Below the pieces are notes generated by a model that saw only the letters and a list, made by a program, of their open reading frames with translations, searched no databases and was not told where the DNA came from. Of a stretch of DNA of 64,000 nt, positions 1 to 64,000 are shown one piece after another. Origin of the DNA: Macrostomum lignano (Eukaryota); contig NIVC01002245.1 in the NCBI GenBank assembly GCA_002269645.1, forward strand, positions 1 through 64,000. The letters are read 5' to 3'. A program made the position numbers and the translations under genes. Positions within the stretch are counted from its first letter, which is position 1. Each line of letters opens with the position of its first letter.

Positions 1-1481
1 CCTTAAATTTAAAAAGAGATATAACTGATTCCTATACCAAAAGGAGTTGATAATTTAGTTGGAGGTGGAGCCTTAAAGCAGGATCGATTCCAAACGGTTG
101 AAACTGGTCACATACCTACCATGCAGATTGGAGTGGAAATGGTTTTGCAATAACCGCAAAGCACTGCATTTAAAACTGATTTTGCAAGTTGGAAAGCGTT
201 TGATGGTAATGATTCAACAGATTGGGCAACAAATAATACTCAAACGATTATTGGATTCAAGTCCAATGCCCTCGCAATAATGTGTTATAAAATTGATTTA
301 CGTGGTAGCCATCACCTTCAACCGAGCACCCAGCATCATGGCGATTTGAGGGAAGTAATGACAATACAAGTTGGGACGTATTATACCTGGCGGATAGTTC
401 TGTAGCAATAAATAACTCAACTCAAACAATTAATGTCACACAAAATTTTGATAAAACATATTCATATTTCAGATTGTTCTGTTACATCAACTCGGGTTCA
501 ACCAACCCGGTCTATCAACCTTCCAGATTTATAGACAGACGTTTACAATCTTGATTTAAAATTTGGGAGTGGTTAATCAATCAATTGATATGGAGGTAAT
601 ACAATTACTAAATCTCTACTATAAACAATAACAGTTCTTGTTACTAAAGGTTATGTTGATACGCGAGTAACACAAACGGCGATGCGAATGTCTTTTAACG
701 ATAAAATAAAATGGATGGAATACCTGCAATGATGCCGCTTTGTACGAGCCTGTAATTTGCAATTGGACTGGATATCAAAACCCAACCACAGCCGGTGATA
801 TTTTTCCAACTGGAAGTTTTGTTGGTAACGCTACTTATATTGATTATCAAAATGGAGCTAGAATTACTGATGAAGCAAGTGGTCAGTCTGGAGCGTTGCA
901 ATTTAATTTCACCCATTTTCGTAATATCTCCGCCTCCTTCTATTTCCGAGTCGCTAATTCTACAGGAGATGGTGCTGACGCTGTTTGGTTTTATGCATAT
1001 TGTCACGAACGGCCAACAACTGAATTTGGATCCGGGTTAACAACCCGCGCCGGCTTGATAGTATTTGCGAGTGAGTGGACTGATAGAGTTGGGGTTGTTT
1101 GGAGCAATATAAAATCAGACGGTGCAACAGTTCGTAATGATGTTCTTAATGACGCAGCAAACTATAACCTATGCTAATATTGATAACGGCGATTGGCATC
1201 TTTTTGAAATTAATATTTTAAATCAAAGAGTTTGGTATCAAATAAGCACATACAATGTATCAGCTAATACATATACGCTAATTGGGCAAAACTTTTTTAC
1301 ATATGATAGTGAACTTGGGGAGATTAGATAAAACGGGAACTCTTATGGGTTTGGTGCTCGAACTGGAGGAGCAGATGCCGCACATTTTATTCGTGGTGCA
1401 GCCGTTTGTGGTAGCACATCAGCAGGATATGATTTTGCTGCGACCGCATATTTGGAACGGCCACAAACCGAAATAACTTAA
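1..1481 (+). pseudogene. Fibre/receptor-binding-like protein: discoidin (F5/8 type C)-like domain, TKGYVD linker, L-type (ConA-like) lectin domain; frameshifted and 5'-truncated
   Basis: Joining frames gives ASWKAFDGNDSTDW (~185-225), PASWRFEGSNDNTSWDVLY (~329-385), YSYFRLF (~458-478), LVTKGYVD (~637-660), GDGADAVWF (~965-990), NIDNGDWHLFEI (~1175-1210) and YGFGARTGGADAAHFIR (~1344-1394), ending at TAA 1479-1481. Confidence 0.62.
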
Positions 1482-1767
1482 ATATTTATATAAATGTTAT
1501 TATTCCTATTCCTAAACAAGAATCAAATATAAAAACATTCAAATCTCATACCAAATTTTTATTTAGTACTGTAAATGTTCAGGATAATAAGAAACTTCAA
1601 GAATTAATTAATTGTTAAAAAATCATATTATACTTCAAGAGTTTTGGAAAATAGGATTTAAATGGGAGAAAAAAGAAAGAATAACTCCAATACAATACCT
1701 ATTGAGCTCGGGACAAATCCCCAAAGAGCGTGGGGAATTCATTTGGTGCTATTAAAAATAGACGAGA

Positions 1768-2419
1768 ATGTCGGTATCTGAAGCAGATAAATGGGAACGC
1801 GACCGGTTCAACCAACGTAAAGGTCAGATGTTGAGTAATGTTGATCGTATTAACTATGATTATGATTTATATACTAAAAAAGTAAGAAGAGTTTCAAACC
1901 ATATAAGAAATATGGATTTTTTCAATATTGGATTTGGAAGTTTATCAATGTTATGTGTAATTGTTTTAGGTATTTTACAATCTATTCCAACTCTTAATTT
2001 ATCTCAATTATTTTTAGGTATTTCAATTGGCTCAATATCAGGTTTTGAAATGATCAGAAACTTATCAATACTTTTAGCAATTAAATTATATCTTAAAAAA
2101 CGAAAGGCAAAAATATAAATCATTAAGAGATGTTGCAAAACAATATAAAAATCATTATATTTATATGTGCAAAAAATATTGGATGATGGAGAGATAACGA
2201 TTCATGAATTATCAACCGCGGTTGAGTTATATGAAAAATATTTAAAAGATAGAAATAGAATTTTAGATGTTGAAACTTTTACCGATATGGAATTAAGAAT
2301 TGCGTTTGGACAAACCCAAAGCTCCTCCGATAGAAACTATAGAATACAAACCTGAAACTATTGCTACTGGGGCACAAAGCCCGCGGTCAGGAAGTGCTGT
2401 AGAACTTCAGGTTGTTTAA
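1768..2419 (+). CDS. Viral two-TM membrane protein, frameshifted (track ORFs 1768..2118 and 2167..2355 are one gene)
   Basis: Two hydrophobic stretches (FFNIGFGSLSMLCVIVLGIL; LFLGISIGSISG). After frame repair it continues YKSLRDVAKQYK-SLYLYVQKILDDGEITIHELSTAVELYEKY and ends PKAPPIETIEYKPETIATGAQSPRSGSAVELQVV*. Confidence 0.5.
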
Positions 2420-2520
2420 TTTATTTAATGCATATGTTATATATTCTTCCCAAAGTGGTAACTCTCTTCTGATCCTAGGTTTAAATTTTTTATCAATACA
2501 TAAAAATTCCAATGACTTTT

Positions 2521-2898
2521 TCATAACATTTCGTTAGGTATGTTACCTATCCTTATAAACTTTGTATTCTCTCGAATAAGAAAATTGAAATAATATCCAA
2601 CTAAAATTAAAATCCTTTCGGAGTCTTTCGAACTTAATCCCTTTCCTTTATTTAAATGGAAAAAGTTATTATATAAATAAACATTATTTCCGGGAATTAA
2701 AATTGGATCAGATATGTCTCTTGTAAGATTTCTTAAAATTGTGTTTTTAAAATAGTAATATGAGTTTTCAATCTTTTTTGTTTTTTCAAATTGATATATT
2801 TTAGAACATGAATAACACATATGATATATATCTCCGTTTGCTGTTTGAGCTCTGTGCATAGTCACATTACATTTATTACAAACATAAATGTCTTTCAT
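2521..2898 (-). CDS. Viral hypothetical protein with N-terminal CxxC...CxxC zinc ribbon
   Basis: 125-aa ORF with CNKC and CYSC pairs; A-run start context (AAAAAAATG). Confidence 0.55.
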   Translation of the reverse strand: MKDIYVCNKCNVTMHRAQTANGDIYHMCYSCSKIYQFEKTKKIENSYYYFKNTILRNLTRDISDPILIPGNNVYLYNNFFHLNKGKGLSSKDSERILILVGYYFNFLIRENTKFIRIGNIPNEML

Positions 2899-2924
2899 TT
2901 TTTTGTTATTTTTTTAGATTAAAA

Positions 2925-3175
2925 ATGGAGAGCTGGTTCAAAACCGATTCTAATGTGATTAATTATCTCACCCCAATATGTTGGAGAATAAAGAATATAA
3001 TATTATATGTTTGAGACAGGTTAAATTTATTGGGCTTCAATCAATATTTTTACAATTAGATGGGCAAAAAATTTTATGTCTAAGCGGAGATGATGTTAAA
3101 AATTTTCCTGTTTTAGTTATTAATAAACCTAAAGCGTTTGTTATGAAATACAGTCGGAGAGTGGTTGCAATTTAA
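2925..3175 (+). CDS. Small viral hypothetical protein with one frameshift near 2972
   Basis: AAAAATG at 2925 reads MESWFKTDSNVINYLT and joins the track ORF 2978..3175 if one base is restored. Divergent from ORF 2898 with a 26-bp spacer. Confidence 0.4.
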
Positions 3176-3265
3176 ACTAAAACAAACAAAAAATAAAAAG
3201 AGTGATAGGACTGTAAAATTGGCGGTTTGGGAGGATGACGACGAAGACTAAATTTTTATAAGAAA

Positions 3266-3700
3266 ATGGATACGATAAAAATCCTTATCACTAAAGAGCG
3301 TGAACTTAATGATATTAATAAAAAAATAAATATAATTATATCTCAGAAATATCATGAGTATGGGGACGATATGTTTCCCATCCGATATGAAATGGATAAA
3401 AGAAAACGTTTTATTAAATCTGCAATTGCTTATGCTGAAACAGTAATTGAAATCGAAATAGATAGGTTGGTTAGAAAAATAAAAAAACTTAGGAAAAAAA
3501 TAAAGGATTGTTTAAGTTACCCTGACGACTGCGAGGAAAATTGGCCTTCAATATTATATGAAATCGAAATGGATATTATGCTTAAACAATTACATGCTTT
3601 AGTTTTTTTCCGCCCGAAGGGTCGCGGATTTTATCCGATAAGTAATTTTTCTGTTAATCTCTTCCAGTTATTCAAGACTTTTTCCTTTTTAATTTTTTAA
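3266..3700 (+). CDS. Viral hypothetical protein, lysine-rich and helical
   Basis: 144-aa ORF with AAAATG start, convergent with the PolB 3' end. Contains the GC hairpin insert read as RPKGR. Confidence 0.5.
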   Translation: MDTIKILITKERELNDINKKINIIISQKYHEYGDDMFPIRYEMDKRKRFIKSAIAYAETVIEIEIDRLVRKIKKLRKKIKDCLSYPDDCEENWPSILYEIEMDIMLKQLHALVFFRPKGRGFYPISNFSVNLFQLFKTFSFLIF

Positions 3701-6700
3701 GTTCTTTTGGAAATGTTGAATATAATTATCTATATCTTTTTCATATTCTAGAAATGTATTATATTCACAATCACATTCGGATTCACAATCACAATCGTAA
3801 TAATAATTATTTATTGCCTCTTTGTATTCATTATATTTGCTTATTATATCTTCTTTTTGTTTTTTATCTTTTATCATATTTTTTATCTCTTCTTTTAAAC
3901 CATATGGATATGTTTTAATTTTATCATCTAAATATCTTTTATCATCAAATGGACTTAATGTTTTTTATCTGTCTCGATGACAAACATCTGATGCTTATCT
4001 GAATTTAATCGATATTGTGGAGCATGATAATTTTCAATTGTATTAAGTAATCTAAAAGTACGTTTTATAATCATCAAATGTTATCTTTTTACTGCTGCCT
4101 TGATACCCCTTTTATTTTTTTTACCTCTCCCTCCTGTCCTAAAACTTTAAATGCATAGCATTTTGATCTTATTGCTATAAACTCGGTTATGATTTTGCTA
4201 TTTAATTCATCTTTCATTTTAAGTACAACTTTTTTATTTTGATCTGATTTTAAAGGATGGTTATCCGGATAGTCGGAGGTATCCAGTGTATCCTTAATTT
4301 TTTCCATATCTTTATAGACATCGAACCTTTGGTTCGCGGGCTTTGCCGTCCTCTGTTTCAACCTTAAATACCAAACTGTCGGTGTCTGCATATATTGGAT
4401 AGTTATCTGGCCATGTTTTATTTATAACATCATAATAATATTCATACATTACAGCTTTGCATAATCTAAAACAACCATTCCAATAAATATTGGTTTAAGA
4501 AATTTTGTTGTTTTATTTCTCATATGAATACCCATAAAGTTATCATCAAATTTTATAAAGTCTTTAAAGTTAGGTTTGAGAAATATTTCTTTGCTTTATC
4601 AATATCCTTTTCTAAATGGAATTGGGTTCTATCTCTAATATTTTCAACCGTTTTTCCATAAAAAGCATTATTCATTAATTTCCAATAATCTTTCTCAAAA
4701 TTGTTTTTGACATCTGTCTCTGATTTGAATTAAAGTCAATATATTTAGCTAACCAATCTTCCTCAATAAACGATATTGTTCGATGTACTTTAGACACTTT
4801 TAATCCCTGCTTTTCATAAAATTGTAGAAGCTTATAATGCACTACATAGTTTTTCTTATCATGTAAATTTAATATTAATTTTTTTGTTGCTAGATGTTTT
4901 GCATTATCTACTTTAAGATAATCTTTTTGTGTTTGTGATAAATCATCTTCATTAACTGAACAATGCTCTGGAGCTAAAGGATATTTATATGTTTTTGCTT
5001 TTGCTTCCCGAGTATATTGCAAATCCACTTCTACGATACAGCCCCTTCCTTCGGGAATATTTTTGTAATAATCGGGGTCATCTTCCCATTGGAAATCAGC
5101 TATTGGTAATTTTTGTTTCATACAACCACCGTATAAATTGTTTGCATCTAGATATAATACATATGATGATTTTTCTTTTTTATTATAATTTGGTAGATAT
5201 TTATTATTTACTTTAGTATATCTATCTCCTAGTACACCCGAGAATCCGCCGCGAATTCCTCTCTCAATCATTAACAACATATCATGATCAGTTAGTAAAT
5301 CAATCTTAACATCTGTGTATTTCAAACCACAAGCCCATGTTAATCCCGGTGCACTGAAACAATATGCGGGATCAATTTTAAAATTCTCATATGTATGATT
5401 CCTAAAGTTTTCAAATGCATCAGCTAATAGGAGAACATCTGCTTTAAGATATAGATTATGATAATCTTTAAATGTTTTACAATTAAAGTATTTCCATACT
5501 TTTTGAGCGTGTTCATAATCCGATTCACTTATGTTTGTTTGTGATAATGTTGAATAAAACTTTTCAATTGGGGGTAATTCGGTATGAAAAAATACGTCTT
5601 CAGATGTTACATATTCATATGGATAGATGCCCTTACGAGTTAATAGCATTAGTTCTTCCTCGGATAGTTTTTCCTTTTTGAAACGATTCAATAGTATTGG
5701 AAAGTTTTTCTTTACTATTTCTAAATCCCATGGTTTTGGAACTAATGATGAAACAACATTTGCTAAAGATGTTGATAAGAATCTCAAGGAATCTAGAAAA
5801 ACTAGATGGGAGTATTTCTTACCATATGTTATTGATATGTAATTTTCTGATGTTTTAGGTAATATATTTATTTCATATTCATCCTTTCCTAAATGAAGCA
5901 ATTCTCGAACTAAGAAATGAAAATCATATCCGGAACCATTATGAAAAAATACTGGTATTTCCTTACATCCTTTTCCTTCTTTTGCATTACATGATCTACA
6001 TGCTGCCCCTCGATAATTTCCTGTTAGATGACAATGTTCTCGTATCTTATTATTCTTACTTAAATGTCTTTTGCACATAAAACAATTTGTTGCATTTTTA
6101 TAATTGTCTCTATCCTTATTTGTCATATTAATATTTTTTGATAATTTATCATATTGATTTTGAATATATTCAAATACATTTACTAATGATTCTGCCATGT
6201 GCTTAGCTGCATCATTACCGTGGTAAGTAATCATCCTTGATTTAAATATATGATCAGCTACAGAGTGTACATATATACAATAACTATTCGGAAACTGTTG
6301 TGCCAATTTTTTTGTGCATTCCCATCATCAGATACCGTCTGTGATTCTTTTAAGGGAACATTTGTTGCTTCAAAATCAGCATATATTACTATTGGTTTTT
6401 TAACTGCCATATAATGTTGTTGGAACTTTAGGGTTGCATCTTCAGATGCTGGCATTATAGCATTAGTAAATTTGTGATCTAAACAAAATCGTTGGTGGTT
6501 TTTAAGAGCTGTTTCATCCTTTTTAAATGTAAAACAATTTCTACATAGTGGATATCTATTTCTATTTTCTCTTAAAAAAGAACTAATATCTTTTATGTAT
6601 ATATAATGTGTTTCATTTTCGCGCTGCATGTACAAAAGATCGATTTGATCTGGTGCTGTTATATCAGTTGCTGGCTTAACAAGATAACACCTTTTCTTAT

Positions 6701-7601
6701 ACCATTCTGGATCGACCTGTTGGGTCGCGGACTCCGTCCGATCGGTTAAAATTTCTTCTAGATCTTTTGGTTCTTCAATTGTAAACACATTAATATTTAA
6801 ACCATTCATTTTTTCAATCTTATATATATCATCTATTGCTACTGGGTATGATATGTTTTTCATTATTATTTCATCCTCATATTGTCTATAATTATATATT
6901 TTATTAATGTGTGATTCTACTTGATTGTGATATTTATGAATTAATAAACACCATAATAAACATTTATTATCTTTATTGTCTGGATTTATAATCATAGGTG
7001 ATTTAAATTTGAGCTTCATATGTGATCGTCCTTTAAGAATTTCTATAGGTGCAATCTTTACTATTGCTGAATTACAGGATACAAATATAAACCCAGATCC
7101 GTTTTCTGTCATCTTATCTATCCATTCATCAAACTCAGCTTCTATTTGATCGAATTGATTGTTGTAATTTCCCATTGATAATAATGTTTTATATGATTCT
7201 TGTGAAAAGTTATTTATTACTTCAATTTCTGAATTTGCATTAAGAATATTTGGTTTTTTAAATTCTGTTTCAACTTCTATTTTATACTTAATTGGCTGTC
7301 GTTTGTTATTTGGCCTTATAGTATAATTGATTAATATGGTCTTTAATTTATCTTTCATTTGTTTAAAATATTCTTTATAATTTGTATTTATATCTATATC
7401 TATATATATTACTTCAGCTCCATTTTGTCCTTGTGGTTGGGGGTTATTAATATCATTTAATTGTCTTTCTAAACGTATCTCATTTTCTGCCCTAATTCTT
7501 GCTTCTATTTCAGCCCTATCGGCAATTCGTTGTGCATCGATTTGAGCTATTAATTGTGCTCTAAGTTCAGGGTTGTCGATTTGAGCTAAAATTGCTTCCA
7601 T
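3689..7601 (-). CDS. polB: Protein-primed family B DNA polymerase (Polinton type), about 1300 aa, split by about 9 frameshifts
   Basis: Exo I IYADFE, Exo II HNGSGYDFHFL, Exo III YLKADVLLL, RKGIYPYEY, IRGG, motif A YLDANNLYG, motif B KLMNNAFYGKT (~4670-4640 after repair), motif C YADTDSL (~4392-4372), IRSKCYA and LSPFDDKRY. After TYPYG the frame runs into track ORF 3689..3877. Confidence 0.95.
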
Positions 7602-7685
7602 TTTATAGAATAAAATTTATATAATGTTTGAATTATTGATTTTTTAATTTTGCGTTTTTGGTGTCCAGACCCTCCCCCCAGGAGC

Positions 7686-8660
7686 CTATTCGAGATCTGC
7701 TTTTGGTAATAGCAATCCATTGCCCATAACGTTTGAATTTAAGAAAATTCCTGAACCTGCTTTTGGTCGCATTTCGAGATATAATCCGCTTCCGTCGTGT
7801 TTTTCAATGATATTAAAATCTTTTCCTAACTTAGTAAAAATCTTCTGAACTGCTGGCCTAAAATTAACCCCAATATTATCAAAAAATCCTTTAGCTTTCT
7901 CACCCGTTTTTTCTAAAGTTTGACCAAATTCATGTAGTTTATCTGCGACAACTCCGCTTCCTTGGGTTGTTCCTTTTAGTACCAAACCACTGCCATTTAA
8001 CAGTAAACCTTTTCCGGCTGCTAACTTAGCTTCTGCATTTCTTTTTTGCTCTGCTGTTGCTGAACTACTATTAATGGTATCAATAAGTTTCTGTTTGAAT
8101 TGTGCGTCCTGCGTTATTTGCTGTCTTTGAAATTCTGCATCTCGTTTAGCTTTTTCATCCGCAGCTTTTTTATCATTTACTGCTTTTGTGATTCCAGCTG
8201 CGCCCCCTGCTATTCCACCAGCTGCTCCTATTCCTGCAAAAATTATTGGTAATAAAGTTGCTAATGGCAATATTCCTCCTTGTTTTGCTTTTAATTCTGC
8301 TAGCTGTTTTCGGTTATCATGAATTCTTTTACCTGCTAAACCGGCTGCTCCGGCTGCTCCGAGGCCTAAAAGAATTGGTAAAATAGGTAACAATCCACCA
8401 TCTTTTTTAGTGTGAGTCTCCAATAAAAATTTTACATCGGAGTCTGTCAACCTATAATTTCTACCATGATTCTTAAAGGATATTGGCCTTCCTTCTTGTG
8501 CATATTTTGCAGCAAGTTTAAATGTATCGATATCGTAGTCAAGTTTTTTACCTAAACGATCCAATCTTTTTAACATTGTGTGGCTATGTTTATTATCATC
8601 TAGATCTAAAGTATCTACAATTTCTCCTATAAAATATAAGCGGTCGTTATCTGTGTCCAT
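7686..8660 (-). CDS. Polinton/adintovirus core or membrane-active protein with adenovirus pX-like GG-ILP hydrophobic segments
   Basis: Intact 324-aa ORF containing GGLLPILPILLGLGAAGAAG and GGILPLATLLPIIFAGIGAAGGIAGGAAGITKAVNDKK, then repeated GxG(L/I/V) motifs. Confidence 0.7.
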   Translation of the reverse strand: MDTDNDRLYFIGEIVDTLDLDDNKHSHTMLKRLDRLGKKLDYDIDTFKLAAKYAQEGRPISFKNHGRNYRLTDSDVKFLLETHTKKDGGLLPILPILLGLGAAGAAGLAGKRIHDNRKQLAELKAKQGGILPLATLLPIIFAGIGAAGGIAGGAAGITKAVNDKKAADEKAKRDAEFQRQQITQDAQFKQKLIDTINSSSATAEQKRNAEAKLAAGKGLLLNGSGLVLKGTTQGSGVVADKLHEFGQTLEKTGEKAKGFFDNIGVNFRPAVQKIFTKLGKDFNIIEKHDGSGLYLEMRPKAGSGIFLNSNVMGNGLLLPKADLE

Positions 8661-8670
8661 TTTTATATTG

Positions 8671-9069
8671 TTAAAATTTCTTTAATCCTTTTCCGCCTTT
8701 AATTGTGGTTAACATTTTATTAAAATCCTGAATATCTTTATTACTTATTGGCGCGCTTTTCGTGGGGGTTTCTGTTGGTTGTGCGGCTTGTGCCAGCTTT
8801 AAATCTTTTATTGCATTTATTTGTGAGAGGGTGTCGTTAAAATCTCTCAATTTCTTTAGTTCTTCTGCCGCTCTAGCTGCTTCAATTCCTCCTTTTACAG
8901 CATTTGTTATAGAGCCTGCTGCAGAGCCAGCTTGCCCTATAAGCCCCATATTGTCTTTAACGAAATTTGCTGCTGTTCCAACCACATCAAAAAGCCCCTC
9001 ACCTCGGTATTCAACTGGGTCTCCTACCTGCAATTCATTCAGATTTTGCATATGTGTAACGTGTGTCAT
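8671..9069 (-). CDS. Small viral protein with a putative amphipathic helix (pVI-like); probable start 9069 rather than 9117
   Basis: GEGLFDVVGTAANFVKDNMGLIG segment; ends GGKGLKKF. ATG 9069 has the A-run context shared with the other element genes. Confidence 0.55.
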   Translation of the reverse strand: MTHVTHMQNLNELQVGDPVEYRGEGLFDVVGTAANFVKDNMGLIGQAGSAAGSITNAVKGGIEAARAAEELKKLRDFNDTLSQINAIKDLKLAQAAQPTETPTKSAPISNKDIQDFNKMLTTIKGGKGLKKF

Positions 9070-9109
9070 TTTTTGTTCTATTTTTAGTAACAGAAAAAAA
9101 GATTGTCTG

Positions 9110-9207
9110 CATTCCATTTAGACCAGATTTTAGACCAAATTTTTGAAAACGAAAACCAAAACGATAGTCTAGTTTTGTTTGGTCTAAAATCTGGTCTAAA
9201 TGGAATG
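9110..9207. repeat. Perfect 30-bp inverted repeat with 38-bp spacer
   Basis: cattccatttagaccagattttagaccaaa (9110-9139) is the exact reverse complement of 9178-9207. Confidence 0.97.
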
Positions 9208-9273
9208 TTGGGTGGGTAGGTGAGCTGACTATAAATAGCTTCTATTCTTTCCGACCCTTCGCGCCTGCGGCGC

Positions 9274-9578
9274 GGGCAAGGGGTTATAGAGTAGTAGTAT
9301 ATAAAAAGACGCTTACAGATCAGACCTTATTTTAATGGCCGTTTTTATGGTCTTAAGAGGGGGGACGCGAGGGGGGTGTTGGGGAGTGTTTGGAAGTGTT
9401 GGGAATGATTTTTATTGTTAGGGGTGATTATGGGTGATTAGATGTATTAATGGTGTTTAGATGTGTTTTTTTATTTACCCCCCGTGTCCCCCCTCTAGAC
9501 CCTTAAAACGGTCATTAAAAAAGTGCTCTGGGTCTAGAAGCGTCTTTTTATATACTACTACTCTATAACCCCTTGCCC
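9274..9578. repeat. About 100-bp-arm inverted repeat, outer 41 bp perfect; candidate element terminus
   Basis: 9274-9314 is the exact reverse complement of 9538-9578. Imperfect pairing continues inward to about 9375/9478. Arms contain AGTAGTAGT (9290-9298) and ACTACTACT (9554-9562). Confidence 0.93.
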
Positions 9579-10076
9579 TTGCTATTCTGTGGCAGGCTTG
9601 AGTTGAGGAATGAAGTGAGGGGGGGGGGTGCAGTGTGCGAGGGTTTTGTTGGATGGATTAAAGCTACCCAATCAGTTTTATTGTATATTTTATTTCAGAA
9701 TAGTCCATGAGAAATTGCTCACTGGGGCATAGAGTGGCAAATTTCAAACAATAAAAAAATAGATTTAGAAGAAAGTCAAATGTTCAAAAAACAATTTTTC
9801 ATGCTTTCCAAGTTTGGATTTTGAATTCGAATGCCCCCATGGGGGCTTAATGCGCTAGTATGTACTTTTTTTGTTTATGTTTTTTTACTTTTGATTATAG
9901 CTAGGACACTTGACTTCAATATAATATAATTAAATATGCATCAATATATACGATTTTTAATCAGAAGCATATAGATAAAAAATTATTCTATTCGAATTTT
10001 CCTGCTGTTAGTAGTGTCATTCAGTTCATTTGCTAATTTGCTTCAGATATTTATTAAAATCTAAATACAAAGTCAG

Positions 10077-11360
10077 ATGGAGCGCCGGTTCATATCGGAG
10101 AAGCAGTTGGCTGACATTGCCAGCAGCGGAAACTGGAACGAGGCGGCCAGGGCGATGAAGAGCAGGAGCCATACGACCCGCGCTCCCTCTATGAGCGTCT
10201 GCAGGAGCAGAAAGACAAAAAGCAAGCAGAATATGAGGAGCAGCACGCGTTACGAAATCAGGTTTCTGAGATAATAAAAGCCGCTTTATACTACTTACTA
10301 AACTGGCTACTAGTATCAAAAAGCTAACTTAACAATTCCCTATTGTAATTCCATTTCGTATGGAGGGCGTCCTCTTTGTCTGGGCACCCTTTACTCGGCA
10401 GCCTTGGATCGCCTCCTCAGAACAGCCTCTTCCAGGACACCATGTACCCTTTCCATCCAAGGACACCCAGGACACCCTGGACAGCCTTTCCCAGGACACT
10501 CTGGACAGCCTTTCCTAAGACACCCTGGACACCATTTTCCAGGACACTATGGACCCTTCCCAGGACACTTTGGACAGCTTTACTAAGACACCCTGGACAG
10601 CTTTTCTCAGGACACCATAGACCCTTTGCGAAGACACCATGGACCCTTTCCCAGGACACCATAGACCCTTTGCGAAGACACCATGGACCCTTTCCCAGGA
10701 CACCCTAGATAGCCTTTCCCAGGACGCAATGGACAGTTTTTTACCAGTATATCCTTTGCCTAGAAATCTTCTCTGGACACGCCTTTCCTTGGACGCGCTC
10801 CTCTCTCAGGACACCTCCAAACACTACTTGAGTAGTCAGTACTGTAGATTAATGTAATTATTCAAGTTCCCAAAGTGGACCAATCACCCCGCCGCCGGCA
10901 GGTGTCCCGCATCACGGAGGACGAGGCTCAGTTTCTGTCCGACCTGGCCAAGCGCCAAGCCGAAGAGGAGCGCCAACGCCGCGCCGAGGACCGCGCCCTC
11001 ATCGAGGCCTACAACCGTGCGGTGCAGGGCCGCAAGCCCGCGGCAGATCCGAGCGCTGGAGACGTCACCGCCGCGCCTGTGACTGTGTCGATCAGCGTCT
11101 CCAACTCGTCTGGCGCCGGTCCCAAAAAGACCAGCGCCCAGCGCAGTCTGCTGGGCCGGGCTGTTGCCGTGAAACGAAAATTGCCCATTGACTCAGCTGG
11201 CGGCAATGATGAGGCATCGTCTCAGTCTCAGCCTCCGGCAAAGTCGGTCGCCGATTCAAAGACAGAAGCGAAACCTGAGGCAAAGGATGCCGCGGTGTCG
11301 CTTTTAGCCGCCTACGCGACTGACTCAGACTCAGAGGCTGATGAGGCATCAGCGTTTTGA
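10077..11360 (+). CDS. PSME3IP1: PSME3-interacting protein (FAM192A/NIP30); join(10077..10261,10902..11360) with a 1-nt deletion near 10119
   Basis: Repaired exon 1 reads [14 protein letters not shown](R)QQRKLE...[28 protein letters not shown] intron in phase 0. Exon 2 begins [12 protein letters not shown]. Confidence 0.85.
10420..10720. repeat. Degenerate ~22-bp minisatellite (gacaccatggaccctttcccag) in the PSME3IP1 intron
   Basis: Tandem units read directly. Confidence 0.85.
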
Positions 11361-11540
11361 GTTTGGCCTGCCTTTTTCGTGTTTTTAACAATTATGCATT
11401 TTTCAGATTTCAGTAACTGACATTCTTGGTTGGCCTTTGAATTTGTTAATGAAACATGTTGTTTACGGGTCAAAATCTCTTGTAAAGTAGTGATCCCGAA
11501 CTAAAAAAAAATTTGGGAATTTGATTAGTTCTAGAAATGA

Positions 11541-12030
11541 GATTTTGCGATTTGGGGAATTCTAGGTGTCAGGTTTTGCGATTTGGGGAATTCTAGGTGT
11601 CAGATTTCACAATTTGGGGAATTCTAGGTGTCAGGTTTTGCGATTTGGGGAATTCTAGGTGTCAGGCTTTGCGATTTGGGGAATTCTAGGTGTCAGGTTT
11701 TGCGATTTGGGGAATTCTAGGTGTCAGGCTTTGCGATTTGGGGAATTCTAGGTGTCAGGTTTTGCGATTTGGGGAATTCTAGGTGTCAGGCTTTGCGATT
11801 TGGGGAATTCTAGGTGTCAGGCTTTGCGATTTGGGGAATTCTAGGTGTCAGGCTTTGCGATTTGGGGAATTCTAGGTGTCAGGTTTTGCGATTTGGGGAA
11901 TTCTAGTTTGTCAGGTTTTGCGATTTGGGGAATTCTAGGTGTCAGGTTTTGCGATTTGGGGAATTCTAGTTTGTCAGGTTTTGCGATTTGGGGAATTCTA
12001 GGTGTCAGGTTTTGCGATTTGGGGAATTCT
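11541..12030. repeat. 31-bp minisatellite (ttttgcgatttggggaattctaggtgtcagg), about 16 copies
   Basis: Tandem units read directly. Confidence 0.95.
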
Positions 12031-12622
12031 AGGGGTGAGATGAAAATTCAGGGGTTAGAATTTAGAGTTGGGTTTGAAATGACCAGCTTTGGCTTCAATA
12101 TTCTCACATAGTAACTTTTATTTGTAATATTAAGTCGATATTTGTATTTAAAGCGAAACAATATTTTGCTAATAAAAAGCTGTAGTAATCTATTAAAAAC
12201 CACTTCAAAGCTGCGCACTTGTTTTCCTATAATTATTTCTTGTTTCTCACAGAGCGCCCCTGTGCAGAGTTTGTTCCCAGCAACTCGAAACAATTTAGGG
12301 GGAATTATTATTTATAGATGTGAACATTATCCCAAATCCGCTTGTCGATATTTTAGAATTGTAGTTTTTGTTCCTAGCTCCAATAAGCGATCGATCTGGC
12401 TGGCCCCGTTCTCAATAGGAAATGACTCAAAATTGGGGCACTTCAACACTCACTCCCAGAATGCACTTTGGCTGGTGGAGGGGGCTGGGCGGAAAAATGA
12501 AGCCAAGTACGCGTATAGCAGTATGAGGAACAGATCCCCGCCTCCCCAAATCGGATAAGAAATTACAAATTAAGACGCGCTTGATTAGCTCTGGAGCCCT
12601 AGTCTGACTCCCTCCCGTTGCT

Positions 12623-15600
12623 ATGCCAACCAGGACAGTTGGCTTAAAGAAGCTACTCATTCGCAATTTCCAGTTGCGCAATCAGTCTCAAGCTTCGGCT
12701 TCGGCCGCTGCTGCCGCCGCCGCGGCTCCGCACGCCAGCCGCTACGTGGCCGACCCGACCGGGGCAGCGGCCGCGGCCGCCTCCGTCCTGTCGCTGTCCT
12801 CGGCCGGCGGCTCCGCTGCTCATCGATTCGAAGGCGACCCGGCCGACACCGTTCACTACTGGAGCCTGGTGGGCAGCTGGGAGGACTTCAAGCGAAGCAA
12901 GCACACCATGGTGGCGCATATCGAGGCTGGCAGATACTTCCTGTACGCTTTCGGTGGCGACAATGGCCGCGCTACGTTGAATGACGTGCTCAGGTGAAGT
13001 GTCCATCACTAACCCTGAGTCTCTAGACTGGTGTCTAACCCTGAGTCTCTAGACTAGTGTCTAACCCTGAGTCTCTAGACTGGTGTCTAACCCTGAGTCT
13101 CTAGACTAGTGTCTAACCCTGAGTCTCTAGACTGGTGTCTAACCCTGAGTCTCTAGACCGGTGTCTAACCCTGAGTCTCTAGACTGGTGTCTCACCCTGA
13201 GTCTCTAGACTAGTGTCTGACCCTGAGTCTCTAAGACTGGTGTCTCACCCTGAGTCTCTAGACTGGTGTCTAACCCTGAGTCTCTAGACTGGTGTCTAAC
13301 CCTGAGTCTCTAGACTGGTGTCTAACCCTGAATCTCTAGACTGGTGTCTCACCCTGAGTCTCTAAGACTGGTGTCTCACCCTGAGTCTCTAGACTGGTGT
13401 CTCACCCTGAGTCTCTAGACTGGTGTCTCACCCTGAGTCTCTAGACAGACTGGTGTCTAACCAGTCTAAAATTTAGGATCTCAGCCCTGAATCTCTGACG
13501 ATCTCACCATTGAATCTCCAGAAATGTCATCCGTAAATCTCCATAAATACGAGTATCATCCCTAAATCTGCAGAAGTCTCATCCCTGAATCTCCAGAAAT
13601 CTCATCCCTGAATCTCCAGAAATCTCATCCCTGAATCTCCAGAAATCTCATCCCTGAATCTCCAGAAATCTCATCCCTGAATCTCCAGAAATCTCATCCG
13701 TAAATCTTGAAGAATCCCAGGCTGAATCTCTCACTAAATCCATTTCTCGCTAACCGCGTCTCCACCACGTCAGATACGACATCGAAGCCCGCACGTGGAC
13801 GCAGGTGCTGCCAGTGAACGGCACCCCGCCGGCGCCCCGCTACACTCACTCAGCGGTGGTCGCCGACGACTCCATGCTGATATTCGGTGGCTACACAGGC
13901 GAAGAGAACAAAAACGACCTGTTCGAGTACCGGTTCGGCTCGCGCTACTGGGCCGAGTGGAAATTCGACGCCAAATCGGCAAAGCCTGTGCCGCGCACCG
14001 CCCATTGCGCTTTTGTCTACAACGGCAGGATGTGGATCTACGCCGGATACGACGGCAACAGGCGGCTCAACGACCTGTGGAACACGCCCGTGCCGTCTAG
14101 CTACGGAGCCTCCCCCATGGCCGTTCACTTCTGGGAGGAGGCCCAGCAGATGGGCGCCCAGCCGCCGCCTCTGTGCAACTTCTCGCTGACGGTGGGTTTG
14201 AGAGAAGCATTTTGTGTCATAGCCAGTGCCTCATTGTAGTCACAGCCAGTGCCGCATATTGCAGTCACAGCCAGTGCCTCATTGTAGTCACAGCCAGTGC
14301 CGCATATTGCAGTCACAGCCAGTGCCTCATTATAGTCACAGCCAGTGCCTCATATTGTTGTCACAGCCAGTGCCTCATATTGTTGTCACAGCCAGTGCCG
14401 CATATTGCAGTCACAGCCAGTGCCTCATTGTAGTCACAGCCAGTGCCGCATATTGCAGTCACAGCCAGTGCCGCATATTGTAGTCACAGCCAGTGCCGCA
14501 TATTGTTGTCACAGCCAGTGCCGCATATTGCAGTCACAGCCAGTGCCTCATTGTAGTCACAGCCAGTGCCGCATATTGCAGTCACAGCCAGTGCCGCATA
14601 TTGTAGTCACAGTCAGTGCCTCATTGTAGTCACAGCCAGTGCCGCATATTGCAGTCACAGCCAGTGCCTCATTATAGTCACAGCCAGTGCCTCATATTGT
14701 TGTCACAGCCAGTGCCGCATATTGTTGTCACAGCCAGTGCCGTATATTGCAGTCACAGCCAAGTGCCTCATTATAGTCACAGCCAGTGCCTCATTATAGT
14801 CACAGCCAAGTGCCTCATTATAGTCACAGCCAGTGCCTCATTATAGTCACAGCCAATGCCTCATTATAGTCACAGCCAGTGCCTCATTATAGTCACAGCC
14901 AATGCCTCATTATAGTCACAGCCAGTGCCTCATATTGTTGTCACAGCCAGTGCCTCATTATAGTCACAGCCAATGCCTCATTATAGTCACAGCCAGTGCC
15001 TCATATTGTTAATCACAGTCAATGCCGCATATTGTAGTCACAGTCAGTGCCTCATTGTAGTCACAGCCAGTGCCGCATATTGCAGTCACAGCCAGTGCCT
15101 CATTATAGTCACAGCCAGTGCCTCATATTGTTGTCACAGCCAGTGCCGCATATTGTTAATCACAGTCAATGCCGCATATTGTAGTCACAGTCAGTGCCTC
15201 ATATTGTCACAGCCAAGTGCCTCATTATAGTCACAGCCAGTGCCTCATTATAGTCACAGCCAGTGCCTCATTATAGTCACAGCCAATGCCTCATTATAGT
15301 CACAGCCAGTGCCTCATTATAGTCACAGCCAATGCCTCATTATAGTCACAGCCAGTGCCTCATATTGTTGTCACAGCCAGTGCCTCATATTGTTGTCACA
15401 GCCAGTGCCTCATATTGTTAATCACAGTCAATGCCGCATATTGTAGTCACAGTCAGTGCCTCATTGTAGTCACAGCCAGTGCCGCATATTGCAGTCACAG
15501 CCAGTGCCTCATTATAGTCACAGCCAGTGCCTCATATTGTTGTCACAGCCAGTGCCGCATATTGTTAATCACAGTCAATGCCGCATATTGTAGTCACAGT

Positions 15601-18600
15601 CAGTGCCTCATATTGTCACATGTCACAGCGACAGTCGCAGTGTCTCATCCAGTGCCTGAATATATGTCCGAATCTTTGTTGTGAAATATTTCATAACTGA
15701 CAGGCTCACATTTATTATCTCTTGTACTATATAAAGTTTATTTAATCTGCACATCCGCCTTCCAGCTTACTATAAATAGTCTCGTATTAAACGCCCTAAA
15801 AACCCGCAGGTCTGCAGGGACACTCTGTTCGTATTTAGCGGCGAGAGCGGCAGCAAGTCCTCTAACAAGCTTTACCAATACGACTTCTCCAGCAGCCACT
15901 GGTCGGTTATCAATCGCGACAACGTGTTGGGCTGCGTAGCCCCCGCGCCGGAGAAAGTGTTCGGCCACTCTATGCTGAGCTACGGCCGGCACCTGTTTGT
16001 GTTCGGCGGCGTGACCGGCTCGTCCGTTATGAACCAGCTGTTTAGCTACGATCTGGACGATAAAACCTGGTCCACTGTGGAGCCCGCCGCTGGTTCGTTG
16101 CTTTTTGGGATTGGCCCATTTTGGCCCATTGCGGGGTTAAACTGGAGGGTAAAGAAGAGAACTAGAGGGTGAAGAAGAGAACTGGAGGGTGAAGAAGAGA
16201 ACTAGAGGGTAAAGAAGAGAACTGGATGGTGAAGAAGAGAACTAGAGGGTAAAGAAGAGAACTGGATGGTAAAGAAGAGAGCTGGAGGGTAAAGAAAAGA
16301 GCTGGAGGGTAAAGAAGAGAGCTGGAGGGTAAAGAAGAGAACTGGAGGGTAAAGAAAAGAACTGGAGGGTAAAGAAGAGAGCTGGATGGTAAAGAAGAGA
16401 GCTGGAGGGTAAAGAAGAGAACTGGATGGTAAAGAAGAGAGCTGGAGGGTAAAGAAAAGAGCTGGAGGGTAAAGAAGAGAGCTGGAGGGTAAAGAAGAGA
16501 ACTGGAGGGTAAAGAAAAGAACTGGAGGGTAAAGAAGAGAGCTGGATGGTAAAGAAGAGAACTGGATGGTAAAGAAGAGAACTGGATGGTAAAGAAGAGA
16601 GCTGGAGGGTAAAGAAAAAAACTAGAGGGTAAAGAAAAAAAACTAGAGGGTGAAGAAGACAGGCTATAAGACCTATCAGAGTGATATGAAAGCTGTTAAA
16701 TCCATCCACTGCAACTGCAGGCAGTCGCGTACCAGACGGCCGGCTGTACCACAGCGCAGTGCTGGTGGACTCCAGCATGTACATATTCGGCGGCAATGTT
16801 GAAAAGAACCTATTCAGCGGCGACATGTACAGAATCCAGCTGTCCAGCTATCCCCGCTGCACGCTGCAGGACGATTTCGGCAGACTGTTGCAGAGTAACA
16901 TGCTGTGCGATGTTGAGTTCCTTGTTGGCCCTGATAAGCAGTCGATCATGGCGCACCAGTGCTTCCTGGCTGCCAGGTGCGGCTTGAGTTTTATTGTATC
17001 TTATTGGTCTGCAGACATCTGGGGAATGCTTATATTGTTTTAGATTTTGAGCTGGTAGGGAAGAGGTTTTCTAATGGAATGTGGCCGAAATATTTAGATT
17101 GTGTAATAAAATTCTTGGATATATCGGATTTGTCAATAGGGTTCTATAGGGCATATTTATGAAATTTTAAAAGTCAAAATTGTATTGCTAAAAGATTCTT
17201 AGAAACATGGGAATTACGAGGGGAAGTCAAAAAGTAATGATAATTTTGCTGTCACGCCTAAAATATCAGAGTTATTGAACTGCAACTGGTTTCATTTGAA
17301 AAAAACATCTTTTGATCTTTATTTGACAGAGTTTTGGTTCTTCTAAAGTGATTGATGCCTGCATGGTGACACTCTAATCACAGTATACCCTTTCAGCAAT
17401 GGAAAATTCAAAAATCGAAGCTCGTACTAACGTGACGTTTCTTGTATAGCTTGGTTGGAAGCCAGCCGAAATCATTGACGCTTTGAAGAAGGTCTATGGG
17501 GACACTGCTCCACCAGATCCAACCATTTATTGCTGGATTCGAGCTTTTAAGGAAGGCCGAGAGTCCACGGAGACGCCCAGCGGTCGGGAAGGCCCACAAC
17601 ATCGTGCACAGGGGAAAGTGTGGCAGCTGTGCAGCCAGTGATTGAGCTGGATCGGCGCGTGACCATAGACAATATTGCTGACAAAGTGGGCATTGCTCAT
17701 GGCAGTGCTCACTCCATTGTGACGGACTGTCTTGGTCTGAGCAAGCTGAGTGCCCGCTGGGTCCCGAGGCTGTTGCGGCCTGAACACTGGTTTCAGCACA
17801 CTGAGTGTGCCATCAACCTGCTGAACTGCTTGGACGCTAGTTCAGAAAACAGTTACCAGCGCTTAGTGACCGAGGATGAAACATGGATATTTCAGTACAA
17901 TCCCGAGTCCAAGGTCCAATCCAAGGACTGGCTGCCACGAGGTTCAGCAGGCCCCAAGAAGTTCCATGCGGAACAGTCTGCAGCGAAGGTCTTGGCGACG
18001 ATTCTCTGGGATGTTGAGGGAGTGGTGATGGTGGACTTCTTGGAAAGCCAGAAGACCATCAATGCCACCTATTATGCGTCGCTTCTGCAAAAGCTCCGCA
18101 TCGAACTGGCCAAAAAGCAACCTGGCAAGCTGCACCTTGGGATTCTCTTTCACCACGACAATGCACCAGCCCACACTTCTCGGCTCTGCCATGAAGCCCT
18201 GCAAGATTTCCGCTGGGAAATCCTCCAGCATCCTCCATATAGCCCTGGTTTGGCTCCTTCGGACTTTTTTTGCTTCCCAAGCTGAAGGAAGCAATCAAAA
18301 GGAGACCAAAATGAGGACAAAGAGGCTGCCAAAAAGGCTACTGTACAGTGGCTTGTTGCACAGCCTCCTGAGTTCTATGTGAACGGCCTGGAGAGATGGC
18401 GACACTGCATGGAGAAGCGTCTGACCCTGAAGGGGGACTATGTAGAAAAGTAGATTTCCATTTGAAGTTTGACACTCGTGACAACAAAATTATCATTACT
18501 TTTTGACTTCCCCTCGTAGGCAATAAGATTCTTAGAAACATGGGAATCAGGCAATAAGATTCTTAGAAACATGGGAATTAGACAATAAGATTCTTAGAAA

Positions 18601-19847
18601 TTTGGAAATTAGACAATAAGATTCTTAGAAATATGATGAGATTAGGCAATAAGATTCTTAGAAACATGGGAATCAGGCAATAAGATTCTTAGAAACATGG
18701 GAATTAGACAATAAGATTCTTAGAAATTTGGAAATTAGACAATAAGATTCTTAGAAATATGATGAGATTAGGCAATAAGATTCTTAGAAATTTGGAAAAT
18801 AGACAATAAGAATTCTTAGAAATATGATGAGATTGGGCAATAAGATTCTTAGAAATTTGGAAAATAGACAATAAGAATTCTTAGAAATATGATGAGATTA
18901 GGCAATAAGATTCTTAGAAATTTGGAAAATAGACAATAAGATTCTTAGAAATATGATGAGATTAGGCAATAAGATTCTTAGAAATTTGGAAAATAGACAA
19001 TAAGAATTCTTAGAAATATGATGAGATTAGGCAATAAGATTCTTAGAAATTTGGAAAATAGACAATAAGATTCTTAGAAATATGATGAGATTAGGCAATA
19101 AGATTCTTAGAAATTTGGAAAATAGACAATAAGAATTCTTAGAAATATGATGAGATTGGGCAATAAGATTCTTAGAAACATGGGACTTAACAATATGCCA
19201 ATGAGATTCTAAGAAACTGACCCTCCCCACCCCTGCCCGCAGGTCCTGCTTTCTCATCAATCGAATTCGCGAGGCCCGTCAGGCGGCGGCTCAGCAGGCG
19301 GCCGGCCAGCAGCCGCAGTCCGGTCCTCTGCGTGTCCGTCTGCCCGAGACCGATCCCACCGCCTTCCGCCTGATTCTGTCCTTTGTGTACACCGACCAGC
19401 TGCAGCCGGTCGAGAATGCCGAGGACATGCAGAACACGGCCACTATCCTGCTGATGATGCAGGTCTACCAGCTGGCCCTGCAGTTCCAGATGTCCAGGCT
19501 GCAGCACGTGGTCACGCAGTATCTGGAGTCCTGCATCAACGATCGCAATGTTGTTGTGACCTACGAGCGGGCTAGCGAATTGGGCCAAGTGCCCGTTAAA
19601 GAGTACTGCTTGAACTTTATGACCAAGGATTCCGTCTATAAATCTGTTATACACAGGTAAGTTGTTCGGGTGCAGTGGCTTGCTTTTTTAAATTAATGGA
19701 TAGACAGACGAACGGGCAGATAGACAGACAGACAGGAAGACATTGCCTGTTGTCTACAATATTGTGTCACTGTTCACTTCATGATTGTGTCAGACAGGCA
19801 GGCAGGCAGACAGATAGACAGACAGGCAGACGGGCCGACAGACAGAA

Positions 19848-19888
<41 letters not shown>

Positions 19889-20009
19889 TACATACAGACA
19901 CTAAGACAGACAGACAGACAGATAGACAGACATACATACAGACACTGAGACAGACATACATACAGACACTAAGACAGAGACAGATAGACAGACATACATA
20001 CAGACACTG

Positions 20010-20050
<41 letters not shown>

Positions 20051-21113
20051 TACATACAGACACTAAGACAGACAGACAGACAGATAGACAGACATACATA
20101 CAGACAGACAGACAGACAGACAGATAGACAGACATACATACAGACAGACAGACAGACAGACAGATAGACAGACATACATACAGACACTAAGACAGACAGA
20201 CAGACAGACAGACAGATAGACAGATAGACAGACATACATACATACAGACACTAAGACAGACAGACAGACAGACAGACAGATAGACAGACATACATACAGA
20301 CACTAAGACAGACAGACAGACCGATAGACAGACAGACAGACTACGCTCGTAGACAGCAGATGCGGAAAGGCACCAGCCCTGGCATAAACAAACCCCAAAA
20401 CTCCTTACAGCCGCGAGTTCGAAGAGCTGGACAAGCCGCTAATCCTGGAAGTTGTGCGGCGTCGCGAACGTTTTGCCGCCTCGCCGAGTGGCGCTGTGTC
20501 GACGGCCAACTCTGCTAATCGGATTATCGACGCGCACAAGCGCGACATTCTCGAGCACACGAACAGCTTAAAGAAAGATATGGCCATCTTTCTGAGCACG
20601 GTGGGGCCGGACTATTCGGACGTGACTCTGTTGCTAGGCGAACATCGAATACCCGCCCATCGGGCCGTTCTGGCCGCCCGCTGTGGCTACTTCGAAGCCC
20701 TGTTTCGCTCCTTCCCACCCAAGGACGATGTGGTTGAGGTGAGCTTCGGCAAATTCGTGCCAACCAAGCAGGCCTTCAGCAATCTGCTGCGCTACATCTA
20801 CTGCGGCGATATGAGCATGCCGCCGGCCGACCTCATGTACATTGCCAACGCCTGCGACTATTACAACTTCGCTAATGACAGGCTGCAGGCCTACTGCAAG
20901 CAGAATATTGAGGTCAATATTTCGCCCGATAATGTGCTCACTATTCTCGAAGCCGCTGATGTTATCAAATCTCAAGGCGTTAAATCGCACGCGCTAAGAA
21001 TTGTGGCTAAGAATGCTAGGCGCATTGTGGACGGTGAGCAGTCGGCTACGCTGCTGCGCCTGCCGCCTCAGCTGCTTGTTGAAATTCTGCGCGCTGTTGT
21101 GCTGGAGAAGTGA
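12623..21113 (+). CDS. LZTR1: Leucine-zipper-like transcriptional regulator 1 (Kelch plus two BTB-BACK); join(12623..12993,13774..14191,15810..16092,16721..16976,19243..19656,20411..21113)
   Basis: RSKHTMVA, FGGDNG...LNDVLR, GTPPAPRY, NKNDLFEYRF, AGYDGNRRLNDLW, YPRCTLQDDFGRL and RLQAYCKQNIEVNI match LZTR1. All five introns are GT-AG and phase-compatible. The start codon is the least certain part. Confidence 0.95.
13009..13700. repeat. LZTR1 intron 1: 26-bp (taaccctgagtctctagactggtgtc) array then 23-bp (ctcatccctgaatctccagaaat) array
   Basis: Tandem units read directly. Confidence 0.93.
14215..15620. repeat. LZTR1 intron 2: 23/25-bp gtcacagccagtgcc minisatellite
   Basis: Tandem units read directly; source of the CSHSQC-type spurious ORFs. 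Confidence 0.95.
16135..16655. repeat. LZTR1 intron 3: 20-bp purine-rich minisatellite (actggagggtaaagaagaga)
   Basis: Tandem units read directly. Confidence 0.95.
17217..18516 (+). mobile_element. Mariner (Tc1/mariner, DD34D type) DNA transposon, full length, in LZTR1 intron 4
   Basis: 40-bp TIRs cgaggggaagtcaaaaagtaatgataattttg(c/t)tgtcacg with 1 mismatch. TA duplication at 17215-16 and 18517-18. Length 1300 bp. Confidence 0.96.
17399..18453 (+). pseudogene. Mariner transposase, inactivated
   Basis: WVPRLL, TEDETW, HHDNAPAH and PYSPGLAPSDF motifs. In-frame TAG at codon 17 plus frameshifts. Confidence 0.92.
18519..19190. repeat. ~30-bp minisatellite (caataagattcttagaaa core) in LZTR1 intron 4
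   Basis: Tandem units; a partial first unit lies left of the mariner (17190-17216). Confidence 0.93.
19700..20342. repeat. (GACA)n compound microsatellite in LZTR1 intron 5
   Basis: Read directly. Confidence 0.97.
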
Positions 21114-21124
21114 TCCACAATTGG

Positions 21125-21447
21125 CAGGTAGCCAATCAGAGACCGCGGAATTAGATGGTGAGGAGAGAGGTGGCTCAAGTGTGTCTGGCCAGCCAATCAG
21201 AAGAGATGAAGCCGGTGAGGTGGCTAACAGTGGACCTGACCAGCCAATCAGAAGAGATGGGAGTGAGGTGGCTGTAACAGTGGGCCTGCCAGCCAATCAG
21301 AAGAGATAGGGGTGAGGTGGCTGTAACAGTGGACCTGGCCAGCCAATCAGAAGAGATAGAAATGAGGTGGCTGTAACAGTGAACCTAACCAGCCAATCAG
21401 AAGAGATAAGGGTGAGGTGGCTGTAACAGTGGGCCTGGCCAGCCAAT
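21125..21447 (+). repeat. ~52-bp repeat containing CCAATCAG, immediately 3' of the LZTR1 stop
   Basis: About 7 units of agccaatcagaagagat...gaggtggctgtaacagtg. Confidence 0.88.
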
Positions 21448-22049
21448 GATATCAACGAAAAATTCCTAAAATTAGCAATGAACTTTTATTGCAGTAAAAA
21501 AGCAATATGATACTTCATCCCATCAGCTGATATTTAATAAATGGGTTTTTCTGTTTGTGCAATGCTTTTTTCGCCCCGTAGTTTTTACCCAGCTTTCTAG
21601 CCACAGTGTTGGCTATTGCCAGTTCAGTATGCTTAATAATACCCCAGTGCTGTGCTGTGTTTTTCGTATTTTCATAATCTCATTCGTCATACTTGATTTG
21701 ATGTACAATATTAATAGAGCTGTTTTAATCCTGTTTTGTAGTTTATGTAAGATTTTAACTGAAAAAACTGATGCTTAAATTTTTCCAAGAGTTTCGATCA
21801 AATGCAATGTTGTTTAAAACAAAAATATATATCATACAGATGCAAAGATATGTATCTGTGGGCTTTATTTTTGTGTGCTGGCTTCCTGTGATTTATTCGT
21901 ATTGCCTCGAATAATGTGGCACTTCTCTGTGTACTTTTAGTAGGCACAATAATTATCTAGATTAGAAGTCTGGCTGTAGATTTTTTAGTATGACCTAGTC
22001 AACTCTTATTGTCTCTTAAAGACTTTATTACACCCGTGTCTGTCCCCTG

Positions 22050-23885
22050 ATTGGGCCACCCACCACCTCACTCCATATTCCTGTGTCCTGATTGGACCGC
22101 TACCACCTCACCCCTAATTTCTGTGTCTGATTGGACCGCTACCACTTCACTCCATATTCCTGTGTCCTGATTGGACCGCTACTTCACTCCATATTCCTGT
22201 GTCCTGATTGGACCGCTACCGCCTCACTCCATATTCCTGTGTCCTGATTGTACCGCTACTTCACTCCATATTCCTGTCCACTGATTGGTAAGCCACATCA
22301 CTCCATTTTCCTGTGCCCTGATTGGACCGCTACCACCTCACTCCATATTCCTGTGTCCTGATTGGACCGCTACCACCTCACTCCATATTCCTGTGTCCTG
22401 ATTGGACCGCTACCACCTCACTCCATATTCCTGTGTCTTGATTGGACCGCTACCGCCTCACTCCATATTCCTGTGTCCTGATTGGACCGCTACCACCTCA
22501 CTCCATATTCCTGTGCCCTGATTGGACCGCTACCACCTCACTACATATTCCTGTGTCTTGATTGGACCGCTACCATCTCACCCCATATTTCTGTGTCTGA
22601 TTGGACCGCTACCACCTCACTCCATATTCCTGTGTCCTGATTGGACCGCTACCATCTCACCCCATATTTCTGTGTCTGATTGGACCGCTACCACCTCACT
22701 CCATATTCCTGTGTCTTGATTGGACCGCTACCATCTCACTCCATATTCCTGTGTCCTGATTGGACCGCTACCATCTCACCCCATATTACTGTGTCTGATT
22801 GGACCGCTACCACCTCACTCCATATTCCTGTGTCTTGATTGGACCGCTACCATCTCACCCCATATTTCTGTGTTTGATTGGACCGCTACCAACTCACTCC
22901 ATATTCCTGTGTCCTGATTGGACCGCTACTTCACTCCATATTCCTGTCCACTGATTGGTAAGCCACATCACTCCATTTTCCTGTGCCCTGATTGGACCGC
23001 TACCACCTCACTCCATATTCCTGTGTCCTGATTGGACCGCTACCATCTCACCCCATATTACTGTGTCTGATTGGACCGCTACCACCTCACTCCATATTCC
23101 TGTGTCTTGATTGGACCGCTACCATCTCACCCCATATTTCTGTGTTTGATTGGACCGCTACCAACTCACTCCATATTCCTGTGTCCTGATTGGACCGCTA
23201 CTTCACTCCATATTCCTGTCCACTGATTGGTAAGCCACATCACTCCATTTTCCTGTGCCCTGATTGGACCGCTACCACCTCACTCCATATTCCTGTGTCC
23301 TGATTGGACCGCTACCACCTCACTCCATATTCCTGTGTCCTGATTGTACCGCTACCGCCTCACTCCATATTCCTGTGTCCTGATTGGACCGCTACCGCCT
23401 CACTCCATATTCCTGTGTCCTGATTGTACCGCTACCGCCTCACTCCATATTCCTGTTTCCTGATTGGACCGCTACCAACTCACTCCATTTTCCTGTGCCC
23501 TGATTGGACCGCTACCAACTCACTCCATATTCCTGTGCCCTGATTGGACCGCTACCACCTCACTCCATATTCCTGTGTCCTGATTGGACCGCTACCGCCT
23601 CACTCCATATTCCTGTTTCCTGATTGGACCGCTACCAACTCACTCCATTTTCCTGTGCCCTGATTGGACCGCTACCAACTCACTCCATATTCCTGTGCCC
23701 TGATTGGACCGCTACCACCTCACTCCATATTCCTGTGTCCTGATTGGACCGCTACCGCCTCACTCCATATTCCTCCTGTGTCCTGATTGGACCGCTACCA
23801 CCTCACTCCATATTCCTGTGTCCTGATTGGACCACTACCACCTCACTCCATATTCCTGTGTCCTGATTGGACCGCTACCTTACTC
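22050..23885. repeat. 40-bp minisatellite (ctgattggaccgctaccacctcactccatattcctgtgtc), about 45 copies
   Basis: Tandem units read directly; almost every unit has CTGATTGG (a CCAAT box on the minus strand). Confidence 0.96.
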
Positions 23886-24319
23886 CATTGGCCTAGAATG
23901 TGATCATGAAACTATGTTCCATGTTCAATAAATAGTTCAGTGTAACTGAACAACCCAAGCCTTATAACTGAGCCCAATCAATCGCATTGCAGCCGCATGG
24001 TTAGCAATAATTAACTGGCATATTGCTAACAGCCGCAGTCAGGCATATTATGCATCTATACCGGGCCAAGCACAAGAAGAAGTATAATCCCATGGCCTTT
24101 CTAGACTGGACTAAGCGCTCAGATGTAAGTACTCGCTGATGTCCCAGCGTGTGCGTATTCCTGCCGCAGCGTCCTGATTTTCGCGTATTTTATGCTAATA
24201 ATTTCCCTTCTCTATATTTATGATATTAACCTACAGTGCTCATCGGTAAGCTGATATTTAAGTGCCTTAAAATTGTTATATTCTAGTCATACTACTAATA
24301 GTGCTAATACAGCTAGTCA

Positions 24320-24930
24320 GCAGTGAGTGGAGTACATGGGATCAAACTGGGTGTAATTTGGGATCATAGTGAGTGGAATACATGGGATCAAACAGGGGTG
24401 TAATTTGGGATCATAGTGAGTGGAGTACATGGGATCAAACTGGGTGTAATTTGGGATCATAGTGAGTGGAGTAGCAATGGGATCAAACAGGGGTGTAATT
24501 TGGGATCATAGTGAGTGGAGTAGCATGACTGGATCAGACTGGGGTGGGGAGTAGCATGGGATCAGACTGGGTGGGGAGTAGCATGGGATCAGACTGGGGT
24601 GGGGAGGAGCATGGGATCAGACTGGGGTGGGGACTGGGGAGTAGCATGGGATCAGACTGGGTGGGGAGGAGCATGGGATCAGACTGGGGTGGGGAGGAGC
24701 ATGGGATCAGACTGGGGTGGGGAGGAGCATGGGATCAGACTGGGGTGGGGACTGGGGAGTAGCATGGGATCAGACTGGGGGGGGGGAGTAGCATGGGATC
24801 AGACTTAGGGGAGTAGCATGGGATCAGACTTAGGGGAGTAGCATGGGATCAGACTTAGGGGAGTAGCATGGGATCAGACTTAGGGGAGTAGCATGGGATC
24901 AGACTGGGGTGGGGAGTAGCATGGGATCAA
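24320..24930. repeat. G-rich catgggatca minisatellites
   Basis: Tandem units read directly. Confidence 0.9.
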
Positions 24931-25196
24931 TATTTTATTAGTAGTTTGAATATTTATTAATTACGGTCGTATTTATCCGGTTGGCCTAAATTGAGCATGA
25001 ACCTAGTGTTGGAAATCATTGCCTCAATCAGCAAACTGGCTCATATGCTATCTGTTTTTCTTTATAATCTGTAAAATTTTGGATTGTTCAGCTTATAGAC
25101 GGCAAAAATCTGCGTTGATTTTTTTGCATAATTTACTTGTTTAAACGAGCGCGCGGCCAATTCACTATCAATACGGCCACTTTCTCCAATCCGCAG

Positions 25197-28100
25197 GCGT
25201 CATTCTTTCAGAAGCCGTCAGTTTATCACGCTCTAATCGTGATATTCCTAGAATTCTTCGCCTGAGGCCTGCTCACTAATCCCATGATCAACGTGCTCGA
25301 GGAGACGTTTCCGGCGCATAAATTCCTTATGAACGGCCTTATTCAAGGCGTGAAGGTGAGTAGCTTTTAAAGTTTAGGGCTTTTGAAGTTTAGATTCGAG
25401 CTTGTGAAGCTTCGAGCTTGTGAAGCTTCGAGCTTGTGAAGCTTCGAGCTTGTGAAGCTTCGAGCTTGTGAAGCTTCGAGCTTGTGAAGCTTCGAGCTTG
25501 TGAAGCTTCGAGCTTGTGAAGCTTCGAGCTTGTGAAGCTTCGAGCTTGTGAAGCTTCGAGCTTGTGAAGCTTCGAGCTTGTGAAGCTTCGAGCTTGTGAA
25601 GCTTCGAGCTTGTGAAGCTTCGAGCTTGTGAAGCTTCGAGCTTGTGAAGCTTCGAGCTTGTGAAGCTTCGAGCTTGTGAAGCTTCGAGCTTGTGAAGCTT
25701 CGAGCTTGTGAAGCTTCGAGCTTGTGAAGCTTCGAGCTTGTGAAGCTTCGAGCTTGTGAAGCTTCGAGCTTGTGAAGCTTCGAGTGAAGCTTCGAGTTTT
25801 TGAAGTTGTGAGCCCTGTGAAGCTTTGAGTTTGTTAAGCTTCGAGCTTGTAAAGTCTCAGCAAAATTGATACTCCAACTGATTGCTTCACAATTGATTGC
25901 TACTGAATAACAAGTAGTAGTTCAATAGCGTATGTACTGCGAAACTTTAACTCATTGCAGGGCTTCCTCTCCTTCCTGGCCGCTCCCCTGGTCGGCGCTC
26001 TGTCAGACGTGTTCGGCCGCAAAACTTTTCTATTGGTGACGGTGTTTTTCACCTGTTCCCCAATTCCCTTTATGCACGTGTCACACTGGTGGTACTTCAC
26101 TTTGATCACCGTGTCCGGCATCTTCTCCGTCACCTTCTCCGTTGTGTTCGCCTACGTGTCGGACGTGACCACCGAGGAGGACCGCAGCTGGGCCTACGGC
26201 CTCGTCTCGGCCAGCTTCGCTGCCAGCCTCATCACTTCTCCGGCAATTGGCGCCCACCTGGGCAAATTGTATAGCGACAACTTTGTAGTGGCTCTGGCCA
26301 CGTTTGTGGCTCTGCTGGACATCTTCTTTATACTGACAGTGAGACTGCGGGCTGCAATCTTGAGCTTTGGGATTTTTACTCAGCTTTGAAACAGGCTGGA
26401 ATCTCATAGTAAACATGCTTAAACAGGCTGGAATCTCATAGTAAACAGATGCATAAACAAGCTGGAATCTCATAGTAAACAGATGCATAAACAAGCTGCA
26501 ACCTCATAGTAAACAGATGCTTAAACAGGCTGCAATCTCATAGTAAACAGATGCATAAACAAGCTGGAATCTCATAGTAAACAGATGCATCAACAGGCTG
26601 CAATCCCACTGTAAACAGATGCATAAACAGGCTGGAATCTCATAGTAAACAGATGCATAAACAGGCTGGAATCTCATAGTAAACAGATGCATCAACAGGC
26701 TGGAATCTCATAGTAAACAGATGCATAAACAAGCTGGAATCTCATAGTAAACAGATGCATAAACAAACTGCAACCTCATAGTAAACAGATGCTTAAACAG
26801 GCTGCAATCCCATAGTAAACAGATGCTTAAACAGGCTGCAATCCCATAGTAAACAGATGCATTAACAGGCTGCAATCCCACTGTAAACAGATGCATAAAC
26901 AGGCTGCAATCCCACTGTAAACAAATGCATAAACAGGCTGGAATCTCATAGTAAACAGCTGCATAAACAAGCTGCAACCTCATAGTAAACAGATGCCTAA
27001 ACAAGCTGCAACCCCATAGTAAACAGATGCATAAACAAGCTGCAACCCCATAGTAAACAGATGCATAAACAAGCTGCAACCTCATAGTAAACAGATGCCT
27101 AAACAAGCTGCAACCCCATAGTAAACAGATGCATAAACAAGCTGCAACCCCATAGTAAACAGATGCATAAACAAGCTGCAACCTCATAGTAAACAGATGC
27201 ATAAACAAGCTGCAACCCCATAGTAAACAGATGCATAAACAAGCTGCAATCTCATAGTAAACTGATGCATAAACAGGCTGCAATCCCATAGTAAACAGAT
27301 GCTTAAACAGGCTATAAAGTCGGACAATAAAAGCCGGAATCGAACCCCCGCCCGCAGGTGGTGCCGGAGTCCCTATCAGAGAAGAACCGCTGCGTTGCCT
27401 GGGGCTCGCAGATCAGCTGGGCCAAGGCCGATCCGTTCTCCTCGCTGCGCAAGATGGGCGCCGACCAGCTCATTCTGATGCTGTGCATCACCACCTTTCT
27501 GAGCTACCTGCCCGAGGCTGGCGAGTACACCTGCTTCTTTGTCTACCTTCGCCTCATCATGGGCTTCTCAGAGGAGGGCGTGGCGTATTTCATCTGCGTT
27601 GTGGGCATTCTGTCCTGCATTGCCCAGACAGCCGGCCTGAGCTTTTTAATCAAGCACTGCGGCCCGAAGCGGACAATCATGATTGGCCTGGTGTTCCACA
27701 TGCTGCAGATGGGCATCTACGGATTCTCCTCCCAGACTTTCCTGCTCTGGCTGGCCGGCTGCCTGGCCGCTCTGGGCAGCATCACCTACCCGGCCATCTC
27801 CGCCTTCGTGTCCAACCACGCCGAGCAGGACCAGCAGGGCGTCGCCCAGGGCATCCTGACCGGCATCCGCGGCCTGTGCAACGGCCTCGGCCCGGCCCTG
27901 TTCGGCTTCATCTTCTACGTGTTCGAGGTGGACTTAAATGACGCGCCTAAAATGGCCTCCTCGCCGCTCATTCCCGGCCTGGCTGGCGCCGCCAATCGGA
28001 CTGCAGCTGCTACGGTTGGTCTGCTTCTTTTAGGGGTGTCTGCCTTGTGTCTACCTTGTGTCTGCTTGTGTCCTTCTAGACTTCTAGTGTCCTTCTCTGC

Positions 28101-29625
28101 TGTCTTTTTCTCTGTCTGCCTGCCTGTCTGTCTGTCTGTTTCTGTCTGTCTGTCTGTTTGTCTGTATGTCTGTCTTATTTATTAGAGGCAGGGGGGTTGT
28201 GTGCACCCTGGCGCACTTTAAGCGACATAGGCACACAACCGGCGAGAGGCATTACTGCCCCCATTCTATACCGACTCCCCTGAGCAGGCACACAAGCGCG
28301 CGGATACGTACGCAGGCACACACTCACACAGGAGTGTACAGCGGCCCTAACTTTATATTATCGTTAGGCATGTACACTTCACTGCGCCTTGGGGGGTTGG
28401 CTCTCAAGGCCGTTAATTGCACGAGCAGAGCCAAGCCGAGATTCCAATTCAGCCCCAAATTGATGTGACTGCACTTGGAATCGAGCCTGGGCCGCTGGCA
28501 CACCAGAGCAGCTGCGCTACCGCTGGGCTACGGCCCCCCTGTATGTCTGTCTGTCCATCTGTTACTTAATCCATGCCTCCCAGACTATCTAGCATCGAAT
28601 TCTACAGAGGTTTAAATATCCAATAATTTTCCAAATCCCAATAGGTTAAATCAGTAGAGAGACTGTTTTGATTTGCTGTTGGGCAGCCCAAATTATATGA
28701 AAAGGATTTTATCTGCCATAAATTTCCAGGTCGCATCGGCAGGCGTCACCGCCCTGAGCTGGCAGCAGCGAATGCACAACTTCAACAAGGCCATCATGCC
28801 AGGCCCGCCGTTCGCTTTCGGAGCCGTGCTGGTGCTGCTGGCCATCCTGGTGTCCGTGCTGATCCCCGACAACCCGCACTCCAGCATCAACATCAGCGTC
28901 AAGCCGGGCGACGGGCACAGGCGGACGCCCAGCTTAGTTATTAATTATCACAGATTGGGTGAGTGCCTGACCCCCGATTCTCTGTATCTGACATCCTATT
29001 CACAGTATCTGACACCCTATTCACAGTATCTGACACCCTATTCACAGTATCTGACACCCTATTCACAGCATCTGACACCCTATTCACAGTATCTGACACC
29101 CTATTCACAGTATCTGACACCCTATTCACAGCATCTGACACCCTATTCACAGCATCTGACACCCTATTCACAGTATCTGACATCCTATTCATAGTATCTG
29201 ACACCCTATTCACAGTATCTGACACCCTATTCATAGTATCTGACACCCTATTCACAGTATCTGACATCCTATTCACAGTATCTGACATCCTATTCATAGT
29301 ATCTGACACCCTATTCACAGTATCTGACACCCTATTCACAGTATCTGACATCCTATTCACAGTATCTGACACCCTATTCACAGTATCTGACATCCTATTC
29401 ATAGTATCTGACACCCTATTCACAGTATCTGACACCCTATTCATAGTATCTGACACCCTATTCACTGCATCTGACACCCTCTCTTCAGTGCCCTGAAAAT
29501 CCAATATTAAAAAATTTTCAGCCATTGACGATGACGATCCCGAGCAGCAGGCGGCGACCTCGGCGACTTCGGCAGCCACCGCAGGCTCGTCATCCGCTGG
29601 CGCCGGGGCCTCTTCGAGCAGTTGA
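25197..29625 (+). CDS. MFSD14: MFS transporter HIAT1/MFSD14; exons 25197 or 25212..25355, 25961..26338, 27358..28014, 28730..28958, 29522..29625; first exon unresolved; TGA at 25263
   Basis: KPSVYHALIVIFLEFFA*GLL, FLMNGLIQGVK|GFLSFL, GALSDVFGRK, LSYLPEAG, QGILTGIRGLCNGLGPA and IMPGPPFAFG match HIAT1. Introns are GT-AG and phase-compatible. Confidence 0.92.
25395..25790. repeat. Perfect 16-bp array (gaagcttcgagcttgt), about 25 copies, in an MFSD14 intron
   Basis: No variant units seen in the core. Confidence 0.97.
26385..27312. repeat. 34-bp minisatellite (tagtaaacagatgcataaacaagctgcaacctca) in an MFSD14 intron
   Basis: Tandem units read directly. Confidence 0.95.
28176..28538 (-). mobile_element. 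tRNA-derived SINE with a 14-bp target-site duplication
   Basis: Minus strand begins GGGGGCCGTAGCCCAGCGGT (A box) ... GGCTCGATTCC (B-box-like) and has an AT-rich tail. ctgtatgtctgtct flanks both sides (28162-28175 and 28539-28552). Second copy at 38091-38301. Confidence 0.85.
28985..29480. repeat. 21-bp minisatellite (tctgacaccctattcacagta) in the last MFSD14 intron
   Basis: Tandem units read directly. Confidence 0.95.
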
Positions 29626-30374
29626 ACAGGATTCAGTTTGATTTTGGAAGTCTTTTATGTCAAACCGGCTCTTTGCTTAACCGTTGCTTTGATTCAATTT
29701 TGTAAGCCAAGTTCGACCTCAGTTCGAAAGGATTTGAATTTTAAACAGAGCTCTTTCCGCTTATTTGAAAGAATTATCAATTGCGCTTGTAAGTTCAGAA
29801 CAGATGTTATTTTCCGCTCACTACGAAGATGCTTCAAAACAGTGCATAAAAAATTAACCGCTGCGTGCTTCTCCGCCCCAGCATTCCAGCCTCATCATCA
29901 TCATTCTGCATACGTGTATAATTTTATATCATTCACGTTTTGGTCCGCGGTATTTTTGGTTTCCGGGTTAATTAATCCATTTGTTTGTACATTTAATCTG
30001 TGTAGGTAGGACTGTCTTCATTCATTTTGGCTTATATTTGCTTTGCAATTGAGGATTAATTAAATATTGAAATTATTCTCGTTGATTTTCATGTTCTTTT
30101 TGGCACAGGCATTCTTTACTGCGTTTGATTTGTTTGAGTTTCTTGTGAAAGCCCGTCTACTGCAAAACTGCCAGCTTGCTGCCGTTTCCGAACTCTAATT
30201 GCTTCCTCTCTGGCTGCCTTGCACGGGCACCCGATTGAAACAAAAAATTATATCGACTGCGCAACTTAATTATCATTACACCTGTCTGTATTGATAGTCT
30301 GATATTTATCTGCGAACGAAGACGCCGCCGTGCAAATTGGACTTTGTGACAATTCCTAATTAAAGAATTTCGGA

Positions 30375-30810
30375 TTCCCATCGACACTGAGGATGCCCTT
30401 GAACTCGGAATTCCCATCGACACTAGGGATTCCCTTTAACTCGGAATTCCCATTGACACTAGGGATTTCCCTTAATTCGGAATTCCCATCGACACTAGGG
30501 ATTCCCCTTAACTCGGAATTCCTATCGACACTAGGGATTCCCCTTAACTCGGAATTCCCATCGACACTGGGGGTTTCCCTTAACTCGGAATTCCCATCGA
30601 CACTAGGGATTCCCCTTAACTGGGAATTCCCATTGACACTAGGGATTTCCCTTAATTCGGAATTCACATCGACACTAGGGATTCCCCTTAACTCGGAATT
30701 CCTATCGACACTAGGGATTCCCCTTAACTCGGAATTCCCATCGACACTGGGGGGTTTCCCTTAACTCGGAATTCCCATCGACACTAGGGATTCCCCTTAA
30801 ACTCGGAATT
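30375..30810. repeat. 36-bp minisatellite (aactcggaattcccatcgacactagggattcccctt)
   Basis: Tandem units read directly. Confidence 0.95.
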
Positions 30811-31790
30811 CCCATCAAAATTTAGGTTTCCCTAGAAATCAGGGATTCCCCTAAACCTCGCTGGAATTCCGAGTCTACGATATGCACTGTGCCTTCATTC
30901 ATTTACAAGTAACTTTAAACCTTTGTAATGCATATCTTTATTGCTTGACTTTAAATTAGTTGGCAGTAAAACAGTTGGTAGGATTAAGGAAATTTCTTGG
31001 AATATTCTCGAGCCTTTTAATTCTTTCCAATTTTTTTCTTCGCTTGGTTTTTCGCATCCCTCTAGGCGTTTCCTAAAGCTACGCAGATCTTACGTTGGTT
31101 AATTTTTAATGCTTCTCCCGCCCTCTTTCTGTTCAATATTTTTGTATAAAGTTGCTGATTGTACTCGTAAGTTCCCGCTGGTGTCTGGTACATATTGATG
31201 TTGACAGCCAAAAAAGCGTTGAAAGTACAAGCTGAACCCTCGCTAACTTAACACTTGTGTTGTTTGATTTTTCATCATTTTTAATTTCAATTCAGTTTTC
31301 CAGTTACGAGTAAATATGGATTTCTTTAGTGCAGCTTAAAATAGTGCTACGTATGTTAGGATGGCGTTCCTTGAGTTAAGATTTTTAGCTTACAAATTCA
31401 TAACTAATAGGGCTTGTACTACTACTATTACTTCTAATACTACTACTACTAATATTATTACTACTACTACTAGTACTACTACTACTACCAAAGAGACTCA
31501 AATAATAAAATATTTTTTGAAAATCCCATGTGACGAACTACTGCCACTTCTAGTTGTATGTAAACCTATCTAATTAGCAACTATCTAATTTTTGGTGAAA
31601 CATGCGTTCTCTTATAGAACCATTTTTAACAAAATTAGCCAATTAGGCCGATGCCCGTTCACTCTGTTCTTCTCTCTTTTTAAAATAAGTTTGATATAGT
31701 GCGACACAGTAAGTTAAAATATAGGTGCAAAAAAATTAGTTGCTGCCGCCACAATGAGCTCCTGAGCCTTTCACTGCCCAATCCAATCTC

Positions 31791-32618
31791 ATGGCACCCT
31801 TGCGCCTCTGCACCCTCCCGGTTGGCTGCAGCCGCCTCGCCGCTCCCTTGGCCGGCCTGCTCAGGCGAGCTGCCTTCTCCAGCTCCTCTGCGCGGTTCCA
31901 CGTCGCCGCGTCTGACGCAGCAGAGAGCTCCTCGCCGCCCCAGCAGCCTCAGCAGAATATCCGTCGAGTAGCCTTGGACTTCAACGAAGTTCGTCTAGTC
32001 GGTCGAGTCTCCAAGGTGCTGAATTTGAGCGCCCAGTGGGCCTCGTTCCTGCTGTCAACTCAGAACCAGCGCCTGGTCCGGCCGGCGGAGCCCGGCAGCG
32101 ACCAGCAGCCGCAGGTCCGGCAGGAGCGAATCTCCCACCTGGTGATCGCGCGGACCGCCGGCCCCGGCAGAGCGGCCGGCCTGGCCGATGGCGAGTTCGA
32201 AGGCGGCGGCTCCGCTCAGGCTGGCGAGCCGGACTGGCAGCAGCACCTGTACCCGGGCAGCCGGGTCGAGGTGGTCGGCCACCTGGCTAATCGGTTTGTT
32301 CGTCGGCCGGCTGGCGACGAAGCCACCAACGCCGTCGATGGCCAGCAGCAGCAGCAGCAGCAGCCTGACCGGCCGCAGTTCGAGCCGGTGATTCGAATGA
32401 CCCGACTCGCCCCCATCGCCAATTCGGGTGTTGGCGGCTCCTTTGCTGACCAGCGCCAGCCGCAGCGGCAGTGGAGGCAGCGCCGCGATCGCGACAGCTG
32501 GGACGATGGCGACGACTCTGGCGAAGGCAGGCGCGGCGGCTCTGACCGCTCCAGTCGATCGGGCGGTCGGGCCGCGGATGATCGGGACCCCTGGTCGGAG
32601 CCGGCCGAGGGCAACTGA
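31791..32618 (+). CDS. Divergent SSB-family OB-fold protein with a probable mitochondrial presequence (copy 1, single exon)
   Basis: Arg/Ala/Leu-rich N-terminus with no acidic residues; FNEVRLVGRVSK, SFLLST, ISHLV and YPGSRVEVVGHL follow the SSB strand pattern; Gly/Arg/Asp-rich tail. Confidence 0.65.
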   Translation: MAPLRLCTLPVGCSRLAAPLAGLLRRAAFSSSSARFHVAASDAAESSSPPQQPQQNIRRVALDFNEVRLVGRVSKVLNLSAQWASFLLSTQNQRLVRPAEPGSDQQPQVRQERISHLVIARTAGPGRAAGLADGEFEGGGSAQAGEPDWQQHLYPGSRVEVVGHLANRFVRRPAGDEATNAVDGQQQQQQQPDRPQFEPVIRMTRLAPIANSGVGGSFADQRQPQRQWRQRRDRDSWDDGDDSGEGRRGGSDRSSRSGGRAADDRDPWSEPAEGN

Positions 32619-32934
32619 TGCGGTCGCATTTCGATGAACTGTTTTGTTTTACTAGGGGGGGGAGTGTTTAATCTAAGCCTGATGATTACGTAGGTTTCAA
32701 ATTTCGACGCGTATAAAAATAAGAACAACAAGATGCTTCAATACTACTCATAAGCAAAACAATATTGGCGAGCATTTCTTCAAACTTTACCCGCCTGGAG
32801 TCATGCAAAAATATTGTTATATTGGCCTCGTATATATTGATCTATTAATATATAACTGTTGCATTGCACAGGCTTTTTAGTTAGAATAACTGCGTTAGTT
32901 TTATAATTGCTTTATAATCTATTTCTTTTCTGAG

Positions 32935-33965
32935 GACCACTGGAGGATCAGCAGCGGGGGGAGCGGGCAGCTCACTGGAGGATATCAGCAGCAGGGGGTA
33001 GCGGACAGCTCACTGGAGGATATCAGCAGCAGGGGGTAGCGGGCAGCTCACTGGAGGATATCAGCAGCAGGGGGTAGCGGACAGCTCACTGGAGGATATC
33101 AGCAGCAGGGGGTAGCGGGCAGCTCACTGGAGGATATCAGCAGCAGGGGGTAGCGGACAGCTCACTGGAGGATATCAGCAGCAGGGGGTAGCGGACAGCT
33201 CACTGGAGGATATCAGCAGCAGGGGGTAGCGGGCAGCTCACTGGAGGGTCAGCAGCAGGGGGTAGCGGACAGCTCACTGGAGGATCAGCAGCAGGGGGTA
33301 GCGGGCAGCTCACTGGAGGATATCAGCAGCAGGGGGTAGCGGGCAGCTCACTGGAGGATCAGCAGCAGGGGGTAGCGGGCAGCTCACTGGAGGATCAGCA
33401 GCAGGGGGTAGCGGGCAGCTCACTGGAGGATCAGCAGCAGGGGGTAGCGGGCAGCTCACTGGGGGATCAGCAGCGGGGGGGGGGGGTAGCGGGCAGCTCA
33501 CTGGAGGATCAGCAGCGGGGGGGGGTAGCGGGCAGCTCACTGGAGGATCAGCAGCAGGGGGTAGCGGGCAGCTCACTGGAGGATCAGCAGCAGGGGGTAG
33601 CGGGCAGCTCACTGGAGGATCAGCAGCAGGGGGTAGCGGGCAGCTCACTGGAGGATCAGCAGCGGGGGGGGGGGGGTAGCGGGCAGCTCACTGGAGGATC
33701 AGCAGCGGGGGGGGGGGTAGCGGGCAGCTCACTGGAGGATCAGCAGCAGGGGTAGCGGGCAGCTCACTGGAGGATCAGCAGCAGGGGGTAGCGGGCAGCT
33801 CACTGGAGGATCAGCAGCAGGGGTAGCGGGCAGCTCACTGGAGGATCAGCAGCAGGGGGTAGCGGGCAGCTCACTGGAGGATCAGCAGCAGGGGTAGCGG
33901 GCAGCTCACTGGAGGATCAGCAGCAGGGGGTAGCGGGCAGCTCACTGGAGGATCAGCAGCAGGGG
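32935..33965. repeat. 36-38-bp G-rich minisatellite (gctcactggaggatcagcagcagggggtagcgggca)
   Basis: Tandem units read directly. Confidence 0.95.
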
Positions 33966-34093
33966 GTACAGGGTAGCTCACCGAGGGGCCAACAAGTGAG
34001 GTATAGACAATAATTGATTGATCCCTATCCTTAAAAAATCGCTTTGTCTGCACAACTCTCTACTTACAGTAGACGCGCTCGCACGCAAGCGCC

Positions 34094-35141
34094 ATGCTCT
34101 CAGCGGCTTACAAGTCAATCGCCCGTCAGCTACTTCAGCAGCAGCAGCCGCAGCGGCTTCAGCTACTCACAGCCGGCTTGTACACTTGGGATGGCAAGAA
34201 CTACAGCGATAATCGCAGTAGACGACAGCCTGGAAGCGAAGGCGGCGAGCTTCGGGCCGCCGCTCCGCGCGACTATAACGAAATTAGGCTGCGGGGTACC
34301 GTTACCAAGGTAACGCATTCGGTTTTCTTGGATAGAATTATTATCTCAGTTGTTTGAATTCCTTGAATCCGTGATTCCTTGAATTCAAGTTTCCAGTCCA
34401 TCATACTCGCAGTGGTCCTTGCATATAAGTGTCCAGTCCATACTCGCAGTGGTCCTTGCATTTGTGTCTAGTCCATCATACTCGCAGTGGTCCTTGCATT
34501 TGTGTCTAGTCCATCATACTCGCAGTGGTCCTTGTATTTGTGTCTAGTCCATCATACTCGCAGTGGTCCTTGCAATCAAGTGTCCAGTCCATTCTACTCG
34601 CAGTGGTCCTTGCATATAAGTGTCCAGTCCATACTCGCAGTGGTCCTTGCATTTGTGTCTAGTCCATCATACTCGCAGTGGTCCTTGCAATCAAGTGTCC
34701 AGTCCATTCTACTCGCAGTGGTCCTTGCATTCAAGCGTCCAATCCCCCTCCCCATCCAATTGGCAGATATTCCAAGCCAACAACCGGGGCTGCCGGTTCA
34801 TTCTGTGCACAAAGAAGCTCTACAGAAAGGTGAACCCGGGCGGCAGCTGGCGCTGGGCCGAGTCAACTGTCAATCACTATGTATTTGGCGGCGGGGTCAA
34901 CCTGCCCAGCTACCTGCCCTACGTGTCCGTCGGCTCTCGGATCGACATGTCGGCTATAATATTTTATCAGGAGCGGCGCGGCCCGGCGGACAGCCAGGCG
35001 GAGGGCGCCAATGCCGCAGCCGACGCTGAGGCGCGCACCAACAGGCAGGCCAACCTGCGGCTGAACTGGTTGAAACCGGTTGAAGAAGAGGAAATGGTCG
35101 ACATCAGCTTCGACGTGCAGTTGGACGAGTCAACTTATTAA
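34094..35141 (+). CDS. Divergent SSB-family OB-fold protein (copy 2); join(34094..34309,34767..35141)
   Basis: YNEIRLRGTVTK|IF, RFILCT, VNHYV and VSVGSRI. Phase-0 GT-AG intron filled by a ~38-bp repeat. Acidic C-terminus. Confidence 0.6.
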
Positions 35142-35489
35142 TCAAATGAAGGACTCTAATGCTGGTTCTTATTACAATCAGTAGTATATGTTGCAAAAAA
35201 TTTGAAATCTGTTTAGTTTTAGTCGCGATTCTAGAATTAACTCTGCATACGCTACAATGTTTAAACATCTCAAGTGGCATTTAATTGTCTCGTGTAACAC
35301 GCTATATATCTGTATTCAGATAATAAATCAATTGATTGATTTATGGCGTCCGAGCAAAGCAGATTTGCGTGTCTTTTCTTATTGGTTCTGCCACAGCCTT
35401 TGGCTTTGAGTTTTTAGAATTTCTACAGGTATATAACTAAACCTTAATCTAAATATCGCACAGGGTCAGTTTCAATAGCTAGACTCCTA

Positions 35490-36050
35490 GATCAACTGGG
35501 GAAATTCCCCTCGGGAGCCCTGAATCAACTGGGGAAATTCCCCCCATGAGCCCTGAATCAACTAAGGGAAATCCCTCCTTTAAGCCCTGGATCATCCAAG
35601 CGAAATTCCCCCATAAGCCCTGGATCAACTAAGGGAAATTCCCCCCATGAGCCCTGGATCATCCAAGCATAATTCCCCCTATGAGCCCTGGATCAACTGA
35701 GGTAAATCCCCCCTATCAGCCCTGGATCAACCAAGCGAAATTCCCCCATAAGCCCTGGATCAACTAAGCATAATTCCCCCTATGAGCCCTGGATCAACTG
35801 AGGTAAATCCCCCCTATCAGCCCTGGATCAACCAAATTCTCCTCATGAGCTTCGGATCGGAACAACTGAGGGAAGTTCCTCTCTGGAGCCCTGAATCACC
35901 TGAGGGTAATTCCCCCATGAGCCCTGGATCAACAGAGGGAAAATCTCCCATGAGCCCTGGATCAACAGAGGGAAAATCTCCCATGAGCCCTGGATCAACA
36001 GAGGGAAAATCTCCCATGAGCACTGGATTAACTGAAGAGAATTTCCTCAT
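35490..36050. repeat. Degenerate ~36-bp minisatellite (agccctggatcaact...aaattcccc) upstream of SLC25A32
   Basis: Tandem units read directly. Confidence 0.88.
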
Positions 36051-36081
36051 GAGCGTCTGGCCAATATGACTCTTACTTTTC

Positions 36082-38046
36082 ATGCTCACAATGCAGTCGG
36101 GCAGCAGTAGCAACGGCTCCGGCAGCTGGCAGCGTCAGTTGCTAAGCAACGTGCACTGGGAGAACATGGCGGCCGGCGTGGCTGGCGGCCTGCTGTCCAC
36201 ACTGGCCTTGCACCCGCTTGACCTGGTCAAGATTCGCTTCCAGGTGAGAGTTCTCAAGCTTTCAAGAGTTCTCAAGTATCAGGTAGCGAAGGTGTCCCAA
36301 TGAATTACTACATAGAGATACAACCAGTAGTGCTCAATAGAATTAGTCGATGCGGAAGTCTCTGATCCCCAATGACTCACCACCCGCACCCCAACCAGGT
36401 GGACGAAGGAGTCGGCGCCAGCGGCCGTCCCAGCTCCCGGCCGGTGTACCGCGGCCTGATGCACGCGCTGTCCAGCATCTACCGGACGCAGGGCCTGACA
36501 GGCCTGTACGCCGGGGTGGTGCCGAACCTGTGGGGCGCGGGCGCCAGCTGGGGTCTGTACTTCCTGTTCTACGAGGCCGCCAAGGTGCAGCTGCAGGGCG
36601 GCGACCGGACAGCCCGTCTGCCAGCCGGACACCTGATGGGAGCGGCAGCGGCGTCCGGCGCGGTCACGCTGATGTTCACCAACCCCATCTGGGTGTGCAA
36701 GACCCGGCTGTGCCTGCAGTACGGCCTGGGATCTGGCACCTCGGTAGCGGCGCATCGCTACAGGGGCATGCTGCACGCTCTGTACAGCATCGCCCGGTTG
36801 GAGGGTCTGCCCGGGCTGTACAAGGTAGGAGGGAGTCTTGGGAGACTGCGGCATTATTGGCTGACTCTTTATTTAGCTTTGATTATTGACTTCATTGTTG
36901 ATATATTGATTGGTTGTTAGGTTAGTTGGTAGACAGATTAGTAGGTTTATTAGTAGATCGATATGTAGGTTAATTAGTAGATCAGATCGATTAGTAGGTT
37001 GAATGGTAGATAGATTAGTAGGTTAATTGGTAGATTGATTAGTAGGTTCACTGGTAGATCGATTAGTAGGTAAATAAAGTAGATCGATTAGTAGGTTATT
37101 TGGTAGATAGATGATTAGGTTAATTGTTAGATAAATTAGTAGGTTAATTGGTAGATTGATGAGTAGGTTAATTGGTAGATAGATTAGTAGGTTAATTGGT
37201 AGATAGATGAGTAGGTTAATTGGTAGACAGATTAGTAGGTTAATTGGTAGATAGATTATTAGGTTGATTGGTAGATAGATTAGTAGGTTAATTGGTAGAT
37301 AGATGAGTAGGTTAATTGGTAGATAGATTAGTAGATTAATTGGTAGATATGTAGGTTAATTGGTAGATAGATTAGTGGGTTAATTGGTAGATAGATTAGT
37401 AGGTTGATTGGTAGATAGATTAGTAGGTTAATTGGTAGATTAGTGGGTTAATTGGTAAATAGATTAGTGGGTTAATTGGTAAATAGATTAGTGGGTTAGT
37501 TGGTAGATAGATTAAAAGGGTAGCTCGTAGTTGGCATATAAATTTATCTATTGGAGTATGTTAGTAGATATCTATCAATAATCCCGGGTTGTCGAATATC
37601 CTAGACTTTGAATCCTGACGTACGCAAACTTCTGCGTTGCCTCACTCAACCAGGGCTACTTGCCCGGCCTGTTCGGCGTCTCCCACGGCGCCATCCAGTT
37701 TCTGGTGTACGAGAAGATGAAGAACCAGTACACATCCGCCTATCAGCTGGCCGCGAACGCCAAGCTGCCCACCCTGGTGTACCTGGGCTGCGCCGCCCTC
37801 TCCAAGATTGTGGCCGCGGCCACCACTTATCCCTACCAGGTGGTCAGGTCCCGCCTGCAGGAGCAGCACAGGGAGTCGCGCGGCGCCCTCCGCGTCTGCC
37901 GCGACCTTCTAGCCGTTGAAGGCTGGCGCGGCTTCTACAAAGGCTTGCTGCCAACCCTGCTGAGAGTGACTCCGGCCTGCTGCATCACCTTCGTAGTGTA
38001 CGAGCACTTTGCCACCTTCCTGATGCCGTTAAGGCACGCCACGTGA
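36082..38046 (+). CDS. SLC25A32: Mitochondrial folate/FAD carrier; join(36082..36243,36399..36824,37654..38046)
   Basis: Three carrier repeats: HPLDLVKIRFQ, TNPIWVCKTRLCLQY, TYPYQVVRSRLQEQH. Also GASWGLYFLFY and RVTPACCITFVVYE. Phase-0 GT-AG introns. Confidence 0.93.
36920..37510. repeat. ~24-bp minisatellite (gtaggttaattggtagatagatta) in SLC25A32 intron 2
   Basis: Tandem units read directly. Confidence 0.9.
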
Positions 38047-38090
38047 CATGACACCGGTAGCACACCTACCTTTCATTATGCTTAGCTGTA

Positions 38091-38301
38091 TTTTTTACTA
38101 GAGGCAGGGGAGTGTACGCTCATCCTTAGGCATGTACACCTCACTGTGTCTGGGGGGGGGGGGGGGGGTTGGCCCTCAAGGGTGTTAATTGCACGAGCAG
38201 AGCCAAGTCGGGACAATTCAATTTAGTCCCAAATTAATGCGACTGCACTTGAAATCGAGCCTCGGATTCTGGCACATCAGAGAGTCTGGCTACGCCCCCC
38301 C
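38091..38301 (-). mobile_element. Internally deleted copy of the tRNA-derived SINE, 13-bp target-site duplication
   Basis: Shares ttaggcatgtacac...ttaattgcacgagcagagccaag...gactgcactt with 28176-28538. atgcttagctgta at 38078-38090 and 38302-38314. Confidence 0.85.
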
Positions 38302-38904
38302 ATGCTTAGCTGTAGCTTTCATGCCAATCTTTTAGTACTGTTGCTTCTCACATTATTTTTGCAAACTGTCTAATTTCTCTATTTTGTCAGAGGGGCACCG
38401 CTGCCCGCCCTATTGTTAGTGAAAATTAGATGGTTTTATCAAACAATATAGTTCTTGCGGACCGATATTTTAGCCTGTTTAGCGTATTTTATCGTTGATT
38501 ATTTAACTGCATTATTTGACAGATTTCATAGCAGCGCATTTCGATAGCATATTATATTACGAGTACAATTATGATGCAATTACGATGTTATTTGCCTTGT
38601 TTTTTGAGTCCGATTAACTAGTTTTAAAGATGTTTGATACAGTGCACCGCTGTGTTCAATGCAGTTCATAACAGTAGACACTTAACCAAGCCATTTTTGC
38701 GCTTTCTACCGGGAATAACTCGGTGGTTACCAGTAATTAAAGGTTGCCGAACAATTTTGCCACCTAATTGCATTAAGTTATTCAGCTAATTGAATGCCTC
38801 CACCGCATCTGTTAATTTTAGTGCTTGATTTTTATTGATGAATTAAAACGCTTAAATCTGCTGACGTGCTGCTCTTTGTTGCTTTATTTAACTGCTAACT
38901 GTAG

Positions 38905-39702
<798 letters not shown>

Positions 39703-40228
39703 GGAGTGCAGGGTGCACGACAGAGGAATAGGAGCCTGGGGCAGAATTATTCTGCAGTTTTACATTTCAAGCCGTTTTACGAGGTACAAGCGGCTTTCGT
39801 AGTTCTTATTCTTTCAACTCGCAAAGAGCTCTGCAATTTCATACACAGTGCGACATGCAGCTCTGCAAAATGGCAGCGCTGCAAATGGTATTGTCTCTCC
39901 TCCTAGGCTAGGCTGTAGCACCTGCTCCGCTAAAGCATTGCTAGTTTACAGAACCAGATCGAAGAGCCCCAAGTCGCGAACTTCTTGAGCGCCCTCTGGC
40001 CGTGCACCGTCGTTGCTTTTCAATTGTGCCTGTAATAACATGCAGCGCCGGCCTCCTCCCCATTTCCTAGCTGAGTTGAGTAGGAGTGCCGCACACTGGC
40101 TCTCTCGCACGCTGGCTTGAACTTTGAAACTCGAATAGCTATATATAGTGCAGTGTTGGAATTCTAATTCTCTTCAATCTAGCCTGCTAGCTAAAGCTGT
40201 TGCATAAGTTGAGTCTGGATTATTAATC

Positions 40229-43200
40229 ATGCAGAAAGCTAAGCAGTACGATTGGAAGGACAGCAATTTGGCCCTGTTCGGTTCAGATTTGGATAGACAA
40301 GTGAAAAGTGAGACATATTTGGCACAGTGACAAAACCTTTGTGATCTGTGATATAATCTACAGGCTTCAGTGACTTGAAATTTGCACTTTTCAGAGGAGT
40401 CCGCCGAGAAGGAGCGGGCCTGGGCGCCAGTACTTGAGAACAGGCGGCCTCAACTGTACGTCTGGCGAATTGAGGCGAGTATTTAATAAAGCAACCCTTT
40501 CTGTTTTTCCCCGTTGAAAACAACGGGTTGAAAAACAACTCACTACTAGCGATTCTGGGACGATTCTTGTGACTTTTAACGGCTGAAATGCGAAAAAGAG
40601 GGACTGTTGAGTCACGAGTGCATTAAGCGAGTTTCAGAATCGTAAAAGAGCCGCCAGTTTTAGCGCTTAACTGTCTACTAACTGAAGTAGACTAAATAGA
40701 GTTGTCATGATGAATGCTAAATGCGATTCTGCTAGCTGATGCATAAAATGACGCAGATGCGCTTTAGATGCTACTCAGTGATTCTACAGCGACTCCAACA
40801 CGCCTCAGATACCCCAGAGTCGCAGACAATAAGGCACTCCTTAAATTGACTCTTAGGCACTCTTTGACGACTTTTTGGCTACTTGTACCGTGACATATCG
40901 TCGTTTTAAAGTCGTCTCTAGAGTCAATTCTTTTCTATTTTACCTGTGTGACCTGCAACGACTCTGAGGCGACGGAACTGACTCTTGGGATGCTTCTTGG
41001 CCAAGGTGTCATTTTTATCGGGTTTTACTCGTAACACGGGCATTTGAGCTTATAGCGACCTAATTAAGCTTTAGACACCTAGAATTAGGGCCTTTCTACC
41101 AACCCCAGACTTTGCGTTGTCTATGGAGGAACGGCCTGTGGCAGCAGGATTTCTAAACCTGGAGATGTACTGCAGTCATGCTCCTCAGTGGGGTGTTCCG
41201 TTCGGTTTCAACTAAAATATATAATCGTTGCTTTGCCTTTCCCAAACTGTTACTTTCAGTAGTCAGTTGGATAGTGATTTCATATTTACTTTATTACTTT
41301 TTCCTTTTCTAGAACTTCAAAGTTGTCGAATGGCCCAAAGAATTGTACGGCAAATTCTATAGCGGCGACTCCTACATTATTCTGAACGCCTATATGGAGC
41401 AGGACAAGCTCTGCTACGATGTGCACTTCTGGATTGGCAAGGAGAGCACGGCTGATGAGTACGGCACCGCCGCCTACAAGACTGTGGACCTGGACACTCT
41501 GCTAGACGACCTGCCTGTGCAGCACCGCGAGGTTCAAGGCCACGAGAGTCGCCTGATGCGCAGCTACTTTCCTGAGATCACCTACCTGGCCGGCGGCTGT
41601 CCGAGCGGATTTCGCAGCGTTAAAACTCGCGAGTACAAGCCTAGGCTGCTGCACTTTAAGGTGGCATATAGTTACATCAAGTGTATTTTCAGTCGGATGT
41701 AGTTTCAGTATTGTGTACTTTAGTCTGGTGTACTTTTAGTCTGGTGTACTTTTAGTCTGATGTACTTTTAGTCTGATGTACTTTCCGTCTATTGTACTTT
41801 TGGTCTGATGTACTTTCAGTCTGGTGTAATTTTAGTCTGATGTACTTTTAGTCTGATGTACTTTCCGTCTATTGTACTTTTGGTCTGATGTACTTTCAGT
41901 CTGGTGTAATTTTAGTCAAAAGTACTTAAAGTCTGTGGTACTTTCGATCCTTACTGGTATCGTTATCGTATCTAAAAATGCAAACCCCATACCCCTACAT
42001 CAGGGCGAACGCCAAAACATCGTAGTTTGGGAGGTGTCAAAGTCGCGCAAATCGCTTGACAACACCGACGTGTACATTCTCGACCTTGGCGACCGGGCCA
42101 TCCAGTGGAACAGCAGCGGGGCCAATAAGAACGAGCGGTTCAAAGCTGCCCAGTACCTGCAGGGACTCAAGAGCGAGCGGAACGGACGCCTGTCCTGCGA
42201 GGTCATTGAAGAGGACAGCGCCGATCCCAATGTGAGTGAATTTGAGCCATAAAAAGCCATGAATGCTGCTAATAATCAAATTCACTATAATTAGAAAATC
42301 AATACTCGCTCAATTCAGCACGAATTCTACTCGTCGCTTACCGAAGAGGAGGCGGATCCGGCCGACTCGAACCCGTTTGGATCGCAGCAGAGCCGCTCTG
42401 GACAGAAGCGGATGCTCAGGCGAGTGCTTTTTCGATTGTCACTCTGCAATTTTCACTCCAGGATTGTCACTTTGCAGTTGTCACTCCTGATTTTTCACTC
42501 TAGGATTGTCACTCTGCAATTGTCACTCCTGACTTTTCACTCCAGGATTGTCACTCCCGACTTTTCACTCCAGGATTGTGACTGCAATTGTCACTCCCGA
42601 TTTTTCACTCCAGGATTGTCACTCTGTAATTGTCACTCCCGACTTTTCACTCTAGGATTGTCACTCTGAAATTGTCACTCCTGACTTTTCACTCCAGGAT
42701 TGTCACTCCCGACTTTTCACTCCAGGATTGTGACTGCAATTGTCACTCCCGAATTTTCACCCTTGTCTTACAGACTGTCCGACGAGTCGGGCAATCTGCA
42801 GTTCGACCAGATTCAGTCAGAGTCACTCGATCGCGGCGGCATCACTGAAGAGGTGAGTTTTTTATTTAAGTTATTGGTTTTACACACTACTTACTCAACA
42901 GGGTTGTAAGTAGTATCGTGCGCAGTTGATTTTTCAAATCTGCATGACACAATCTTCTATATATTTAAGGACGTATTCATCATTGACAATGGATTCGAAG
43001 TCTACGTTTACGTTGGCAAGGAGGCCTCCGTGGCTGAGCGTCGCAACGCCCTGAGCTATGCTCACGTGAGATCGCTTAGCTGACTGCTCTATCCTGACGT
43101 ATTTGATAGCATTAAAGCCTTATATAGTCTTCCAATATATCTAATCTGTTAAAAATTTCAGAATTACCTACAATCCAGCGAGAATCCGTTCGCCCCGGTG

Positions 43201-43260
43201 ACTGTGGTCACTCCCGAGGCTCCCAGCAAGACTAAAGCCGCTTTCGAGGCCAGCTTCTAA
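40229..43260 (+). CDS. Three-domain gelsolin/severin-like actin-modulating protein; join(40229..40307,40395..40474,41313..41660,42004..42231,42319..42419,42774..42852,42970..43065,43162..43260)
   Basis: MQKAKQYDWKDSNLALFGSD, VWRIE|NFKVVEWP, GKFYSGDSYIIL, YDVHFWIG, DEYGTAAYKTV, VQHREVQGHES, DVYILDLG and DVFIIDNG. Introns 2 and 5 need GC donors. Confidence 0.93.
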
Positions 43261-43584
43261 GCTTTGGCAGCTAAACATTTGCCTGGACATTCTATGGATT
43301 GTTTCTCCTGTTTTAATTTAAGTTAAATGTTAATTTAAATGTAAATGTAAATGTAAGTTGGATAACTGAATATTGGTTTCAGAGTGATCTGTTTATCGAA
43401 TTATAAACCGTTTATTCTTGTTTCTAGGATTGACTTTAAAATTTGTTTATTCCATAAATAGATTGTTTAAAACGAAAGCTTATATACGAGTATTTTGGTA
43501 GTTGCGGTTTTATTAATATGCTATTCGCGATCGTGTTCTGCTTTTTTTCGATTTTAGTTTATACGAAAATCCATCCTAGGTATA

Positions 43585-44260
43585 TGGCAGTCCTTGGCTG
43601 CCAGTTATCCAGTCCAAGTAGAACTATAGCAGTCCTTGGCTGCCAGTTATCCAGTCCAAGTAGAACTTTAGCAGTCCTTGGCTGCCAGTTATCCAGTCCA
43701 AGTAGAACTATAGCAGTCCTTGGCTGCCAGTTATCCAGTCCAAGTAGAACTATAGCAGTCCTTGGCTGCCAGTTATCCAGTCCAAGTAGAACTTTAGCAG
43801 TCCTTGGCTGCCAGTTATCCAGTCCAAGTAGAACTATAGCAGTCCTTGGCTGCCAGTTATCCAGTCCAAGTAGAACTATAGCAGTCCTTGGCTGCCAGTT
43901 ATCCAGTCCAAGTAGAACTATAGCAGTCCTTAGCTTCCAGTTTTCCAGTCCAAATTGAACTATATGTCCTTGACTACCGCCTACCATTTCAGTTAGAATT
44001 TTCTAATCAGTCCTTGGATTTCAGTTTGCCAATCCAATGGAACCTTGGCAGTCCTTGCCCCCATACAATAGAGCCAGCAGTACATTGACTCTAGCAGTCC
44101 TTGCCCCATCCAACAGACCCAGCAGTCCATGGACTCTTGCAGTCCTTGCCCCATCCAACAGAGCCAGCAGTCCTTGCCACATCCAACAGAGCCAGCAGTC
44201 CATGGACTCTAGCAGTCCTTGAATGCCACATCCAACAGACCCAGCAGTCCATGGACCCCC
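43585..44260. repeat. 42-bp array (agcagtccttggctgccagttatccagtccaagtagaactat) grading into a related degenerate repeat
   Basis: Tandem units read directly. Confidence 0.9.
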
Positions 44261-44272
44261 CTGCTGTTTCAG

Positions 44273-47200
44273 GCCGAACCCGACCGGTCCAGCCGCAACA
44301 GCCGGCTGCGCAGTTTCTACCAGCAGGGCCAGGTCGAGTCCGACGCCGCCTCAGTCGGCCTGAATGTCGATCCGTGCGACATTGACGGCGCCGGCTTCGA
44401 CCCGGAGGTGTACCTAAGCAAGCTGCTGCAGGAGCAGCCGCTGACCAGCCTCATGGCAAAGGAGCAGCAGATGGTTGACCAGATCCGCCAGCTGGACTCC
44501 GACATGCAGACTCTGGTCTACGATAATTATTCCAAATTCATATCGGCCACCGATACTATTAGAAAGATGAAGAGCGACTTCCACCGGATGGAGCAGGAGA
44601 TGAACAACCTGGCTGAGAGCGTGTCCGCAATGAGCCAGCAGGCTGCTGACGTCCGCCAGCACGTGGGCGGCAAGCGGGCCGAGTTGAAGCGGCTGGCCGG
44701 GGTGTCCGCCCTGCTGCACAAGCTGCAGTACCTGCTGGACCTGCCGGCTCGGCTCACCGAGCTGCGACGTGAGGGAGCTCACCAGCAGGCCATTCGAGCT
44801 TGGCAACAGGCCGACCGGGTGCTCAGTCGGTACGCCGATCTGCCGAGCTTCCGGCCTATCAGGTGAGTGCATCTGGCGATCGGCTGGCGGGCTCTCCACA
44901 GATCTAGAGGGCTGGTTCTCCACAGATCTAGCGGGCTGGTTCTCCACAGATCTAGCGGGCTGGTTCTCCACAGATCTAGCGGGCTGGCGGGTTCTCCACT
45001 GATCTAGCGGCCTGGTTCTCCACAGATCTAGCGGCCTGGTTCTCCACAGATCTAGCGGGCTGGCGGACTCTCCACAGATCTAGCGGGCTGGTTCTCCACA
45101 GATCTAGCGGGCTGGTGGGTTCTCCACTGATCTAGCGGCCTGGTTCTCCACAGATCTAGCGGCCTGGTTCTCCACAGATCTAGCGGGCTGGCGGGTTCTC
45201 CACAGATCTAGCGGGCTGGCGGGTTCTTCATCGCCGTCTTTTACCAAATTCGCAGAGCGGACTGCCTGGCCATCATGGCCGAGCTGCGCGCCCAGCTGTG
45301 GCAGCGGTTTAACGAAGGCGGCAGCGGCACCGAGAGCGGCGGCGAAGGCAGCAGTGGTGGCGGCGCCCCAGACGCCAGGCAGCTGGCGGAACTGGTGGAC
45401 CTGCTCGGCCAGCTGGGCGAGTCCGAGGCCGACCTGTCGGCGGCTTTCCTGCGTCAGGCCGACCCGCGGATGCAGCGCCTGCTGGGCGACCTCGAAGCTC
45501 AGGCTGGCAGCCTGCAGGACGACGTGCTGCAGTTTGTTGACCAGGGCTGCAACCACCTGGTGTCCGAGCTCTGCATTCTCATCGCTGTGTTTGGCGACAT
45601 CTTTCCCAGGTGAGGATTTTTGTTTTCATCATACAGGGATATTTCTTTCATAGGATTTTATTCCATCGCACATGGGTCGGCAAGCACCGGCCACCCGATC
45701 CACATGCGGCCTTGACTTACTTGACATGCGGCCTGCGAAGCCTCTATCTGGCCCTCGGGTCCTTTGAAACTTCTCTCTCCCCTCTTCTCTTCCCTTTCTT
45801 CGCTCTCCTCTCTCCTCTATTCTCTCTTCTCCTTTCTCTTCTCTCTCTTCTCTCCTCTCTTCTCTCCTCCCTTCTCCCCTCCCTTCTCCCCTCCCTTCTC
45901 TATTCTCTCCTCTTTTCTCTCTCCTCTCTTCTTTTCTCCCCCTCTTTTCTCTCTCTATTCTCTCTTTTGTCTCCTCTCTCCTCTCTTTTCTCTCCTCTAT
46001 TCTCTCTTCTCTTATCTCCTTTCCACTCTCGTCTGGCTCGTAGTCAAAAGCAGATTCTTTATCTGGCCCTTGGGATCAAAAAGTTTTTCTACCCCAGGGT
46101 GGTTTTATCAAGAGGATTCCAATATCTTGATTTTTTCATTAGGTTTCCCATCCCATTCCTTCCTCAATATCCCAAACCAGTCCCGAGTCCCGCGCCAAGC
46201 TCGAGGCCTACCACGAGTCAGTCATGCGCTCCTACCTGGCCATCGTGTCCAAGCGGTTCTGCCTTGAAGCCCGAGAGTCCGGCGGCACCGGCGACTCCCT
46301 GCTGGTGCGCGCCTGCGACAGATTCCACCGCAAGCTGCAGGCCATGCACCGGCTGGTCACCGAGGGCGAGCTGTCAGTCAGAGCCTTGGCCGTGGTGTGC
46401 GACGCTGCTGCCGAGCGGGCGGGTGCGGTGCGGGCGCAGCTGGACCTCCGCCTGACCGCCGCGCTGTCCGGCCTCCGCTCCCAGCTGGCCACCGCCGGAG
46501 CCCGCAGTGTCAGCCTGCCTCAGCTGATGGCCGGCCTGCTCACGGAGCTGGTGGACGCTGTGAAGGCCGCCCTTGCTGGGCTGCAGGTGAGGGGGACCTC
46601 TTGTTTTATTGCTTTGTCCTGTGTGCAGATCCTCAGTTGCTGGGCCAGCCTCCCAGATCCTCAGTTGCTGGGCCAGCCTCCCAGATCCTCAGTTGCTGTG
46701 GCCAGCCTCCCAGATCCTCAGTTGCTGTGGCCAGCCTCCCAGATCCTCAGTTGCTGGGCCAGCCTCCCAGATCCTCAGTTGCTGGGCCAGCCTCCCAGAT
46801 GCTCAGTTGCTGGGCCAGCCTCCCAGATTCTCAGTTGCTGAGCCAGCCTCCCAGATCCTCAGTTGCTGGGCCAGCCTCCCAGATCCTCAGTTGCTGTGGC
46901 CAGCCTCCCAGATCCTCAGTTGCTGTGGCCAGCCTCCCAGATCCTCAGTTGCTGGGCCAGCCTCCCAGATCCTCAGTTGCTGGGCCAGCGCCGACCTCCC
47001 AGATCTTTCATTTAAGAATCCATAATCATCCCAATGTCGTCCCGAACCACTCGCAGGCCTTCCTAGCAACGGACGTGAGCTTCTCGCTGAAGCCGGCATT
47101 CCGCGAACGGTTCTGCGTGCGCGCCGTCCGCCAGGAGCTCCTGGCCGGCTTCCTGAACCACCAGGCCACCCAATGCGCCCGCCTCGCCCAGCTGTCGCCA

Positions 47201-48855
47201 ACGCCACCGCCTCTCCTGCTGCTGCTTCTGTCCCGCTACTGTTTGGACTTTCGCAACTCCTCTCTGCACTACCTGTGCACCCTGGCAGATGAGCAATTCC
47301 TGGTGCCGGAGTCTCCCCAGGCGGAGGCTTTGGTGACGCCCGTCAGCGAGTTGTCGGCGGTGTACAGCGACTCGGCTGCCGAGCTGCTGCAGGCCTACGT
47401 CTGCGCTAGCGGCGGCACCCTGGCCGGCATGCTGCGCAAGTCGGTGGATGCCAGGGACTGGCTGCAGGTACGGTTACAGTATTTACTTATAGTAGTTACT
47501 GTACTCTATACTGTCATTTACTGTACTCTATACTGTCATTTACTGTACTCTATACTGTCATTAACTGTACTCTATACTGTCATTTACTGTACTCAATACT
47601 GTCATTTACTGTACTCTATACTGTCATTCACTGTACTCTATACTGTCATTTACTGTACTCTATACTGTCATTAACTGTACTCTATACTGTCATTTACTGT
47701 ACTCTATACTGTCATTTACTGTACTCTATACTGTCATTCACTGTACTCTATACTGTCATTTACTGTACTCTATACTGTCATTTACTGTACTCTATACTGT
47801 CATTTACTGTACTCTATACTGTCATTTACTGTACTCTATACTGTCATTTACTGTACTCTATACTGTCATTTACTGTACTCTATACTGTCATTTACTGTAC
47901 TCTATACTGTCATTTACTGTACTCTATACTGTCATTTACTGTACTCTATACTGTCATTTACTGTACTCTATACTGTCATTTACTGTACTCTATACTGTCA
48001 TTTACTGTACTCTATACTGTCATTTACTGTGCTCTATACTGTCATTTACTGTACTCTATACTGTCATTAACTGTACTCTATACTGTCATTTACTGTACTC
48101 TATACTGTCATTTACTGTACTCTATACTGTCATTTACTGTACTCTATACTGTCATTTACTGTACTCTATACTGTCATTTACTGTACTCTATACTGTCATT
48201 TACTGTACTCTATACTGTCATTTACTGTACTCTATACTGTCATTTACTGTACTCTATACTGTCATTTACTGTACTCTATACTGTCATTAACTGTCGAATT
48301 CCGCAGGGCATCGAGCCCCGTTCAGTTCGCGCCGTTGTCAAACGTGTCGTTGAAGATCTCGCCGGCATCGACGCTTCGGTGTCCAGCCTATACGATGAAG
48401 CGCCTAGCGGTGGCGGCGGCCGCGGCGGCGGCGACCGGTCCTCGGACAGCAGCGCCAGCCGGCTCGCCCGCCGGCCGCTGACTGCCGCCAGCCGCAGCCA
48501 ATGGTCGGCAACGCCGTCCACCCTCGGCAACAGCCTGCTGCACCGCCTGTTCAGCGACAAAGTCGACCTTCTCGGTCCGGCCGAATTCGGACGCGCCTCC
48601 GTTGTGTCCGGAGTTGTCCGGTTAGCTTTGAAAACCCTGCTAGAATGCGTCCGGTTGAAGACCTTCGGCCGCTACGGCCTGCAGCAGGTGCAGGTGGACT
48701 GCCACTATCTGCACGCGTTTCTCTGGCGCTACGTGTCCGACGACAGTGTTGTGCACTTTCTGCTCGAGGAGATTCTGGCCAGCGCCGCGCACCGCTGCAT
48801 CGATCCCGTCTCCATGGAGCAGTCTGTTGTTGAGCTCATCGTTGAGCGGGACTGA
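44273..48855 (+). CDS. VPS51: GARP/EARP subunit VPS51; exons 44273..44862, 45256..45609, 46181..46586, 47057..47467, 48307..48855; start exon not resolved
   Basis: [81 protein letters not shown] and DPVSMEQSVVELIVER. Introns are GT-AG and phase-compatible. Confidence 0.95.
46625..46985 (+). repeat. 28/29-bp minisatellite (gccagcctcccagatcctcagttgctgg), copy 1, in a VPS51 intron
   Basis: Same unit recurs at 52605-53315 and 54025-54137. Confidence 0.95.
47500..48290. repeat. 22-bp minisatellite (tactgtactctatactgtcatt) in the last VPS51 intron
   Basis: Tandem units read directly. Confidence 0.97.
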
Positions 48856-49579
48856 GTCTTTTTGTTTGTGGATGTACTTTTATTATGGTTCTTGTACTTT
48901 TAAATAAAAAGCCAGTATACTTTAATGGGGTTGTGTACTTTAATAAGAGTTTATGTACTCTTAATTTGATATGATGTACTATTATTTGATTTCGTGTACT
49001 TTCGAGTAAACTTCAGTCAAAATAAACTCTGTAAACCTTATAAGCCGATGCAATACAGTTTCAGTCTTAGCTTGCGGACCCTAATTAGTATATCAATGTA
49101 CTTTTCTCATAGGATATTGCTTAGTCTTAGAGTTGTTATAAAAGTGTAAAAAATTTCCGTGGCGCTTTTTCAGCTTTGTATGCCATTGTTATTTATTGGT
49201 AAGCATTGTTACAGATAGAGCCAGTTAATTGTCTTCCAGTTTTCAATTTGTTGCATGTAATTGTCGAATTCGTTATAATTCTCTCTGACTTTATTGACAC
49301 TTCAAATTCTGGTGATTTGAATAGATTTTCCGACAATATGCTATACATACTACTGTTCATATTTGCTTTTCCGTTTTTCGTGCACATCACATTGTCCACC
49401 TCTCTGTGTAGTTAAATGAACAATTAATATTAGTATCATAATAAAATTGTTACTAGAAACTATACAGAAATACAATCGTTTCTGATATCCAGGTTTGTTT
49501 GACAGTAGCTTCTCTTAGAATATATAGAGAATGCATTATCTTTAAAAAACCTTAAATAAGTCACTGATTGAGGTTGCTA

Positions 49580-50110
49580 CCCCCTTGGCCTTGTAGTTGG
49601 GGGCGCCGCCACCCCCTCGGCCTTGGAGTTGGGGGCGCCGCCACCCCCTTGGCCTTGTAGTTGGGGGCGCCGCCACCCCCTTGGCCTTGTAGTTGGGGGC
49701 GCCGCCACCCCCTTGGCCTTGTAGTTGGGGGCGCCCTCACCCCCTTGGCCTTGTAGTTGGGGGCGCCGCCACCCCCTCGGCCTTGGAGTTGGGGGCGCCG
49801 CCACCCCCTTGGCCTTGTAGTTGGGGGCGCCGCCACCCCCTTGGCCTTGTAGTTGGGGGCGCCGCCACCCCCTTGGCCTTGTAGTTGGGGGCGCCCTCAC
49901 CCCCTTGGCCTTGGAGTTGGGGCGCCGCCACCCCCTTGGCCTTGTATTTGGGGGCCCTCACCCCCTTGGCCTTGGAGTTGGGGGCGCCACCACCCCTCTG
50001 CCTTGTAGATGGGGGCGCCCTCACCCCCTCTGCCTTGTAGATGGGGGCGCCCTCACCCCCTCGGCCTTGTAGATGGGGGCGCCACCACCCCTTTGGCCTT
50101 GTAGTTGGGG
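49580..50110. repeat. ~33-bp GC-rich minisatellite (ggccttgtagttgggggcgccgccaccccctt) upstream of ORC3
   Basis: Tandem units read directly. Confidence 0.93.
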
Positions 50111-50263
50111 GCGCTACAACTCTACTAGGCGATTTAAAAAGGCCGAACTTGAATTTATTCATAGATTATCGTTCACCCGATTCCTACCGTGGTTTCATGA
50201 AAAGCTCCTGATCAAAACTCCCCCACTATAGTCGCGTGAACATAAACTACTTCAAGTAGCACA

Positions 50264-53200
50264 ATGAAGCCAGCCCCTCGCCGACTGCTCATTCTGGACG
50301 GCCCGCCCGCCCTGCTGGCTCGGCTGCCGAAGTTTGCCAGGGCTTCGGGCGCCGCAGCGGGGACGCCAGCCAAGCAGCCGCCGCCTCCGCAGTCGGCCGG
50401 CAAAAGCCGCCGTCGCGCCCTGTCGCCTCAGCCGCTGGCCATGAAGATTGACAGCGGCGTCGCCGGCGGTGGTGACGCAGCCGCTGAGCAGGCGGCGGCC
50501 GACGCTCGATTCGCCGCCGTCTGGCCCTGGTACGAACAGCAGGCGGCCAGCGTCCTCGCCGAGTCCAACGTCGGCGTTTGCAGCAGTTTGGCCGACTTTC
50601 TGGCCGGACAGCACGCCGAATGGCTGCTCCGGTGGCGTCGACGGTCGGACTCGCCAACCGCCGATGACGACGGCTTCTTCGACTGCCTGGCTGGCCGGCT
50701 GCCGTTCGCCGCGCTGCACTCCGGGGTCAACACGCCCGACAGGGACGCCATGCTGTCCGGCCTGACCGCCAGCCTTGAGGCGAGTGGGAATTTCCGACTG
50801 GCTCAGGTAGGTCACAGGGATTCTTCGGTTACCTTGACAAACTTTGGTAAGGCCTAGGGACTTATCAGTGACCTTAAAAAGACACTGAGATTTTCCGGAC
50901 ACTTCAGAAACCTTGGAATTTCCCGGAAAGTCTTGACTATTTCTGGGGATTTCCCGGACAGTCTTGACTATGCCTGGGGATTTCCCGGACAGCCTTGACT
51001 ATGCCTGGGGCTTTCCGGACAGACTTGACTATGCCTGGGGCTTTCCGGACAGCCTTGACTATGCCTGGGGCTTTCCGGACAGACTTGGCTATGCCTGGGG
51101 CTTTCCGGACAGCCTTGACTATGCCTGTGGCTTTCCGGACAGCCTTGACTATGCCTGTGGCTTTCCGGACAGCCTTGACTATGCCTGGGACTTTCCGGAC
51201 AGCCTTGACTATGCCTGGGACTTTCCGGACAGCCTTGACTATGCCTGGTACTTTCCGGACAGCCTTGACTATGCCTGGAGATTACTTTAAGATCTTTAAA
51301 AAATATCCCATTGAGACCTAACCCTGACGAGAGACCCGAAGATCCAACCAACACCCTTACGCTCTGCAACTGTCTCCCTCAGGTTGACTCCAGCGACCTG
51401 GTATCGTCTACTCAGCTGTTCTCCAAAGCGCTGGCCCAGTGGCTGCCGGAGATCGGGTCCACCCCGGTACAGGCTGGCAAAGTATCTGTCAATATAAAGC
51501 ACACGTTTCTGCTGGCTGCTGAAGTCTATCAGAGCGTCTTCGGGGCTGCCGCGGACAAAAGGCAGAAGCAGCAAAAACAGCAGCCGCCGCAGCTCGTTCT
51601 GCTGATTCGCGACTTTGACGAGACCACCAGCGGCAAGGCGCTAAACAAATTTATTCTTGTGAGTGACATGTTTTCGTCTATTTAGTAAGTAGTATTTATG
51701 CTGGTAAAGTGTCTGATGGCAGTGTCGGATCTGATGGCAGTGTCCGATCCTCAGCCGCCCTCCCCATGTGTCGGTGTGTGTTTGTCGGAGGGGGGGTTAC
51801 TGCTTGCTGCTAATTTTGCAACGTCACCCGATCTCCTCCAGGTGAGCAGCCACTACGCGGCCCAGCTGCCCGTGGCCTGTGTGTGCAGCCTGTCCAAGAC
51901 TCTGGCCAGCCTGCAGTCTCTGCTGTCCAGCCGCGCCTTGGCCCGCCTGTCCGTCCGCTGCTTCCGGTCCGCCCCGGCCGGCATCCTGTTCGACCGGGTG
52001 CTGGACCGCGTCCTCATCAACTGCCGGCAGTGGCATTTCCGCCTCAGCCGGCCGACTTTTGACTGTCTAGTTGAAGCCTTCGACGAGAGAGAGTTCTCCA
52101 TAGCGGCCTTCATGCTGCGGCTGAGGCTCGCGCTGCTCGGCCATATCGGCGCCGAGGACCCGGCCGGCACGGCGCACCTTCGCCAGCTGCGCGCGGTGCC
52201 GCTGGTCATGCAGCTCATTGGCAAACTGCTCAACTGGGACTCGCGTCGGGACATCTATTCTCTGTTGCTTAGCAACCGGCAGCACCTGTGCGACAGCGAG
52301 GAATACCTGAGCCGCCTGGCCGCCCTGCTGGCTGAGAGCACCGAGACTGTGCTGGCCAGGGTGGAGTCCGCCAGGCAGCTGCTCAACCTGCTCAATGAGG
52401 ACTGCGACTCGCTCACCCAGTCGCTGCTTGCCGGCTGGTCCGCCTATCTTGACGAACTAGCCGATGAACTAACCAGACGGCGGGACGAGACCGCAGCTTT
52501 GACCGACCCTGCAGTTGCCAGCCCCGGACAGGGCGGCCCCGGCTCCGAGCATAAGGTGTGCGGCTGGGGTACTCTGTGTTGTCCGGGCCTCCCATTCTCA
52601 AGCTTGGCCGCTACCCTCCCAGATTCTCAGTTGCTGGACCAGCCTCCCAGATTCTCAGTTGCTGTGGCCAGCCTCCCAGATCCTCAGTTGCTGTGGCCAG
52701 CCTCCCAGATCCTCAGTTGCTGGGCCAGCCTCCCAGATCCTCAGTTGCTGTGGCCAGCCTCCCAGATCCTCAGTTGCTGGGCCAGCCTCCCAGATTCTCA
52801 GTTGCTGGGCCAGCCTCCCAGATCCTCAGTTGCTGTGGCCAGCCTCCCAGATCCTCAGCTGCTGGGCCAGGCCAGCCTCCCAGATCCTCAGTTGCTGAGC
52901 CAGCCTCCCAGATCCTCAGTTGCTGGGCCAGCCTCCCAGATCCTCAGTTGCTGGGCCAGCCTCCCAGATCCTCAGTTGCTGGGCCAGCCTCCCAGATCCT
53001 CAGTTGCTGGGCCAGCCTCCCAGATCCTCAGTTGCTGAGCCAGCCTCCCAGATCCTCAGTTGCTGGGCCAGCCTCCCAGATCCTCAGTTGCTGGGCCAGC
53101 CTCCCAGATCCTCAGTTGCTGGGCCAGCCTCCCAGATCCTCAGTTGCTGGGCCAGCCTCCCAGATCCTCAGTTGCTGGGCCAGCCTCCCAGATCCTCAGT

Positions 53201-53926
53201 TGCTGGGCCAGCCTCCCAGATCCTCAGTTGCTGGGCCAGCCTCCCAGATCCTCAGTTGCTAGGCCAGCCTCCCAGATCCTCAGTTGCTAGGCCAGCCTCC
53301 CAGATCCTCAGTTGCTGTGTCTTTCTAGTTTGCAGCAACTCACTGTGCCTATTTATTGCCATGGAAACGTACCTACTTATTGCCATGGAAACGCACCTAT
53401 TTGCCCGCATCAGCTGACCCGGCAGGCGCAGCGCCAGCAGCTGGAGGCTGAGATCAGCCGTCGCGCTGAGCAGACCAAAATCGGCGCCAATCTGCGCACC
53501 CGCCTGGTCGATTGTCTCAATAGGCGCCTACGCGCCGACCTGCAAGCGCCGCTGCCCGGCCTCCACGCCAACTGCCGGCCTGCGCTGACGGCCGCCTTCG
53601 CCGCCGATCCGGCCGGCTGGCTTGAGAAGCAGCTGCTGGGCGGCGATGAGGCGGAGGTCAGCGAGTCAAACGGCATGGCGGACGTGCGCGTGGCCTTCCG
53701 CCTGGTGAAGGAGTGCCGCAGGCTGGTCCGCACCGTGGAGCTCATGCAGTCGTTTGCCGCCTGCCGCGCCGCCGATGGTGACGCTGGCAATGCCGAGAAT
53801 TCGCCGTCGCCGTCGCAGATGCTGCAAGTTCGATTCATGCGGGCCTGCGCTCAGCTGCAGCTCATGGGCTTCGTGAAGATCTCCGCCCAGCGGCCCGACC
53901 GCATCGTTAGGCTCACCGCCGTCTGA
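50264..53926 (+). CDS. ORC3: Origin recognition complex subunit 3; join(50264..50806,51383..51658,51842..52555,53414..53926)
   Basis: LPFAALHSGVNTPDRD, LVLLIRDFD...LNKFIL|VSSH, FRLSRPTFDCL...EFSIAAFM and the C-terminal winged helix RFMRACAQLQLMGFVKIS...IVRLT. Phase-0 GT-AG introns. Confidence 0.88.
50925..51270. repeat. 30-bp minisatellite (ctttccggacagccttgactatgcctgggg) in ORC3 intron 1
   Basis: Tandem units read directly. Confidence 0.95.
52605..53315 (+). repeat. 28/29-bp minisatellite, copy 2, in ORC3 intron 3
   Basis: Identical unit to 46625-46985. Confidence 0.95.
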
Positions 53927-54769
53927 GCTGGCCCGGCGCGTCTGCGCTCTGGGTTGCTAAGAGCTAAATTAACTACCCATTTTCGGGTTCGAGTTCGAGT
54001 CATAGTCGGGATGCCACTTAAATCGCTGATCCTCAGTTACTGGGCCGCCGCCAGCCTCCCAGATCCTCAGTTGCTGGGCCAGCCTCCCAGATCCTCAGTT
54101 GCTGTGGCCAGCCTCCCAGATCCTCAGTTGCTGGGCCACCGCCCATAGCCCGATCCCCTTAGCTCAGCCCATAATCCCTGTATTCCGTGCGGCTACTGTA
54201 TCATATTCATAAGCTTGTTTACCAGTTTTTTATACTGTTTTTTATTACTGTATAAAGCAATGACGCTCTGGTTACCACAATAAGCTGTTCAATTAATAAT
54301 TAGCCGGTAATTCGCGCTCTGCTCTGCGTTATTTATTGGCTTGATTGCCGTTTGCCCCCAGCTCAAATGCACGGCGTGCTAAAATTTTTTTTTCTTAATG
54401 CATTTCAAAAATTATCTGTGCTTCAATTTTTTGCTTTTTGTCTGCGTTTAAATTTACTACTTATACTACTCACTATTCTCGTATAGTAGGCTATAAAGTG
54501 CATTTTGGCCGTTATTATCCTTTATTTAGTTGTATTATTCTTTCACTTTGATCATTTTTGTCTTACTTAATTATTCTTTAATACTGCGCGCTGCTATCGT
54601 TTTATGACCCCACGAACCAGAAGACTGAATTCAATAAATCCAAGACGATTTTCTTCTTTGTTCCCAGCTGCTGATTGGGACTTCTATTTGACTGTTGGAT
54701 TTTTTGTCTTGTATCAATTTGTTGCTTTATGAGACCAAAAAAGGTCGTTTGGGGTAGATTAGGTTGCAA

Positions 54770-55125
54770 GGGATTTGGGGTCAGCTGAGGTCATTTGAGG
54801 ATTGGGGTCAGCTGAGGTCATTTGAGGATTGAAGTCAGCTAAGGTCATTTGAGGATTGGGGCCAGCTGAGGTCATTTGAGGATTAAGGTCAGCTGAGTTG
54901 AGTTCACTACGGGGTCGGGTTCAGCTGAGGTCACTAAGAGGTCAGGTTCAGCTGAGGTCACTAAGAGGTCGGGTTCAGATGAGGTCACTAAGAGGTCGGG
55001 TTCAGCTGAGGTCACTAAGAGGTCGGGTTCAGATGAGGTCACTATTGGGTCAGGTTCAGCTGAGGTCGCTAAGGGGTCGGGGTCAGCTAAGGTCACTAAG
55101 GGGTCGGGGTCAGCTGAGGTCATTT
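54770..55125. repeat. tcagctgaggtca-core minisatellite upstream of RPL35A
   Basis: Tandem units read directly. Confidence 0.9.
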
Positions 55126-55187
55126 CGCATCCGCAAACTCCCCAACCGCCACCCGATGCCAGTCAGCTCACATTAGCAGCCGGAGCC

Positions 55188-55571
55188 ATGTCATCCGAGC
55201 AGTCCTCCTCCAAGCAGCCGCTGAAGCTGCGGTCCCCAGGCCGCATGTACGTCAAAGCGGTGTTCACCGGCTACAAGCGCGGCCTGCGCAACCAGCACGA
55301 GAACACCGCTCTGCTGCGCATCGAAGGCGTGGAGAAGCGCCAGGACGTGGACTTCTACCTGGGCAAGCGCTGCGCCTACGTTTACAAAGGCAAGCGGCAG
55401 ACCCCCGTGCCCGGCAAAGGCAAGGAGAAGTCGCGGGTTCGCGTCATCTGGGGCCGGGTCACCCGGCCGCACGGAAACTCGGGCGCCGTGAGGGCCAAGT
55501 TCACCACGAACCTGCCGCCTGCGGCTATGGGCAAGCGGGTCCGCGTGATGCTGTACCCGTCCCGGATCTGA
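55188..55571 (+). CDS. RPL35A: 60S ribosomal protein L35a (eL33), coding region in a single exon
   Basis: [56 protein letters not shown] and RVMLYPSRI. Confidence 0.98.
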
Positions 55572-55737
55572 CTGCGCCCGACTGACCGCCCCTCACTGGC
55601 CTTGGACTGAATTTCAAATACACTAAGCGAAATGGCTGGTTTGGGCTTTGGAGTAAAAAAATTCATGAAATACTTTTTTGGTAGAAGCCTTAACTGCTTT
55701 CAATTCTTTTCTCTGGTTGCTGGCTGGCGTCAAATAG

Positions 55738-56635
55738 CTCACGAGTGTCACAAGCAGTGTCTCACGAGTGTCAGAAGCAGTGTGTCTCATGAGTGTCACA
55801 GGCAGTGTTTCACGAGTGTCACAACCAGTGTGTCTCACGAGTGTCACAAGCAGTGTGTCTTACGAGTGTCACAAACAGTGTGTCTCACGAGTGTCACAAG
55901 CAGTGTGTCTCACGAGTGTCACAAGCAGTGTGTCTCACGAGTGTCACAAGTAGTCTGTCTCACGAGTGTCACAAGCAGTCTGTCTCACGAGTGTCACAAG
56001 TAGTCTGTCTCACGAGTGTCACAAGCAGTGTGTCTCATGATTGTCTCAAGCAGTGTGTCTCACGAGTGTCACAAGCAGTGTGTCTCATGATTGTCTCAAG
56101 CAGTGTGTCTCACGAGTGTCACAAGCAGTATGTCTCATGATTGTCTCAAGCAGTGTGTCTCACGAGTGTCACAAGCAGTGTGTCTCATGATTGTCTCAAG
56201 CAGTGTGTCTCACGAGTGTCACAAGCAGTGTGTCTCATGATTGTCTCAAGCAGTGTGTCTCACGAGTGTCACAAGCAGTGTGTCTCATGATTGTCTCAAG
56301 CAGTGTGTCTCACGAGTGTCACAAGCAGTGTGTCTCATGATTGTCTCAAGCAGTGTGTCTCACGAGTGTCACAAGCAGTGTGTCTCATGATTGTCTCAAG
56401 CAGTGTGTCTCACGAGTGTCACAAGCAGTGTGTCTCACGATTGTCTCAAGCAGTGTGTCTCACGAGTGTCACAAGTAGTCTGTCTCACGAGTGTCACAAG
56501 CAGTGTGTCTCACGAGTGTCACAAGCAGTGTGTCTCACGAGTGTCTCAAGCAGTGTGTCTCACGAGTGTCTCAAGAAGTGTGTCTCATGATTGTCTCAAG
56601 CAGTGTGTCTCATGATTGTCTCAAGCAGTGTGTCT
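55738..56635. repeat. 25-bp minisatellite (gtgtctcacgagtgtcacaagcagt)
   Basis: Tandem units read directly. Confidence 0.96.
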
Positions 56636-56984
56636 CCTCGAAAATAGAAAATATCTCCTCGAAAGTGAGAGATCGACGCTGCTCTGCGTCATGTGCCCCG
56701 GACAGCGCACCGGTTGGCGGGCGCGTCTCTCCGGCCACCCTTGTCGATGCGGCATTGTCGCTTGAACCGTCGACAACCGGGGCAGGAGTCGAATCGCGGA
56801 CAGCCATTTGATGTCGCTCATTCATGTTTGCCGCGGAGGGTGCTGGAAGCCGCGGTAGTGGCCGGAAAAAATCTTCAATTCTTGTCTGACGACTCCTCGA
56901 CGACTTCAGAGTTTTGCTAGTCGAAGAGCCGGCAGCATTAGAACGGGATTTTTTCGTATTCCTCTGTGTCCTTCTCGGCGCCAT
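56610..56984 (-). CDS. Orphan ORF with basic N-terminus and a canonical PIP box (QTRIEDFF)
   Basis: aacATGG start context, exon-like GC content, non-repetitive sequence. The last few codons run into the 25-bp satellite. Confidence 0.5.
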   Translation of the reverse strand: MAPRRTQRNTKKSRSNAAGSSTSKTLKSSRSRQTRIEDFFRPLPRLPAPSAANMNERHQMAVRDSTPAPVVDGSSDNAASTRVAGETRPPTGALSGAHDAEQRRSLTFEEIFSIFEETHCLRQS

Positions 56985-57309
56985 GTTAACTAATGTTGGT
57001 ATATTTAGTTGTGATTAAGTTGATTTCAGTGGATCTCTGACTGGCTCTTGCATCGCTTAAAATGCTTGACTGTTCTGTTCTGCTTGCTGCCATAGACTAC
57101 AAGCCTGGGTGGGTGTTGTGGCTGTTACGAGTACACGCGGCCACCCCCAGTCTCTGCGCGGGCTACTTTATTCCAATTGCACATTGAGCTGATGTATGCG
57201 TACAATTGAATGTTGTTCTCTCGTATCGAACCCTTGGGTTGGCTCTTAAATATACATACCGCAATCAATGCCCAAGTCGGGGCCGAAGTCTTACCAAATT
57301 ATCTCGGTT

Positions 57310-57645
57310 TTGCGTCGGACTCACGACTTGAAGGTCGGGGGTTCGATTCCCGACCCCACTGGAAAGATTTGTGTCCTTGAGCAAGACACTTAACTCTGCA
57401 TTGCTTCAGTTCACCCAAGCTGTAAAATGGGCAGGTGTGCAACCGACAGCTCAGCCGCAGCTATTGCGCGGCGCATCTGAAGGCTGCGTACGGCTGTTCA
57501 GTCCAAGGACACATCCTCAATTTCCCCAGCTAATGCTGGCACCCATTTTACAGCTGGGTGAACTGAAGCAATGCAGAGTTAAGTGTCTTGCTCATGGACA
57601 CAATCTGTTCCGAGTTGGTCGAGAATCGAACCCCCGACCTTTCAA
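57310..57645. mobile_element. Two inverted copies of a tRNA-derived SINE with a CORE-like domain (about 57310-57432 plus, 57542-57645 minus)
   Basis: B box GGTTCGATTC followed by gtgtccttgagcaagacacttaactct...cagttcaccca-gctgtaaaatggg, which resembles the MIR/CORE consensus as recalled. Confidence 0.75.
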
Positions 57646-57923
57646 TTTTAATTTTACGTCGTGATAAAAAGCAAAGGGTGCAAGGCTTTATCCCAAAAAG
57701 ATCTGAACAACCCAAATGATGATGATGAGAAATTTCCCGAACCAACCAGCCAGTGGTTGAGAGTTTGAGGGAGGGGTGGGGGTCGGGCTTCTCGGGTCCA
57801 ATCAAGCTGCCTGGGGGGGGGGGCTTTTAACTCCGAACTGATGGTTTATTAATGGTTGAAGGCGGAATGCCACAGCATTCCAGTCAAACTGGTTATGGTT
57901 CAACTTTGTATTTGCGCTTCCGG

Positions 57924-64000
<6,077 letters not shown>

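Follow-up and report, generated by a model that had tools for sequence, protein, structure and literature searches.

The marine flatworm Macrostomum lignano harbors a family of Polintons in which two non-alignable polymerases, termed A and B, occupy the same slot, and each polymerase is found almost exclusively next to its own type of hairpin end while other genes are mixed across the two types. One copy carrying polymerase A lies with its right arm at the start of the window, i.e., the 64,000-nucleotide stretch of contig NIVC01002245.1 (C2245) analyzed here.

Identity and Extent of the Element

The window copy is a Polinton/adintovirus-type element of which only the right arm lies in the window, and its identity as a Polinton is practically certain. 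The original prediction of an integrated right arm whose virion and integrase genes lie to the left of the window is supported, since the missing genes were recovered on contig C1480 and in full-length siblings; the window, however, begins at base 1 of C2245, and the assembly holds nothing leftward. C1480 combines the left arm of the element with the upstream host DNA of this locus and carries the integrase, the predicted double-jelly-roll major capsid, the ATPase and candidate minor-capsid genes, which are also present in the siblings. The left terminal inverted repeat was likewise found there and differs from the right repeat at 3 of 307 positions. Sibling copies measure about 17.7 kb (typically 17.3–18.3 kb), have 307-bp terminal inverted repeats and show 6-bp target-site duplications at 10 of 16 same-contig end pairs, values within the respective Polinton ranges of 13–25 kb, 100–1500 bp and 5–8 bp. 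The family is young and present in many copies, and the window copy represents a recent insertion. An organellar linear plasmid is ruled out by the capsid, ATPase and integrase genes located on the same element as the polymerase.

As had been described, the element consists of AT-rich, intronless and compact ORFs (GC 0.319 vs. 0.497 in the rest of the window) and is followed by a host gene, FAM192A, which starts 518 bp past the element end (Table 1). Its extent had been given as 1..9580; sibling ends place the actual right end at 9559, the following bases up to 9577 being an extension specific to this copy. Rfam returned no match within positions 1–12000. The polymerase and fibre genes are split into several frame pieces in the window copy; these breaks are probably mostly assembly errors, and homopolymer errors were left uncorrected in the assembly. 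A one-base error in FAM192A, used as a control, is absent from 4/4 read sets and 3/3 empty loci.

Table 1. Features of the window copy and the adjoining host DNA (window positions).
Feature	Position	Strand	Remarks
Fibre shaft repeat end (19-residue units)	1..122	+	truncated by contig start; from sequence
F5/8 type C (discoidin) sugar-binding module of fibre	123..548	+	two frame pieces here; mapped from sibling
All-beta fibre head	592..1478	+	three frame pieces here; family has two alleles about 80% alike
About five small orphan ORFs	1490..3700		several in pieces here; common to both polymerase types; no significant family match
Polymerase A, family-B	3689..7601	-	at least 4 frame pieces in assembly; endonuclease VII/HNH insert at about 5944–6132
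324-aa core protein, two pX-like hydrophobic motifs after K-x-G-G sites	7686..8660	-	PF05829, E 1.4e-4
Small protein, predicted amphipathic helix	8671..9117	-	from sequence; no family match
Small hairpin, 30-bp perfect arms, 38-nt branched loop	9110..9207		z -11.1; seen only near right ends
Right terminal inverted repeat, type A, 307 bp	9253..9559		itself a hairpin with a stem of about 100 bp; z -15.1
Extension past normal end, 18–19 nt	9560..9577	+	identical to reverse complement of 9274–9292, beside inner hairpin arm
Host DNA present on both sides of insertion, 292 bp	9578..9869		matches C1480:70519-70810 at 100% identity; left end of the element comes next there
Host FAM192A first exon	10077..10261	+	PF10187, E 4.7e-13; one-base assembly error

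Virion, Integration and Fibre Genes

The rve integrase on the left arm in C1480 matches PF00665 with an E-value of 1.2e-7 (32.3 bits at a cut-off of 32.6), and that of a sibling does so above the cut-off (E 4e-8); the packaging ATPase (A32/FtsK) matches PF04665 (E 7.7e-7). The major capsid is a double jelly roll according to its predicted fold (model pLDDT 52), which matches the capsids of iridovirus, mavirus and PBCV-1 with an E-value of 7e-13. The capsid itself has no direct Pfam match; among its relatives, 19 of the 25 scanned match PF21738, 17 of them above the cut-off. An alignment search of viral and metagenome contigs for the capsid returned no relatives with DNA context. Close relatives of the capsid lineage are few (three at 41–50% identity); Polintons of flatworms in general had been recorded before. 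Two ORFs of 146 aa and 261 aa have the size and place expected of an adenain-like protease and a single-jelly-roll minor capsid, with His/Cys motifs recognized by eye; neither candidate matched the family library. Judging from its gene content, the family is predicted to form virions.

The fibre shaft frame of a sibling matches phage tail-fibre families (phrog_10305, E 4.7e-12). The earlier reading of a lectin fibre-like protein is confirmed as regards the F5/8 sugar-binding domain, detected in the sibling fibre (E 1.5e-12), whereas the lectin call for the following head domain is a lead only: the head is possibly legume-lectin-like, its single-sequence fold was unusable (pLDDT 31.5), and no match among solved structures was found. 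As for the proteins described as pX- and pVI-like, the former assignment is consistent with the PF05829 match, which lies below the curated cut-off, and with Atlas clusters (PF05829 at 0.90); the K-x-G-G sites are likely sites of protease cleavage, and no gasdermin or phospholipase domain was detected. The latter assignment found no family match, and the small protein may possibly be membrane-active, pVI- or cupiennin-like. In adintoviruses, GasderminX and cupiennin-like genes characterize the Beta virion module.

The Junction of the Window Copy

The window copy has a precise left end, a lengthened right end and a duplication of 292 bp of host DNA, in place of the 6-bp target-site duplication that had been expected and that is present in siblings. 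The extension occurs in 1 of 51 ends examined; the other 50 match it over at most 2 nt and stop at exactly the same base. The host locus is present four times, namely as three empty loci and that of the window. The extension as a host repeat was rejected because the empty loci lack it, and two independent insertions at the locus were rejected because the locus has only four copies. The empty loci differ from the duplicated host stretch by 8–10 substitutions plus gaps. An apparent pairing of contig C3750 with the window is a pattern artefact. Among the contig pieces listed for four read sets, none spans the right junction of the window.

The window copy probably arose through one-ended integration. 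Its right 3' end would have folded onto the inner hairpin arm, or switched template to it, and thereby gained the 18–19 nt; because the right end was altered, the integrase would then have acted on the left end alone, with host repair attaching the right end 292 bp upstream, so that the host DNA in between became duplicated.

Two Polymerases and Two Terminal Hairpins

The PolB call of the original prediction was corroborated by exonuclease and polymerase motifs in the sequence and by 4,174 relatives including integrase-linked animal ones (best 55%); protein priming by the family polymerases is predicted. Polymerase B matches PF03175 (E 1.1e-18), while a 519-aa piece of polymerase A does not, although one of six scanned relatives does; in the terms of adintoviruses, Alpha denotes a pfam03175-type and Beta a divergent polymerase, and the comparison here is by family profiles. 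A quick tree of 40 hand-chosen relatives out of 120 groups the window polymerase, which has a long branch, with unnamed relatives and away from the named coral and spider ones; this placement is unsure. The one polymerase relative with DNA context lies on a 2.9-kb contig that includes no ends.

The segments 9274–9319 and 9533–9578, originally taken for a terminal repeat pair, are in fact both arms of the hairpin within the single right repeat. The type B end is a second hairpin repeat unrelated to A (z -6.2), and the two types have in common only the last 11 bases, which lie outside the stem in type B, and an inner 22-bp block. The type B stem shows six pairs changed on both sides; in all 17 of 17 diverged A variants, the outer arm is a better fit to the inner arm of the same variant than to that of the window, and in one copy the letters of the outer arm have overwritten the inner arm. 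The small hairpin is internal and lacking from many copies. Both orientations of its loop are represented among the copies, by 32 and 15 exact matches, and for six of nine inverted-loop copies the nearest copy is non-inverted. Contig C1767, a candidate solo repeat, proved to be a right end with another sub-terminal block.

Pairing of Polymerases, Ends and Nuclease Halves

Among 56 right arms, 39 combine polymerase A with end A and 16 polymerase B with end B, while one carries polymerase B with end A and none the reverse. Genome-wide, 90 of 99 polymerase A sites adjoin an A-family end and none a B-family end (nine unassigned), and 28 of 32 polymerase B sites adjoin a B-family end and one an A-family end (three unassigned), counts that were tallied by hand over copies that are not independent, as they share ancestry and some represent one insertion twice. 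The pairing, over a polymerase-to-right-end distance of about 2 kb, is kept in older variants whose ends are only 67–88% like that of the window. The exception, C2322, with polymerase B and an A right end, likely has a type B left end; C2834, in which a B left end is linked to polymerase A, is probably a chimeric contig.

The remaining gene pool is mixed. Of the 15 shared blocks, 14 are mixed across end types (Fst 0.00–0.18, 0–1 near-fixed differences), among them pX and the small gene, both located between polymerase and end. Fst is slightly higher near the right end (0.16–0.18), and the identity of capsid DNA between types reaches 99.9%. The optional F5/8 fibre module, a non-homologous control, is independent of polymerase type (16 copies with and 22 without it for polymerase A, 8 and 8 for polymerase B; P 0.77). 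The assembly mixes copies, since 6/16 same-contig end pairs lack matching 6-bp duplications; in the 11 copies with matching duplications, alleles are nevertheless common across types and both fibre types occur in both classes.

The 15th block, the N-terminal half of a free-standing HNH nuclease, is the only one to follow the end type (36 near-fixed differences): by hand count, alleles A and B are 61% identical over residues 1–90 (55/90) and 89% over residues 91–185 (85/95). Allele B lies about 2.9 kb from a B end at 16/16 sites. Allele A directly adjoins an A end at 30 of 42 sites and has no nearby B motif at 10; the other two adjoin a diverged B-type end, one of them with polymerase B. The slot can be occupied by unrelated nucleases in either type, and a third allele is found in the only insertion that is likely mixed-ended.

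Possible Explanations of the Pairing

Current understanding of Polinton replication rests on models. A functional coupling in which each polymerase recognizes its cognate ends is favored here with moderate confidence. The released linear genome would be copied by protein priming from its ends, and each polymerase keeps its own end type likely because, with the terminal protein that it is predicted to carry as a fusion, it initiates only at cognate ends. Co-replicating genomes would recombine, and molecules with mismatched polymerase and end would be lost, so that capsid, fibre and integrase genes mix freely while the polymerase stays with its hairpin end; the terminal 11 bases common to both types may be what the common integrase reads. 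Polinton polymerases have an N-terminal terminal-protein domain (PMC11161782) and phi29-type initiation requires homologous polymerase, terminal protein and origin (PMC2175359). More tentatively, the hairpin end, the polymerase-terminal protein and the DNA-binding half of the nuclease might travel together as a separable self-recognition module over 17 kb, such that two competing replicons in one germ line use one pool of virion and integrase genes.

The nuclease half is tied to the ends as tightly as the polymerase, and factors besides polymerase specificity can therefore link loci. It is conceivable, if somewhat unlikely, that the nuclease enforces the split, its type-specific DNA-binding halves cutting the end of the other type in the style of phage homing-type enzymes, whereby mismatched recombinants would destroy themselves. 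The divergence confined to one half, the position of allele B beside B ends and of allele A mostly beside A ends, and the third allele in the likely mixed-end insertion agree with this, as does the exchange for unrelated nucleases, which argues against an essential cognate part. However, copies with other nucleases still match polymerase to end, allele A has two sites next to a diverged end of type B, and no target site was recognized for the predicted nuclease (family call phrog_1035, E 2.6e-6). Rather unlikely is a purely historical linkage, in which two lineages met in one host and swap short homologous patches, leaving non-homologous blocks and ends together without selection: patchwise mosaics in pX and its neighbors and the raised Fst toward the right end fit it, and both ends have to match each other anyway, but other non-homologous blocks have crossed types (the F5/8 module, alternative nucleases, sub-terminal blocks) and the polymerase has not moved despite 90–99% homologous flanks on both sides.

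Priming by fold-back of the hairpin ends, parvovirus-like and without terminal protein, would explain the extension as a self-priming product that became trapped and the loop orientations as flip/flop isomers; the overwritten inner arm would also suit it, and the same idea has been proposed for protist virophage palindromes (10.64898/2026.07.28.741278). It is nevertheless improbable given that 50/51 ends halt at one base, that the last 11 bases of type B lie outside the stem, and that the invertible hairpin is internal, restricted to right ends and missing in many copies. An assembly artefact, with chimeric joins and cross-copy polishing creating the apparent mixing and the odd junction, is very improbable: homopolymer errors and unmatched end pairs speak for it, but chimeric joins would blur the pairing rather than create it, polymerase and right end lie within about 2 kb of each other, the copies with matching duplications still share alleles and fibre types, the 292-bp stretch recurs in a second contig, and the tally of loci comes out at four.

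Relation to Known Systems

Two polymerase classes per host and terminal palindromes are each known already, separately. The supplement of Jeong et al. (10.1101/2023.08.22.554363; PMC10748475) records 748 integrase-linked flatworm polymerases in 8 of 73 flatworm genomes, and the M. lignano family may be among these entries, which are listed by accession only. A literature search, with most subscription papers and Repbase outside it, returned no Macrostomum Polinton/Maverick paper, none on a Polinton endonuclease VII with pPolB and, among the papers listed, none whose entry describes an end type that tracks the polymerase type.

The Caenorhabditis pPolB1/pPolB2 Polintons of the same study likewise combine two deeply divergent polymerases in one host with other genes in common, one class having an HNH domain; their terminal repeats, however, are described as conserved across classes and their shared proteins are 66–92% identical (PMC10748475), whereas in M. 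lignano the end type differs with the polymerase, identity of capsid DNA between types reaches 99.9% and the nuclease half co-segregates, neither polymerase being placed in pPolB1 or pPolB2. Alpha and Beta adintoviruses have in common with the M. lignano family the polymerase, rve integrase, packaging ATPase, hexon and pX-bearing protein, as well as the penton and protease, for which M. lignano offers candidates; for some Alpha polymerases, an association with Beta virion modules was inferred across species (Starrett et al., PMC8502044). In M. lignano, both polymerase states occur in one genome, the capsid is far from the named ones and the pX protein has no detected phospholipase or gasdermin domain; a module exchange inferred across species is thus caught inside one genome. 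Endogenous virophages/PLVs of Halocafeteria also show palindromes within terminal repeats, mobile replication genes and patchy HNH nucleases; there, the host is a protist and the 52-nt palindromes occur mainly with non-pPolB replicases (10.64898/2026.07.28.741278), in contrast to stems of about 100 bp with two pPolB types in an animal.

With two polymerases, two end types, and one integrase and capsid, the family amounts to a reciprocal experiment set up by nature in a flatworm that is kept in the laboratory, in which origin specificity, the role of the terminal hairpin and the job of the accessory nuclease can be tested directly using individual proteins and short pieces of end DNA. The window junction would likewise be a natural record of a folded-back end and of integration by one end only, with a housekeeping gene 500 bp away. 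One-ended retroviral integration leads to host duplications of hundreds of bases, with one precise and one altered end as here; the cases in that study concern HIV and ASLV vectors under drugs or mutants (PMC5041404), while the M. lignano case is a natural germ-line Polinton whose altered end appears to be templated by its own hairpin.

Class and insertion of the element

The first 9.6 kb of the window belong to an adintovirus-type Polinton. A host ribosomal protein encoded further along matches a record for the marine flatworm Macrostomum lignano at 100% identity. The element's frames are intronless and tightly packed, with a GC content of 0.319 as opposed to 0.497 in the rest of the window, and at least 39 near-identical copies of its end region exist (40 of 259 candidates scored). 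Full-length siblings, mostly 17.3–18.3 kb long with terminal repeats of ~307 bp, encode an rve integrase, an A32-type ATPase, a 490-aa capsid protein and a fibre, together with a probable minor capsid protein and protease, both assigned by size, position and motifs only. The capsid protein has three relatives at 41–50% identity and 232 by profile (PF21738 is matched by 19 of the 25 profile relatives scanned), and its model (pLDDT 52) resembles double-jelly-roll capsids in structure comparison. The window's polymerase contains an endonuclease VII domain and has 4,174 relatives, the closest at 55%. Target duplications of 6 bp accompany 10 of 16 same-contig end pairs. The Polinton/adintovirus-like class of the original prediction is upheld. 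That prediction had also placed the left arm left of the window; the window starts at base 1 of its contig (C2245) with nothing before it, and the left arm lies on contig C1480 (see table).

Features of the element and its host locus
Feature	Location	Remarks
Polymerase A	window 3689..7601 (−)	family B
Slot between last gene and right repeat	window 9102–9252; also L057, L168–L207	content varies among copies
Small branched hairpin	window 9110–9207	38-nt loop
Right terminal repeat (end A)	window 9253–9559
Host duplicate	window 9578–9869; C1480:70519–70810	identical; on C1480 followed by the precise left end
Left arm	C1480	7.2 kb; integrase, nuclease, capsid, ATPase
Free-standing HNH-like nuclease	2.5 kb from left end
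Host genes, confirmed	window 10077–64000	FAM192A, LZTR1-like kelch gene, RPL35A
Host genes, by eye	window 10077–64000	MFS transporter, mitochondrial carrier, gelsolin, VPS51-like

Because the two contigs have this 292-bp stretch in common, the host DNA upstream on C1480 is collinear with three copies of the locus lacking the element (empty loci), and the host DNA downstream occurs exactly four times in the assembly, C2245 and C1480 each hold half of a single insertion, flanked by a host duplication of 292 bp. The duplicates show no differences from each other and 8–10 substitutions plus gaps relative to the empty loci. The right end carries 18–19 additional bases, identical to the sequence adjoining the inner hairpin arm, an extension found in one of 51 ends examined; it may stem from same-molecule fold-back or inter-molecule template switching, which are indistinguishable here. 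An intact end opposite an altered one, together with an extended host duplication, is the pattern left by one-ended retroviral integration completed by host repair, as described in PMC5041404. None of the short-read contigs listed spans the right junction.

The window's polymerase and fibre genes are fragmented into several frame pieces. Most breaks are probably assembly errors, and the copy is young, since all eight of its rare indels lie in single-letter runs (rare substitutions number five in 5.35 kb), a like error in the adjacent host exon is missing from 4/4 read sets and 3/3 empty loci, and full-length frames within single stretches are few (polymerase A 3/36, polymerase B 4/17).

Two types of terminal repeat

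Sibling matches stop within a few bases of window position 9559, where all sibling ends read ...ACTACT, which moves the element's end from the 9580 first proposed; the terminal inverted repeats proposed with it are an inverted repeat within one terminal repeat, which folds as a hairpin of ~100 bp (z −15.1). A second type, end B, coincides with end A only in its last 11 bases and in an inner 22-bp block, and likewise makes a long hairpin (z −6.2). Pairing holds in 98% of cells across 11 distinct B ends, with six pairs altered on both sides, figures to be read with the caveat that related sequences may surpass the shuffle control and that arm-to-arm copying mimics the selection signal. Among diverged A variants, 17 were measured (18 less one repeat), and in every one the outer arm is a closer match to its own inner arm than to that of the window. 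Exact motifs, which overlook diverged copies, put the number of ends at 134 for type A and 64 for type B.

In one copy (L045, G000:C3750), outer-arm letters overwrite the inner hairpin arm of the right repeat for ~25 bases, which points to templating of one arm by the other. The slot beside the right repeat holds the small hairpin block, a different ~330-bp block, inserts of up to ~2 kb, or none. Of 47 exact matches to the small hairpin, 15 have the loop inverted, and a single substitution in ~1.5 kb separates one inverted copy from non-inverted ones; repeated flipping or tight recombination, indistinguishable from each other, may account for this.

Pairing of polymerases and ends

In some copies the 3.9-kb polymerase block is swapped for a 1,206-aa polymerase B with a PF03175 match, which gives no alignment with the window's 519-aa polymerase piece. 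Polymerase type and end type go together: 56 right arms comprise 39 with polymerase A and end A, 16 with B and B, one with polymerase B and end A, and none with polymerase A and end B. Genome-wide, in a hand tally of exact-motif lists, likewise blind to diverged copies, and 40 extra stretches, 90 of 99 polymerase A sites adjoin an A-family end and none a B end (the stretches examined took in five of the other nine, with no visible end), while 28 of 32 polymerase B sites adjoin a B-family end, one an A end and three have no end assigned. These counts overstate independent events because the copies are related. Of the contigs with both ends, 6/16 look chimeric. A B-type left end on C2834 (L133, L137) and an A-type right end on C2322 (L037) have a common 6-bp flank, which may reflect either an insertion with mixed ends that carries a third nuclease allele or chimeric assembly of the contig.

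With five duplicate insertions set aside, differentiation between end types is low in 14 of the 15 shared blocks, both genes between polymerase and end among them: Fst is 0.00–0.18 and near-fixed differences number 0–1, several of these values nonetheless exceeding permutation. The 11 copies whose duplications match show the same low differentiation.

Explanations of the pairing

Functional coupling of each polymerase to its cognate end is, on balance, the reading we favour. Given that Polinton polymerases carry an N-terminal terminal protein (PMC11161782) and that initiation of the phi29 type requires polymerase, terminal protein and origin to be homologous (PMC2175359), a polymerase swap would be a primer swap and probably also a swap of the origin read. 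The shared 11 terminal bases would suit a shared integrase, and recombinants with mismatched polymerase and end would be lost. Plain history and linkage is a doubtful account of the pairing, weakened by the fact that other non-homologous blocks did move; the partly non-homologous fibre module sorts independently of polymerase type (P 0.77). Priming of replication by the hairpins, which both end types form, appears improbable, weakened by 50 of 51 ends being exact.

Instead of or alongside polymerase–end coupling, a nuclease may act by cutting non-self ends, a less likely reading. The exceptional fifteenth block is the N-terminal half of the HNH-like nuclease (Fst 0.77, 36 near-fixed differences), where alleles A and B have 55/90 identical residues, as opposed to 85/95 in the rest. 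Allele B adjoins a B end at 16/16 sites; among 42 allele A sites, 30 lie directly beside an A end, two beside a diverged B end and ten have no nearby B motif. Other nucleases fill this slot in 5/30 left arms, of both types.

Comparison with known systems

Nematode Polintons with two polymerase classes in one host have conserved terminal repeats (Jeong et al., PMC10748475), Alpha polymerases on Beta virion modules have been inferred across species (PMC8502044), and virophages of protists have been described with palindromes at their termini (10.64898/2026.07.28.741278). Since the Jeong et al. supplement gives 748 flatworm polymerases by accession, M. lignano copies may be counted among them; the available part of the Starrett et al. 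supplement (PMC8502044) contains no flatworm term. A literature search, with most subscription papers outside its scope, found neither the M. lignano family nor end type tracking polymerase type described.

Other copies and host surroundings

Nested copies occur on C2140 and C2506 (L099–L101, L114, L153), where one interrupts a capsid gene and another the terminal repeat of a different copy; both have a 6-bp duplication. Short elements of 1.8–2.9 kb lie between B-type ends on C762 (L134), where only pX and a small gene are retained, and, by motif, on C110, C691 and C1040. A further copy on C110 (L016–L018) has a ~5.2 kb internal duplication from protease to small ORFs. On C3967 (L035, L107), a 98-aa frame replaces the usual spacer between integrase and nuclease; by eye, we take it to resemble a parvovirus-type phospholipase A2 motif. 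The host locus, present in four copies in the assembly, contains genes with minisatellite arrays between their long exons.
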